A program made the position numbers and the translations under genes. The notes beneath the pieces were generated by a model, which had not been told where the DNA came from, did not search any database, and saw only the letters and a program-made list of their open reading frames with translations. A stretch of DNA of 63,500 nt, the filler included, from Chiloscyllium plagiosum (lineage: Eukaryota), in NCBI RefSeq assembly GCF_004010195.1. It is 7 parts of 7 records of this genome, joined end to end, with 100 filler letters (N's around TTAATTAATTAA, not from the genome) between each part and the next. Parts side by side here need not be neighbours in the genome. Positions count along the whole stretch, not along the records: positions 18,930 to 43,730 come from NC_057711.1; 6 more parts are not named here. The stretch is one strand, 5' to 3'. Numbering within the stretch: the first letter of the stretch is position 1; each line of letters opens with the position of its first letter. This document shows positions 1 through 63,500 of the stretch, piece after piece.

Positions 1-455
1 AGATTGTTGATCACACTGAGTGAGGCAGTTTGGTGGAGGTTACAGAGATAGGGAGAGTGGGGGACAGGGAGGGACTTGAGAACAAGGATGAGAATTTGAA
101 AATCGAGGTGTTGCTGGACCAGGAGCCAATGTAGGCACAGGGTGCAGGGGGTTGGGGGAATGGGATTTGGTGTGAGTTTGGATATGGGCAGCAGAATTTG
201 GGATGAGCTGAAGGTTACGGAGGGCAGTGGCTGTGATGTGTGCAAACATTGGTATAGTCATGTTTGAAGTCCCATGGACATGACAGAGATTTTCAGTGGT
301 TGATCTTTGTGATGTGGAGGATATGGGGCTCAGATCAGCCTCAAAGACGAGGCCAAGTTTGTAAAGAGTCTGGTTGAGCAGCAGATAGTGCTCAGGGAGA
401 GGGATGGAGTTTAAACCAGGATCTGAAGGGGATGGCTTTGATCTTCCCAATGTGT
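1..455 (-). mobile_element. Degenerate L2/CR1-group LINE 3' ORF2 fragment
   Basis: Minus-strand peptide LQLIPNSAAHIQTHTKSHSP resembles the LQLIQNxAARxLT..H/SPITP motif at the end of L2-type ORF2. A related fragment lies at about 1810-2275. Boundaries approximate. Confidence 0.5.
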
Positions 456-1039
456 TTCACAGTGAGCCTGGCTCCTCAGTCCTGACTGCTCTTAGCTGCT
501 GTCACTGATTGGACACTTATTATTAGAGAGTCTGACCACAGCAGAAAGCCCCAGTGTAAAAAATAACTGCAAAGACTGTCAGATCGCAAGGTTGAAACTT
601 CACCAAGAGAGGAAGTGAAAGAAGGAGCTCAGAGCAGCTGGACGTTTGTTACTGAGACAGGAAAAAACTGTGAACTGTCTGCACTCCCTGGAATCTGACA
701 GCACAGGAGGCTGGTTCTGGGATTTTTCTTTGCAGAAACAGCACAGTGATGGAAAAAAGGACAGTCACTCTCTCACAAACACACACGCCTGCGCTCGGAG
801 ATCAGAAACAGAATCCAGAAGCAGCTCTGTCTCCAAGCTGTGAAACCTGCACAGAATTGTTCCCTCATTCAGTTTTTAACTGGCAGGATAGACCAAGCAG
901 GGGAGGCAACACAGTGGTGTGTACAGTCAGAAGGGAGTTGCCCTGGGAGTCCTCACCATTAACTATGGAACCCATGAAGCCTCATTACACAGGTCAAACA
1001 TGGGGAAGGAAACCTCCTGCTGATAACTACATAGCACCG

Positions 1040-1400
1040 CCCTCCCCTCCAACCTCAACTGAGCAGTCAGTCCCCCTCCATGTTGAACAACACTTGGAGG
1101 GAGCACTGAGGGTGGGAATGATGCAGGATATACTCTGAGTAAGGGACTTCAATGTCCACCATCAAGACCTGCTCAGAAGCATCACTACTGTGCAAGGTGG
1201 TCAAATTCCACCTGATTCAGCTGCTCGACTGGACCTGGGGCAGGTGGTGAGGGAACCAACAAGAGGGAAAAACATACTCACTATCACCCTCACCAATCTG
1301 CCTGCTGCTGGTGTATCTGTCCATGACAGTATCAGTAAGAGTGACCACCGCACAGTCCGTGTGGAGACAAAATCCCATCTTCACATTGAGATTACCTTAC
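1040..1400 (+). mobile_element. LINE APE-endonuclease fragment
   Basis: Peptide LGQVVREPTRGKNILTITLTN...SDHRTV matches the Q.V.EPTR...LDL...SDH end of the CR1/L2 endonuclease domain. Confidence 0.65.
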
Positions 1401-2342
1401 ATTTTATTGGGCAAGAGATACGGAATCTCAGGAAGGACGTTTTTTTAGCAGCAATTTGTAATGACTTGGAAATTAGTGCCCATTCAGGTGAGGCAGGTGA
1501 AGACACTCAGTGATTGCAATGGCAGATTGGATGGACTCTTGATGGAAATAAACCTGCAAGGCCCTGGGGGTCGAGTAGGGGAGGGGGTGGGACTGACTGG
1601 ATTGCTCCATGAAATGACAGCATTTACACACTTAGTCTCACCTTTACACAAAGACTGGGAGAAACAGACAAACCAGTTTTCTCAAGCAAAACACTCTTGA
1701 ACCAACTCAGGGAACAGGCCAGACTAGATTAACGAGAATAAATCAGCAAATCAATGGTAAGGGAACAGTGAACCAAAAGTGATGGAACTGAACAGCATAT
1801 TCAATACACAAACAACGAGAGGGGGAGGGATGAAGGGCAGGAGGACAGAGAGCACGCAGTAGGGGTCTGAAGGCTCTGCTGTCAATGGTGGGATGGTGGA
1901 AGCAGCAATGGGCAGAAGACCAGAGACAGAAGGTGGAAGGGGGAGGGAGGGAATGTGAGTCTACAGCAGGACACAGAGTGAGGGAGGAGGGAGACCATGG
2001 AGGCAATTGGCTGGCAGTGAGGTCAGATTCTGGAACAACTGTAGTTTTAAGACAGGGAAGGGACCACTCCATATCAGTCAAGTTGGGGTTTATGGAATGT
2101 GGCTTCAGGAAGCTGGGAGAGGACATTGATATCATTGAGTCAGGAGGTGGGACGAGCAGGAATTGGGGTTTCTGTGGTCAAGAGGCTGAGGTAGTGCAGA
2201 GACAAACAATGTTGTTAAGATTGAAATAAGAGACCTACGTGATGGACAGGATGTGGGGTTTGCAGCTCAGATACTGGACAGTCCAATGGGAAGGAGGCCC
2301 ATGTTGACTGGTCCTATGGGAAGGTGCCCCATGTTTATATCA

Positions 2343-3575
2343 TCATAGAGTCATAGAGGTTTACAGCGTGGCAGCAGGCCCTTCAGCTCTACTCATCCAT
2401 GCCGACCAAGTTTCCAAAACTGAACTAGTCCCATTTGCCTGTGTTTGGCCCAATTCTCTCTAAATCCTTCCTATCCATGTTCCTGTAAAAATGTCCTTGA
2501 AATGTAGTAATTGTACTCCCCTCTCCCACTTTCTCTGGCGGCTCATTGCACATACACACCAACCTCTGTGTGAAAAGATTGTCTCTCAGGTCCCTTCTAA
2601 TTCTTTCCCCTCTCAACTTAAACCTATTCCTTCTCGTACTGGACTCTCCTACCCTGGGGAAAAAAAACTTTGGCTATTCACCTTATTTATGACCCTCATG
2701 ATTATAAAATCCTCTATAAGGTCACCCCCCAATCTCCTGCATTCACTGGAAAAATCTCTCGACCTATCCATCCTTGCCTTATAATTCAAACTCACCTACC
2801 TTGGTAACATCCCTGTTAATCTTTCTTTTACCCAAACCAGTGTAATAACCTCCTTCCTATAGCAGGATGAGCAGGAACATGAGCAGTGTCCAAATGTGGC
2901 CTTCCCAATGCCTTGTACAGCTGTAACATGATGTCCCAGCTCCTGTACTCCCTGCTTTGACCAGTGAAGGTGAGCGTGCCAAATACCTTCTTCACCATCC
3001 TGTCTATCTGTGACACCACTTTCAAGGAGCTATGCACCTGTACCCCTCGGTCTCTCTGTTCAACAACACTTCCCATGGCTCTACCATTAATTGTGTAATT
3101 CCTGCCCTGGTTGGTCTTACCAAAATGCAACTCCTTGCATTTATCGAAATAAAGCTCCATCTGGATTTGTTGACCCACTGGCCCAGATGATGAAGATGAC
3201 ATTGCACTCTGAGATAACCTTCTTCCCTGTCCACGATGCCAACAATTTTAATGTCAGCCACAAACTTACTGACCATTCCTGCTATTTTCTCATCCAAATT
3301 GTTCATATAAATGATGAACAACAGTGGATCCAGGATTGATTCATGTTGCAGACAACTGGTCACTGGCCTCCAGTCTTAAGAACAACCCTCTCTCACCAAC
3401 CTCTGCCTCCTACCATCAGACCCATTTTATACCCAATTGGTTCGCTTTCCCTGGATCCTCTGTGACATAATCTTACTAAGCAGTCTACAATGGGGAACCT
3501 TGACTAAGGCCTTGCTAAAGTCCATGTCGATGATGTGTACTGATCTTTCTTAATCTATCTATTTCTTCAAAAACT
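2343..3575 (-). mobile_element. CR1-type LINE 3' part (reverse transcriptase and 3' tail), degenerate
   Basis: Minus-strand ORFs contain SILDPLLFIIYMNNLD, SKFVADIKIVG (FADD-like), QMELYFDKCKELHFGK and NLFTQRLVCMCNEPP. The 3' end has a (CTATGA) tail. It interrupts the tandem array at about 2275-2340 / 3590-3870. Confidence 0.85.
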
Positions 3576-3589
3576 CAACTGTCCACTTG

Positions 3590-3870
3590 TCTCCATTAGA
3601 AGGACAAGTGAATAGGAGGCCCACATTTACTGGTCTTCTTGGAGTATCCAGTCAGAAGGAGGTCCATGTTTACTGATCTCCTTTGGAGAGTCCATTAGGA
3701 AGGAGGCCAACATTTACTGGTCTTTATTGGAGGCTCAAGCAGGAACGATGCCCATGTTTACTGGTCTCTATTGGGAGCTTCAGTGGGAAGGAGGCCCATG
3801 TCTCTCCATGGGGCACTCTCGTGAACTGACGTCCATGTTTACTGGACTCTGTTGGAGAGTTCAGTGCATC
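3590..3870 (+). repeat. Degenerate ~41-nt tandem repeat (GGAAGGAGGCCCATGTTTACTGGTCTC-like units)
   Basis: About six diverged units are visible here, and two more at about 2275-2340 on the other side of the CR1 insertion. Confidence 0.65.
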
Positions 3871-5792
3871 GTGGACACCATGGTGGGTATGGGGTTCAGT
3901 TCCTTTCTGTTGTAAATGTGTGATGGTCCAACCCTCATCCCAGTAAAACACCCAGAACCTGACCATGGAAGGGGTAGGAGAGGGGAAGGGATTGGAACAT
4001 GTTGTGAATGGACAGGATGGGTCAGTGGGTCAGAGCCTGTACTGTCCCTCCAGCTCACACTGATGGCCTGAGGATCTCCTCTCTCTACTGGGCCTTCATG
4101 GAATGAGGTTTGTGTCCAAACCAGTCCCCAGTGAGAATAGGCCAACAGCACAGAACTGCCCTTCATTTAACAAGAATCTGTCCATCTTCCTGAGAGAGGC
4201 NNNNNNNNNNNNNNNNNNNNNNNNNNNNNNNNNNNNNNNNNNNNNNNNNNNNNNNNNNNNNNNNNNNNNNNNNNNNNNNNNNNNNNNNNNNNNNNNNNNN
4301 NNNNNNNNNNNNNNNNNNNNNNNNNNNNNNNNNNNNNNNNNNNNNNNNNNNNNNNNNNNNNNNNNNNNNNNNNNNNNNNNNNNNNNNNNNNNNNNNNNNN
4401 NNNNNNNNNNNNNNNNNNNNNNNNNNNNNNNNNNNNNNNNNNNNNNNNNNNNNNNNNNNNNNNNNNNNNNNNNNNNNNNNNNNNNNNNNNNNNNNNNNNN
4501 NNNNNNNNNNNNNNNNNNNNNNNNNNNNNNNNNNNNNNNNNNNNNNNNNNNNNNNNNNNNNNNNNNNNNNNNNNNNNNNNNNNNNNNNNNNNNNNNNNNN
4601 NNNNNNNNNNNNNNNNNNNNNNNNNNNNNNNNNNNNNNNNNNNNNNNNNNNNNNNNNNNNNNNNNNNNNNNNNNNNNNNNNNNNNNNNNNNNNNNNNNNN
4701 NNNNNNNNNNNNNNNNNNNNNNNNNNNNNNNNNNNNNNNNNNNNNNNNNNNNNNNNNNNNNNNNNNNNNNNNNNNNNNNNNNNNNNNNNNNNNNNNNNNN
4801 NNNNNNNNNNNNNNNNNNNNNNNNNNNNNNNNNNNNNNNNNNNNNNNNNNNNNNNNNNNNNNNNNNNNNNNNNNNNNNNNNNNNNNNNNNNNNNNNNNNN
4901 NNNNNNNNNNNNNNNNNNNNNNNNNNNNNNNNNNNNNNNNNNNNNNNNNNNNNNNNNNNNNNNNNNNNNNNNNNNNNNNNNNNNNNNNNNNNNNNNNNNN
5001 NNNNNNNNNNNNNNNNNNNNNNNNNNNNNNNNNAGGAAGGCACTTTATACACGAGTAAAGGGCTCAATAACCAGGGACAGAGATTGAAGGTAACACAGAC
5101 ATGGACACATAGAAACTCGGAGCTGGAGCAGGCCATTCAGCCCTTTGAGTCTTGTGTGTCATTCAGTATGATCATGGCTGACCCTCTCTCTCAATGCTAT
5201 GTTCCTGCTTTCTCCCCATTTCCTTCATGCTGTTAAAATGCAAAACAACTCTTTTTTTTCTTGAACATATTCAGTTCCTTATCCTCCACAGCCGTTTGTG
5301 GTGGAGAATTCATCAGGTTGACCATCCTCTGAGTGAAGAAATGTTTCCTCATCTCAGTACTAAACGGTCTACTCAGTATCTCCCTGAGACTGCATCCCCT
5401 GGTTCCAGACTCCCCAACCAGGGGAAACCTCCTCCCTGCCCAGCCCTGTTAGAATTTTATATGTTTCAATCAGATCCCATCTCATCCTTCTAAACTCGAG
5501 TGAATTCAGGCCCAGTTGAGTTGCAGAGTGAGAGGAGAATTGAGGAGAAATGTTTTCACCCAGAGGGTGGTGGGAGTCTGGAACTCACTGCCTGAAAGGC
5601 TGGTTGAGTCACAAACTCTCATAACATTGGAGCAGTGTTTAGATATTCCCTGGTGTTGCTGTAGCCTCCAGGGTAATGGGCCAAGAGCTGGAGGATGGCA
5701 CAGATACAATGGGCCATATGGCCTCATTCAGTGCTGTTCACATCAATCACTCTCTGAGACAAAGAGAGAGGGAGAGGAGGAAGTATGAGGGG

Positions 5793-5873
5793 CTGACGTG
5801 GCTCTCTCTGCCTGATTCCATTTATATACTGAGGAACACCCAGTCAGACTCTCACAGGCTGCAGCTTTATAAA
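5793..5873 (+). promoter_or_regulatory. Putative Ig light-chain V promoter (TATA box, degenerate octamer, CRE-like half site)
   Basis: TATAAA at 5868-5873 lies about 60 nt upstream of the leader ATG. ATTTATAT at 5820-5827 is a 6/8 match to the octamer ATTTGCAT, about 40 nt above the TATA. TGACGT is at about 5794. Confidence 0.5.
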
Positions 5874-5933
5874 GCAAAGCCCAGTGAAGGGAGAGTTTAT
5901 CAGGAACCAGGCACAGGGATAGGAGTACACACC

Positions 5934-5975
5934 ATGATTTCACACATCCAGCTGATCTGGCATTCTGTGTCGCAG
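5934..5975 (+). pseudogene. IGKV: Ig kappa-type (NS4) light-chain leader exon, frameshifted
   Basis: ATG at 5934 gives MISHIQLIW. The AFCVA(G) half of the leader is in another frame before the CAG/GTACA donor. The exon is 42 nt (phase 0) but the V exon needs phase 1. Confidence 0.85.
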
Positions 5976-6161
5976 GTACAAATCTTTCTCCTTCCACCTT
6001 GAATCTTTAGCTGCTCTCCATTTCACTCCAATTCCATTGACTTGTGATTGAAGGAAAAATGCTGAAACCAGAGGAATGCTCAGTGTCTCCAACAATCTCT
6101 CATTTGACAGGCTCTTTCTGTGACAGTTCTGACTTCACTGTGTTTCTCTCTGACCCCTCAG

Positions 6162-6403
6162 GTATCAGTGGGGACATTCACTGTACGGCCAGTCAAAGCA
6201 TTAGCAGCTACCTTGCTTGGTACCAGCAGCGAGAAGGTCAGAAACCCTCTCTCCTGATCTAAAGTGCAACAACTCGATTCACAGGAGTCTCCAATCGATT
6301 CACCGGCAGTGGATCAGGAACCAGTTTCACCCTGACAATCAGCAACGTTCAGAATGAGGATGTCGCTGACTATTACTGTCAGCAGCATTACAGCAACCCT
6401 CGA
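6162..6403 (+). pseudogene. IGKV: Ig kappa-type (NS4) light-chain V segment pseudogene
   Basis: After the acceptor ctcag it reads [80 protein letters not shown]. Most of FR1 is missing (the first Cys is at mature position 4 rather than 23). There is an in-frame TAA at 6260-6262. Confidence 0.95.
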
Positions 6404-6431
6404 CACAGTGATACAGATCCGTACAAAAACC
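6404..6431 (+). other. V 12-RSS (perfect consensus)
   Basis: CACAGTG (6404-6410), a 12-nt spacer ATACAGATCCGT, and ACAAAAACC (6423-6431). A 12-spacer on V is the kappa-type configuration. Confidence 0.97.
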
Positions 6432-6859
6432 TCAATGTGCACAGCACCACCTCCTGTACTGATACATCCCAGAGTAATATAAAATGTATAATACTCGACA
6501 CACACAGTCCCACCACCTGAACTGACATATCCAACAGTTAGATATAAATGAAACTGAGCAAATTACCCCATGCTGGGATTGTCACTGTCCACGACACACT
6601 CCAGTCCCTGTGGTGTCCACCGCTCACTGAAGGCCTCACATTTCCCTCTTACATTCTATGGCCACATGTGAAGTGCAGCTGCAAGATTTAACATCAAATT
6701 TCACAACTCTCCCAAGCCCAGCTGCACACAACCCAGAGAGACAGAGACAGAGACACAAAGACACATGAATGAGGGAAAGACAGAGAGGGGCAGAAAGAGG
6801 GTGAGAGTGAATGAGAGACTGGGAGAGGTTGAGAGTGATGGGGGGAAGCAGAGAGCAGA

Positions 6860-6895
6860 GGTTTTTGTACAGCCTTTCCACTAGCTCTCACTGTG
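6860..6895 (-). other. J RSS with shortened (20-nt) spacer
   Basis: GGTTTTTGT (6860-6868), a 20-nt spacer, and CACTGTG (6889-6895). The expected spacer is 23+/-1 nt. Confidence 0.92.
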
Positions 6896-6930
6896 GCTTA
6901 CGTTCAGTAAAGGAACCAAGCTCAGACTGA
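6896..6930 (+). pseudogene. IGKJ: Ig kappa-type J segment (FGxG motif altered to FSKG)
   Basis: It reads LTFSKGTKLRL and is followed by a GTAAGT donor at 6931. The phase-1 end is compatible with the CL exons (A|GC CGT = S-R). Confidence 0.92.
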
Positions 6931-7344
6931 GTAAGTTAACCTCAATCCTCCGTTATTAACCCTGTCAATACTGAAACACAATTTCTAAAATACAGTTGCT
7001 GAATTGTTGAAGGTGTTAGTGGGGAGCTGCAGTGAATGAAATGGTTGATTGAGGAGCACTGTGTCTAACAGGATGTCCAGCTGTATTTCTTTAGTTCCAT
7101 TGCTCCCTTTAGGATGTCCAGCTGTATTTCTTTAGTTCCATTGCTCCCTTTAACAAACAAGATATAAGTCAGTTAGTTTTATTCACCGTGTGGAGGAGCT
7201 CTGTCCATTTGCAGCCTATGGTCCCATTCCTGCAGCATGGAGTGAAATCAGTGAGTAGCCTCCTGCCAGTCTCAGTGTGACAGACACGGGCAGAGTTTGA
7301 TGTGAGGTCTGGCTCTCTGTCCCAGTCTCTGATCTCACTGACCT

Positions 7345-7383
<39 letters not shown>
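7345..7383 (+). repeat. (CAG)13 microsatellite downstream of J
   Basis: Thirteen perfect CAG units, directly followed by CACAGTG. Confidence 0.95.
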
Positions 7384-7385
<2 letters not shown>

Positions 7386-8169
7386 CAGTGAGACACCGAG
7401 CTCCCACCTCCCCCAGCTTTAACTCTGCTCAATCACACAATCACAGAATTGTTTTTTATTTTGATTANNNNAATTCACTGAGTGTCATTCTCTGCCTTCT
7501 CCCTGTCACCCTGCACATTGTTCCTTTTCAAATAACACTCTCATTCCCTTCGGAATATTTCAATTGAAGCTGCCTCCACCACACTCTCAGGCAGTGCATT
7601 CCATACCTTAACCACCCACTGGCTGAAAATGCTTTTCCCTCGTCTCACTTTTGCTTCTTTTACCAATTATTTTCAATCCATGGCCTCTCCCCCTCAATTC
7701 TTTCTCAGGTGGGAACTTTTCTCCTGGTTTACTCTGTTCAGACCCCTCCTGATTTTGAATTTCTCGATCAAATCTCCTCTCTGCCTTCTCTTCTCTGAGG
7801 AAGACAGTCCCAACTTCTTCAGTCTATCTTCATAACTAACATCCCTCATCCTCGATGGGTCAAATAGCCCACTCCTGCTCCTATTTCTCATGTTCTTATT
7901 ATCTTAACTTCCTATGTGAGAGACACACTCTTATTATCTTAACTTCCTATGTGAGAGACACACATCAGATTCCCACTTAACACTCTGTGGCTGTACCTTC
8001 CCAGTCTTATTCCCAACACTCCGTGCAGTCCCACCCTTACACAGTGACCCTGATTTAGAATTTATTACTCTCTCTCCCTCACTCTGAAACTGGGTCAGAA
8101 GTTCTATTCCTTATTCTGGTGCTATCTATCTCTCCCAGGGGTCTGTGCACCTCTGTGTTCCTCTCTGGT

Positions 8170-9170
8170 ATTACCTCTTGGCTCCCACAGCCCAGCCAAG
8201 TTAGTTTAAACCCTCTTCAGCAGCACTAGTAAATCACCCCAAAGAAACTCAGTCCCAGGTCTGTTCAGGAGCAACCCGTCTGGTCTGTACATGTCCATCT
8301 CCCCCCAAAGCCAGTCCCAATGTTAAAATAATTGAAAGACCTTCCTCCTGGACTGTCTTTTCAGTTCCACAGTCACCTGTGCTATCCTCCTCTTTCTATT
8401 CTTACTTGTGTGGGGCACTGGGGGTAATCTTGGAGATTCCTCCTTTTGAGTTCCTGCTGCTAATTCCCTCTGGAACTCCCTAAATTCTGACTGGAGGACC
8501 ACATCCCTTTTCTCCCGCTGTCACTGGGACCGATGTGGACCACGACTGCTGCCTGTTCCCCCTCTCCCCTCAGGGTGCTCTGCAGCTGCTCAGTGACAGC
8601 CTTGACCCTGGCACCAGGGAGACAACACACCATCCTGGATTCCCATCTGCAGCTGCAGAAACACCTATCGATTGCCCTCACTCTCGAATCTCCCCTCACT
8701 ATCGCTCTTCCAGTCTTCCTTGTGCCATCCTGGACAGCTGAGCCCCCCATGGTGCCAGGGACTTGGCTCTGGCTGCACTCCCCAGATGAACCATCATTCT
8801 CATCAGGAATCCAAACTGAATCCTGGTTGGACAGTGGGATGCGCTCATGGGCTTCCTGTATGAGCTGCCTGATCCTTTTGGACTGTCTGCTACTCCCCCA
8901 TTCCCTCTCTCCCTGCATACTCTGAAGCTGCATAGTGACCACATCTAGAAATGTGCTCTCCACGGAGCTCTCAGCCTCACGGACGCTCCGCACTGACACC
9001 AGCTGCTGCTCAAGCTCCAAAACCCGGAGTTCCAACTACAGTCACTGACCACACTTCCTGTGCTCATGGTATTCCAGGAAGCAGGACAAGCAGTTCCCTC
9101 ATGCAACCTGATGTACACTCTCACCACTCCCTGATTATCTTTTGTCAAAGTACTTTTGAGAAATAGCAAC
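8170..9170 (-). mobile_element. CR1 LINE ORF1 remnant (coiled coil and SGNH esterase-like domain)
   Basis: ORF 8460-9035 has LELRVLELEQQL, then AIVRGDSRVR...MVCCLPGARVK...VVVHIGPSD. These are the GDS / PGA / HxGxND motifs of CR1 ORF1. Confidence 0.85.
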
Positions 9171-9789
9171 AGCAGGGCTCACAGTCCAATCCTTTCAATG
9201 TCCATAGAATCATAGAATTCCTACAGTATGGAAACAGGCCATTTGGTCCAACAAGTCCACACTGACCCTCCGAACAGTAACCCACCCAGACCCATTCCCC
9301 TACCTTTTTAACCTACATTTACACCTGACTAATGTACCTAACCGACAAAATGGGCAATTTAGCATGGCCAATTCACCGAACCTGCACAGCTTTGGACTGT
9401 GAGAGGAAACCACAGCACCCAGAGGAAACCCACGCAGTCACAGGGAGAACATGCAAACNNNNNNNNNNNNNNNNNNNNNNNNNNNNNNNNNNNNNNNNNN
9501 NNNNNNNNNNNNNNNNNNNNNNNNNNNNNNNNNNNNNNNNNNNNNNNNNNNNNNNNNNNNNNNNNNNNNNNNNNNNNNNNNNNNNNNNNNNNNNNNNNNN
9601 NNNNNNNNNNNNNNNNNNNNNNNNNNNNNNNNNNNNNNNNNNNNNNNNNNNNNNNNNNNNNNNNNNNNNNNNNNNNNNNNNNNNNNNNNNNNNNNNNNNN
9701 NNNNNNNNNNNNNNNNNNNNNNNNNNNNNNNNNNNNNNNNNNNNNNNNNNNNNNNNNNNNNNNNNNNNNNNNNNNNNNNNNNNNNNNAA

Positions 9790-11017
9790 CACAATTGTAT
9801 ACAGATCCAGAATCCTCAACCACTCTTTATATTCCCAGGATCATTCTTATTCTTTCTCACTTTTTCCTCTGGACCCTCTCCAATGACAGCACATCCTTCC
9901 TTAATAAGGAGCCCAAAATTCCAAATCTGGTCTGATCAGAGACTTATACAAACTCAGCAATACACCTTTGACGTTAAAGTTAATGCTAAGATTGTAATTG
10001 CCTTTCAAACTGCCAATGGTGAACCTGCACGTTAACCTTCAGAGAAACCTGAGCAAGGACTCCCAATTCTCTTTGTGCTTCAGATTTCTGAAATCTTTCC
10101 TCACTTAGAAAACAGTCTGTGCCTCTATTCTTCCCACCAATGTATCTAGCCTCACAAGTTCCCGCATTGTACTCCATCTGCCACTTCTTTGCACATTCTC
10201 CTGGCCTGACCAAGTCCTTCTGCAATCTCCCCCACTTCCTCAACTCCACTCGTCCTTTCACCAATTTTTGTGTCATCTACGAACATATGAACAATATCTT
10301 CAGCTCCTTATCCAGATTGTTAATAGATAATGTGACTAGTTGTGGTCCCAACACAGATCCCTGTGGATCGCCACAAAGCACCAACTGCCATTCAGAAAAA
10401 AAATCCCTTTGTCCCTACTCTCGTCTTTGTGCCGGTCAGCCAATCCACTACTCACCACAGTGCCTTGCTCCTGACAACATGGGCTCTGATTTGACTTTTC
10501 ATTCTCCTTTATTGTACCCTGTCAAAGGCCTTGTGGAAATCCAAATGGATCACATCCACTGGCTCTCCTTTGTCTAACTCACTTGTGACCTCCTCAAAGA
10601 TTTCTAACAGATTTGTCAGGCATGCCTCCCTTTGATGAAGCTGTGCTGACTCAGCCCAATTTTACATGCTCTTCCAAATACCTGCAAATTCAACCTTAAG
10701 TAGACCTCTAAAATCTTACCAATGACCGAGGTCAGGCTAACGAGCTTATAATGTCCCATCTCTGCCTCCCGCCTTTCTTAAACAGGGATGTTACATTCAC
10801 TATTTTCCAGTCTTCTGGGACCACTCCTGACTCCAGTGATTTCTGAAAGATCACAGCCAATGGCCCGACAATTACCTTAGCTATCTCCATCAGAACTCTG
10901 GGGTGTAGTCCATCGGGTCTGAATGATTTATCCACCTTCAGACCTTTCAGCTGCCTCAACCCCTCCACCTTAGTGATGCCCTCCCCACTCACTTCTGCTC
11001 CCAACTTTCTTGAAGGT
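9790..11017 (-). mobile_element. CR1 LINE ORF2 (RT) fragment
   Basis: Peptides LKVDKSFRPDGLHPRVLMEIA...PEDWKIVNVTSLFKKG and LQKDLVR...WQMEYN. Further endonuclease-region pieces lie at about 11550-12470 across the spacer. Confidence 0.85.
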
Positions 11018-11117
11018 NNNNNNNNNNNNNNNNNNNNNNNNNNNNNNNNNNNNNNNNNNNNTTAATTAATTAANNNNNNNNNNNNNNNNNNNNNNNNNNN
11101 NNNNNNNNNNNNNNNNN
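11018..11117. other. Artificial contig spacer N44-TTAATTAATTAA-N44 (first of six)
   Basis: Identical 100-nt spacers occur at 11018-11117, 16273-16372, 18830-18929, 43731-43830, 46442-46541 and 57034-57133. The 12-mer gives stop codons in all six frames. Confidence 0.97.
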
Positions 11118-14049
11118 AAGGCATTTGGACAAATACAGCAAAGGAAAGGACTCAGAAGGATATGGGCCAAGTGCAGGATTAGGGTAAATGGACATTTTGG
11201 TTGGCATGGACCAGTTTGGTCCAAATGGCCTGTCTCCATGCTATAGGACTCTATGACATTGTTATGGACCAGGCCAGACCCTTCGAAACATTTTGAGAAT
11301 GCAGCCCAGACCTTACCTTTTCGAATTGTGTTAAGCAAATGTAACCTGGATAGTCCAGGATTGATACAACTGGCCAAACCACTCAGCTTGAAGGAAAAGA
11401 GAATTTATTTACACACAATCAAAAGAAAACAGACTTTAGAATAACTTAACTATTTGAAAACCCAACTGACGAGAAAATGTAACTTGACAAAGAGCTGTTC
11501 CCATTTGCTGCAACAGCCTTGGCAAAAAGGTAAATATAAACACAAGGCTTCCCAATCCTCTGGCTTCCCAATAATCTCCACCACATTGCATGTTTTTTCT
11601 TTTGCTTTTATGCTGACCCTGACTTCCCTCATCAGCCATGGTTGCCTTGGCCTCCACTCAGTATCTTTCTTCTTCCATGGGTTGAATTCCTGCTCTGCCT
11701 CCCAAATTACCCCCAGAAACTCCTGCTATTGCTGCTTCCCTTCTTATCAACTCTGGCCAGCTCCTCCCTCATGTCTATGTAGTTACCTTAAGTTAATTGC
11801 ATTACGGTACAACTGACTCCAGATTCTCTGTCACAAACTGCAGGGTGAATTCTGTCATATTACGGTCAATGCCCCCAAGGGATTCCTTCGCCCTAAGTTC
11901 CTAATCAGGTCTGCTTCATTACACATCACCCAATCCAGAATTGCCTGTTCCATAGTGAACTCTACCACAAGCTGCTCCAAAAACCATCTCGTAGACATTC
12001 CATTAATTCCTTCNNNNNNNNNNNNNNNNNNNNNNNNNNNNNNNNNNNNNNNNNNNNNNNNNNNNNNNNNNNNNNNNNNNNNNNNNNNNNNNNNNNNNNN
12101 NNNNNNNNNNNNNNNNNNNNNNNNNNNNNNNNNNNNNNNNNNNNNNNNNNNNNNNNNNNNNNNNNNNNNNNNNNNNNNNNNNNNNNNNNNNNNNNNNNNN
12201 NNNNNNNNNNNNNNNNNNNNAACCCCACCCCCACCTGCCCATCAGCATGTCCTGTCAATCGGATGTGCATCCTTGAGTATTTCATTCCCAGCCCTCAACC
12301 CCTTACAGCCATGTCTCTGTGATACTCAAAACATCATACCTGCCAATTCCAATCTGCGCTACAAGCTCATTTACCTCATTTCGGATAATCCCTGCATTCA
12401 GGTACAACACCCTCAGTCCTGCATTGACTGCCCTCCTTTTCATAGTTGTCCCCTTATGCATTATGCCTAAAATTAATTTTCTGGCCCTTTCCATAATCTA
12501 TGTCCTATTAATTATTCTGGGAACTTTATTAACCTGTCCTGAGCCCTGCGTCACTTTAATGATTTTAAAATCCTTGGGAACCTCAATTTGTGGCATCACT
12601 CTGTCTACCTTATTCCGAAAGCGTTATCATACAAAGACTTTAAGTCATTTCTACTGTCAAGTTCCCCTGCACGTCTGTATTGCTTGTTACAATATGACAT
12701 TCACAAATTCTGATCCTTCCTTTTATTTTCTGGTAACAATCAAACCCATCACTAACCACGAATCCCACCTTCTCCTGTGCCTTTCATTTTCTCACGTTCT
12801 GTGCAACGGAACCCATTTGCTTTCTCTTTGGGTTGACTTCAGGTCAATATTCATCCCTGAAACATCACTGAACATGCTCATAATCTCATTTACGATTGTG
12901 CGATATTGCTGTGAACAAATTATGTTTTCTGCATTAAACAGTGACCAGTGTTCAGACAAGTCCCTCACTCTCTGTAAATGCTTTGGGAGAGCCTGACATA
13001 CAAGTCTGTCTTTTGATGAACTGGGAGCCTTTCAGATATCAGAGATGCAATTCCATGGCCCTATTAGACAGACAGCAGGACTGTTTCTCCTGGTGTCCTG
13101 GTCAATATTGATTCCCTAATTAGCATCACTAAAAACCTGACCCTCGACTCATTGTCACCCAGCTCTCTGGAATCTTGCTGAGCACAGTCTGGTGGAAAGA
13201 GCCACTGCAACATCCTTAGGTGGAGGTAGGTGCAACATAAATGCAAGTCTTTCTTTGAGGTTGGAGTCTCCTGAACCTGACCCTTGCCCATTGGATGCAT
13301 GCTTCCATCTTCCAGGGAACATGGGATCATTAAGAGCAATGACACTGTCTGATCCCAAGACACTGAGACTCTTTGCAGCTTCACCCTTGACTTTACCCCA
13401 GTGCTGAGCTGGAAGATTTGAAATAAAATCTAGAACCTTCTACATGGACACCCAATGTGACTCCTTCCTGAAGTGTGCTGATCCAACTCTGCTCCAGTGT
13501 TCTTGGATAAAGTTCTCCCGAGCTGTGAGTGATCGGAGGTTTGTTAAAGAGGTGTCGAGCTCCACCCCACATACCAACTCTTGCTCCATAGCTCTGGAGG
13601 CTTTGGTGTTTCAAGTGATTATCCAAGTGTTTTTTCAATGTGATGAGGGTTTCTGCCGCTCTCACCCTTTCAGCTAGTGAGGTCCTGAACCCACCAGCCA
13701 CTGGGTGAAAACAATTACTCCTCAACTCCCCTCTAACCCTGCCCCCAATTCATTTCAATCGCTCCCCATGGTTATTGCCCTCTGTGCTGATGGAAATCAG
13801 TCCTTCCTACCCACTCGATCCAGACCCCTCATCATTTTACACACCTTGATCAAATCTCCCCTCAGCCTCCTGTGTTCCAAAGAAACCAGTCCCAGCCAAA
13901 CCAATCATTCCCTCAAAGCTAATACTCCTCATTCCTGACAAAATCCGCCACTGTCCCCATCTCTAGGGGGATCACATCCTTCCTACAATGTGGCGACCAG
14001 AACTGCACACAGTTCTCTCACTATGCTCTAACTGGGCTTCATTTGAGGT

Positions 14050-14222
14050 CGGAAGTCACACGACACCAGGTTATAGTCCAACAGGCTTATTTCAAATCAC
14101 AAGCTTTCAGAGCACTGTTCCTTCAGCACTGAAGTCGCTTCACCTGAAGAAGGAGCAGCATTTCAAAAGCTCGTGATTTTAAATAAATCTGTTGGACTGT
14201 AACCTGGTGTATGTGACTCCTG
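14050..14222. mobile_element. Palindromic Penelope-derived short element with degenerate hammerhead motif (family B)
   Basis: Inverted arms TCACACGACACCAGGTTATAGTCCAACAGG... and ...CTGTTGGACTGTAACCTGGTGTATGTGA. The right arm reads TCAC-CTGAAGA-AGGAGCAGCATTTC-AAAA-GC-TC-GTGA. Another partial copy is at about 51005-51052. Confidence 0.65.
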
Positions 14223-14844
14223 AACATGTCCACCCCAGTCGGACACCAGAGCCTCCACATCATATCGATAGTTTCACATCTTTGCTGAGACTCTCTCTTT
14301 GGGAATGCCACTCTTACTCTTTTGGGAAAAGATTCTGAATGATCTCTGTCTCTGTCTCATCCTTGGAGGCCTCCCACTGCCCTGTCACTAATCTCCCATC
14401 AAGTCGGTTCCAGTACTCTTTTATCAAATTACCACACAGTTTGGAAAAATGGGTTGTTCCCAAATGAAAACTTTTACACTTGCTCCATGGTTCTCCATTT
14501 CCATCCCTACTGTCAATCTCACTGAGTTCCGATCACTGTCACTAAAATGCTCCCCCATTGATAGCCCTTCCAGCTGCCCACATTCATTCCGTAAATGATG
14601 GTCCAGGACTGTCCCTTCTCTTTCTGCTGCGTCACCATCACCTTCTCAGGGACAGTTAGGGATGGGCAGCAACTGGCTCTGCCAGTGCCGTACACGTCCC
14701 AAAAAGCAATTTTTAAAATGCCAGTGCTTTTGTCAGGTATGTTCGGTACTGGATATAAATGTTCAAATGTTTTACCAGTTAATGTTCAGAGAGTTGATGT
14801 ACCTTCAAAAAGCAGGGATTAAAATTGTTTCTCTTGTCTTTCAG

Positions 14845-15173
14845 GCCGTGAGAACTCTCAGCCCAAGCTGACCCTGCTGCCCCCCTCCCCGGAGCAGGTC
14901 AATGCCAAGGGCACTGCCACCCTGGTGTGCCTTGCCAATCACTTCTATCCCGATGAGCTGGAGGTGCAGTGGAAGAAGGACGGTGCAGTCATTTCGGACG
15001 GGGTTCAGACCAGCAACTACCTGCGAGCTTCGGACAGCACCTACAGTGTCAGCAGCCTGCTGACCCTCTCTGGGTCTGACTGGGAGTCCAACGCTCGCTT
15101 CTCCTGTGCCCTCACCCACATGACACTCACCTCTCCCCTCAGCAAGAGCATCAGGAGATCAGAATGTGTATAG
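14845..15173 (+). CDS. IGKC: Ig kappa-type (NS4) light-chain constant exon, copy 1
   Basis: Acceptor tctttcag, then (S)RENSQPKLTLLPPSPEQVNAKGTATLVCLANHFYPDELEVQW...FSCALTH...IRRSECV*. The C1-set Cys/Trp and the C-terminal interchain Cys are present. AATAAA at 15470-15475. Confidence 0.96.
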
Positions 15174-16621
15174 AGTGTTTGAGACAGTCCACAGAGGAGA
15201 CACAACTTTAAAATAGAACAGGGCTGAGCTGGCAGCACTGAATTTCAACTCTCTTCCTTCTCAGGACTGGCTTAAACAGACCTCCTTCCTGCTCAGCCAT
15301 CAGTTCCAATTTAAGGTTTTGTCACTGTTTAAAGGGACAGGATTCTCATGTTATTGAGAAAATCTCCACAAGTGTTTTCCTCAAGCTCCATTGTGGCTGT
15401 GAATTTGTGCAGCTTCCTCTGTCTGGGCTGTTAATTGCTGACTGTTTTCTGTCAATGTCTGGAAAAGGGAATAAAGATGAAGAAGATTCAGTCTCTGTCT
15501 CGTGAGTGCTTTGGAAATGGCCACAGCTGAGTCCTCAGGGATAGGTGTATGAAGTGAAAAGCCCCACCCCCACAGGTATGGAGCAGGAGGAGGAGAATAG
15601 AGGGGGCAATGGGGAACACAATAATCTGATGGGAATTCCCCTGAACACCAACACATCCTTTCAGCACAGCATGATCCTGAGCCAAGCAGTTCAGTTCGCA
15701 ATTTGACCAGCAGGATCTTGCGACGCAGAATAACAATACCACAGGGTTTGCAAAGTAAATATTCCTTGCAGCGTTTGATTTGTATTTGGAGAGAATGTGC
15801 AAAATCCACAGAGATATTCGCCTGAGGCAGGGATCGAATCCAGGTCCCTGGAACTATGAGGCTGTAGTGCTAACCACTGAGCCACCATGTCACCCCCTAT
15901 ACTGACTTGATCCATCCCTGGTACAAAATATTCTGATGGCCATTCCCCCTTCACACCAACCCATCCATCAGGGACAGCAAGATCCTGACCCAAGCAATTC
16001 AGATCAGGGCCACTTGGGACACTCTATTGATCAATATCATCAGCAGAATCTTGGAACTCAGAATAACAATTCCACAGGGTTTGGGTAATAAATATTCCAT
16101 AAATTAGACCTGGGTTTTCTTTACTCTTCAAATGAGATGGAATTGCCCCGTGTGTCCCTGGAGTCAGATTGAGAATGTTCAGTCTGGGAGTCACCGCTGG
16201 GGAGGACAGTCAATGATAAACTGGTTCCATTTTCTGCTCTCATATTCTGTAGCCCCTGGGCCACCTCAGTGANNNNNNNNNNNNNNNNNNNNNNNNNNNN
16301 NNNNNNNNNNNNNNNNTTAATTAATTAANNNNNNNNNNNNNNNNNNNNNNNNNNNNNNNNNNNNNNNNNNNNGTTACTGGGGTGGGATCAGGATGTTCTT
16401 CTTCGTAAATTATGTGGTAACGGTCAAGGTTGAGGGCATGTTTCTAAAGAGGGAACCAATGATCATGATCAGCAACTGGTAGGAAACAAAAACAAACTCC
16501 AGTTATGCTGTAGACTTAGCGGGAGCATACTGGTAAACGTTTACAGCTGAGGATACATTTGAGTAACTGATAAGGTCAAATTAACAGAAATTAACATCAT
16601 GCTCAATTCATTCTATTGTAG

Positions 16622-16927
16622 AGACACCATCGCTCCCCACGCTTTATGGCCTGGTCTCCTCCTGTCAGGAGCACAACACCGGTTCTGTGATCTTTGGTTG
16701 TTTGGCGATGGACTATTCCCCTGACGTCACCAAGGTAACCTGGAAGAAAGGTGGGGAGCTAATCACGACTGAATTGAAGACTTACCCATCAGTGAGAAAC
16801 AAGAAGGGAACCTACACCCTGAGCAGCCAGTTAACCCTGCCCGGGTCAGCGGTAGATTGCCCCAGCAAAATCTCCTGTGAGGTTCAACACAGCGGGTCAC
16901 ACAAGAGCAAAGTAATGCCATGTACAG
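16622..16927 (+). CDS. IGHM: IgM heavy-chain Cmu1 exon
   Basis: Acceptor ttgtag and donor ACAG/GTACGT bound a 306-nt phase 1-1 exon: [72 protein letters not shown]...[19 protein letters not shown]. This is typical of shark Cmu1. Confidence 0.92.
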
Positions 16928-17004
16928 GTACGTGTTGTGGGAACTGAGAAAAACAGATCATCTGTGATTAACATGAATAAGGCATTATTTATAACCGTTT
17001 TCAC

Positions 17005-18090
17005 AGAATCACCTTATACAGCACAGGAAAAAGGCCCTTTGATCCATCCAATTCACACCTATCAATAACAGCCACCTAACAATTCCAGTCTCATGTGTCA
17101 GCACATGATCCATTGCCTTTTGTGACTTGCCCTTGCAAGGATACTTCATACTTATTATGAGGGGCTCAGTCTCTACATGACTGAAAGGTACTGAGCTCCA
17201 GGCTAACACCACCCTCTGTCTGATTTTGTTTTCCCCTGAGATCCACTTGGAAGCTCCTGGCCTTACCTTCACCCTGTGCCCCTGAGGCATTGATCTCTCC
17301 ATCAAGGGGAAAGGTTTCATCCAGTTTACCTTGTCTATGCCTAAAATAATTCTAGACATCATGATAATCTTTTCCCTAATTCTCCTCTGCTCCAAGGAAA
17401 ACCCCTGTCCATCTAAACTAGTTTCATAACTAAAACCCTCCAACCCAGGCAAGATCCTGGCAAATCTCATCAATACTGCCTTCAGTGTAATCGCATTCCT
17501 TCGATAATATGCACACAATGCTTCAGTATGGCCTAACCAGTGTTTTATGAAGTTCCAGTATCATCTCACCACTCTTCATTGTCAATGTCTAGGCTAATAA
17601 AAGCAAATATCCTCCCACTTTCTTAGCCTCTTTATCCAGACGACACAGTACTATAGGGGATCGGTGGGTACATGCACCAAAGATCCTCAGGCCTTTCCAG
17701 GGTTCCACCATTCGAAACGTAATACCTCACAGATTCTTCTGCCGAATTACATCACCTTACATTTATTCAGAATAATTTCCATTTGCAACTTTTCTCTTCA
17801 TATACAACCAACCTTTTTATATCCTCCTGCAATCTAAAGCCATTATGCTCATGACTTACCAACATGACAGTTTTCATTTCATCTGTGAATTCACTGGTTA
17901 ATCCTCCTAAATTTGAGTCTCAATCATTGGTATGTAAGAGAAATAGCACGGAAATCAACATCAATCCCTACAGAACACCAGGAGACATAGATTTCCAGTC
18001 ACGCAGACACCCGATGACTATTATCGCCTGCTCCCATCACTCAGCCAGTTCCAGATCCAATCTGTCAAATTAACTCGGATCCCATTGGCT
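17005..18090 (-). mobile_element. Old CR1 LINE 3' fragment
   Basis: Peptide LMRFARILPGLEGFSYETSLD...SLEQRRIRE...QRVVLAWSSVP. Confidence 0.75.
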
Positions 18091-19299
18091 CTGATTATTG
18101 CTATCATCTGGACATCGAGTTATCGCTATGAAAACTACTGTCAAATTATTACACAGGACTTCCTGTCAATAAAACCGTGTTAAAAATTGTTGATTTATCT
18201 TCCAAATGAAGACTAATTTCACTTCTCAATAGTTTCCTTACCACTGAGACTAGCTTGACAGATCTGTGTTTTCATTATTTATCCCTTCCTTCGTCCTGCA
18301 TAACAGTGCAACGTTGGCTGATCTACACCCACTTGGCACAACTGCTGTGGCCAGACAGGAATTCTAAATTATTGTCAGCGACCCAACTATTTCATCCTTT
18401 GCATCGCTCAACCGCTTGGTATACTTTTCATCTGCCCTGGAAATATAACCACTTTTCATTCAGCAAGACAACACAGAACATCACGTCATATGTCCTAATT
18501 TCTGAAAGTACATCACAATACCACTCCATGATTTCTGTCCCCACATTGTCCCTCTTCCTAGTGAACACTGACACAACACATTCGTTTTGACCACAACCAA
18601 ATCCTCCGGCTCCACTCCAATAATAACACTTAATGGGCATTACTGTTTCCCGAATAATTATTTTATTATGAATGAGCCTGTAACTTTTAAAATATTTTCC
18701 TTTGTTTTGACTGCTATTATTTTCTCATGGTCCCTTTTGCTCTTCTAATTCCTTTGTCTTTCAAACTCCCCCTTGCACGTTCTGTACTCCATATCAGTTT
18801 CTATTGTTTTGAGATTTCAGTATAGACCGNNNNNNNNNNNNNNNNNNNNNNNNNNNNNNNNNNNNNNNNNNNNTTAATTAATTAANNNNNNNNNNNNNNN
18901 NNNNNNNNNNNNNNNNNNNNNNNNNNNNNGGGGGGGGGTTGGGAGACACAACACGTGTAGTGTCTCGGGTTCAGCCACTGCCTAGATATACTACCGGCAG
19001 TCCCCTGGTCGTCGCTCCCGCTTTTCCTACTTATTAACTAGGTTAGAGGAGGGCAGGTGGGAGACACTACAGTAGTAGAGTCTCGGTTTAGCCACCTTGC
19101 TGATATATATGGTCACTGCTTTCCTTCCTGACTGCCCCTCGAGGAGGGCAGGTGGGAGACACTACAGTAGTAGAGTCTCGGTTTAGCCACCTTGCTGATA
19201 TATATGGTCACTGCTTTCCTTCCTGACTGCCCCTCCGGTCCACGTCATTTCCTCCGCTGCTCTCGCTCCTTCTCCGCTGCTGCTCGCACTTAAATAGTT

Positions 19300-20340
19300 T
19301 GATTTGAATTGATTTATTGTTGTCACATGTACTTACGTGCAGTGAAAAGTTTTGTTTTGCGAGTAGTACAGGCAGATCATAGCAAACAAGGACCTATAGA
19401 TCATAGAGTGCTTAGGCAGAGCGAGGCATGCTAGGTTATGGCTGCACAGAAGGTGCATAAAGCAAGATCAACGTTAGATTTGAAATTAGAGAGATCCATC
19501 AGCAGTCTAATAACAGAGGGGAAGAAGTTGGTGGTGCATGTACCTTCTACTTGATGGAAGAGGTTGGAAGAGGGTGTTACTGGGATGAGAGGGGTTTTGA
19601 TGATGTTGGCAGCCTTTCCCTGGCATCGAGAAGTGTAGATGGAGTCCGTGGATGGGAGGTTGGCTTCCAACTTGGTCTGGGCTGTGCACACAACCTTCGA
19701 TTGTGTCATATGGTCCTGGGCAGAGCAGTTGCTGTACCAGGCTGTTATGCACTTGGACAGTATGCTTTCAATGGTGCATCTGTAGGAGTTGGTGAGGGTC
19801 CTTATGGACATGCCAAATTTCCTGAGCTTCCTGAGGAAGAGGAGGCATTCTTGTGCCTTTCTGACTGTCGCATCTATATGGGAGGACCAGGACAGATTGT
19901 TGGTATCATCACTTCTCGGAACTTGACGTTCTTGACTCTCTGCACCTCAGCTCCATTGATGTAGATCGGGGTGCATCCTCCTCCTTTCTTCCTGAACTCA
20001 ATGATTAGTTCTTTGGTTTTGCTGACATTGAGAGAGAGGTTGTTTTCATTGCACCATAACACCAGGCACTCTATCCCCTTCCTCTATTCTGACTCGTCAT
20101 TGTTTGATATCAGTTCTATAATGGTGGTGCCATCAGCAAACTTGTAGATGGTGTTAATTGGGAGTTTGGCAACACAGTCATGGGTATACAGGGAGTAGAG
20201 TAGGGGGCTGAGGACACCTCATTGAGGGGCTCCAGAGTTATTGTGGAGGAGGTGCTGTTGTCTATCTTCACTGATTGCGGTCTGTGGGTCAGGAAGCTGA
20301 GGATCCAGTTGTAGAGGATGGAGCTGAAACCTAGGTTTTG
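19300..20340 (-). mobile_element. Rex1/Babar-like LINE RT C-terminal fragment
   Basis: Peptides WILSFLTHRPQSVKI, WCNENNLSLNVSKTKELIIEFRK and LTNSYRCTIESILSKCITAWYSNCS. Confidence 0.75.
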
Positions 20341-22165
20341 CAAATGAGAATGGAAAAGAAATCCCATTCTGTCTCATAGCTCCTTTCAGTTCCACAGCAG
20401 CAGGGAGACAATTTTCAAATTTGCCAAAGTAGAGTCATTTTCGATTGAAGACATTAACTCTGACTCTGCCTCTCCATCAGACCTGCTGAGTTTCACCAAC
20501 AATTTCTATTCTTATTTTAGATTTCCAGCTTCTGCATTATTTTATTTCTAAGTTTGCATACACCCTGGTTCAACCTTAGAAGGTGGGGTGGTCATGTGCA
20601 GCACAGAAATAAAGTAATGGCCTTAGTCTCCTTGCAGGGAGTATAGCACATAACTAGAGAATCAACCATGATCATATTGAAGGGTGGAACAGCTCTAGTC
20701 GTCCAGTTATAGGAAGGATTTTCTTAAGCTAGAGAGGGTTCAGAAGAGATTTACCAGGATGTTGCTGGATATGGAGGGGGTCTGAGTTCTAAAGAAAGAC
20801 TGGATAGGCTGGGCTTTTCACTGGACTGCAGGAGGTCAAAGGGCAACCCAACAGAGGTTTATAAAATCATAAGATGTATAGATAGACTTAATAGTAGGTG
20901 TCTTTTCCCTAGGATGGGGAATTTCAAGACTAGGGTCCATATTTTTAAGTTAAAAGGAGTAAGATTTAAAAAAAAGATATGAGGGGCATTTTTTTTTACA
21001 CAGAATGCTTCGTGTGTGAAATGAACTTCCTGAGGAAGTGGTAGATGCAGGTACAGTTACAATGTTAAAAAGACATTTGGATAAGTTGATGAATTAGAAA
21101 TATTTGGAGGTATATGGGCCAAGCGCAGGCAGTGAGACTAGTTTAGTTTGGGATGATGATCAGCATGGATTGGATGGACCAAAGGGTCGTTTCCATGCTG
21201 TCTGACTCTATGACTCTGTAACAGGTTTGAAGGGTCGAAATGTTTCTTCTTGTGGTTTCTATGTTTCTGACATTTATCCGGCAGATATCACCACCTATCC
21301 AAAGCTGACGGGCAGACAATCTGTTGATTGTGCCAGGGTACAGAGGCAGAGATGCAGTGTTGCCAAGTGCCTACATGTGAAAGCTGACTCCCCAAGTCAG
21401 TAGTGTTGGTGGCCAATGAACAACTGGTAAATAAAAGGTGGTTGGGGCCAAGAGGGTTTTCATGGGGGACCCCAGAAATAATGGTGTGGATCTGGAAAAG
21501 AAACCACTGTTGGAGATGCCAACATCACAAGCAGAATCGCTGAACCATGCATGGAAGCTGGAAACCAGTGGGAAATGTCGGAGACAGATAGATTCAACAC
21601 AGCAGCAGAGGTCTGGAATATATATCAGGAAACACCTGGATAACTTGAAGAGAAGGAAATACAGAGAAATTCCAATACAAACGAAAACAATTTGCAGGAT
21701 AGAGCACGATTTCCTAACATTCTCTGCAGTCAGTGATGGACTTTGGAAGTTTCGTCACAATTGAAAGGAAGGAAACACTGCAATCATTTTCAGCACAGCA
21801 AGATCCCACAACCACAGGACTATTTTATTTTCATGACACTAGCTGAGAGATAAATTTTAGTCAGGATCCCAGGGTGATTTTCATCGAAATAGTGAATTTG
21901 TGGCCTTTCACTCCCACCAAAGAAGTCAGGTAGGACCCCATCTTAACATCCCACCCACCAGCAAGATGGTGCCTCTCAATGGTGCAGAACTCCCTCAGGA
22001 CCACTCATCGACCACAGAACGAAAAAGTAAAAGCAGGGAAAAGGGGTAGACAAACTTCTACCCTGGATGGCTGATTGTGAGTCATATTCAGTATAAGATC
22101 CCGGTATGATGAGGCAGGGGAATAAGAAAGGGTTATGGGTGTCTCTCATTCCATTTGACGGTCAA

Positions 22166-22170
22166 TTAAT
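22166..22170 (-). CDS. Candidate terminal coding exon (Asp-stop) of the Siglec-15-like gene
   Basis: A strong acceptor tttctctttcttcccacag ends at 22171. Joined to the phase-1 TM exon it gives G|AT TAA. Unverified, and other tail exons are possible. Confidence 0.35.
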
Positions 22171-22304
22171 CTGTGGGAAGAAAGAGAAATGCAATGTTCA
22201 AGTGTTGTTCATCCATTAGCCATTCAGTATTTTAAATTTGCTGTATATGAATGATCTGAGAAGCAGGAAAATGGACATTTCAGGCAAAAGCCCTTCATCA
22301 GGTC

Positions 22305-22340
22305 ATTTCTGATGAAGGGCTTTTGCCCGAAACGTCAATT
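22305..22340 (+). ncRNA. Minimal hammerhead ribozyme motif in a Penelope-derived palindrome (family A)
   Basis: CTGATGA (22309-22315)-A-GGGC-TTTT-GCCC-GAAA-C-GTC with a short stem I. An inverted partner copy lies immediately upstream (about 22262-22302). Confidence 0.65.
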
Positions 22341-23694
22341 TTCCTGCTCCTCGGATGCTGCCTGACGTGCTGTGCTTTTCCAGCACCACACCCTCGACTC
22401 TAATCTCCACCATCTGCAGTCCTCACTTTCACCATGTATGAGGGATAGCCAGAGCATCAGATAAGATTGGAATAAAACTATGAATCATAAGGCCAGAGAT
22501 CCAACCTTAAAGTTGAGAAACATGCTTAAGTGTTTTGAAGGACATTGAAATCTGTAGAGATTTTATCTGAGAAACACTGTTCATGCACATAGTCTACTGG
22601 GTGTGATGGAAGACCCCATTTGTCCAGATGAGTGCAGCTCCAGTAACATTCACTTGGGGAAGTGCTGGTGATGTTACTGGAAAAGGAAGCAGTCCAGGAG
22701 AATGTACTGGGAACATGGGTTCAAATCCTATCAGGGCAGCCACTGGAATATTAATTCTCATTATGGTTGTCACTGATTTCCTGTAAAAGTCCATCTGGTT
22801 CGTTAACATCTCTTTTACGGGATGGTCTGTCATTTTTGCCTAGTTTTGTCCATTTGTGACTGGTTGACATTAAATTTCATGGGTTGGACTTGAACCCATG
22901 CACTAACCTAGGACCTCAATGACATTACCACTGCGCCATCATCTGCTGGGATGTAGGTACTACTGATGAGGTGATGGTGGTGAGTCACCGTTTGAATCAC
23001 TGCAATATCCCTCCCATCCTCCTGGTGCAACAAATAGTCTTTAGTTTGGGGAGAGCCAGTGAAATTGTGCTATCATCACTGGGCCAGAAATCTAGAGATT
23101 CCAGATAGTATCCTGGGTACCTGGGTTCGAATTCCACCAGGGCAGATGGGTTAGAGTTAATTAAAACTACTAACTAGAAGTGCAATGATGGTCGTGAAAT
23201 CATTGCTAATTGGCAGGAAAAACCCATCTGGGTCCCTAATGTCTCTTCAGGAAGGAAATCTGCCATCCTTACCTGGTCTGGCCTACATGTGACTCCAGAC
23301 CCATAGCTATGTGGTTAATTCTGATCTGCCCTCTACAATGGATACGTGAGCCATTCAGTTGTATCAACCATGATAAAGGATCAAAGGAATGAAAACGAAT
23401 GGACTCACTGCATTGGCTAAGGTGCCAGTACCAACAATGGCAAAACAGCAATATATTATTGTTCCTTCGGTGTTGCTGGGTCAAAATCCTGGAATTCCAT
23501 CCCTAAGGGTATTGTGGGTCAACCCACCGCACGTGGAGTGCAGCGGTTCAAGAAGGCAACTCACCACCACCTTCTCAAGGGGCAACAAGGGAAAGGCAAT
23601 AACGACTTTTTCTATTCTTTCAGAGAGCAGCTAGCAGTAGCCATGTAGGCCAGACAGGGTAACGATAGAGGATTAGGAGAAAGTAAGCACTCTG

Positions 23695-23892
23695 TCAGAG
23701 TTGAGACTGTGGTGCTGGAAAAACACAGCAGGTCAGGCAGCATCTGAGGAGCAGGAGAATCAATGTTTTGGGCATAAGCCCTTCATCAGGAAAGGACTTC
23801 CTGATGAAGGGCTTATGCCCGAAACATTGATTCTCCTGCTCCTTGGATGCTACCTGATCTGCCGTGTTTTACCAGCACCACACTGTCAACAA
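23695..23892. mobile_element. Head-to-head palindromic Penelope-derived element (family A)
   Basis: Arms of about 95 nt centred near 23795: ...GGGCATAAGCCCTTCATCAGGAA-AGGAC-TTCCTGATGAAGGGCTTATGCCCGAAAC.... Similar palindromes lie at about 22255-22435, 50350-50550 and 58845-59075. Confidence 0.8.
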
Positions 23893-26078
23893 TGACAGAG
23901 GATTCCCTTTCCCAAACATCATGATTTGATCTGTTTTTACAACAATCCAATAGCTTCACAGTCAGTGATAAGATATGTATCGTATTCCAGACTTATCACA
24001 CCTGAAATGTCACAGCTGCTGTAGTGGGATGTTGACCTCAGAATGGTCCAGGTTACTAGGCTCAGTAACAGAACTATTATTCCACAATTTCTTTATCAGG
24101 CTTGGCTAAAGTAGGTTTATATTTTTATTATCTGTAAAGAGTGTAATTGAGTTAATATTTTCAGCTCTTCTCCCAGAGGGTTGTGAATCTGTGGAATTCC
24201 TTACTGCAGAGGCTAGGTCCATAAGACCATATGACATAGGAGCAGAAATTAGGCCATTCAGCCCATTGAGACTGTTCTGCCATTCCATCATGGCTCATAG
24301 GTTTTTCAACCCCATTCTCCCACTTTCTCCCCGTAACCTTTGATCCCCTTTGCAATCAAAAACTTCTCAATCTATGTTTTAAATATGCTCAATGATCGGC
24401 CTCCACGACCTTCTGTGGTAATGAATTCCAAAGATTCACCACTCTCTGGCTAAAGAAGTGTCTCCCTGGGATATCTGGTCAGCATGGACGGGTTGGACCG
24501 AAGGGTCTGCTTTCATGCTGTACATCTCTATTACTCTATAATCGCCATTCCAAAGGGTCTTTCCTTTACTCTAAGCTATGCCCTAGTCTCTCCTACCAAT
24601 GGAAACGTCTTCCTAACATCCACTCTGTCCAGGTCGTTCAGTATTCTGTTTGTTTCAATTAGATCCCCCCCCATCCTTCTAAACTCCATTGAGTATAGTC
24701 CTAGAGTCCTCAAACATTCCTCACATGTTCAGCCTTTTATACCTAGGATCATTCTCATGAACTCCTCTGGACCCACTCCTCTCTCTGAGGTGTGAGGCTG
24801 AAACATTGCTCACAATACTCTAAATGTGGTCTGACCAGAGTCTTATGGAGCCTCAGAAGTAGATCATGCTTTTATATTCTAGTGCTCTCGAGATGAATGA
24901 CAACATTGTAATTGCCTTCCTAACTACTGACTCAACCTGCAAGTTTACCTTAAGAGAAACCTGGAGTAGGACTCCCAAGTCTCTTTGCACTTCAGATTTC
25001 TGAATTTTCTCCCCATTTAGAAAAATGGTCCATGCCTCTATTTTGCCTACCAAAGTGTATGGCATCACACTTTCCCACATTGTATTCCATCTGCCACTCC
25101 TTTTCCCACTTTTGTNNNNNNNNNNNNNNNNNNNNNNNNNNNNNNNNNNNNNNNNNNNNNNNNNNNNNNNNNNNNNNNNNNNNNNNNNNNNNNNNNNNNN
25201 NNNNNNNNNNNNNNNNNNNNNNNNNNNNNNNNNNNNNNNNNNNNNNNNNNNNNNNNNNNNNNNNNNNNNNNNNNNNNNNNNNNNNNNNNNNNNNNNNNNN
25301 NNNNNNNNNNNNNNNNNNNNNNNNNNNNNNNNNNNNNNNNNNNNNNNNNNNNNNNNNNNNNNNNNNNNNNNNNNNNNNNNNNNNNNNNNNNNNNNNNNNN
25401 NNNNNNNNNNNNNNNNNNNNNNNNNNNNNNNNNNNNNNNNNNNNNNNNNNNNNNNNNNAAGATATAAAAGAGACCTAAGGGGCAACGTTTTCACACAGAG
25501 GGTGGTACATGTATGGAATGAGCTGCCAGAGGAAGTGATGGAGGCTGGTACAATTACAACATTTAAAAGGCATCAGGATGGGTATATGAATAGGAAGGGT
25601 TTGGAGGGTCATGGGCCGGGTGCTGGCAGGTGGGACTAGATTGGTTGGCATGGACAAGTTGGACCGGAGGGTCTGTTTCGGTGCTGTATGTCTCTATGAC
25701 TCTATATTCAGAGCAGAGGCAGACAGATCTTTAATCACTCAGGGAATCAAGGGTTATAGGGATAAGGAAAGGGAAGTTGAGGATGATCAGATCAGCCACA
25801 ATTTCATTGAATGACAGAGCATGTGATGGTTGAACGGCCGACCTCTTTTCCTACATCTTGTGGTCTTATGGGGCCCAACATGAGTCAAAATGTTAACTGT
25901 TTCTCTCTCTGCCAGACCTGCTGAGTTTCTCCAGCAATTCTGTTTTTATTTCAGATCTCCAGAGTTGGCAGCTTTTTGCTTATCTAATTATTTTCGGTCA
26001 CATTTAGGAGGTAGCTATCTCACTTTCTTTCTCATTCCTGCTTTAAATCACCAAACAGATAAAGACAAGTGAACGAAC

Positions 26079-26462
26079 CTTTTATCTTCATGAAGAGAAT
26101 GATCCCCGTCACCAGAAGGAGGAGAAATTTGATTAAAGGAATCAGGCACAGCATTCCCACGATGAAATTGGAGTAGTTGTCACCAGTGGAGGGGTAGTCA
26201 ATCTGACGAGTGTCCCTCCCATGTTCGTTTTCAGCCACACAGCTGTACGTCCCTCTTAGTGCCGGGTTACGGAACTTTCCCAGGGTCTGATGTCTCCCTG
26301 GCACTCGGCTGACTATTGTGTCCCTGCTGTCCCCAGGCACGAGGCTGCCTTCAGGGTCTACCCATGTGATGTTGGCAAGTGGCTCTCCTTCCACCTGGCA
26401 CACGATGGTGTTTCCAATTCCGTTCTCTCTCACAGATGACAGCTTCAGGATTGTGGCTGGAG
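26079..26462 (-). CDS. Siglec-15-like receptor: C2-set Ig plus transmembrane exon (TM Lys)
   Basis: 384-nt phase 1-1 exon: APATILKLSSV...IVCQVEGEPLANITW...GRHQTLG...GTYSCVAENEHGR...FIVGMLCLIPLIKFLLLLVTGIILFMKIK. It parallels the recalled Siglec-15 motifs APRIVNISV / CTAEGEPPPALAW / GRYTCTAANSLGR / GFKALLLL. Confidence 0.88.
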
Positions 26463-26509
26463 CTACGCAAGGGAAAAAGAGAGAGAAACACATGTAAGTT
26501 TATCTCATT

Positions 26510-27425
26510 TATCCATGATATTTGGGTGCCACAGGCTGGGCCACATTTACTGGTCTGTCCCTATTTGCCCCTTGAGAAGGTGGTGGTGAGCTGCCTTCTT
26601 GAACCGCTGCCATCCATTTACAACAGATTGCGCACAATGCCCTGAGGGAGGGAATTCCAGGATTTCGACCCAGCGACACTCTAGGAATGGTGATATATTT
26701 CCAAATCAGGTTGGTGAGCGGCTTGGAGGGGATGGTGTTCCCATGTATCTGCTGCCCTTGTCCTTCCAGATGATGAAGGTCGTAAGTGTGGAAGTTTCTT
26801 TTCTAAGGTGCCTTGCTGAATTTCTGCAGTGTAACTTGTAGATAATGCACACTGCTGTTTCTGTGCGTCAGTAGTGGAGGGAGTGGGTGTGGTGTCAATC
26901 AAGTGAACTGCACAGTTCTGGATGGTGTTAATCTTCTTGAGTATTGTTGGAGCTGCCCCCATCCAGGCAAGTGGGGAGTATTCCAACACACTCCTGACTT
27001 GTACCCTGTAGATAATGGACAGGCTTTGGGGAGTCAGGAGGTGAGTTATTCACTGCAGTATTCCCAGCTTCTGATCTGCTCTTGTAGCCACTGTAGTGGT
27101 TAATCCAGTTGTGGCCAAAGTTAAGCCCCAGGATGATGTTAGTGTGGGATTCAGTGACAGTAATACCATTGAATGGCAAGGGGTGATATTAGATGTTGAC
27201 AGTCTGGCACCTGCGTGGTGTGAATGTTTCTTGCCTCTTGACAGCCTAAGCCTGGATATTGAGCAGATCTGATTGCATTTGGGCATAGACTGCTTCAGTA
27301 TCTGAGGAGTTGCAAATGGTGTTGAACATTACACAATCATCGGCGAACATCCCCCCACTTCTGACCTTATGATGGAGGGAAGGCCATTGATGAAGCAGCT
27401 GAAGATGGTTGGGCCTGGGACACAC
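26510..27425 (-). mobile_element. LINE 3' fragment (CR1/L2 group) with conserved 3' tail
   Basis: Peptide MLEYSPLAWMGAAPTILKKINTIQNCAVHLI. The tail GCAGCGGTTCAAGAAGGCAGCTCACCACCACCTTCTCAAGGG recurs at about 23540, 34180 and 42800. Confidence 0.7.
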
Positions 27426-27576
27426 AGTGGGAGGCTACTCCAGCAAATGGATTGTAATGTTTCAACAAGGCAGCTCCTACCACCTTCTCAATATGTGGGC
27501 AAATGGAGCTAATCAACAAGCTAATGGTGAATGGTGGAGGTAATTGAAAATGATGTTATTACAGATGTTTCCTTAC

Positions 27577-27945
27577 CGAATGCCTGGAGTCTCAACACAT
27601 CCTGAGTCACATTTTCCTGATTCTCAATCCTGATGTGGACACGACAGAAATAATCACTGGAATCGTTCAGCCGCAGGTCTCTTATCCTGATGGAGGCGTC
27701 TCCTTGGGTTAGGTCTCCAATCAGTTCATATTGCTGTCCTTCATTTACAGTGACCGAGTCAGTGTAATGAGAACTAGCATTGAGGGAACGAGTCTGATTC
27801 AAGACAGTGGACTCCTCATGTGGATTGTCCTTCATCCAGAGGACAGTGACGGACTGGGACAGCCACTCGGGGGGGTTAAAGGCACAGGGCAGCGTAGCAG
27901 AACCTCCCTTCTTCCCAGTCACTGGCACCGAATCATTTTTCACAG
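27577..27945 (-). CDS. Siglec-15-like receptor: second V-set Ig exon (retains YFCRV arginine)
   Basis: 369-nt phase 1-1 exon (ctcag acceptor, G/GTAAG donor): AVKNDSVPVTGKKGGSATLPCAFNPP...VLWMK...YELIGDLTQGDASIRIRDLRLNDSSDYFCRVHI...LRLQAF. Confidence 0.9.
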
Positions 27946-28254
27946 CTGAGACAGAGAAGGATTTCACAGAATGTCACATGGAGCAGGAAGACGATTTGCA
28001 ATGTGCTTGTGTTTGTGGAATATTCATGAAAACAGAAAGTGAGCGCATCTTCACAAAAATTAAAGAAAAGCCTGCAGGTGCTTTTGCTGCAACTTCCACA
28101 TTCCACAAGTCGGCCAAAAATATTGTGATTCCAACAAAGTATCTGTTGCAATGGGGGAAACCGGAGCCGATTGCTGCGCAGCAGCCTCTGCAAGCAATGT
28201 CGTGATGCCCCAGTAATCTGGGGACATGTGTTGGTCAGGACACTTGAGAAATTG

Positions 28255-28580
28255 GGGCAGCACATGGGTCAGTGGTTAGCACTGCTGCCCCACAGCACTA
28301 AGGACCCAGGCTTGATTCCAGCCTTGGGTGACTCTTTGTGTGGACTTTCCATTTTCTCCCTGTGTCTTTTGGGTTTCCTCTCACAGGTCAAAGATGTGCA
28401 GGTTAGGGTGGGTTGGCCATGCTAAATTGCCCATAGTGTATGGGGATGTGCAGGCTAGGTGGGTTAGCTGTGGGAAATGCAGGGTTGCAGGGATAAGGTT
28501 GGTCTGGGTGGAATGCTCTTCAGAGTGTTGGTGTGGACTTGATGGGCTGAATGGCCTGCTTCCGTACTGTAGAGATTCTA
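28255..28580 (+). mobile_element. tRNA-derived shark SINE (HE1-like)
   Basis: The 5' end has tRNA-like A/B boxes (GGTCAGTGGTTAGCACTG...GCTTGATTCC) and the 3' end is a CR1-like tail. Other copies lie at about 9200-9458(-), 29418-29740(-), 52145-52435(-), 52846-53185(-), 54880-55205(+) and 55487-55815(+). Confidence 0.85.
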
Positions 28581-29965
28581 TAAGTTATAATTGCTTCTTC
28601 TCATATCATCTCCATGAGAACTTTTTCACCCTGTTTACTGAGCGGATGTGAGCTCAGTCATATTCGTACAGGAAAGATGGCTGTTCCAACAGTGCAGCAC
28701 TCCTTCAGAACAACACTGGGCGGGTCAACCTGGGCTATGGTCACAGTTGCTGGAATCCAACTTGAACCCACAAGTTTTGAACTCAGAGAGGGGAGGGTGC
28801 TAAGCTCCAGCTGACATCGACAAGGTGCAGAGGAGGTTTAATTGGATGGTGTTTTTTAAAATTTGGGAAGAGCTTGGTGGTTTGGAGTTACAACACGATG
28901 AGGCCATTCTGCCCTTTGAATCTGCTCCAGCACTGTTTGGATAGCCAGCTTTCCCGTGCGCACATAACTGAGCTCATGTCTGCTCAGTATGGTGCAGAAT
29001 TCTCACCTTCCCATACTATTCTCAGAGTTTTTGTTTCCCTTAAAGCACAAAGATCCAAATATATTTTGGACTTGAATCATACAATCTCTGAACATCCGCA
29101 GCTCTCTGAGTCAGAGAATCCTGACAATTCCTCATCCTCCAAGTGAAGACATTTCTCCTCACCTCAGTCTGTGGATCCAATCCATCATGCTAGGACTGCG
29201 ACTCCTCGTTCTGAACAGTCCAGTCAGAATGTCTGCAACAGCTTCTTTATTAACCCCTCAGGCAAAGCGTCACTAAAGTTTATACTTTGCAAGGTGATCA
29301 CCTCTCATTCTTCAAAATGGTATTGGCTCATTCTATTCAATCCTACAAATCTCAATGTTCAAGTGAGAGAGTCTTCAGTTACACATTCTATCTACACAGG
29401 ATTACCAAGTTGAATGAATCATAGAATCTCTAGAGTGTGGAAGCAGGCCATTCGGCCCATCAAGTGACTCACCGACCCTTCGAAGAGCGTCCCACCCAGG
29501 CAAACCCTATCACTGTAACCTTGCCATTCCCATGGTTAACCCACCAAGCCTGCACATACCTGGACACTACAGGCAATTTTCCATGGCAAAGCCACCTAAC
29601 CTGCACACCTTTGGACTGTGGGAGGAAACCGGAGCACCCATAGGAAACCCACGCAGACACCGGAGAGTGTGCAAACTCCACACAGACAGTCGCCTGAGGG
29701 TGGGGTCGAACCCTCATCCCTGGCACTGCCACTGTGCCACTTCAAAAGCATGTTTCAAGACAGGCCAGCTCTCAAACTGGGGTTCAGGAGTTCGATTTAC
29801 TCCTGAAAAAGAAGATGTTATAGGACTATGGAGTGAGGGGAAAGGGAATGGGAGGGTTGGGTAGCTAGCATGAATGTGAAGGGGTGAATGGCCCCCATCC
29901 GTATTGCATGACTCTCCGACCCAATCATTGACAATTTGATTCAAAAACATTGAACAAAGTCTTAC

Positions 29966-30364
29966 CTGGTATCACAATAATTGTTTGACCTGAGCTCTGT
30001 GATGTTTCATTGGGATAGTGACTCAGATTCACAAGGCAAAGATACTGCTGATAGTTATCATGTAGAGACAGCTGTTTGATGATTATGGAAGCATCATTCT
30101 CCCTTGGATTTCCCAGTGCTTGGTAACGCTCATTAATATTCTGGTGGATCATATTCTCAAACACCACGCTCTGCGAGTTCAGCGTTGGATAGTTTGTGTA
30201 ACTGTAAAGCACCAGATTAGTCCACATCTTCTTCCATGTAACAGTAATGTTTCCTTGATATCCTGGGTGAGGATGAGTGAACTTACAGATCAGAAGAGTG
30301 ATCTTCCCTTCCCTACCTGTCACCCTGTCCGGTGTCTCCATTGTCCAGCCATTCTGACTGAAAC
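29966..30364 (-). CDS. Siglec-15-like receptor: first V-set Ig exon (essential Arg replaced by Leu)
   Basis: 399-nt phase 1-1 exon: GFSQNGWTMETPDRVTGREGKITLLICKFTHPHPGYQGNITVTWK...ERYQALGNPRENDASIIIKQLSLHDNYQQYLCLVNL.... It parallels the recalled Siglec-15 WSMQVP..V....G....LPCTFTHPH..YDG..T..W and RFRLLGNPRRNDLS. The signal-peptide exon was not located. Confidence 0.9.
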
Positions 30365-30439
30365 CTGTGGAGAATGACAATATATCACAACAGATGGTAG
30401 TGCAGAACTGGAGTACTGCTGAGAAAAGACACATTTTAC

Positions 30440-32200
30440 TGAGTTATACAGTACGGAAACAAACCCTTTGGTCCAACCAGTCCGTGCCGAACATAATCCT
30501 AAATTAAACTAGACCCACTAAACGTTTCTTATTCATATACTTATCCAAAATTCTTTTAAATGTTGTAATTGTACCCACATTCACCACTTTCTTTGGCAGT
30601 TCATGCCACACATGAACCACACTCTGTGTTAAAAAATTGTCCCTCGTGTCTTTTTAATAACTTTCTCCTCTCACCTTAAAAATATGCCCCCTTGCCTTGA
30701 AAGAGCTCACTTTAGGTGAAAGACACCTGCCAGTCACCTTATCTGTACCCCTTATGGTTTTATAAACCTCTATAAGGTCACCCCTCAACCTCCTCCACTC
30801 CAGTCAAAAACATGTCTAGACAATCCAGCCTGTCCTAATACTCAAACCCTCCATTCCCGGCAATATCCTGGTAAATCTCTTCTGAACCCTCTCCAGTTTA
30901 ATAATATCCTTCCGAGAACAGAGAGACTAGAACTGGACATAATACTCCAGAAGAGGCCTCACCAAAGTCCTGTACAACTTCAAGATGATGTCCCAACTCC
31001 AACACTTAAAGGTCTGAGCAATGAAGGCTAGCATGCTAAACCAATCTGTCCACATGTGATGCAAACTTAAAAGAATTATGTACCTGAAACCCTAGGTCTC
31101 TCTGTTCTACCACACCACCCAAGGACCTATTTTTAATTGTATAAGTCCTGTCCTTGTTTGTTTTACCAAAATGCAATAACTCACATTTAGCAAAATTAAA
31201 CTCCATCTGCCACTCACCAGCCCTTTGACCCAATTGATCAAAATCTCTTTGTAATCTCAGATAGCCTTCTTCACTATCCACTATACCACTAATTTTGGTA
31301 ACATCTGCAAACTTACTAACAATGCCATCTATATTCTCATTAAAATTGTTCATATAAATGTCAAATAAAAGTGGACCCAGTACCAATCCCTGTGGAACAC
31401 CACTGGTAACAAACCTCCAGTCTGAAAATCAACCCTCCACCATCACCCTCTATCTCCGACCATTAAGCCAATTTTGTATCCAACTGGCAAGCTCACTCTG
31501 AATCCCATGTGATGTACCTTTAGTAAATAGTCTACTATGCAGAACCTTGTCAAAGGATTTATTAAAGTCCAAGAAAACAATTTCTGTCACGCCACCTTCA
31601 TCAATCTTCTTGGTTAATTCCTCAAAAAACTCAATCACATTTGTAAGACGTGATTTTCCTCACACAAAACCACACTGACTATCCCTAATCATTCCTTCCC
31701 TCTTCAAATGCATATAAATGCTAGAATTTAGAATCTCTTCCAACAACTTAGCCACCACCAAAGTCAGACTCGCAGGTCTAAAGTTCCCAGGCTTCTCCTT
31801 ACATCACCTCTTAAATAAAGGCACAACATTAGCCACTCTCCAGTCATTCAGCACCTCACTCGTATTTATGGATGATATAAATATTTCTGCAAGGGGCCCA
31901 GCAATTTCCTCCCTAACACCCCACAACGTCCTGTGGTATATTAGATCAGGTCCTGGAGAGTTATCCACCTTTATATTTTCTAAGACCTCCAGCACTTCCT
32001 TTTCTGTGATGTGCATTGTTTTCAAAGCAGCAATATTTATTTCCATGAGTTCTCTATCCTCCATTTCTTTCTTCACAGTAAAACTGACGTGGAATGTTCA
32101 TTTAATGTCTGTTCTATACCCTGAGGTTCAACACAAAAATGACCTCTTTGATCTTTAAGGGGCCCTACTTGTCTCTCTAGCTGCTCTCTTGCTCTCAATG
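30440..32200 (-). mobile_element. CR1 LINE, ~1.75-kb 5'-truncated copy
   Basis: IKVDNSPGPDLIY...WRVANVVPLFK, VFLDFNKSFDKVLH, VLGPLLFDIYMNN...SKFADVTKI and the 3' tail occur in collinear order. Confidence 0.92.
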
Positions 32201-32344
32201 TACTTTCTCACTCAGTATATGAATTGTTTTCCCTTTTTTGGTATTCTTGCAAAGTGTCCTGATTTTTGCAAGACAATAATCTTTGACACAATATGCCCCT
32301 TTTCAGCAATATCACAAAAAAGACAGAATTAGAAAAATATCTTA

Positions 32345-33330
32345 CAATGGATGTAGGTATGCTCGCTGAGCTGGAAGGTTCATTATTAGACGTCACCACA
32401 CTAGGTACCATCTTCAGTGGGCCTCTGGACGAAGCACTGCTGGTATTTCCTGCATTCTATTTATATGTTTGGGTTTCCTTGGGTTGGTGATGTCATTTCC
32501 TGGGGTGATGCCATTTTCCTATGGTGATAACATTTCCTGTTCTTTTTCTCAGGGGGTGGTAAATGGGGTCCAAGTGAATGTGTTTGTTGATAGAGTTTTG
32601 GTTGGAATGCCATGCTTCTAGGCATTCTTGTGCATGTCTTGGTTTGGTTTGTTCTAGGATGGATGTGTTGTGCAAGTTGAAGTGGTGTCCTTCCTTATCT
32701 GTATGTGAGTATACTAGTGAGAGAGGGTCATGTCATTTTGTGGCTAGTTGATGTTCATGTATCCTGGTGGCTAGTTTTCTGCCTGTTTGTCCAATGTAGT
32801 GTTTGTTACAGTTCTTGCACAGTATTTTGTAAATGACATTAATTTTGCTTGTTGTCTGTATGGGGTTTTTCAAGTTCATTTGCTGCTGTTTTAGTGTGCT
32901 GGTGGGTTTGTGGGCTACCATGATGCCAAGGGGTCTGAGTAGTCGGGCAGTCACTTCCGAGATGTCTTTGATGTAGGGGTGAGTCCTAGGACAAGCCAAA
33001 CAGAGGTACGCATGAGAATTCCTAGAAGCATGACATTCCAACCGGAACTCTATCAACAAACACTTGGACCCCATTTACCACGCCGTAAGAAAAAGAGCAG
33101 GAAATGACATCACCATAGGAAATGACATAACTGCATGAAATGACATCACCAGCCCAAGGAAACTCAAACCTATAAATTGAAAGCAGGAAACACCAGCAGT
33201 ACTTCGTCTGAAGGCCCACTGAAGATGTTACCTAGAATGGTGGCGAAACATCTGAAAATGAACCTTCCAGCTCAGCGAGTAAACCTACATCCAGGACCTC
33301 AACCTGAGCTACAAATCTTCTCAAAACTTA
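32345..33330. mobile_element. Penelope-like element remnant: GIY-YIG fragment with inverted pseudo-LTR copies
   Basis: Minus-strand peptide PYIKDISEVTARLLR...NVIYKILCKNCNKHYIGQTGRKLATRIHEH is a GIY-YIG motif. Regions of about 32345-32660 and 32985-33300 are inverted copies of each other. Confidence 0.88.
33217..33254 (+). ncRNA. Hammerhead ribozyme-like motif in Penelope pseudo-LTR (family C)
   Basis: CA-CTGAAGA-T-GTTACC-TAGAAT-GGTGGC-GAAA-C-ATC-TG has both core boxes and a 6-bp stem II. Stem III appears altered. Confidence 0.55.
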
Positions 33331-33615
33331 CTAATAATTACATTGTTCTCATCAAACATTCTATGGTCTTTCTCTGAAATAGACTGCAGCAACTCATCAA
33401 AGCTCCTAATACAACACCGTCCAAATCCACAACCACTTCCATCTAATACAAATAAGGGCAGCAGATACTTGGAATACCACCCCTGCAAGGTCCCCTCTGC
33501 ATCCCCTCACCATCCTGACTTGGAAATATATCACCATTCCTTCAGTGTGACTAGGTCAATATCCTGGGAATTCCATCCCTAACAGCATTATGGGTCCACC
33601 TGCAACACATGGACT

Positions 33616-34171
33616 TGATATGGACCAGACCAGAATATTTTAAGAAGATAGCCCAGACCCTATCTTTTTCTTACTTTAAAAAACAAATGTGTAGTCGATA
33701 TTCCAGGTGTGATGCAGCTGGTCAAACTACTCAGCTTTAAGTAAAACAGAATATATTTAAACACTACAGTAGAAGCACGAACAAAAGAAAACAGAATTTA
33801 GAATAACTTAACTATTGGAAAACTTAACTGACTCGATGCAGGAAGTTAACTATGGAGCTGTTCCACTTCCTGTAACATCACATAAACATATCCCCTTGGG
33901 AAAAAGTAAATTCAAACACAGGTTCTGACAGGCAGGAGAAATTTTATACAGAGAAGCCAGTCAAGAATCATCTGCTGAAACATGGAACCTTTTTTGCACT
34001 GTAGCAGCTACTGACCACTACAACTAAACCAAACTAGAAATAAACCTGAACTGGGAGAACTGGCCACTCCCCTTCCATTGTTAAAGTAGCCGTTTCAGCA
34101 CCTCTGCCATTATGACCTCTCTTGAAAAAAAAATGACAAAATAACCTTCTTAAAGTGACATCATCATCACA
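33616..34171. mobile_element. Solo LTR (556 bp, TG...CA) with 4-bp target-site duplication GACT
   Basis: GACT at 33612-33615 and at 34172-34175 flanks TGATATGG...CATCACA. Removing the insert restores the host repeat ACATGGACTGCAGTAGTTCAAGAAGG. A related truncated copy lies at about 11260-11547. Confidence 0.8.
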
Positions 34172-35829
34172 GACTGCAGTAGTTCAAGAAGGAAGCTCCT
34201 ATCACCTACTCCAGGATGCTTAAGGACGGTTTTGTAGGTGATGCCACATCCAAATGACTGGTTTTGCGGAAAACCTCTAACAGCAGAAAATGTATTTCCC
34301 CTCAGCGTTCTGTGGGTTCCCTCCCTGGTTTTTAATAGCTCTAGCCTTTGGGGGGGATTTAAAGGCAGGATCTACAACTTTCTGACATGGAGAGGGGGTG
34401 GGGACAGTGCTTCCCAATCCAACAAGGCTAACTACCTCGAACCACCAGTTTGTGAATCATCGGTGTCTATTCAATCTCTCAATCTCATGGCCCCTCTGAG
34501 CAGATCCAAGGGTAAGACCACTTTGAGTAGCAGAAAGGCAACTGCGAGGCTTTCAGCATGAGGATGAGTTCCAGACAACAGAGGGGTGAGGAAACAATTC
34601 CTGAATGTCAGATCCATTCAGTGTACAGCCAATGTATGCACTGGAGATATAACATGGACACTGAGGGGTTATACCTACTGCCTTCACAGGCAAATGGCTG
34701 GGAGCTGTACTGGTGATGACTTTATGTTCTGGACAAATCTCTCCTTCCCCTTTGCTCTCCTGACATATTGTTGGGCCCTCTGCTAGTTTTGCTGTCTTTT
34801 TCTCTCCATCTTGCTTTCTCATTGTCTGAGGGTCTTCTGCTCTGACATCATGATAGACCATAGGATAAGACAGAGGAGCAGAATTCATTCAGCCATTCAG
34901 CCCATTGAGTCTGCTCTGTCCTTTGATTATGGCTGATATGTTTCTCAACCTCATTCTCATGCCTTCCCCCTGTAACCCTGGGGCATGGCACAGAAGCATT
35001 CTGTAAGACCTACCTCAGTTGGTACAGGGAGGAACCCATGCTGTTGGCATTATACTGCAACTCCCCAGCCATTGGCTCCTCCTCCTTCCTCAAACTTATT
35101 TTACTCATATCATCTGCATTACTGGAGAAAGCTACGATGAGGAATTTTTTAAAAAGTCTTTCACCTTATATGGGCAAACCCAGCATTTGTCATCTGTCCT
35201 GACTTGTCCTTGAACTGAATTTCTCAGCTATTTTCAGAGGGCAGTTGAGTCAACCACATTGCTGTGGGCCTGGAGTAACATGCAGTCCAGACCAGGTTAA
35301 GGACAGCAGATTTTCCTCCCTAAAGGACATTAGTGAACCAGATGTTTTCTTACAACAATTGATGATAATTTCATGGGCACTTTCATTGGGACTAACTTTC
35401 AATTCTAGATTCATTGAGTGAGATTAAATTCCACCATATGCCGTGTGGCATTTGAACCAGCATTCCCAGCGCATGAGTGACATTCCTACCATACCACTGT
35501 TGCATAGCAACATAGAACATAGGAGGCCTTTCAGTCTGCTCCACCATGATATGGTCATTAGCTGATCATCCAACTCAGACCAATGTTCTCTCTTTCTCCC
35601 CAGACCCTTTGAATCCTTTAGTCCTAAGAACTAGATCTAATTCCTTCTTGAAAACATTCAACTCTTTAGTCTCAACCACTTCCTGTGCCAGAGAATTCCA
35701 CAGGCTCACCAACGAAGGAATGTCTCCCCATCTCAGACCTAAATGGCCTACCCCCGATCTTTAGACTATATGACCCCTGGTTCTGGACTCTCCGGTCATC
35801 AGAACATAAGACCTAGGAGCAGGAGTAGG

Positions 35830-36630
35830 CAAAAGTGAGGACTGCAGATGCTGGAAACCAGAGTTTAGATTAGAGTGGCGCTGGAAAAGCACAGTAGGTC
35901 AGGCAGCATCTGAGGAGCAGGAAAATCGACATTTCGGGCAAAAGCCCTTCATCAGGAATAGAGCCAGGGAGCCTCCGGGGTGGAGGGATAAATGGCGGNN
36001 NNNNNNNNNNNNNNNNNNNNNNNNNNNNNNNNNNNNNNNNNNNNNNNNNNNNNNNNNNNNNNNNNNNNNNNNNNNNNNNNNNNNNNNNNNNNNNNNNNNN
36101 NNNNNNNNNNNNNNNNNNNNNNNNNNNNNNNNNNNNNNNNNNNNNNNNNNNNNNNNNNNNNNNNNNNNNNNNNNNNNNNNNNNNNNNNNNNNNNNNNNNN
36201 NNNNNNNNNNNNNNNNNNNNNNNNNNNNNNNNNNNNNNNNNNNNNNNNNNNNNNNNNNNNNNNNNNNNNNNNNNNNNNNNNNNNNNNNNNNNNNNNNNNN
36301 NNNNNNNNNNNNNNNNNNNNNNNNNNNNNNNNNNNNNNNNNNNNNNGGTCAGAAGGGAGGGTGGGGGAAGGTAGCAAAGAGTACAATGGGTGAATGGGGG
36401 TGGGGATGGAGGTGATAGGTCAGAGGGGAGGGTGGAGGAAGGTAGCAAAGTGTATAATAGGTGAATGGGGGTGGGGATGGAGGTGATAGGTCAGAGAGGA
36501 GGGTGGCGCGGATAGGTGGGAAGGGAGATTGACAGGTGGGACAGGTCATGTGGACAGTGCTGAGCTGGAAGGTTGGAACTGGGGTAAGGTGGCGGGGAGG
36601 GGAAATGAGGAAACTGGTGAAGTCCACATT
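35830..36630 (-). mobile_element. Penelope-like 3' region with hammerhead motif and internal ~72-nt tandem repeat
   Basis: Family A motif on the minus strand at about 35925-35960 (GAAAT variant). A purine-rich tandem lies at 36349-36510, and the copy is interrupted by a gap. Confidence 0.6.
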
Positions 36631-37366
36631 AGGAGCAGGAGTAGGCCATTTGGCCCTTCGAGCCTGCTCCGCCATTCAACAAGATCATGGTTGATCTTTT
36701 CGAGGACTCAGCTCCTCTTTCCAGCCTTCTCACCATTACCCTTAATTACTTTACTCTTCAAAATCTATCACTGCCTTAAAAACATTCAACCAGCCTCAAC
36801 TGCTTCACTGGGCAGGGAATTCCACAGATTACAACCCTTTGGGTGAAGACGTTCCTCCTCAACTGAGTCCTAAATCTGCACCCCTTTCCCCCTCCCCCCC
36901 CCCCCACCCACCACTCAGTTTGAGGTTATGCCCCGTAGTCTGGTCCTGTCAGAATTTTATTGTTTCTCTCTCATTCTTGTAACTTCCAGAGAATATAATC
37001 CAAAATTGTCTAATCTTGGTTATCACGATAATGACAGCAAAAAGTAAAAGCATCACACCTCTAGCCGACAGTGGCAAAATGAGAGTTACCACCCTGTGTT
37101 AACTGTAGTATTGATTTGGACCCTGTCAGACATAGTTTTGTTCAGTGCAGGACACCAGATCTCAGGAAAGATATACCATTGTGGGATGCCAAGCAGATTT
37201 GTTAGAATGATATTTAGCTCCAAAGGATTAAGGGGAGTAGTTGCATAATCCAAGCTTGTTTAGCCTCAAGTGTAGAACTTAATCTTGAATGTATGGCCAT
37301 AGGAGAGAACTGAAAATGTGTTGCTGGAAAAGCGCAGCAGGTCAGGCAGCATCCAAGGAACAGGAG

Positions 37367-37402
37367 AATCGACGTTTCGGGCATAAGCCCTTCTTCAGGA
37401 AT
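37367..37402 (-). ncRNA. Minimal hammerhead ribozyme motif (family A), core intact
   Basis: The minus strand reads ATTC-CTGAAGA-A-GGGC-TTAT-GCCC-GAAA-C-GTC-GATT. Confidence 0.65.
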
Positions 37403-40400
37403 GAGGAAAGTGTGTCCAGCAGGCTAAGATAAAAGGTAGGGAGGAGGGACTTGGGGGAGGGGCATTGGAAATGCGATAGGTGGAAAGAGGTCGAAGGTGA
37501 GGGTGATAGGTCAGAGTGGGGTGGGGGCGGAGAGGTCAGGAAGACCTGCTTATCTTAGCCTGCTGGACACACTTTCCTCATTCCTGAAGAAGGGCTCATG
37601 CCCAAAACNNNNNNNNNNNNNNNNNNNNNNNNNNNNNNNNNNNNNNNNNNNNNNNNNNNNNNNNNNNNNNNNNNNNNNNNNNNNNNNNNNNNNNNNNNNN
37701 NNNNNNNNNNNNNNNNNNNNNNNNNNNNNNNNNNNNNNNNNNNNNNNNNNNNNNNNNNNNNNNNNNNNNNNNNNNNNNNNNNNNNNNNNNNNNNNNNNNN
37801 NNNNNNNNNNNNNNNNNNNNNNNNNNNNNNNNNNNNNNNNNNNNNNNNNNNNNNNNNNNNNNNNNNNNNNNNNNNNNNNNNNNNNNNNNNNNNNNNNNNN
37901 NNNNNNNNNNNNNNNNNNNNNNNNNNNNNNNNNNNNNNNNNNNNNNNNNNNNNNNNNNNNNNNNNNNNNNNNNNNNNNNNNNNNNNNNNNNNNNNNNNNN
38001 NNNNNNNNNNNNNNNNNNNNNNNNNNNNNNNNNNNNNNNNNNNNNNNNNNNNNNNNNNNNNNNNNNNNNNNNNNNNNNNNNNNNNNNNNNNNNNNNNNNN
38101 NNNNNNNNNNNNNNNNNNNNNNNNNNNNNNNNNNNNNNNNNNNNNNNNNNNNNNNNNNNNNNNNNNNNNNNNNNNNNNTGAGAAAGACAAAGAAAGAAAT
38201 GTAGGATTAAAAGAAAGGGAAATAATGAGACAAGGATAAAGATAAATAATTAAATAGGACAAGAGGAAGAAGGGCTGACATAGAAAGAGAGAGACAGTTG
38301 GTGAGACAGGGAAAGAGAGAGAAAATGAGAGAGGGAAAATGAACAGGAAGGAGGAGAAGGAGACTGAGGGAGAGCCTGAGTGAGAGAGAAAATTGAAATC
38401 AAGAGCATTGGAGGGATATGGGCCGGGTGCTGGCAGGTGGGACTAGATTGGGTTGGGATATCTGGTCGGCATGGACAGGTTGGACCGAAGGGTCTGTTTC
38501 CATGCTGCACATCTCTGTGACTCTATGACTCTAAATCAGATTTGATGAACTTCTTGAAGTGTTTTGAGGAAGGAACAGACCATGTGAAGAAATGGGAACC
38601 TGTCGGTGTGATGTAGCTGTATTTCCAGGGGTTTAAGTTTAATGTCAAAGCTGGTTCCAGGTGGCACAAAAAGGAGAAAGGCAACTCACATCAGTCTCTA
38701 GCAACAGGAAGTAGCTGCCTGTCTAATGTTGGCAGTGCCCGGATGTAAAATGAGGAAGCCCACAAAACAGAATAAAATGACCTGATTTTATTTTCTCCTG
38801 TCAGCCACATGTCCTGCAGCCTCCCAACTCTTCCTCAGCCTTCCTATCATTCCTGAGCAGAAAGGAGGCTGCTTTCCATCTTCCTCCCTATCTTTGCATC
38901 ATCTGTCCATTTAGCTGGCACACCTTTGATCCCCTCATCTTTGTCACTGATATCAGTTGTAAAAGGTTGAGTGCCCAGTACAAATCCCTGTGGGACCCTG
39001 TCCATCACAACCTGCCAATCTGAAAAAAAAACAACCATCTATGCACGCTGTCTGTATCCTGCCAGCCAGCCAATCTTCTACCCTTGTTGGTATGTTACCC
39101 TTACACCATGGGTTTCTAGAACAACAAAGAACAAACCACAACACAGCACAGGAACAGCCCTCCAGGCCTGCACCAACACATTTTATCCTTCCATTCTAAA
39201 ACTGTCTTCCCTTCCAGGATCCGTATCCCTCTATTCCCTCTCTATTCATGTATTCCTCCAGGTGCTTCTTGAATGCAGCTATTGTGTCTGCTTCCACCAC
39301 CTCCTGTGGCAGCATGTTCCAGACACTCACTTTCACCCTTTGTGTGACAAACTTGCCTCACACATCTCTTTTAAATTTCCCCCTGTCACACTTTGAACCT
39401 GTATCCCCTAGTAACTGACCTTCCACCCTGGGAAAAAGCCTCATACTTGCCAATCTATCTATGCCATTCACAATGATACAAACTTCTATCAGGTCACTCC
39501 TCAACCTCCTGTGTTTCAATGAAAATATACCCAGTCTAGCCAACCTTTCTTCATAGCTAAAATCCCTCATACCAGGCAATATCCAGGCAAGCCTTTTCTG
39601 TATCCTCTCCAAAGCATCCACATCCTTCTAGTAGTGTGGCCTAACTAAAGTTCTATAAAGCTGCAGCAAAACTTGCCTATACCTATCCTGGATGCACTCC
39701 TACATTCAACAATAATCTTTTCTATGAAACTATATCAAGTGCTTTCTAAATCAACAGTAAAGTACAAACTCAATGGGCCAAAGGGTCTCTACTGTTTGAT
39801 TCTATAACAGATTCCCTTTCAACTACAGAGCACATTATTCCTTCAAAGAATTCCAATCTAAACTATAATTCCTGAAGAGAAAAGTCTTTTTTTTAACAGG
39901 CCTGAATTTTTTTACAGTTTATAAAAATGAGCGAATCTCTTTAATTGGTTAATTTCTTGAGTATATATGTGCAATATGTGATTGACATCGCAGTTAGACT
40001 TTCACAGTGAACTTGCGAATATATAGTCTCTTTGTTTAAACTCATGAAACCTTGCTGCTGTGATTAAATTGAGCACACACTCACATCTTATTTCTCCCAA
40101 AACACACTGACTATGGACAGAGAGGGGAAGATTACAAGTGTTTTGGTTCTCTTCTGACACTCTCCCATTTTAGGGTAGCATGTTAGCAATAGAGAGAGAG
40201 TCTTGGTTGGCAGTCAGGAAACAGAGAGGAGGCAGAAATACAAACAGAAATTTCTGGGAAAACTCAGCAGATCTGGCAGCATGTGTGGAGAGAAAGCAGT
40301 GCTAACATTTCGAACACAGTGACCTTTCTTCAGAATGGCAGAAATGAATGATTTTCAATTGACAAGGTGTAGTGAGTGATGCGCTACAGGAACCAGGGCG

Positions 40401-42974
40401 GGGGTTTTATCAATTGCAGTTTATATAAACAAATAGAGTCATAGAATCATAGAGATGTACAGCATGGAAACAGACCCTTCAGTCCAATCCATCCATGTCG
40501 ACCAGATAACCCAATCTAGTCCCACCTGCCAGCACCCGGCCCATATCCCTCCAAACTCTTCCTATTCATTTACCCATCCAAATGCCTTGTAAATGTTGAA
40601 ATTGTACCAGCCTCCACCACATCCTCTGGCAACTCATTCCTGGTTTGCTAAATTTACTGATGTCACAAAGGAATACAGTAAAGGAAAATAAGTTACAAAG
40701 AGGATATAAGGAGTCTGCAAGGGGAATCTGTTAGGTTCAATAAACAGGCACAAATGTATATTTGTGAGTATATTGTGAGAAAATAACAACTTGCCCAGTT
40801 TGGCAGGCAGAAATTTAAAAAGAATAATGTGACTTAAATGGAGAGAGATCACTAAACTGTGAGGTACAGAGGGATCTGGATCTCCCGATAGGGGAATCGC
40901 AGGAGTTTAATCTACAGTTTCAGCAAGTAATAGTGAAGCAAATGGAATATTGTCATTTATTGTGAAGAGGATAGGGTGTAAAAGAGGGAATATTGTGCTG
41001 TACATAGGGCTATTGAGGTCCTGAGTGCATTAATCTGCCCAAATGTTTCAGTTTAATCCAGACCTTGCCTGTAAAAGTAGGCAAAATATGAGGCCGTTCC
41101 ATCTATATTGAGCCTATCCTGTGATCTTGCTGACACTTTACAGGCTGCAATTCACTCCAAACAACTACAAGACCTCCTAGATATGTATGGAGATGCCATT
41201 GATTTCAAATACATCCCACGTTCCTCAAATTCAATCTACAAACCCTCAGCTGCTCCTTTAAACACTCTGCAGACAGTATGACCCTGTTCAGCCACACTCT
41301 AAATCACTATTGACCTGGTCTCACTCCTTTTATATGATTTAGTTATTTGTATTTGGTTGGGTGTCTGTTGTCCAGATCCATTACTCTGGCAAATCTCCTG
41401 CTCTCCCCTGACGCCTGGTGACATGGACAGTGTACTATCATTCCTGATGAAGAGGTTATGCCCAAAACGTCAACGCTCCTGCTCCTTGGATGCTGCCTGA
41501 CTGGCTATGCTTTTCCAGCACCACATTTTTCGACAGTGCAGTATTAGTGCCATTTTCCCAGAGCAGGATCAATGCCTGGTTACATAGTGGGAGATTGTGT
41601 GCCTTTGTGTCTTCAGCATCACCTCTCCTCAGCTGGGAGGGACAGTGATGACAGGGAAATGTCACTGAACCATTGACCCAGCTTAATGTGGAGGGGACAA
41701 GGGTTCAAATCTCTCTGATGGCCAACTGATGAAATTTAAAGTGAATTAATCAATTCCATGAAATGGTGACTGCGAAACAATCATCAATTGTTATAAAAAC
41801 CCATTTGTTTAGGGAATAAAATCCTTACCTGATCTGACCTACATGTGACTCCAGACCCACAGCAATGTGGTTGACTCTTAACTTCCCTCTGAAGTGGCCT
41901 AGAAAGCCACTGGTTCATGGGCAAATAGGGAAGAGCAACAGATGTTGGCCTTGCTAGAAACAACCACACCCTGATATACTGCTTCAAACCAGTTGGGTTT
42001 CTGCCGTTCCTGGGGTTGGGGCTAGCCTGACAATCCGTGCGGGGCAGGGGAGTTGGGGCAAGGGTTTGGTGGAGATCATGTGATGGCAACCTCCAGTGAT
42101 ACATACATCCAGAACCATTCTTCATAGCAACACAAGATAGACTTGGTGTCAACTGGCAAACTCCTTTGGTGACTAATGCCCATCCAAAGCATCCAGACCT
42201 GCCTCCGATCCCCTTCCAGTTTAGGAGAGTTGGTTGCCAATTGGAAGTGGCTCATTTATTACCTTTAATTCAAAATGAAAGGTGTATAAAAACAGGGAGA
42301 TTTTGGTACATCTGTACAAGCACTATTTGGACCACAGCAGGGATTTTGGTCCCCTTACCTAAGGAGAAACTCAGCAGATCTGGCAGAATCTGTAGGGAGA
42401 GAAACAGAGGTAACATTCAATGCCCAGTATGACTCTCCTTCAGAACCATTCATTACGTCTTCCCTCTCTTTTCCCCCTCTCCTCGCCCATTGACCTCCCC
42501 TCTCATCTCCATCTTTACTTCCCTTCATCCCTTATCATGGTCTCCAGTTTACAGAGTGATTTGTCTACTGCTGCAAATTCTCCATATCGCTGTCCTGATG
42601 CCCCTTTACCCATGATCTCTGACAGTGAGTAGAATAGAGGCTCTGGCCTTGCCCTGCTCTGTCCCGTTGGATACTTCTGTTTGCTCTCAGCAGGGTCCAT
42701 GTGCAGCAATCAATTCTTTTTATTCCTGAAGATGAGAGATGGCTCCTTCTTCACTTATTCTCAACATTTACTACTCGGTCCTGGTTGCCCCTGGAGAAGA
42801 TGGTGGTGAGATGCCTTCTTGAACCCCTGTAGTTCACATGTTTTAGGTGGACCCACAATGTCTTTAGTGAGGGAAGTCCAGGGTTTTGACCCAGCCAAGG
42901 TGAAGGAACCGCAATATGTTTCCAAGTCAGGATGGTAAGTTTTTTGAAGGGGAACTTACAGGGGATGGTGTTCA

Positions 42975-43730
42975 TGCCCATTATCAAGGAAGAAATAGCA
43001 AGGCATCGCGATAGAAATTGTCCCATTGGGCAGATGCAGCATGGGTTCATGAAGGGCAGGTCATGGTCAACTAATTATTTGGAATTCTATGAAGACATTG
43101 CGAGCACCGTGGACAATGGGGATCCAGTAGATGTGGTGTACCTAGATTTCCAATAGGCCTTCTACAAGATGCTGCATAAGAGGCTGCTGCATAAGATAAA
43201 GATGTATGGTATTATGGGTAAAATATTATCATGGATAGAGGATTGGTTAACTAACAGAAAGCAAAGTGTGGGGATAAATGAATGCTATTCTGGTTGGCAA
43301 TCAGTAACTAATGGTGTGCCTCAGGGATCAGTGTTGGGACTACAATTATTCACAATTGACAAAGATGATTTAGAGTTGGGGACCACATGTAGTGTGTCAA
43401 AGTTTGCAGATTACACTAAGATGAGTTGCAGAGCATCTTAAAGGTGTGCAGAGGTCTGTGAAACATTGCAGAGGAACATAGATACTTTAACTGTGTGGCA
43501 AAGTTCTGGCAGATGGAGTTCAATGTTAATAAATGTGAAGTCATCCATTTTGGTAGGAGTAACAGTAAAAAGGACTATTACTTGATTGGTAAAAAGTCGC
43601 AGCTTGCTGCTGTGCAGAGGGGCCTGGGTGTCCTTGTGCATGAATCACAGAAGGTTGGTCAGCAGTTACCATAGATAATTAGGAAGGCAAATGGAATTTT
43701 GTCCTTCATTGCTAAAGGGGTTGAGTTTAA
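42975..43730 (+). mobile_element. CR1 LINE RT fragment
   Basis: Peptides QHGFMKGRS...VDVVYLDFQ and GVPQGSVLGLQLF...SKFADYTK. Confidence 0.9.
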
Positions 43731-43830
43731 NNNNNNNNNNNNNNNNNNNNNNNNNNNNNNNNNNNNNNNNNNNNTTAATTAATTAANNNNNNNNNNNNNN
43801 NNNNNNNNNNNNNNNNNNNNNNNNNNNNNN

Positions 43831-44400
43831 CTCTGAATTTGTGTGTTCGTGTGATATTGTATATATGCTGATCAATGTGGTTTAAAAATAACTAATTAAG
43901 CTGCCTCTGTTATCGTATGTTTGTAATTCTGAAAATGGGAAAATAATGATATTAATATTTATCTCTGTGCACTTACGTGCCAGTGTGAGTTGACATGTGG
44001 GAGGACATTTTTCCGAATTTGTATCTGTGTTCATGCGTTTATGTCTGTACGTATTGTGCTGTATGAATGTATATGCATTTATGCCCATTTGTGTGTTACC
44101 GTGTGTCTATGTTTCTCATGGTTATGTGTGAGTACCCCTGTTCATTTGTGCAAATGATTTTCTTTCGGTGTATGTGAGTTGTTGTATGAGCTTAGGTGAG
44201 TGTTCAAGCCACACAGGTGTGTGGCTCTGTGCGAGTATGCGTGTGTGACATCTTATCTATATGCACATTTGAGTGTGCACATAAATATGTGTCTTTAGGT
44301 GAGAGCCCGTATATGTGTCATTACGTGTGTATTTGCGATCATCTCTCTGCATCTGTTCTTATACCAGACTGCAATTTTTATTATTCGTATTTATTGTTCT
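43831..44400. repeat. TG-rich low-complexity region
   Basis: Degenerate (TG)n/TATG runs downstream of the secretory poly(A) site. Confidence 0.6.
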
Positions 44401-45471
44401 AATTTTAATGGATTGCCCATGATTAGATTTGACCTTGGTGTTGTAGAAAACACTTCCCATCGTCGTGGAGAGATAAGCGTTTAATGAGCAACTTTCTGTT
44501 GCAGTGATACAATTTCTGTCTCGGAGAGAAAAGGCGTGAGTTCAAATTCCCACCGATAACATTTCTGAATATGTTTATTAGAAAATTTCTACTTGTTTTC
44601 TGTATGTGAAACAAAATGATATCAGGTATTCGAATACCAGAATTGATCCCATGTGCTCCAGGAAACTGAGACGAAACTATGGAATCGAAACCGAGACGAT
44701 GCAAACACCAGTTTTGGATTATGGGAATCAATGTTAATCATTTGTTAACAGAGCCAAGCGTGTCCAACATGCTTCAAAGGTATTATTTTGCATGGAAATG
44801 TTAAATCTTTGGACAGGAAGCAAGAAGCTGACTGTTCCTGTTAGTAACTGGGTTACATTACAGAGGACATCTACCATGAAAACTCTGCACAGGGAGCAAG
44901 AGGACAGACCATTAAACGTTCCCCTCCCCTCTGCTCCACAACAACTTATCTGTCGATTTTCTTTGGTGTGAAAGTGAAGATACATTCTGTCAACTCATGC
45001 GCTGGTGCAAGATCCCTGGCAGTTCTCCAGAAACAAAGGTTGCATTCAAACCGTTCTGCACTCTTTACGATTGGTATGTTCCAATCAAATTTAATTTTAA
45101 AATGTCCTAAATTAACATTTCCAATTGGTGCAATGTGGCAGTTTAAAACTGACATGAATTTTGTAAGAATGTCCAATCAGGGGAATCAAGAACACCAAGT
45201 TCAAAACTCGTGCTCTACCCTTGACATAAAATGGACATTGTCAGATTTTGTCACAGAGGGATTTAGGATGGATAAGGTACTTGGCGGAATCCTGCAATGA
45301 GTGAGCTTTACTCTGTCTCTGATCCAGGATGTATCTGAGCAGAGAACATTAACTGCACATTACCTCGTCCTAGACCTGTTAATAATCCACTTTAACTACA
45401 CAGATGCAATGTAAGTCAGAGTGAGAAACAACTGATTCAGTATTTAACTCACAACTATAGGAAAAAAAAAC

Positions 45472-45477
45472 TTTATT
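45472..45477 (-). terminator. Poly(A) signal for secretory IgM
   Basis: AATAAA on the minus strand, 36 nt after the stop codon. Confidence 0.8.
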
Positions 45478-45513
45478 ACTTTTGTTGAATTATTAAATGC
45501 AACTTTGAGATTT

Positions 45514-45905
45514 TTATTGACATGAATTAACAGTGTCCATCAGTGCAAGTGAAATGTTTACGAAACTCGGTTTACCGCTGGATATATCGACTGTTCTGTT
45601 GATGATCTTCAATGGAATCGCTTCATGTCCCACCACACAGGAGTAAGAAGCACCGCTGGCCCACTCCTCCGCTGTAATGGATAACAGGCTGTAGATGAAG
45701 AAGGAGGTGTTGTCGCTCTCCGCCATCACCTCGGTGTTCTCGTAGTTACTGGGATTCACCAGCTTGTCATTGTTTGTCCACTTGACGAAGATCTCTCGGG
45801 GGGAGAAACCTCTCACTAAACAGGTGAGGGAGAGAAACCTCTGAGCGGAGATTTCTTCTGTTGGTGGAAGGAGGACCGACACTGATGGTTCCAGCGGATT
45901 AATCA
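45514..45905 (-). CDS. IGHM: IgM Cmu4 exon plus secretory tailpiece
   Basis: (V)[42 protein letters not shown]...[43 protein letters not shown]. It has the internal G/GTAAAC donor for the membrane form (45576/45575), the tailpiece NIS sequon and the penultimate Cys. Confidence 0.96.
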
Positions 45906-46377
45906 CTGCAGAATATTGGAGACAAATATAAATCAACCAAAACATCCTGAACCAATATCACAATTTCACTAAATATTAAGAGAAGCCATTTTAAGTTTGG
46001 GATTTATTCACTTTTGTTTTCTAAAGGAGCAGTATGGTTCAGTCTGCTCCTTTAGAAAACATTCTGTTCAGTAAAAAAAAGAAAGTTTAATGTGAAAGTT
46101 GCCTCCATGTTTCCAGCCCACAACAAGGGCATTCTGTCCAACTGTCATTGCTGATGGTGACGTCACAACCCAGGCTTCTTCCCACTATATCTGACTTAAT
46201 AAGAACACAATATCCTTTGGTCCATCTTTTTCTTAATCAGCTACTTAGTTATCCTGCCTTCAGATGCATCATTAATGCCCCCAATGGTGTTTGTTCATTA
46301 CCAATCAAAGCCTTCCATTGATGTAACTGGATCTGGATTACAAATGGGATCTTTTGTGTTTTAATCTCACCGCTCAC

Positions 46378-46441
46378 CTTTCTCCTTGTGGATGGAGTCT
46401 CTCAGCGCAGTCGGCAGATTCTGATGGTACACCACACATTC
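46378..46441 (-). CDS. IGHM: IgM Cmu3 exon, 3' end (cut by the contig edge)
   Basis: ECVVYHQNLPTALRDSIHKEK followed by a G/GTGAGC donor. It splices in frame to Cmu4 (G|TG = Val). Confidence 0.9.
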
Positions 46442-46541
46442 NNNNNNNNNNNNNNNNNNNNNNNNNNNNNNNNNNNNNNNNNNNNTTAATTAATTAANNN
46501 NNNNNNNNNNNNNNNNNNNNNNNNNNNNNNNNNNNNNNNNN

Positions 46542-46930
46542 TGGTGGAGGTACAGGTAAATTTCTGTCAGATGTAGAAGGATCCTTTGGGGCCTTGGACA
46601 GAGGTGAGGGGAGTGGTGTGGGCACAAGTTTTGCATTTCCTGCAGTGGCAGGTGAAGGTGCTGGGAGTGGGGTGTGGGCTGGTGGGGAGGCACGGACCTG
46701 ACAAGGGAGTCGTGGAGGGAATGGGAAGCTTCCAACTCTGCTACCTACCCCCCAACCCTAGCCTGCTCCCATTTATCTCTCAGCCCCCAGACCACAAGCC
46801 TCATTCCTGATGAAGGGCTTATGCTCAAAATGTCGATTTTCCTGCTCCTCGAATGCTGCCTGACCGGCTATGCTTTTCCAGCACCACACTGTTGTGTGAT
46901 CTCCAGTGTCTGCAGTCCCCACTTTCTCCT
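46542..46930. mobile_element. Penelope-like fragment (Cys-rich linker) adjoining a family A hammerhead-type tail
   Basis: The minus strand encodes HSLHDSLVRS..STFTCHCRKCKTCAHT..VQGPK..FTCTS, typical of the PLE linker before the GIY-YIG domain. A plus-strand tail with CTGATGAAGGGCTTATGCTC lies at about 46807. Confidence 0.65.
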
Positions 46931-48920
46931 TCCCTCCATCATCAGGTCATAAGTGGGGATATTCACCAATGATTGGACAATATTCAGCACCATTTGCTGC
47001 TCCTCACATACTGAAGCAGTCCATGTTCATATACAAGAAGATCTGGATAATATCAGGCTTGGGCTGACAAGTGACAAGTAACATTGATGCCAAATAACTG
47101 CTAGGCTATGACCATCTCCAATAACAGACAATCTAACCATCGCGCTTTGAAATTCAATAGTATTAGAACCACTAAATACCCCCACCATCTGCATCCTGAG
47201 GAGTTACCACTGAGCAGAAACTCATTTGAACTCGCCACATAAACAATGACAATGACTACAAGAGCAATTCAGAGGCTAGGCATAGCAATGGTCTAGTGAT
47301 ATTAATCCAGAGACCCAGGTAATGTCCTGGGGATCCAGGTTCAAATCCTGCCACAGCATATGGTGGAATTTGAACTTAATTTTTTAAAAAAATGGAATTA
47401 AGAACCTAATGATGACCATGAAACCATCGTTGATTGTCAGGAAAAAGCCATCTGATTCCCTAATGTCCTTTAGGGAAGGAAACTGCCATCCTTCCCATGT
47501 GACACCAGACCCACAACAATCGTTGACTCTAAAATGCCCTCTGGGGATTAGGGATGGGCAAGAAATGTTGCTGATCCAGCAATGCCCTCATTCCATCAAG
47601 GGAAAAAGAAGAACTGTTTATCCCATGTGTCTTCTTAACCACTTTACTGACCCGCATTCATTAATCACCATGGCCACATCTTCCACCTGCACACACATCT
47701 GACTTCCAACCCCAAGCTGATGAGAGACATTCCTTCATTATCTGCGAAACAGACAGAAACATCAAACACAGGAGCAGCAGTAGGCTATTCGGCCCCTCAA
47801 GCCTGCTCCACCATTCAATATGATCATGGCTGATCATCCAACACAGTCCCCTGTTCCTGCTTTCTCCCCACATTCTTTGATCCCTTGAATCTTAAGAACT
47901 GTATCTAATTCTTTATTGAACACATACTGCATCTAATTCCCTCATGCTGGTAAATTGATGAGAATTATTGAGTTGGTTTTTGACACAAGGATCCGTTGGG
48001 CCTTTTGGGTCTCTCTGACTCTGACTCTATTATTACATATTATGAATAACTGGGTTCCAAGGACTGATCCCTGTGGTACCCCAACTGGTAAATATCTGCC
48101 ATTCAGAAAAAAAGACTTGTTCTTCCTATCCTGTCTGCCAACCAGTTCTCAATCCATGTCAATACATGACACCCAATCCTCTTGTTTGTTGGCATTTCTT
48201 TGATTCAGTTGGACATATTTAATCCTGTCTTCGCCTTCCTCAGGTCCTGTTCAATGTTACCCCTGCATTTTTGATTCTCCTCTGGGTTTTCTGCAGGTTT
48301 GAATTCCAGATAACCAACATCACCTTCCCTGTTTTGTCTTCCCTACTCTGGCTGCCTTTTGACATCCCAGGCTGAGAGTCTAGATTTGGGAGTCCCACCC
48401 TTACTCCTTGTGGGAACAGATTGTGAACAATTGCTGTCTTTTCTTTTGAGGGATTCCACTGCCCTGACACTGATTTCCCATCATGTCGTTGGTTCCAGTC
48501 CACTTTTACTAAATCATCGCACAGTTTAGTAAAATAGTTCATTCCCAAGTGAAAACTTTACCACTTGCTGCATGGTTCTCCATTTCCATCCCTACTCTCA
48601 ATCTCACTGAGTTCTGATCACTGTCATTAAACTACTCCCCCATTGAGAGCCCTTTCAGCTGCCCATATTCATTCCCTAAACAAGAGTCCAGAACTGTTCC
48701 TTGTCTTTCCCCATCACTTCTCGAGGTAATTAGGGATGAGAAATAAATGCAGGCCCTGCTCGTGTCACTCACTTCCAAGAAGCAATTTAAACAGTAGCTG
48801 TTTTTTTGTCGGGTTTGTTAGGTATTGGAAACAAATGTTCAAACATTTTACCAGTGAATGCTATGAGAGTTGAAGTTTCTTCAAATGGCAGGGATTAAAA
48901 TTGTTTCTTTTGTCTTTCAG

Positions 48921-49249
48921 GCCGTGAGAACTCTCAGCCCAAGATGACCCTGCTGCCCCCGTACCCAGAGCAGGTCAATGCCAAGGGCACTGCCACCCTG
49001 GTGTGCCTTGCCAATCACTTCTATCCCGATGAGCTGGAGGTGCAGTGGAAGAAGGACGGTGCAGTCATTTCGGACGGGGTTCAGACCAGCAACTACCTGC
49101 GAGCTTCGGACAGCACCTACAGTGTCAGCAGCCTGCTGACCCTCTCTGGGTCTGACTGGGAGTCCAACGCTCGCGTCTCCTGTGCCCTCACCCACGTGAC
49201 CCTCCCCTCGCCCCTCAGCAAGAGCATCAGGAGATCAGAATGTGTGTAG
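48921..49249 (+). CDS. IGKC: Ig kappa-type (NS4) light-chain constant exon, copy 2
   Basis: Same acceptor context and the same 329-nt length as copy 1, with 10 nt differences by manual comparison. It ends in SECV*. ATTAAA at 49774-49779. Confidence 0.96.
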
Positions 49250-52200
49250 AGTGTTCAAGACAGTCCACAGAGGAGAGACAACTTTAAATAGAACAGGACT
49301 GAGCTGGCAGGACAAAGGTCATTGTCAGCACTGAATTTCAACACTCCTCCTTCTCAGGACTGGCTATGGGGACACATCTGAGGTTCAGGAGTTAAGGCAG
49401 TTCATTGGGACAGCGTAGAGAGAGCTTTATCCTATGTAAAACCTCATGCTGTCCTTGTCCTGGGAGTGTTTGACAGGTCAGGGTTGACTTGTGATGCTAA
49501 GTAAAATCTCTTGAAGATGCTGAAAACTGTCAGCTGTACAAAACAATGTGAACATCAGAAGACTCTGCTTCAGTAAACCAGATCTCCTTCCTTCTCAGCC
49601 GCCAGTTCCAATTTAAGATTTTTATCACTGTTTAAAGGGACAGGATTCGCATGTTACTGAGAAAACCTCCACAAGTGTTTTCCTCAAGCATCATTGTGGT
49701 TGTGAATTTGAGCAGCTTCCGCTGTCTGGGCTGTTAATTTCAGTGTTTATTCTCTCAAAGTCAATCAAAACAGATTAAAGTTGAAGAAGATTCAGTCTCT
49801 GTTTCTGTGTGCTTTGGAAATGGACCACTCCCTTCAGCTGATTGGATGCATTTTAGAATAGCATTGTCACAATTAGCTGTTTGGTCTGTCAATCAGTAAG
49901 ACTTTCGTTGTAGTATGGACTGACGGCCAATTATCAATCATTTTCAAATGATCCCTTTGATCTGGAAACTGTGGAGGTTACAAGTTTACAAACAGAACAG
50001 AAACTGAAAGCTGTTGGGACTCTGTAATTACAATCTGAGGCATTCCACCTTAAATCTTTTGATCCAGGCAGAGTTGCTGGGATCGTACTGTGCGCTCTCT
50101 GCTGCATGCTGGATAATACCTGTAATGTTCTTAGGCCAGTCACTGAGAATGGAGGCTGTGTGTCTATCTGAGTCTGAGTCTGAGTGTGAGTGTGAGTGTG
50201 TATGTATTACATAATGCTGCCTGAGGTGTCACTGTGAGTGTGGGTGTGTTATTCAGAGATACCGACATGCAGCACTGAGTAACATGTTCACACTCAGAGA
50301 GACACCTCCAGGCAGCATGGACTGTGAGCATGTTACTCAGTGCTCAGAGAGTGTGGTGGTGGAAAAGCATAGCAGGTCAGGCAACATCTGAGGAGCAGGA
50401 GAATCAATGCCTTCATCAGGAAAATTCCTTCATCAGGATGTCCAAAGCGTTGATTTTGCTGCCGCTCAGATGCTGCCTGACCTGCTGTGCTTTTCCAGTA
50501 CCACACTCTCGACTCTAAGCTCAGCATCTGCAGTCCTCACTTTTGCCTTGTTACTCAGTGCTGCCTGGCACTCTGAATGTGTGTGTTACTCAGTGTTGCC
50601 TGTAGATTTCTCTCTGAATGTGTGTGTTATTCTTTACTCCCTGTCAGTATCTCATTGAGTGTGAATGTGTTACTCTGTGCTGCCTATAGGTGTCTCTGAG
50701 GTATTTGTCTCTGAGTGATGGATAGAGGCTTTGTGATGGGAATTGAAGATTTGGCTTTAATCTTATCAAATCATGAATGAAATACACTTCAGCCTGAAAT
50801 GGCGCTTACTCCCTGTCAGTATCTCATTGAGTGTGAATGTGTTACTCTGTGCTACCTATAGGTGTCTCTGAGGTATTTTACTCTGAGTGATGGGGAGAGA
50901 ATGGGCTTTGTGATGGGAATTGAAGATTTGGCTTTAATCTTATCAAATCATGAATGAAATACACTTCAGCCTGAAATGGCGCCTCCGTGAGATGGCCAAA
51001 GTTAAAAATCACACAACACCAGGTTATAGTCCAACAGGTTTCTTTGGAAGTANNNNNNNNNNNNNNNNNNNNNNNNNNNNNNNNNNNNNNNNNNNNNNNN
51101 NNNNNNNNNNNNNNNNNNNNNNNNNNNNNNNNNNNNNNNNNNNNNNNNNNNNNNNNNNNNNNNNNNNNNNNNNNNNNNNNNNNNNNNNNNNNNNNNNNNN
51201 NNNNNNNNNNNNNNNNNNNNNNNNNNNNNNNNNNNNNNNNNNNNNNNNNNNNNNNNNNNNNNNNNNNNNNNNNNNNNNNNNNNNNNNNNNNNNNNNNNNN
51301 NNNNNNNNNNNNNNNNNNNNNNNNNNNNNNNNNNNNNNNNNNNNNNNNNNNNNNNNNNNNNNNNNNNNNNNNNNNNNNNNNNNNNNNNNNNNNNNNNNNN
51401 NNNNNNNNNNNNNNNNNNNNNNNNNNNNNNNNNNNNNNNNNNNNNNNNNNNNNNNNNNNNNNNNNNNNNNNNNNNNNNNNNNNNNNNNNNNNNNNNNNNN
51501 NNNNNNNNNNNNNNNNNNNNNNNNNNNNNNNNNNNNNNNNNNNNNNNNNNNNNNNNNNNNNNNNNNNNNNNNNNNNNNNNNNNNNNNNNNNNNNNNNNNN
51601 NNNNNNNNNNNNNNNNNNNNNNNNNNNNNNNNNNNNNNNNNNNNNNNNNNNNNNNNNNNNNNNNNNNNNNNNNNNNNNNNNNNNNNNNNNNNNNNNNNNN
51701 NNNNNNNNNNNNNNNNNNNNNNNNNNNNNNNNNNNNNNNNNNNNNNNNNNNNNNNNNNNNNNNNNNNNNNNNNNNNNCAGTAAGGGAGGGATTTCAGAGG
51801 CAGTGGGCACTGTGCTCCCTAATGTGTTGCCTGATTACAAGGGGATTTTCTGTATCCAGGGTCATTGCAGTTGTGGCTGCCTGCCCAGCCAGTGCTGACT
51901 ACCCATAGTCATATTTCAATGGTCAATTAGCTCTAAACTAGGTGCAGTAATATTACCTTACAGAGAGGGGAGCTGTCTGAACGAGGGTGGTTGAATTCTT
52001 GCAACCCCAAGGGGGGTTGCAGTGGATTAGTGAAGGGCACTACCAACATGAAGGTGCCACCTTCTCTCCCCCTGCCTCAGCTCTGGTGACCCTTGGATTA
52101 AACTCACCACCATTTGGCTCTGTCATTAATGAGCGAGTGAGACTAGATTAGATTAGATTAGATTACCTACAACAGGAATTTCGGCTCAACCAATCCAGAC

Positions 52201-55200
52201 CGACCCACCAAACAGAAACCCACCCGACCCATTTCCCTCTGACTAATGCACCTAACACTATGGGCAACTTAGCATGGCCAATTCACCTGATTTGCACATC
52301 TTTTGGCTGTGGGAGGAAACCAGAGCACCCGGAGGAAACCCAGGCAGACACAGGGAGAATGTGCAAACTCCACACAGACATTCACCCGAGGCTGAATCGA
52401 ACCTGGAAACCTGGTGCTGTGAGGCAGCAGTGCTAGCAGGGATGATGACCATGTTCCTGGGTGATGGAGGGAAGGTCAACCTCTCCCAAAGGCAGCAAAA
52501 GCTGGATTGAAGGGGCATCAAGAGTAAGCATGGGGAGATTGAGGGTGACAGAAGGAGGGGGTTGATTGGCAGGTTGTTATTCAGAGTCAGGTACCAGAGT
52601 ATCAGTCCTTCTGACACTCCCCTTTTTATCTGTCAGCCAGGGCTCCCTGATTGGGCAAGGTTAATCCCCATCAGGGAACTCATATTTTATCAGAAAAAAA
52701 TAAACACTTATCGAACAAGGAGTGCAAGAGCTAAAGGACACTGAACAAAATGAATGGTTTGAAAGATTTCTTTATGAACATCGCAAATGAGATTTGGGAA
52801 AGAACTTCTTTCACTCAGAGGGTAGTGGGAATCTGGAATGGGCTGTCATAGAATCCCTACAGGGTGGAAACAAGCCATTTGGTGCAACAAGTCCCGACCA
52901 ATCCTTTAAAGAGAAATTCACCCGAGATCCATTCCCCTTGGCTATTTCCCCTGACTAACACACCTAACTAACACATCGCTGAACACTATGGGCAATTTTA
53001 GCATGGTCAATTCACCTAACCTGCACATCTGTGGATTATGGGAGGAAACTGGAGCACACAGAGGAAAAACACACAGACACGGGGAGAATGTGCAAACTCC
53101 ACACAGATACCCGGGGCTGGAATCGACCCGGGTCCCTAGTGCTGTGAGGCAGCAGTACTAACCACTGAGTCACCATGCCACCCATAAAAAAGCCCAAAGA
53201 GTTGAGCTTTTATTAAGCTCCATGAGTCTGATGTGACACAAACTATAAACTCGCAACCCTCTGTCAGGGAAGGTAGTGGAGGGTAGCTACCTTACAACTC
53301 TTGAATATCATAACATTCACGGATTTGGGACAACGGCAGGAAATTGGGATGAAAGTGCCTTCAGTTGTAATTATGTTGGTGCAGACTCAATGGGCCAAAG
53401 GGTCTTTTCTATGCTGTATCTATGCTGAGAGGGCTGTGCAGGTTAATGGTGACTAGTATAGGTTGTCGAAGGTGACAAATACATGATCAAAGGTCAGAGG
53501 AAATGGTTCAAGCTTCAGTGAAGGCCCAAGTAGGTGCTTGGAAGGAGGGTCAAGGCTAATGGAGGCAAGGCCAATGGAGACTGAGCGAGGGCACAGAGTG
53601 CTGGTTGGCATCTCCAGGGGTTGTAGTGAGGCATATGGGGACAAGAGGGGAGTGTGTAGGGAGCGAGTACAGTTTCAGATGAAATGCGACCTTTGCCAGC
53701 AGCAGCATGATCTTCAGCACCAGGGGGTGTCCCTGTCTGTGTCAGGCTCACTGACTGCTCTCTATGTGATTCCACACAGCCACTCGTCTGGTCACCACGC
53801 AAAGTTTTGCTCATGTTTATACTATTGGCTACAGCACAGTCTGCACCCAGCATCTGCACCTTCTGTCTATGCCTCTGTCTATACACACCGTCTGCACCCT
53901 CCGTTGACACCCCGTGTCCACACCCACTGTCTATACCGCTGTCAGCACCCTCCATCCACACCTCCCATCTTTCTGCTGTTGTAAGATTGTATCCAATGAT
54001 TCCATTGAGCTTACTGCAACAGAAGCCTGAATTTTAGAACTGGCAATGATTGTCCTCTAACCCTGACCTTCAATGTCTGTCTTCCATAATGAGGTGATTA
54101 ATATTAATTACTGAATGCCATTTGATTTCTGTGATGGCAGGATTGATGTATAAAGAGAGGTTGAGTTGGTGAGGATTGTTTTCATTGGAGTTTAGAAGAA
54201 TGAAGGAAGGGAATCTTGTAGAAAGCTATAAAATTGGAAAAGGACGAGACACGTTAGATGGAGGTGGGGAAGTCCAGAACCAGGGCTCATAGTTTAAGGT
54301 TGAGGGGTAAACTCTATAGGATAGAGATGAGGGAAAATGTTTTCATTCAGAGAGTGGTAAGCCTGTGGAATTCTCTGTCACAGAAAGTTGTTGAGGCCAA
54401 AACATTATGTTTTCAAGAAGGGGGTAGAGATAGCTCTTGTGGCTAAAGAATCAAGGGATATGGGGTAGGGAGGGATTACAGTGTAGTGCTCGATGATCAG
54501 CCATGACCATAGATAGATTCTTGATGACTGAAGGGATGAAACATTTTCAGAGAATGTAGAATTGAGGTTAAAATCAGATCAACCATAATCTTATTGAATG
54601 GGGAGCAGGTTCAAAGGGCCGAGTGGCCCAATTTTGTTCTTTGCCCATATGTTGCCTCATACACTTTCACACAATCGAAGACTGTCATTTGTATTTTCTA
54701 CCTGCAGATTAAGCTGCTTGTGCAATAGGCCTCATCTGCACAGTGTTTTCTCCAGCCTTTCACCATGATATGTTTAAGATAATGGTCCCATAATCAATCT
54801 ATTAACTTTGTAAGTTAGTTTATTTAAAGCAATAAAACACATTACAAGTCGTGAAGCAGACATTACACCAAGCAAGGATGGGCTGCACTGAGGCTCAGTG
54901 GTCAGCACTGCTGCCCAACAGCACTAGGGACCCAGGTTCGATTTCAGCCTCGGGCAACTGTCTGTTTGGAGTTTGCACATTCTCCCCGTGTCTCTGTGGG
55001 TTTCCTCTGGGTGCTCCGGTTTCTTCCCACAGTCCAAAGATGTGCAGGTTCGGTGAATTGGACAAACTAAATTGTCCATGGTGTTCAGGGATGCGTGGGT
55101 TAGGTGCAGTAATCAGGGAATATGTAGAGTAATGGGGTGAGGGAGTGGGATGCTCTTTGGAGGGTCAGTCTGGAGGCCTATTTCCACACTGTAGGGATTC

Positions 55201-56394
55201 TGTGAATTGATCTTGGTCTGTGCAGCTTGCAGGCTCACAGATGACTAACTGGTGGGTAAAGTTCAACACTGTACATACACAGGGATGGATTTTCTTAAAG
55301 GTAATGTGTGCACACAGCACACAGCTACTGAACATCAAGGCAAGATAGTTACATTCTCTCTAGTTGGAGACAGTCATTGCCTGGCAGCTGTGTGGCACAA
55401 ATGTAATCTTATTCATGTTCCAACCCCACATCTCTACCAGTAAAATGTTTTGGAACAACCTTAGGTGACAAAAAGTGCTATACATTTGGGGTGGCATGAT
55501 GGCTCAGTGATTGGCACAGTTGCCTCACAGCGTCAGGGACCCGCCTCAGGCAGGTCTGTGTGGAGTTTGCACATTCTCCCTGTGTCTGAGTGGGCTTCGC
55601 CCGGGTGCTCTGGTTTCCTCCCACGGTCCTAAAGATCTGCAGGTCAGTAAATTGGCCATGCTAAATTGCCGATAGTGCCCAGAGATGAGCAGGCTAGGTG
55701 GATTAACCATTGGAAAATACAGCGATAGCATAGGGGTCTGGATGGAATGCTCTTCAGAGGGGTGGTGTGGACTCGATAGGCTGACTGGCCTACTTCCACA
55801 CTATAGGCATTCTGTGATACAAATGTAAGTTGCTTCTTTCCATTCTAGCCCTGAAGCATGCATGTGGTTCTGTCTCATATCCACTCAAGAGATGGCATGT
55901 GGTTCTGTCTCATATCCACTCAAGAGATGGCAACCCTTTGAAGACAGGATCAGCCTCTATTCTTTTGGAAAGTACTTCTTCCACTCTGTGTCCTTCACAG
56001 CCTTGTAGACAGCAATAATGAGATCAGGAAATAACCCAAAGCTATAATCTTCTGGGCTCTTCATTAAACTGTGGAACCTGAAAAGTACAATTAATGTCCA
56101 AGTCAATGAAGATATTTCTCAGCAATCCCTAAATGCTGAGTTTTAGTACTCAGCAGGCCCCAGGAGTCAAAATAACTGAGTAGAACATTGCTCTGAATTA
56201 CTCATAAATGTCACCTTCACATTTCTGGAGGCTTTGATCAAAAAGGTTGCTTACTTCTCTCCAGTATACAGCTTAAAATCAGCTCAAACTCCCAACCATC
56301 CAGCTGAGAGCGGAGCCCTGTACAAACTGGAACCTGGTCAGTGGGAGCACTGTCACCTCTGTCTCAGAAGCTTTGTCTATTTAAACCATTGTCT

Positions 56395-57033
56395 TAGTCA
56401 GAGAGTCTTTCTGCACGGAAACAGACCCTTCGGTTCAACTCATCCATGCCAACCAGACATCCTAATCTAGTTCCATTTGCCATGATTTGGCCCATATCCC
56501 TCTAAACTCTTCCTATTCATGGACCCATATAAATGATGTAATTGTACCAGCTTCCACCACTTCCACTGGCTTCTCATTCCGTGCATGCACTATCCTCTGC
56601 ATGAAAAGTTGCCGCTTAGTTCCCTTACAAATCTTTCAACTATCACCTTAAACCTATGCCCTCTAGTTTTGGACTGACATACCCTGAGACAAAGACCTTG
56701 GAATTCACCTTATCGATGCCCCTCATGATTTTATAAACGTCCATAAGTTCACCCCTCAACCTCCAACGCTCCAGGGAAAGTAGCCGCAATCTATTCAGCC
56801 TCTCCCTGTAGCTCAAACCCTCCAACCCCGGCAACATCCTTGCAAATCTTTTATTCAGCCTCCTGTAGCTCAAACCCTCCAACCCCGGCAACATCCTTGC
56901 AAATCTTTTTTTGCCCCCTTTCAAGTTTAACAACATTATTCCTGTAGCAGGAAGACCAGAACTGAGCCCTGTATTCTCAAGGTGTCCTCACCAATGGCCA
57001 CTTTGGTGGACAGCCAGAACATGACATCCCAAC
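56395..57033 (-). mobile_element. CR1 LINE 3' end with internal tandem duplication
   Basis: RFARMLPGLEGLSYR occurs twice, followed by SLERWRLRGELMDVYKIMRG. Confidence 0.85.
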
Positions 57034-58455
57034 NNNNNNNNNNNNNNNNNNNNNNNNNNNNNNNNNNNNNNNNNNNNTTAATTAATTAANNNNNNNNNNN
57101 NNNNNNNNNNNNNNNNNNNNNNNNNNNNNNNNNTGGAGGTACACTGCAAGAAACAAACAAAACAGTTAAACGACTTGTTTAACAAGTTAGTGACCCTTCA
57201 GTAGTAAACTTAATGCGTTGAATATTGGAGATGGAGACAGAGACAAGCGAAATCAATGATGTTCTTCTCATCTCAGATCCAGAGGCCCATTCAAAACAGC
57301 ATTTCACTGATTATGACAAATCCATGCAGCCGATACACACAGTAACTTGCTCATTATGGGTCTGAACAAAATAATGTAATGTATGCATGTTACTATCCGA
57401 TTAATAAAAATGGGAGGAGTAGTCTTTGTTGTTTGATAAATTCGATCAGAAGAGGAAACTGGGCTCAGTGATCTTGAGGTGAAGCAATCATAAAAAGTCT
57501 TCGCATCACACTTATTTTACAAGCAACTGAGGTCATAGAAATGTATTCCTTATTTATCAGAACTGCAAGCTCCCATGTTAATTTGATGTTTTCAGTTTTA
57601 TTATGTCAATAAATGTGTTCAATTTCTTCTTCAGCATTACCTTCTGAACACACAAACTCCACAATCACCGCAAAGGCAGCAAAACTATTGGAGAACCAGA
57701 AACTACAACGTCTTAGCCAAAGCACCCTCACTACGCCAAGTTCGAATCTTATCATCATTCTTTTACAGTAACAAAGTCAAAATCCATGAGTTTCTCTTCC
57801 TAATAGAATTGGGGGTACATTTACCAGATTGGCAGTCCGTGGCATCTTGGTAGCGTCACTGCTATCGCAATCCAGTTGCTCAGATTAGGTTTTAGATGTC
57901 ATGGACCCTTCATTCTATCTGGAGGTATTTGATCCCATATTCTCATAATATGGAGTTAAAGCTTAGCACCTGGAAATGACTGTGAAGCTCTCATTGGTGT
58001 GCTCTCAACAATGTCTTCTGCAAATGCAATGAAATCCTTGGCGTGTTACTTACACCCACTTGCAATGAAGACAAATCTAGAAATATCATTGTCGGCTCCT
58101 TACTATAATTATACACGAATTCTGAATAGCTAGTGTTGTGAACAGATAAACGAAACATTCCTCTAACATTTTGCCGATTTAGACAGACGTCTAATCCATA
58201 AGAGAGTGAAGGGTTATGGAAGTAAAGCAGAAAATTGGGTTTTAATATTTTCAAGTCATCCATATTCTCATTGAAATGTAGTATCCCGGTTGACTGAATG
58301 GTCACTTTCTGCTTTTACATCTTATTGTCTATTGTGCTCTAATGATTATTGATGAAATTCTGCTCTCGGTTTATTGTCATGAAAAGTACACTCTCAAGTT
58401 CCCTCCAGAGTCGCTGCCACTGATTTTATAAGTAAATGTTTATATTTCATGCTAC

Positions 58456-58474
58456 TACTGCCCTCTGGTGGCAG
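58456..58474 (-). promoter_or_regulatory. Candidate CTCF-binding site
   Basis: The minus strand reads CTGCCACCAGAGGGCAGTA, a close match to the CCASYAGRKGGCRS core. Confidence 0.6.
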
Positions 58475-60559
58475 CCTGTTATAATTTTTTCACCACGTTC
58501 AGAGAAATTGGACAAATTATTTTCAGAGAGTCTCAGAGATATAAAGAAAAGAAAGAGAGCCAATTCGTCCACGACGACCAGATATCCCAAACAAATTGAT
58601 TTCCATTTAAAAGCATATTGCCCATATCCCTCTAAACACTTCAGATTCATCAAGGTTTCTTTTAAATTTTGCAAGTGTTTCAGCCTCCACCACCTCCTCG
58701 CAGAGCTCACTCCATAAACATGCAGCCCTTTGCATGAAAAAGTTGCCGCTTTGGTCCCTTTTAATTCTTTTCCCTCTCGCCTTAAATCTATAACCTTCAC
58801 ATTTGGACTCCCTCACCCGGGGGAAGTGATCTTATCCAATGAGGAGAAAGTGAGATCAGCAGATGCTGGAGATCAGACTCAAGAGTGGGGTGCTGGAAAA
58901 GCACAGAAGTCATGCAACGTCCTAGGAGTGGGACAATCGACATTATTGGTACTCGCCCTTTATCAGGAATGAGACAATCTAATTCTTGATTAAGGGCTTG
59001 TGCCCAAAACGCCAATGCTCCTGCTCCTCGGATGATGCCTGTCCTGCTACGCTTTTCCAACAACCCACTTTCGAATCTTATTCCATGGCCCTGTCCGTGA
59101 CCTTAATGATTTTATACACCTCTTTAAGGTCACACCTAAGCCTCCAAAGCTCCAATCGAAACAGCTCCTGCTTATTCAGCCTCTCACAACAGCTCAAACT
59201 CTCCAACCCTCGCACATCCTTGTAAACCTTTTGATAATATATTCTGCTTTTACTACAGGAATCATTCACTGTATGGACATGTATTTTCTGTGTAATTGTT
59301 TTCTGATGATCGTCATAACTGTTCAGCATTCCAAATAACTTTTACGAAGAAAGTTTAATGCACAAAGTGGACATTATGCCTGTAGTGCATTTCAGCCAAG
59401 GTTCAGTTACAAGAAACATTTTCATCATTCTATCGTACAGACATGAAGGACCCGTGGGCCTATTTCTGTGCTGCATTCTTCTATTACTGATTCTAACTGT
59501 CGCTTCAATGTCTTGACTCAATCAACAATAAGTTATGACATTATTGCTGTTGGTGTTACTGAGTTGTCAGACACTGTTTTCCATCACTGCACATTGGCGA
59601 ACTGAGACAAAGACTGAGCGCTCCCATAAACTATCCATGCAACTGGTTACCATGAACTTGCATGTCTGCTCATGTTTTTGATAAACAGGTTTCACCTCTT
59701 CTATAACGGAAGAGTTACTCTGACTGCGCAGGATGTATTAACTCCAGAATGGTGCCAAGTCCCACAAGCGTCCTTATTCCAGAATCAGGAATGTCTCTTT
59801 CATGACTCAGTTTCAAAATGGGTTCATGTAATTCTCAATTGTCGCCAGAGGATGAGAAGGAGCCCATCGGTCTTTATAGGACATAAATTTCTCGAAGTGA
59901 CCCGCTGGCAAAGAAGGAAACCTTACATGAAGGATGAAAAATTCTCAGTTCCATCCAGACTGACCGCAGAAGCTTCACGTGACTGGACGGCTCACAGTCA
60001 CGAGTCAGTCATCACAATATGTTTTTGATTGGTTATTATTGTTAAGATATAAATTAGAAACCCCTTTCCTATTCATATGTGAACCAAGTCTGCGTGACAC
60101 TGGATCACAGAACCTATCGTTCACCATTCTGCAGTTGCAAATATAGACATAACAGGGCAATACTGAAAAACCCGCAATGTGGTTGATGCTGTTCTCGTTG
60201 CACGAGTGTTTGATTATTAGAAATACGTGACAGGTTATTGTATCTCAAATGAGTTCTGCTATTCCCTATGTCGCTGGAGAATTCTGTTCTACCGAAACCT
60301 TTTCCTGCATTTTCTGCACTACAACATCACTGGAACAGTGAAATAGTTTGGGACATCTCAAAACACACAAAACAAATTATTTATATGCAATATATTGAAC
60401 TAAAAGTATTAGTTCATATTAATAGTAGATTATTAATCATTAAAGTTTTCTGTTCGAAAACTTTATCAGTGATATCAGTCTGAATGCGGGTATCACTTCA
60501 GAGCCGCCCCTGATCTCAATGTTTCCTTGACATGCTATCATGTTCAATTGCTCTCTGAC

Positions 60560-60598
60560 AGTTTTTGTCCGGGGTCAGCCCAGTTCCGAGTCTCTGTG
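60560..60598 (-). other. TCR V 23-RSS
   Basis: CACAGAG (60598-60592), a 23-nt spacer, and ACAAAAACT (60568-60560). Confidence 0.93.
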
Positions 60599-60905
60599 GG
60601 GTTCAGTGCGCAGTAATACACTGCAGAGTCTGGAAGTTCTGTATTCAACATATTCAGCTGGATAGTGCGGTTCACATGATCCAACGTCGAGGAAAAACGG
60701 TCTCCTGGAAGTCTGTCTGTGGTGCTGATATATTGGTTTCTCTTTAGGAGATATTCCATGGAGCCGCTGGAATGCTGCCGGTACCAGAAGAGGTAAGGAT
60801 CACTGCTTGTTGTAGCAGTGTAATTACAAAATAACAGGACATCATCCCCCTCATTCACTGCGATTGCGGCGGGTCTTTGTGAGACAGAATCTGCATAACA
60901 GCGCC
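60599..60905 (-). CDS. T-cell receptor alpha/delta V segment, V exon (open frame, germline configuration)
   Basis: Acceptor tctcttacag, then RCYA-DSVSQRPAAIAVNEGDDVLLFCNYTATTSSDPYLFWYRQHSSGSMEYLL...DRFSS...LPDSAVYYCALNP. DSVxQ, CxY, YLFWYRQ and DSAVYYCAL are TRAV/TRDV hallmarks. Confidence 0.93.
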
Positions 60906-61421
60906 CTGTAAGAGAGTAAATTTTAAAAGTTGATTCATGATTCTTATTGCCCAGATGCAGCCCGTTCACCTTGATCAGTAAACAGAGAAAGAAGAGGCAG
61001 AGAAGCTGGAAAAGAATCCAACTCGTACAACTCAGCCACTGGGACCAACAAGATTTTGACATATGAAATAAAAAGATTTTTTAAAAAAAGAAACACAGGC
61101 CACGCGTTTAACGAGATGATTTCCCATTTCCCTTCCAAGGGGACACCTGGAAACATTCGGTTAGTTTCAAAGTCCAGCCTTTTTCCAGTCATTTCAGGTC
61201 GCTTCAGTCCTGTGTGGATTCCCAGCCTAACTCTTCCACTGTCATTTTGCAAGTACAGTCGCTAATTTCTTCCAATCTTTGCTGAGTTGGGACACGTTTA
61301 GACCCAGATTATTTTCATCTGTGGAAAATGTGTTCCTGCCTCTGTGATGCCAGAACAGCGCGAATCAATGTGTATCCCGGCAAACAGCTGACGCATAATG
61401 TTCCACAAGCTGTGGACCTAC

Positions 61422-61473
61422 AGGTTAGAAGAGCTGCAGCCGTGAGTAACGAGCAGAGAGTTCGAGACGGCAT
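61422..61473 (-). CDS. TCR V leader exon
   Basis: 52-nt phase-1 exon MPSRTLCSLLTAAALLT with a T/GTAGGT donor. It joins the V exon in frame (T|GG = Trp). A CCAAT motif lies about 100 nt upstream. Confidence 0.82.
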
Positions 61474-63500
61474 GTTTGCTGAGATATCACGTTGAACATG
61501 AACAGAACTGGACGAAATTCAAATTGTTTTCGTGAAGAGTTGGGAACAATTGAGTAATTTCCGGATCTCTGCTCATTGGTTCATTACTGGCAAAGACATC
61601 AGGTGACAGCCAGGGAACTTGGAGCTGTTTCATTCTTCAATTGGACCACTTTTAAGCTCGTGGGATCCTCAATTCATGCCATGACTTTGAACAAGATTCT
61701 GAAAAACGGTTATTGATATGGCACTGAAACGTTGATTTTGATTTTTTTCTTCACGGATACTACCAGGCTGGCTGAGTTTCTCCAGGAAATTTCACTTTTC
61801 TTTCAGGTATCTAGTAAATGCAGTTCTTTGTTACTTGTTTGAACAACAAAGTCAATTCATTCACCTGACAACACGGCGACGGACAAGAGTTCAAAACAAA
61901 TGTTGTCCCAAACCGATCATTATTTCTGCAGGCAACGTTAGAAAAGTAAAGTAGTTCATGTTGTTTGACAATCAGAACTGGTATTCGCCAGTTGCTCTCT
62001 AACGATGAGAGTTCCCTGCAACTGATATGGAAGGCCAATGGGTCAGAGAGATTTGGAATAAAATAACTAGATAAATAAATCATTGAGAAAACTTCAGCGT
62101 ATGTAATGGCAGAATCAAATGCTGTTTTCTTGGCATTTTGGTGGCAAACTCCATTGGCTGCAATGGTAATTCAGTGGTTAGCAAGGCCTGTCGCACTGCA
62201 CTTGTGTCACAACTTCTATTCCAATTTCGGGTGAACAATCTTTGGAGAGTACACATTCTTGCCCACAGTTCAATGATGTGCAAGCTATGTGGATGAACCG
62301 TGGGAAATGCTTGGTTAATGGAATGGGACAGGATAGGGTGCATGCTTTTCCGTGGGTGGGGTTGGTTTCCATAAGCTGCATGACCTGCTTTCATACTGTA
62401 GAGCTTATATATTGTCAAAAGCTGATTGCGTTTAACTTTACCTTTAGTCATCGCAAATGAAACTTATGTTTCTATGTCAAATGCGGTGTGTCCAAACGCT
62501 TGCTCGCCGTCATATTGTCAGGCACTATTAGATGTAAATATCACCATTATCACGAGCACCCATACAAGGACAACTGATCCATTTTAGAAAATGTTGCCGT
62601 GCAAACTTCTTCATGTGAATGGGAATGGTGAAAGACCAGAGATACAAATTAACACACCATCTAAATCCTGACTAAAGTGAACGTACAACTGACAAGCTTA
62701 CAGATGACACAAAAGTAAGTGGGACGGCAAGTGGTGACGGTGACTCAAAGAACCCATAATTAGACAAAGACGGAGATGATAACAGTGTGTGTGAGTATAG
62801 CACTCTCTGGTGGATCGGTATGAAATTTGCAATGCCTTAAAATGAACAATTTCTGGAAGGGCAATAACAGATGATGAATTTTCAGGGCCTGTTCTCGAGA
62901 TGATTGGATTGCATAACCATTGATGTCAAAGGATGGGCAATCATAATGCCTTCACGTTTCACTGAATTATGATTTAAACTGTTATTTACATGCTGCGTCA
63001 TATGCTCATTGTTTTGCACTTTCTTGCCATTCTCCTTCAATGCTTTCTCACGATAATGGCGGAGGTGAAACGGAAATCAATTGGTATGTTTTCAAAAAAA
63101 CAACCTTTGATATCATTTCGAGGAAAGATATTGCCAGTGTTCCCTGGTGCACATTTGTCTCCAGACCTGACAAAGTGGCTGATGCTTAACCGACCTCCGA
63201 ATATATTTTGTAATGCACAAAATTCAAGGGGAAATTAAGGAAGGGAAAATATTGCCTTTACCAGTGATAAATTCTGGAGATTTCTGGGATATTGCTTTTC
63301 CTCTGAGGTTGATCACGTGAACCGCTCGTTCCAGGTGAAACCATTGAAAACAGAACTCACTCTGCAATATATTGTTCCTCTCAGAGACGCAGAATTGAAA
63401 TGGTTCACAATTCGATCGTACATCTTCAATCAAAACTTTAGTATTTATAAATATATTCTAGAAATGTATTGATGCTGCCAGTTTAGGGAATGAAAAATAA

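What the first reader, a model, noticed from the sequence alone, without database searches (positions are those of the whole stretch)
26079..30364. Siglec-15-like receptor with two V domains (V-V-C2-TM with Lys), essential Arg only in V2
Seen: three phase 1-1 exons (399, 369 and 384 nt) splice into one open frame with no stops. Known: Siglec-15 is V-C2-TM, binds sialic acid through the F-strand Arg of YFCRV, and couples to DAP12 through a TM Lys. Here V1 has the strongest Siglec-15 signature (W-x-M, CKFTHPH, LGNPRxND) but reads YLCLV. Its codon CTT at 30033-30035 is one base away from CGT. The more divergent V2 keeps YFCRV (CGT at 27641-27643), and the TM keeps the Lys (26128-26130). Neither V has the extra Cys pair of mammalian Siglec-15. 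Inference: a cartilaginous-fish activating receptor derived by V-exon duplication. It may have a non-sialic ligand site on V1 or a recessed sialic-acid site on V2. The two-V layout recalls mammalian Siglec-12. I do not know of a characterised receptor of this form, but I cannot check annotations.
Basis: partly seen in the sequence, partly recalled or inferred. Interest (0 to 1): 0.85.

Follow-up and report, generated by a model that had tools for sequence, protein, structure and literature searches.

The report
Shark two-V Siglec-15-like activating receptor
This is a real gene of the whitespotted bamboo shark that public annotation already predicts: an immune receptor related to Siglec-15 with two outer domains and a charged membrane anchor, and its sugar-binding arginine in the second domain is a species-level quirk, not a conserved feature.

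Summary
Three phase-1 exons on the minus strand (399, 369 and 384 nt, all AG/GT) encode V1, V2 and C2+TM.

The three translations match, in order and without a mismatch, RefSeq XP_043560161.1 of Chiloscyllium plagiosum, auto-named "CXADR-like membrane protein isoform X1". So the gene model is already annotated.

V-V-C2-TM(Lys) orthologues with almost no tail exist in sharks, rays and a chimaera. A separate one-V "Siglec-15" that keeps the Arg also exists in sharks.

V1 is Siglec-15-like (PDB best hit 7zoz, E 3e-12). In the orthologues its F-strand residue is Leu in 10 of 12. In 10 of 11 elasmobranchs the G-strand contact motif is replaced by an N-glycan sequon.

The V2 position is His in 9 of 13 orthologues, including the congener C. 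punctatum. Arg occurs only here and in the whale shark. V2 has no other Siglec pocket residue.

The TM is 88% identical between sharks and rays, against about 52% for the Ig domains.

Best reading: an adaptor-coupled activating receptor that has lost canonical sialic-acid binding. No RNA or structure test could be run. First-stage notes of this scan flag related clusters elsewhere in this genome.

The parts
29966..30364 (-). V1 exon (399 nt, phase 1-1): the Siglec-15-like V-set domain. The F-strand Leu (CTT, 30033-30035) stands where Siglec-15 has Arg143. Sequons N-L-S and N-E-T sit in the F-G segment.
   Evidence: Sequence read; sites and codon. Pfam V-set 1.8e-6. PDB best hit Siglec-15 7zoz, E 3.1e-12. 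Exact match to residues 26-157 of XP_043560161.1.
27577..27945 (-). V2 exon (369 nt, phase 1-1): the second V-set domain. Arg (CGT, 27641-27643, in a CpG context) is on the F strand. It carries five N-glycan sequons.
   Evidence: Pfam V-set 4.2e-16. PDB hits are generic V-set: CD276, JAML, Siglec-15 at 3e-6, TIM. It is 30% identical to V1, E 1e-9. Exact match to residues 159-280 of XP_043560161.1.
26079..26462 (-). C2/I-set domain, short stalk and transmembrane segment with a central Lys (AAA, 26128-26130). The exon ends K-I-K plus the first base of the last codon.
   Evidence: Pfam I-set 5e-6 and Ig_3 4e-6. Exact match to residues 282-408. The Lys is present in 14 of 14 orthologue rows.
21824..22170 (-). 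Inferred last exon. After a strong acceptor (17 of 19 pyrimidines, then CAG) the exon opens with AT, completing GAT = Asp, followed by TAA (22168-22166). AATAAA lies at 21829-21824. This gives the C-terminus ...K-I-K-D of the RefSeq protein.
   Evidence: It was the only match to the acceptor + AT + stop pattern in 18930-26076 on the minus strand. Sequence read. Inferred, with no transcript evidence.
27946..29965 (-). Intron between V1 and V2 (2020 nt).
26463..27576 (-). Intron between V2 and C2+TM (1114 nt).

Best explanation
The window holds exons 2 to 4, and probably the short last exon, of a functional Chiloscyllium plagiosum gene. It encodes a type I membrane receptor: leader, V1, V2, C2, a transmembrane helix with a central Lys, and a four-residue tail (K-I-K-D).

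It belongs to a chondrichthyan-wide subfamily of the Siglec-15 lineage. This subfamily stands beside a separate one-V, Arg-bearing, tail-bearing 'Siglec-15' gene.

Mechanism (inferred): with no signalling tail, the receptor signals by pairing its buried Lys with the acidic residue of an ITAM adaptor of the DAP12/DAP10 type. Human Siglec-15 does this.

The canonical sialic-acid pocket of V1 has been dismantled. The F-strand Arg is replaced by Leu, and the G-strand contact motif by an N-glycosylation sequon. V2 never had such a pocket; its Arg is a recent change at a normally His position. The receptor therefore most likely recognises something other than sialic acid in the classical way.

It is the activating arm of a family whose Lys-less members, some with tyrosine-motif tails, mostly keep the Arg.

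Shown here: the gene structure, identity with the RefSeq model, family membership and the conservation patterns. Inferred: adaptor coupling, loss of lectin activity and the paired-receptor role.
For: - The exons match XP_043560161.1 exactly.
- Orthologues of about 400 aa with the same layout occur in 6 shark, 5 ray and 1 chimaera species.
- TM plus tail is 0.88 identical between sharks and rays (30 pairs), against 0.52, 0.51 and 0.53 for V1, V2 and C2. The Lys is present in 14 of 14 rows.
- The TM resembles the (P/A)-L-G-x-K-x-L-x-L-L motif seen in 7 of 12 osteichthyan Siglec-15 rows.
- Passages of PMC7226832 state that the Siglec-15 TM Lys mediates DAP10/12 association and that R143A abolishes binding. 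Passages of PMC10264397 list R143, W44, Y87, V150, R153, Y154 and E155 as contacts.
- V1 F-strand position: Leu in 10 of 12 orthologues. It is Arg in 11 of 11 chondrichthyan one-V genes and 13 of 13 osteichthyan Siglec-15.
- An N-x-T sequon replaces the G-strand motif in 10 of 11 elasmobranch orthologues. The sequon is found at that offset in 0 of 5 Lys-less siblings, 0 of 11 one-V genes and 0 of 13 osteichthyan rows.
- Lys-less siblings keep Arg in 3 of 5 and a K-F-E/Q motif in 4 of 5.
- In a second shark V-V family, all 5 rows without TM Lys in the 9-row set keep Arg. The 4 Lys-bearing rows have Ser, Ser, His or a gap.
- V1 is still constrained, with 17 invariant positions across 17 rows.
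Against: - The only hint is that three runs guessed to be RNA hold 0.24-0.25 of the sampled words, close to the exon share of 1152 of 4451 bases.
- No adaptor gene was looked for in sharks. An older survey found no FcR gamma chain in shark data and did not address DAP12 (passages of PMC4016189).
- Loss of lectin activity is inferred from sequence only. V1 keeps the A-strand Trp and the invariant Arg of G-N-P-R, and Mustelus has Arg again at the F-strand position.
- No Lys-less partner from an orectolobiform shark appeared among 39 hits of a capped search. A paired-receptor role in this species is therefore unproven.
Confidence: 0.7

Rival explanations
1. One reading: V2 has taken over sialic-acid binding through its F-strand Arg, while V1 serves another ligand. 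This would make a lectin with a recessed site.
For: The Arg aligns with the V1 Leu position, and that position aligns with R143 of human Siglec-15. The whale shark orthologue also has Arg. V2 is under constraint, with 9 invariant positions across 26 rows.
Against: The position is His in 9 of 13 orthologues, including the congener C. punctatum, and His in 5 of 5 Lys-less siblings. It is Leu in 7 of 7 V2 domains of the related D family. V2 has no A-strand Trp. It carries E-N-V-T-Q-D with a sequon where the G-strand contacts should be. The codon is CGT in a CpG context, so Arg/His flips are cheap (inference). In the tree V2 lies outside the Siglec-15 V clade.
Confidence: 0.07
2. It is the true orthologue of bony-vertebrate Siglec-15 that gained a second V domain. 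It still binds sialylated ligands through V1 in a non-canonical way.
For: In the V tree the V1 clade of the two-V families groups with osteichthyan Siglec-15, excluding the chondrichthyan one-V genes (93/89). Only the two-V gene carries the central TM Lys motif of Siglec-15. The one-V genes have Lys/Arg only at the outer TM edge (9 of 12 rows) or none (3 of 12). The A-strand Trp and the G-N-P-R Arg are kept.
Against: The AU test does not reject one-V genes + osteichthyan Siglec-15 as a clade (p 0.20). The C2 tree leaves the backbone unresolved. The one-V shark protein matches human Siglec-15 over its whole length (E 3.8e-30), has the same V-C2-TM-tail layout and keeps Arg in 11 of 11 rows. R143A abolishes binding in human Siglec-15 (passages).
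Confidence: 0.15
3. It is a decaying or non-functional copy, or an annotation artefact in which exons of two genes are wrongly joined.
For: Arg-less primate Siglecs such as human Siglec-XII are described as being eliminated (passages of PMC6288428). No transcript evidence was obtained here. The leader of RefSeq isoform X2 has no hydrophobic stretch.
Against: All three exons are open with intact AG/GT sites. The same exon order is modelled in 12 species spanning sharks, rays and a chimaera. The TM is 88% conserved between sharks and rays. V1 is no less conserved than V2 or C2. Only three Ig exons lie in the 24.8-kb piece, in one orientation and in matching phase.
Confidence: 0.05
4. It is an adhesion molecule of the CXADR/CLMP or B7-H3 (CD276) type, as some automatic names suggest.
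For: RefSeq names for this species and the whale shark are 'CXADR-like membrane protein'. Two ray relatives are named CD276-like. V2 hits CD276 and CXADR among solved structures at 3e-8 to 8e-5.
Against: V1's best solved match is Siglec-15, about eight orders of magnitude ahead of any non-Siglec hit. The protein has a charged TM and a four-residue tail. From my own recall, not from a call, this differs from the long-tailed, uncharged CXADR/CLMP. Most orthologues are auto-named Siglec-15.
Confidence: 0.03

Closest known systems
RefSeq model XP_043560161.1, 'CXADR-like membrane protein isoform X1' of Chiloscyllium plagiosum, and its orthologues (for example XP_072447821.1 'Siglec-12' of C. punctatum)
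   Same: Residues 26-408 are identical to the window's three exon translations plus the two junction codons. The layout is the same in sharks, rays and a chimaera.
   Different: Nothing differs; it is the same gene. The names are automatic and inconsistent: Siglec-15, Siglec-12, CXADR-like, CD276-like and 'uncharacterized'.
Vertebrate Siglec-15 (human Q6ZMC9, PDB 7zoz)
   Same: The V1 motifs match, and Siglec-15 is the best solved hit (E 3.1e-12). Both have the canonical B-F disulfide, a C2 domain, and a central TM Lys followed by a Leu-rich stretch.
   Different: The shark gene has a second V domain and Leu instead of R143. It lacks the C95-C104 pair and the R/K-Y-E G-strand motif. It has an extra sequon, and a four-residue tail instead of the roughly 40-50-aa tails with a Y-E-N motif seen in the mammal, bird and lungfish rows.
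Chondrichthyan one-V 'Siglec-15' (for example XP_041041398.1 of Carcharodon; scyTo_0015103 of Scyliorhinus torazame)
   Same: It belongs to the same wider V clade and has the same C2 type. In S. torazame its locus tag is consecutive with the two-V gene's, and both rows list a longest contig of the same length, 141,275 bp. In several species the longest-contig lengths also agree, which is consistent with one chromosome.
   Different: It has one V and keeps Arg in 11 of 11 rows. It has no central TM Lys and a longer tail with Tyr motifs.
Primate Siglec-12/XII and the paired Siglecs 5/14 and 11/16
   Same: Siglec-12 has two V-set domains, and human Siglec-XII has lost the essential Arg. [quoted passage not shown] Here too, forms with and without Lys in one species share nearly identical V2 and C2.
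   Different: Siglec-12 is a CD33-related receptor that recruits SHP-2. Here the Arg-less two-V form is the Lys-bearing one, and V1 rather than V2-C2 is the diverged part.
Lungfish 'Siglec-15 isoform X2' (XP_043934105.1)
   Same: The layout is V-V-C2-TM(Lys).
   Different: Both of its V domains keep Arg and are each other's sisters in the tree (96/81). That points to an independent, recent V duplication.

Membership tests
[quoted passage not shown] | N-terminal V-set domain with the essential F-strand Arg that forms a salt bridge with the sialic-acid carboxylate | tested here: not met
   V1 has Leu (CTT, 30033-30035) aligned to R143. The position is Leu in 10 of 12 orthologues.
[quoted passage not shown] | Supporting contacts: A-strand Trp and G-strand aromatic/acid residues (W44, R153-Y154-E155 in human Siglec-15) | tested here: inconclusive
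   The Trp is kept in V1. The G-strand motif is replaced by N-E-T-S-Q-S. V2 has neither feature.
[quoted passage not shown] | Measured sialic-acid-dependent binding | not testable with these tools
   Needs recombinant protein and glycan arrays.
Siglec-15 lineage (homology) | V domain closest to Siglec-15 among known V-sets | tested here: met
   PDB best hit 7zoz at E 3.1e-12, against CD33 at 1.7e-4. V1 lies in the clade with Siglec-15 V domains.
Siglec-15 orthologue (one-to-one) | V-C2-TM layout with one V domain and a cytoplasmic tail | tested here: not met
   It has two V domains and the tail K-I-K-D. A separate one-V gene exists in sharks.
Siglec-15 orthologue (one-to-one) | Phylogenetic position as the sole chondrichthyan counterpart | tested here: inconclusive
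   The ML tree favours two-V V1 + osteichthyan Siglec-15 (93/89). The AU test does not reject the alternative (p 0.20). The C2 tree is unresolved.
Siglec-15 orthologue (one-to-one) | Extra C95-C104 disulfide in the V domain | tested here: not met
   Each V has only two Cys. The pair is described in PMC10264397.
DAP12/DAP10-coupled activating immunoreceptors | Basic residue in the core of the TM helix and a short tail without signalling motifs | tested here: met
   Lys at 26128-26130 is the 13th residue of a run of about 25 hydrophobic residues, and the tail has four residues. The Lys is present in 14 of 14 orthologue rows.
DAP12/DAP10-coupled activating immunoreceptors | Physical association with an ITAM adaptor, and presence of that adaptor in the species | not tested
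Passages of PMC4016189 do not address DAP12 in sharks.
Paired activating/inhibitory receptor family | A closely related partner with similar ectodomain, an uncharged TM and a longer tail in the same species | tested here: inconclusive
   Such partners exist in Heptranchias, Pristis and Callorhinchus, with nearly identical V2 and C2. None from an orectolobiform shark appeared among 39 hits of a capped search.

The most novel reading that the evidence does not exclude
In cartilaginous fishes the two halves of Siglec-15 function were separated before chimaeras and elasmobranchs split, and the halves lie in neighbouring genes. A one-V gene kept the sialic-acid Arg and a tyrosine-bearing tail but lost the central TM Lys. 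The two-V gene in this window kept the ultra-conserved Lys-bearing TM, presumably for an ITAM adaptor. In elasmobranchs its sialic-acid pocket was then closed (Arg to Leu, plus a glycan sequon on the G strand). The same Arg loss in Lys-bearing members recurs in a second shark V-V family. That would make loss of self-sialic-acid recognition a repeated rule for activating members of this lineage. It would imply an unknown, non-sialic or pathogen-derived ligand.
Probability: 0.3. Interest if true: 0.6.

Novelty: new variant of a known kind. Interest (0 to 1): 0.4.

Why it matters
Siglec-15 is under study as an osteoclast regulator and a cancer immunotherapy target, and the papers I read call it conserved from fish to mammals. 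The chondrichthyan data show that the oldest living jawed-vertebrate lineage does not have a simple Siglec-15. It has a one-V, Arg-bearing gene without the central Lys, and a two-V, Lys-bearing gene whose sialic-acid pocket is dismantled.

If confirmed at the bench, this would give a natural case of an adaptor-coupled Siglec-15 relative that works without sialic-acid recognition. It would also be a very old example of activating members of a paired receptor family shedding the self-ligand site.

For annotation, it shows that the names given to this gene (CXADR-like, Siglec-12, CD276-like) are misleading.

Tried and rejected
- **Alternative V1 acceptor.** The upstream in-frame peptide loosely resembles the orthologues' leader.
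- **Leader exon.** I searched the piece for it by tblastn and by fuzzy peptide matching. It was not found, so it lies beyond the piece or in an N run.
- **Further Ig exons.** None lie in the piece beyond the three. Two weak V1-like fragments near 40.1-40.3 kb (E 0.075 and 1.3) are taken as chance.
- **First V1 alignment.** A 35-row V1 alignment (A1) aligned the one-V proteins poorly (15-23% identity). I replaced it with a 17-row one (A3).
- **Rows dropped from the V tree.** I dropped domain hits covering fewer than 85 profile positions, such as the partial V1 of P0104. I also dropped third and later domains of the outgroup-like proteins. P0105 and P0027, whose V1 is truncated, were not included.
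- **C2 tree.** It did not resolve orthology.
- **Paper searches.** Six searches for Siglec/Siglec-15 with shark, cartilaginous fish, elephant shark, Chiloscyllium, Callorhinchus, Chondrichthyes or elasmobranch found no description of this receptor. The library lacks most subscription journals. The whale-shark paper mentions Siglecs once and points to its Supplementary file 9, which I could not see.

Full report
**What is in the sequence.** On the minus strand there are three open exons with canonical AG acceptors and GT donors.
- V1: 30364..29966, 399 nt.
- V2: 27945..27577, 369 nt.
- C2 plus transmembrane segment: 26462..26079, 384 nt.

All three are in phase 1-1 (read, recomputed). Pfam scores V1 and V2 as V-set and the third exon as I-set/Ig_3. 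A motif scan of all six frames found no other Ig exon in the piece. The introns are 2020 and 1114 nt.

**Identity of the gene.** I searched the model exon by exon and left the joined step out. The V1 exon alone was run against 1.84 billion representative proteins. It gave 88 hits at E up to 1e-3, 25 at up to 1e-10 and 8 at up to 1e-30, many with two or more V-like stretches.
- A search with the ray orthologue P0006 returned 25 proteins of cartilaginous fishes. Most are auto-named Siglec-15.
- Cluster look-up of the C. punctatum hit gave two C. plagiosum members.
- One of them, XP_043560161.1 ('CXADR-like membrane protein isoform X1', 409 aa), contains the three exon translations without a mismatch. 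They sit at residues 26-157, 159-280 and 282-408. Ala and Ala stand at the two junctions, as phase-1 splicing predicts, and a final Asp follows.

Isoform X2 differs only in the leader and joins at the same acceptor.

The leader exons are not in the piece. One site fits the last exon: a pyrimidine-rich acceptor, then AT-TAA starting at 22170, with AATAAA at 21829-21824. This is an inference.

**No direct transcript test.** Run discovery listed three runs, guessed to be RNA, that hold 0.24-0.25 of the sampled words. That is close to the exon share of the query (1152 of 4451 bases).

**The family.** Proteins of about 400 aa with the layout leader-V1-V2-C2-TM(Lys)-short tail come from these species:
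- Sharks: Chiloscyllium punctatum, Rhincodon, Cetorhinus, Heterodontus, Mustelus.
- Partial shark models: Heptranchias and Scyliorhinus torazame.
- Rays: Mobula, Hypanus, Pristis, Leucoraja, Rhinoraja.
- Chimaera: Callorhinchus.

Some species also have siblings with the same ectodomain, an uncharged TM and a longer tail. These are Heptranchias, Pristis, Hemitrygon, Callorhinchus, and a Narcine form without C2.

Separately, sharks, rays and the chimaera have a one-V 'Siglec-15' of about 320 aa. The Carcharodon protein matches human Siglec-15 over its whole length (E 3.8e-30). In S. torazame the one-V and two-V genes carry consecutive locus tags, and both rows list a longest contig of 141,275 bp. 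An unchecked first-stage note of this scan places a Lys-less Siglec-15-like gene about 35 kb from this window.

**Which domain is Siglec-15-like.** V1's best solved relative is human Siglec-15 (E 3.1e-12). The W-x-M, C-x-F-T-H-P-H and G-N-P-R-x-N-D motifs align, and Leu stands opposite R143. CD33 follows at 1.7e-4. V2 gives only generic V-set hits: CD276, JAML, Siglec-15 at 3e-6, and TIM. V1 and V2 are 30% identical.

**Trees.** The V-domain tree has 94 domains and 115 columns.
- The V2 domains of the Lys-bearing genes, their Lys-less siblings and a second shark V-V family form one starred clade (98/90).
- V1 of the first two groups forms another starred clade (97/88).
- The V1 clades group with osteichthyan Siglec-15 (93/89), excluding the chondrichthyan one-V genes (100/99).
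- The AU test does not reject one-V genes plus osteichthyan Siglec-15 as a clade (p 0.20).
- It also does not reject V1 plus V2 as one clade (p 0.27).
- The C2 tree unites forms with and without Lys (100/94) but leaves the backbone open.

The V-V arrangement therefore arose once, before chimaeras and elasmobranchs split. Its origin by duplication of V1, and the one-to-one orthology with Siglec-15, remain open.

**The arginine question.** At the column of R143:

| Group | Residue at the R143 column |
|---|---|
| Lys-bearing genes, V1 | Leu 10 of 12; Arg 2 (Callorhinchus, Mustelus) |
| Lys-bearing genes, V2 | His 9 of 13; Arg 2 (this species, Rhincodon); Tyr 1; Cys 1 |
| Lys-less siblings, V1 | Arg 3 of 5; Cys 1; Gln 1 |
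| Lys-less siblings, V2 | His 5 of 5 |
| Chondrichthyan one-V genes | Arg 11 of 11 |
| Osteichthyan Siglec-15 | Arg 13 of 13 |
| Second V-V family, V1 | Arg 5 of 9 (all 5 rows without TM Lys); the 4 Lys-bearing rows have Ser, Ser, His, gap |
| Second V-V family, V2 | Leu 7 of 7 |

C. punctatum, whose V2 is 95% identical to this one, has His. The Arg codon here is CGT in a CpG context, so Arg/His exchange is a single easy transition (inference).

Passages of PMC10264397 list the human contacts as R143, W44, Y87, V150, R153, Y154 and E155.
- Osteichthyan Siglec-15 rows mostly keep an aromatic-acid motif on the G strand, and 4 of 5 Lys-less siblings and the chimaera's Lys-bearing gene keep K-F-E/Q.
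- In 10 of 11 elasmobranch Lys-bearing genes an N-x-T sequon stands there instead.
- V2 has neither the A-strand Trp nor that motif.

V1 is nevertheless as conserved as V2 and C2 and has 17 invariant positions in 17 rows. It is therefore not decaying.

**The membrane anchor.** Between sharks and rays (30 pairs), TM plus tail is 0.88 identical. V1, V2 and C2 are 0.52, 0.51 and 0.53.
- The Lys is present in 14 of 14 rows of the Lys-bearing group.
- The motif P-L-I/V-K-F-L-L-L-L resembles the L-G-x-K-x-L-x-L-L seen in 7 of 12 osteichthyan Siglec-15 rows.
- The chondrichthyan one-V genes have Lys or Arg only at the outer edge of the helix (9 of 12 rows) or none (3 of 12). They carry tails with Tyr motifs.
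- Passages of PMC7226832 state that the TM Lys of Siglec-15 mediates DAP10/DAP12 association, and that the Lys and R143 are conserved from fish to mammals. That paper does not mention sharks.

**Reading.** The best-supported explanation is a functional, adaptor-coupled activating receptor of the Siglec-15 lineage that no longer binds sialic acid in the canonical way.

The analogies to Siglec-12/XII (two V-sets, Arg loss) and to the paired Siglecs 5/14 and 11/16 come from passages of PMC6288428. Forms with and without Lys in the same species share nearly identical V2 and C2 but differ in V1 and TM. That would fit gene conversion or shared exons.

A capped search returned no Lys-less partner from an orectolobiform shark among 39 hits. 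The three orectolobiform rows are the Lys-bearing gene itself. This is not proof of absence.

**Novelty.** The gene model is already annotated, under misleading names. I found no paper describing it (searches; the library lacks most subscription journals, and supplements were closed). I rate it a new variant of a known kind, of moderate interest.

Noticed in passing
window 30281-30286 (minus strand), inside the V1 exon: The codons for the B-strand C-K-F spell GTAAGT, a perfect donor consensus, with the exon ending in phase 1 at 30287. The whale-shark RefSeq isoform X2 (P0027) has exactly the junction this would give: ...L-I-S, then the start of V2. That removes most of V1 in frame. A V1-less isoform is therefore conceivable. 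Neither C. plagiosum isoform uses the site.
   Followed up: partly
window 30365-30443 (minus strand): The reading frame of V1 stays open for 26 codons upstream of the acceptor. It holds an ATG at 30434 and a second phase-1 AG at 30420-30419, and the peptide loosely resembles the orthologues' leader. Both RefSeq isoforms splice at 30364, so this is probably not used.
   Followed up: partly
window 31039-31386 (-), 32736-33074 (-), 19434-19946 (-): Retroelement debris lies around the gene. There is a reverse-transcriptase fragment (RVT_1, 1.4e-5, below Pfam's cut-off), a GIY-YIG fragment (3e-4, below cut-off) and a PF09004 match (9.8e-9).
   Followed up: partly
proteins P0003/P0104 (Heptranchias), P0100/P0091 (Pristis), P0115/P0111 (Callorhinchus): Within a species, the Lys-bearing and Lys-less forms have nearly identical V2 and C2 domains, but they differ in V1 and in the TM and tail. 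This could be gene conversion or alternative use of shared exons.
   Followed up: partly
proteins P0019, P0041, P0045, P0046 against P0119, P0020, P0023, P0024, P0025: A second chondrichthyan V-V-TM family, without C2, shows the same split. All 5 rows without TM Lys keep the V1 Arg. The 4 members with a TM Lys have Ser, Ser, His or a gap. Their TM resembles this gene's.
   Followed up: partly
protein P0109 (C. plagiosum isoform X2): Its eight-residue alternative leader has no hydrophobic stretch. This isoform would lack a signal peptide and may be non-productive or a model artefact.
   Followed up: no
window 40083-40163 (+) and 40199-40267 (-): There are two weak matches with stops to parts of V1 (tblastn E 0.075 and 1.3). 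They are probably chance.
   Followed up: no
protein P0009 (Protopterus annectens): A lungfish 'Siglec-15 isoform X2' also has V-V-C2-TM(Lys). Both of its V domains keep Arg and are sisters in the tree, so this is an independent duplication.
   Followed up: partly
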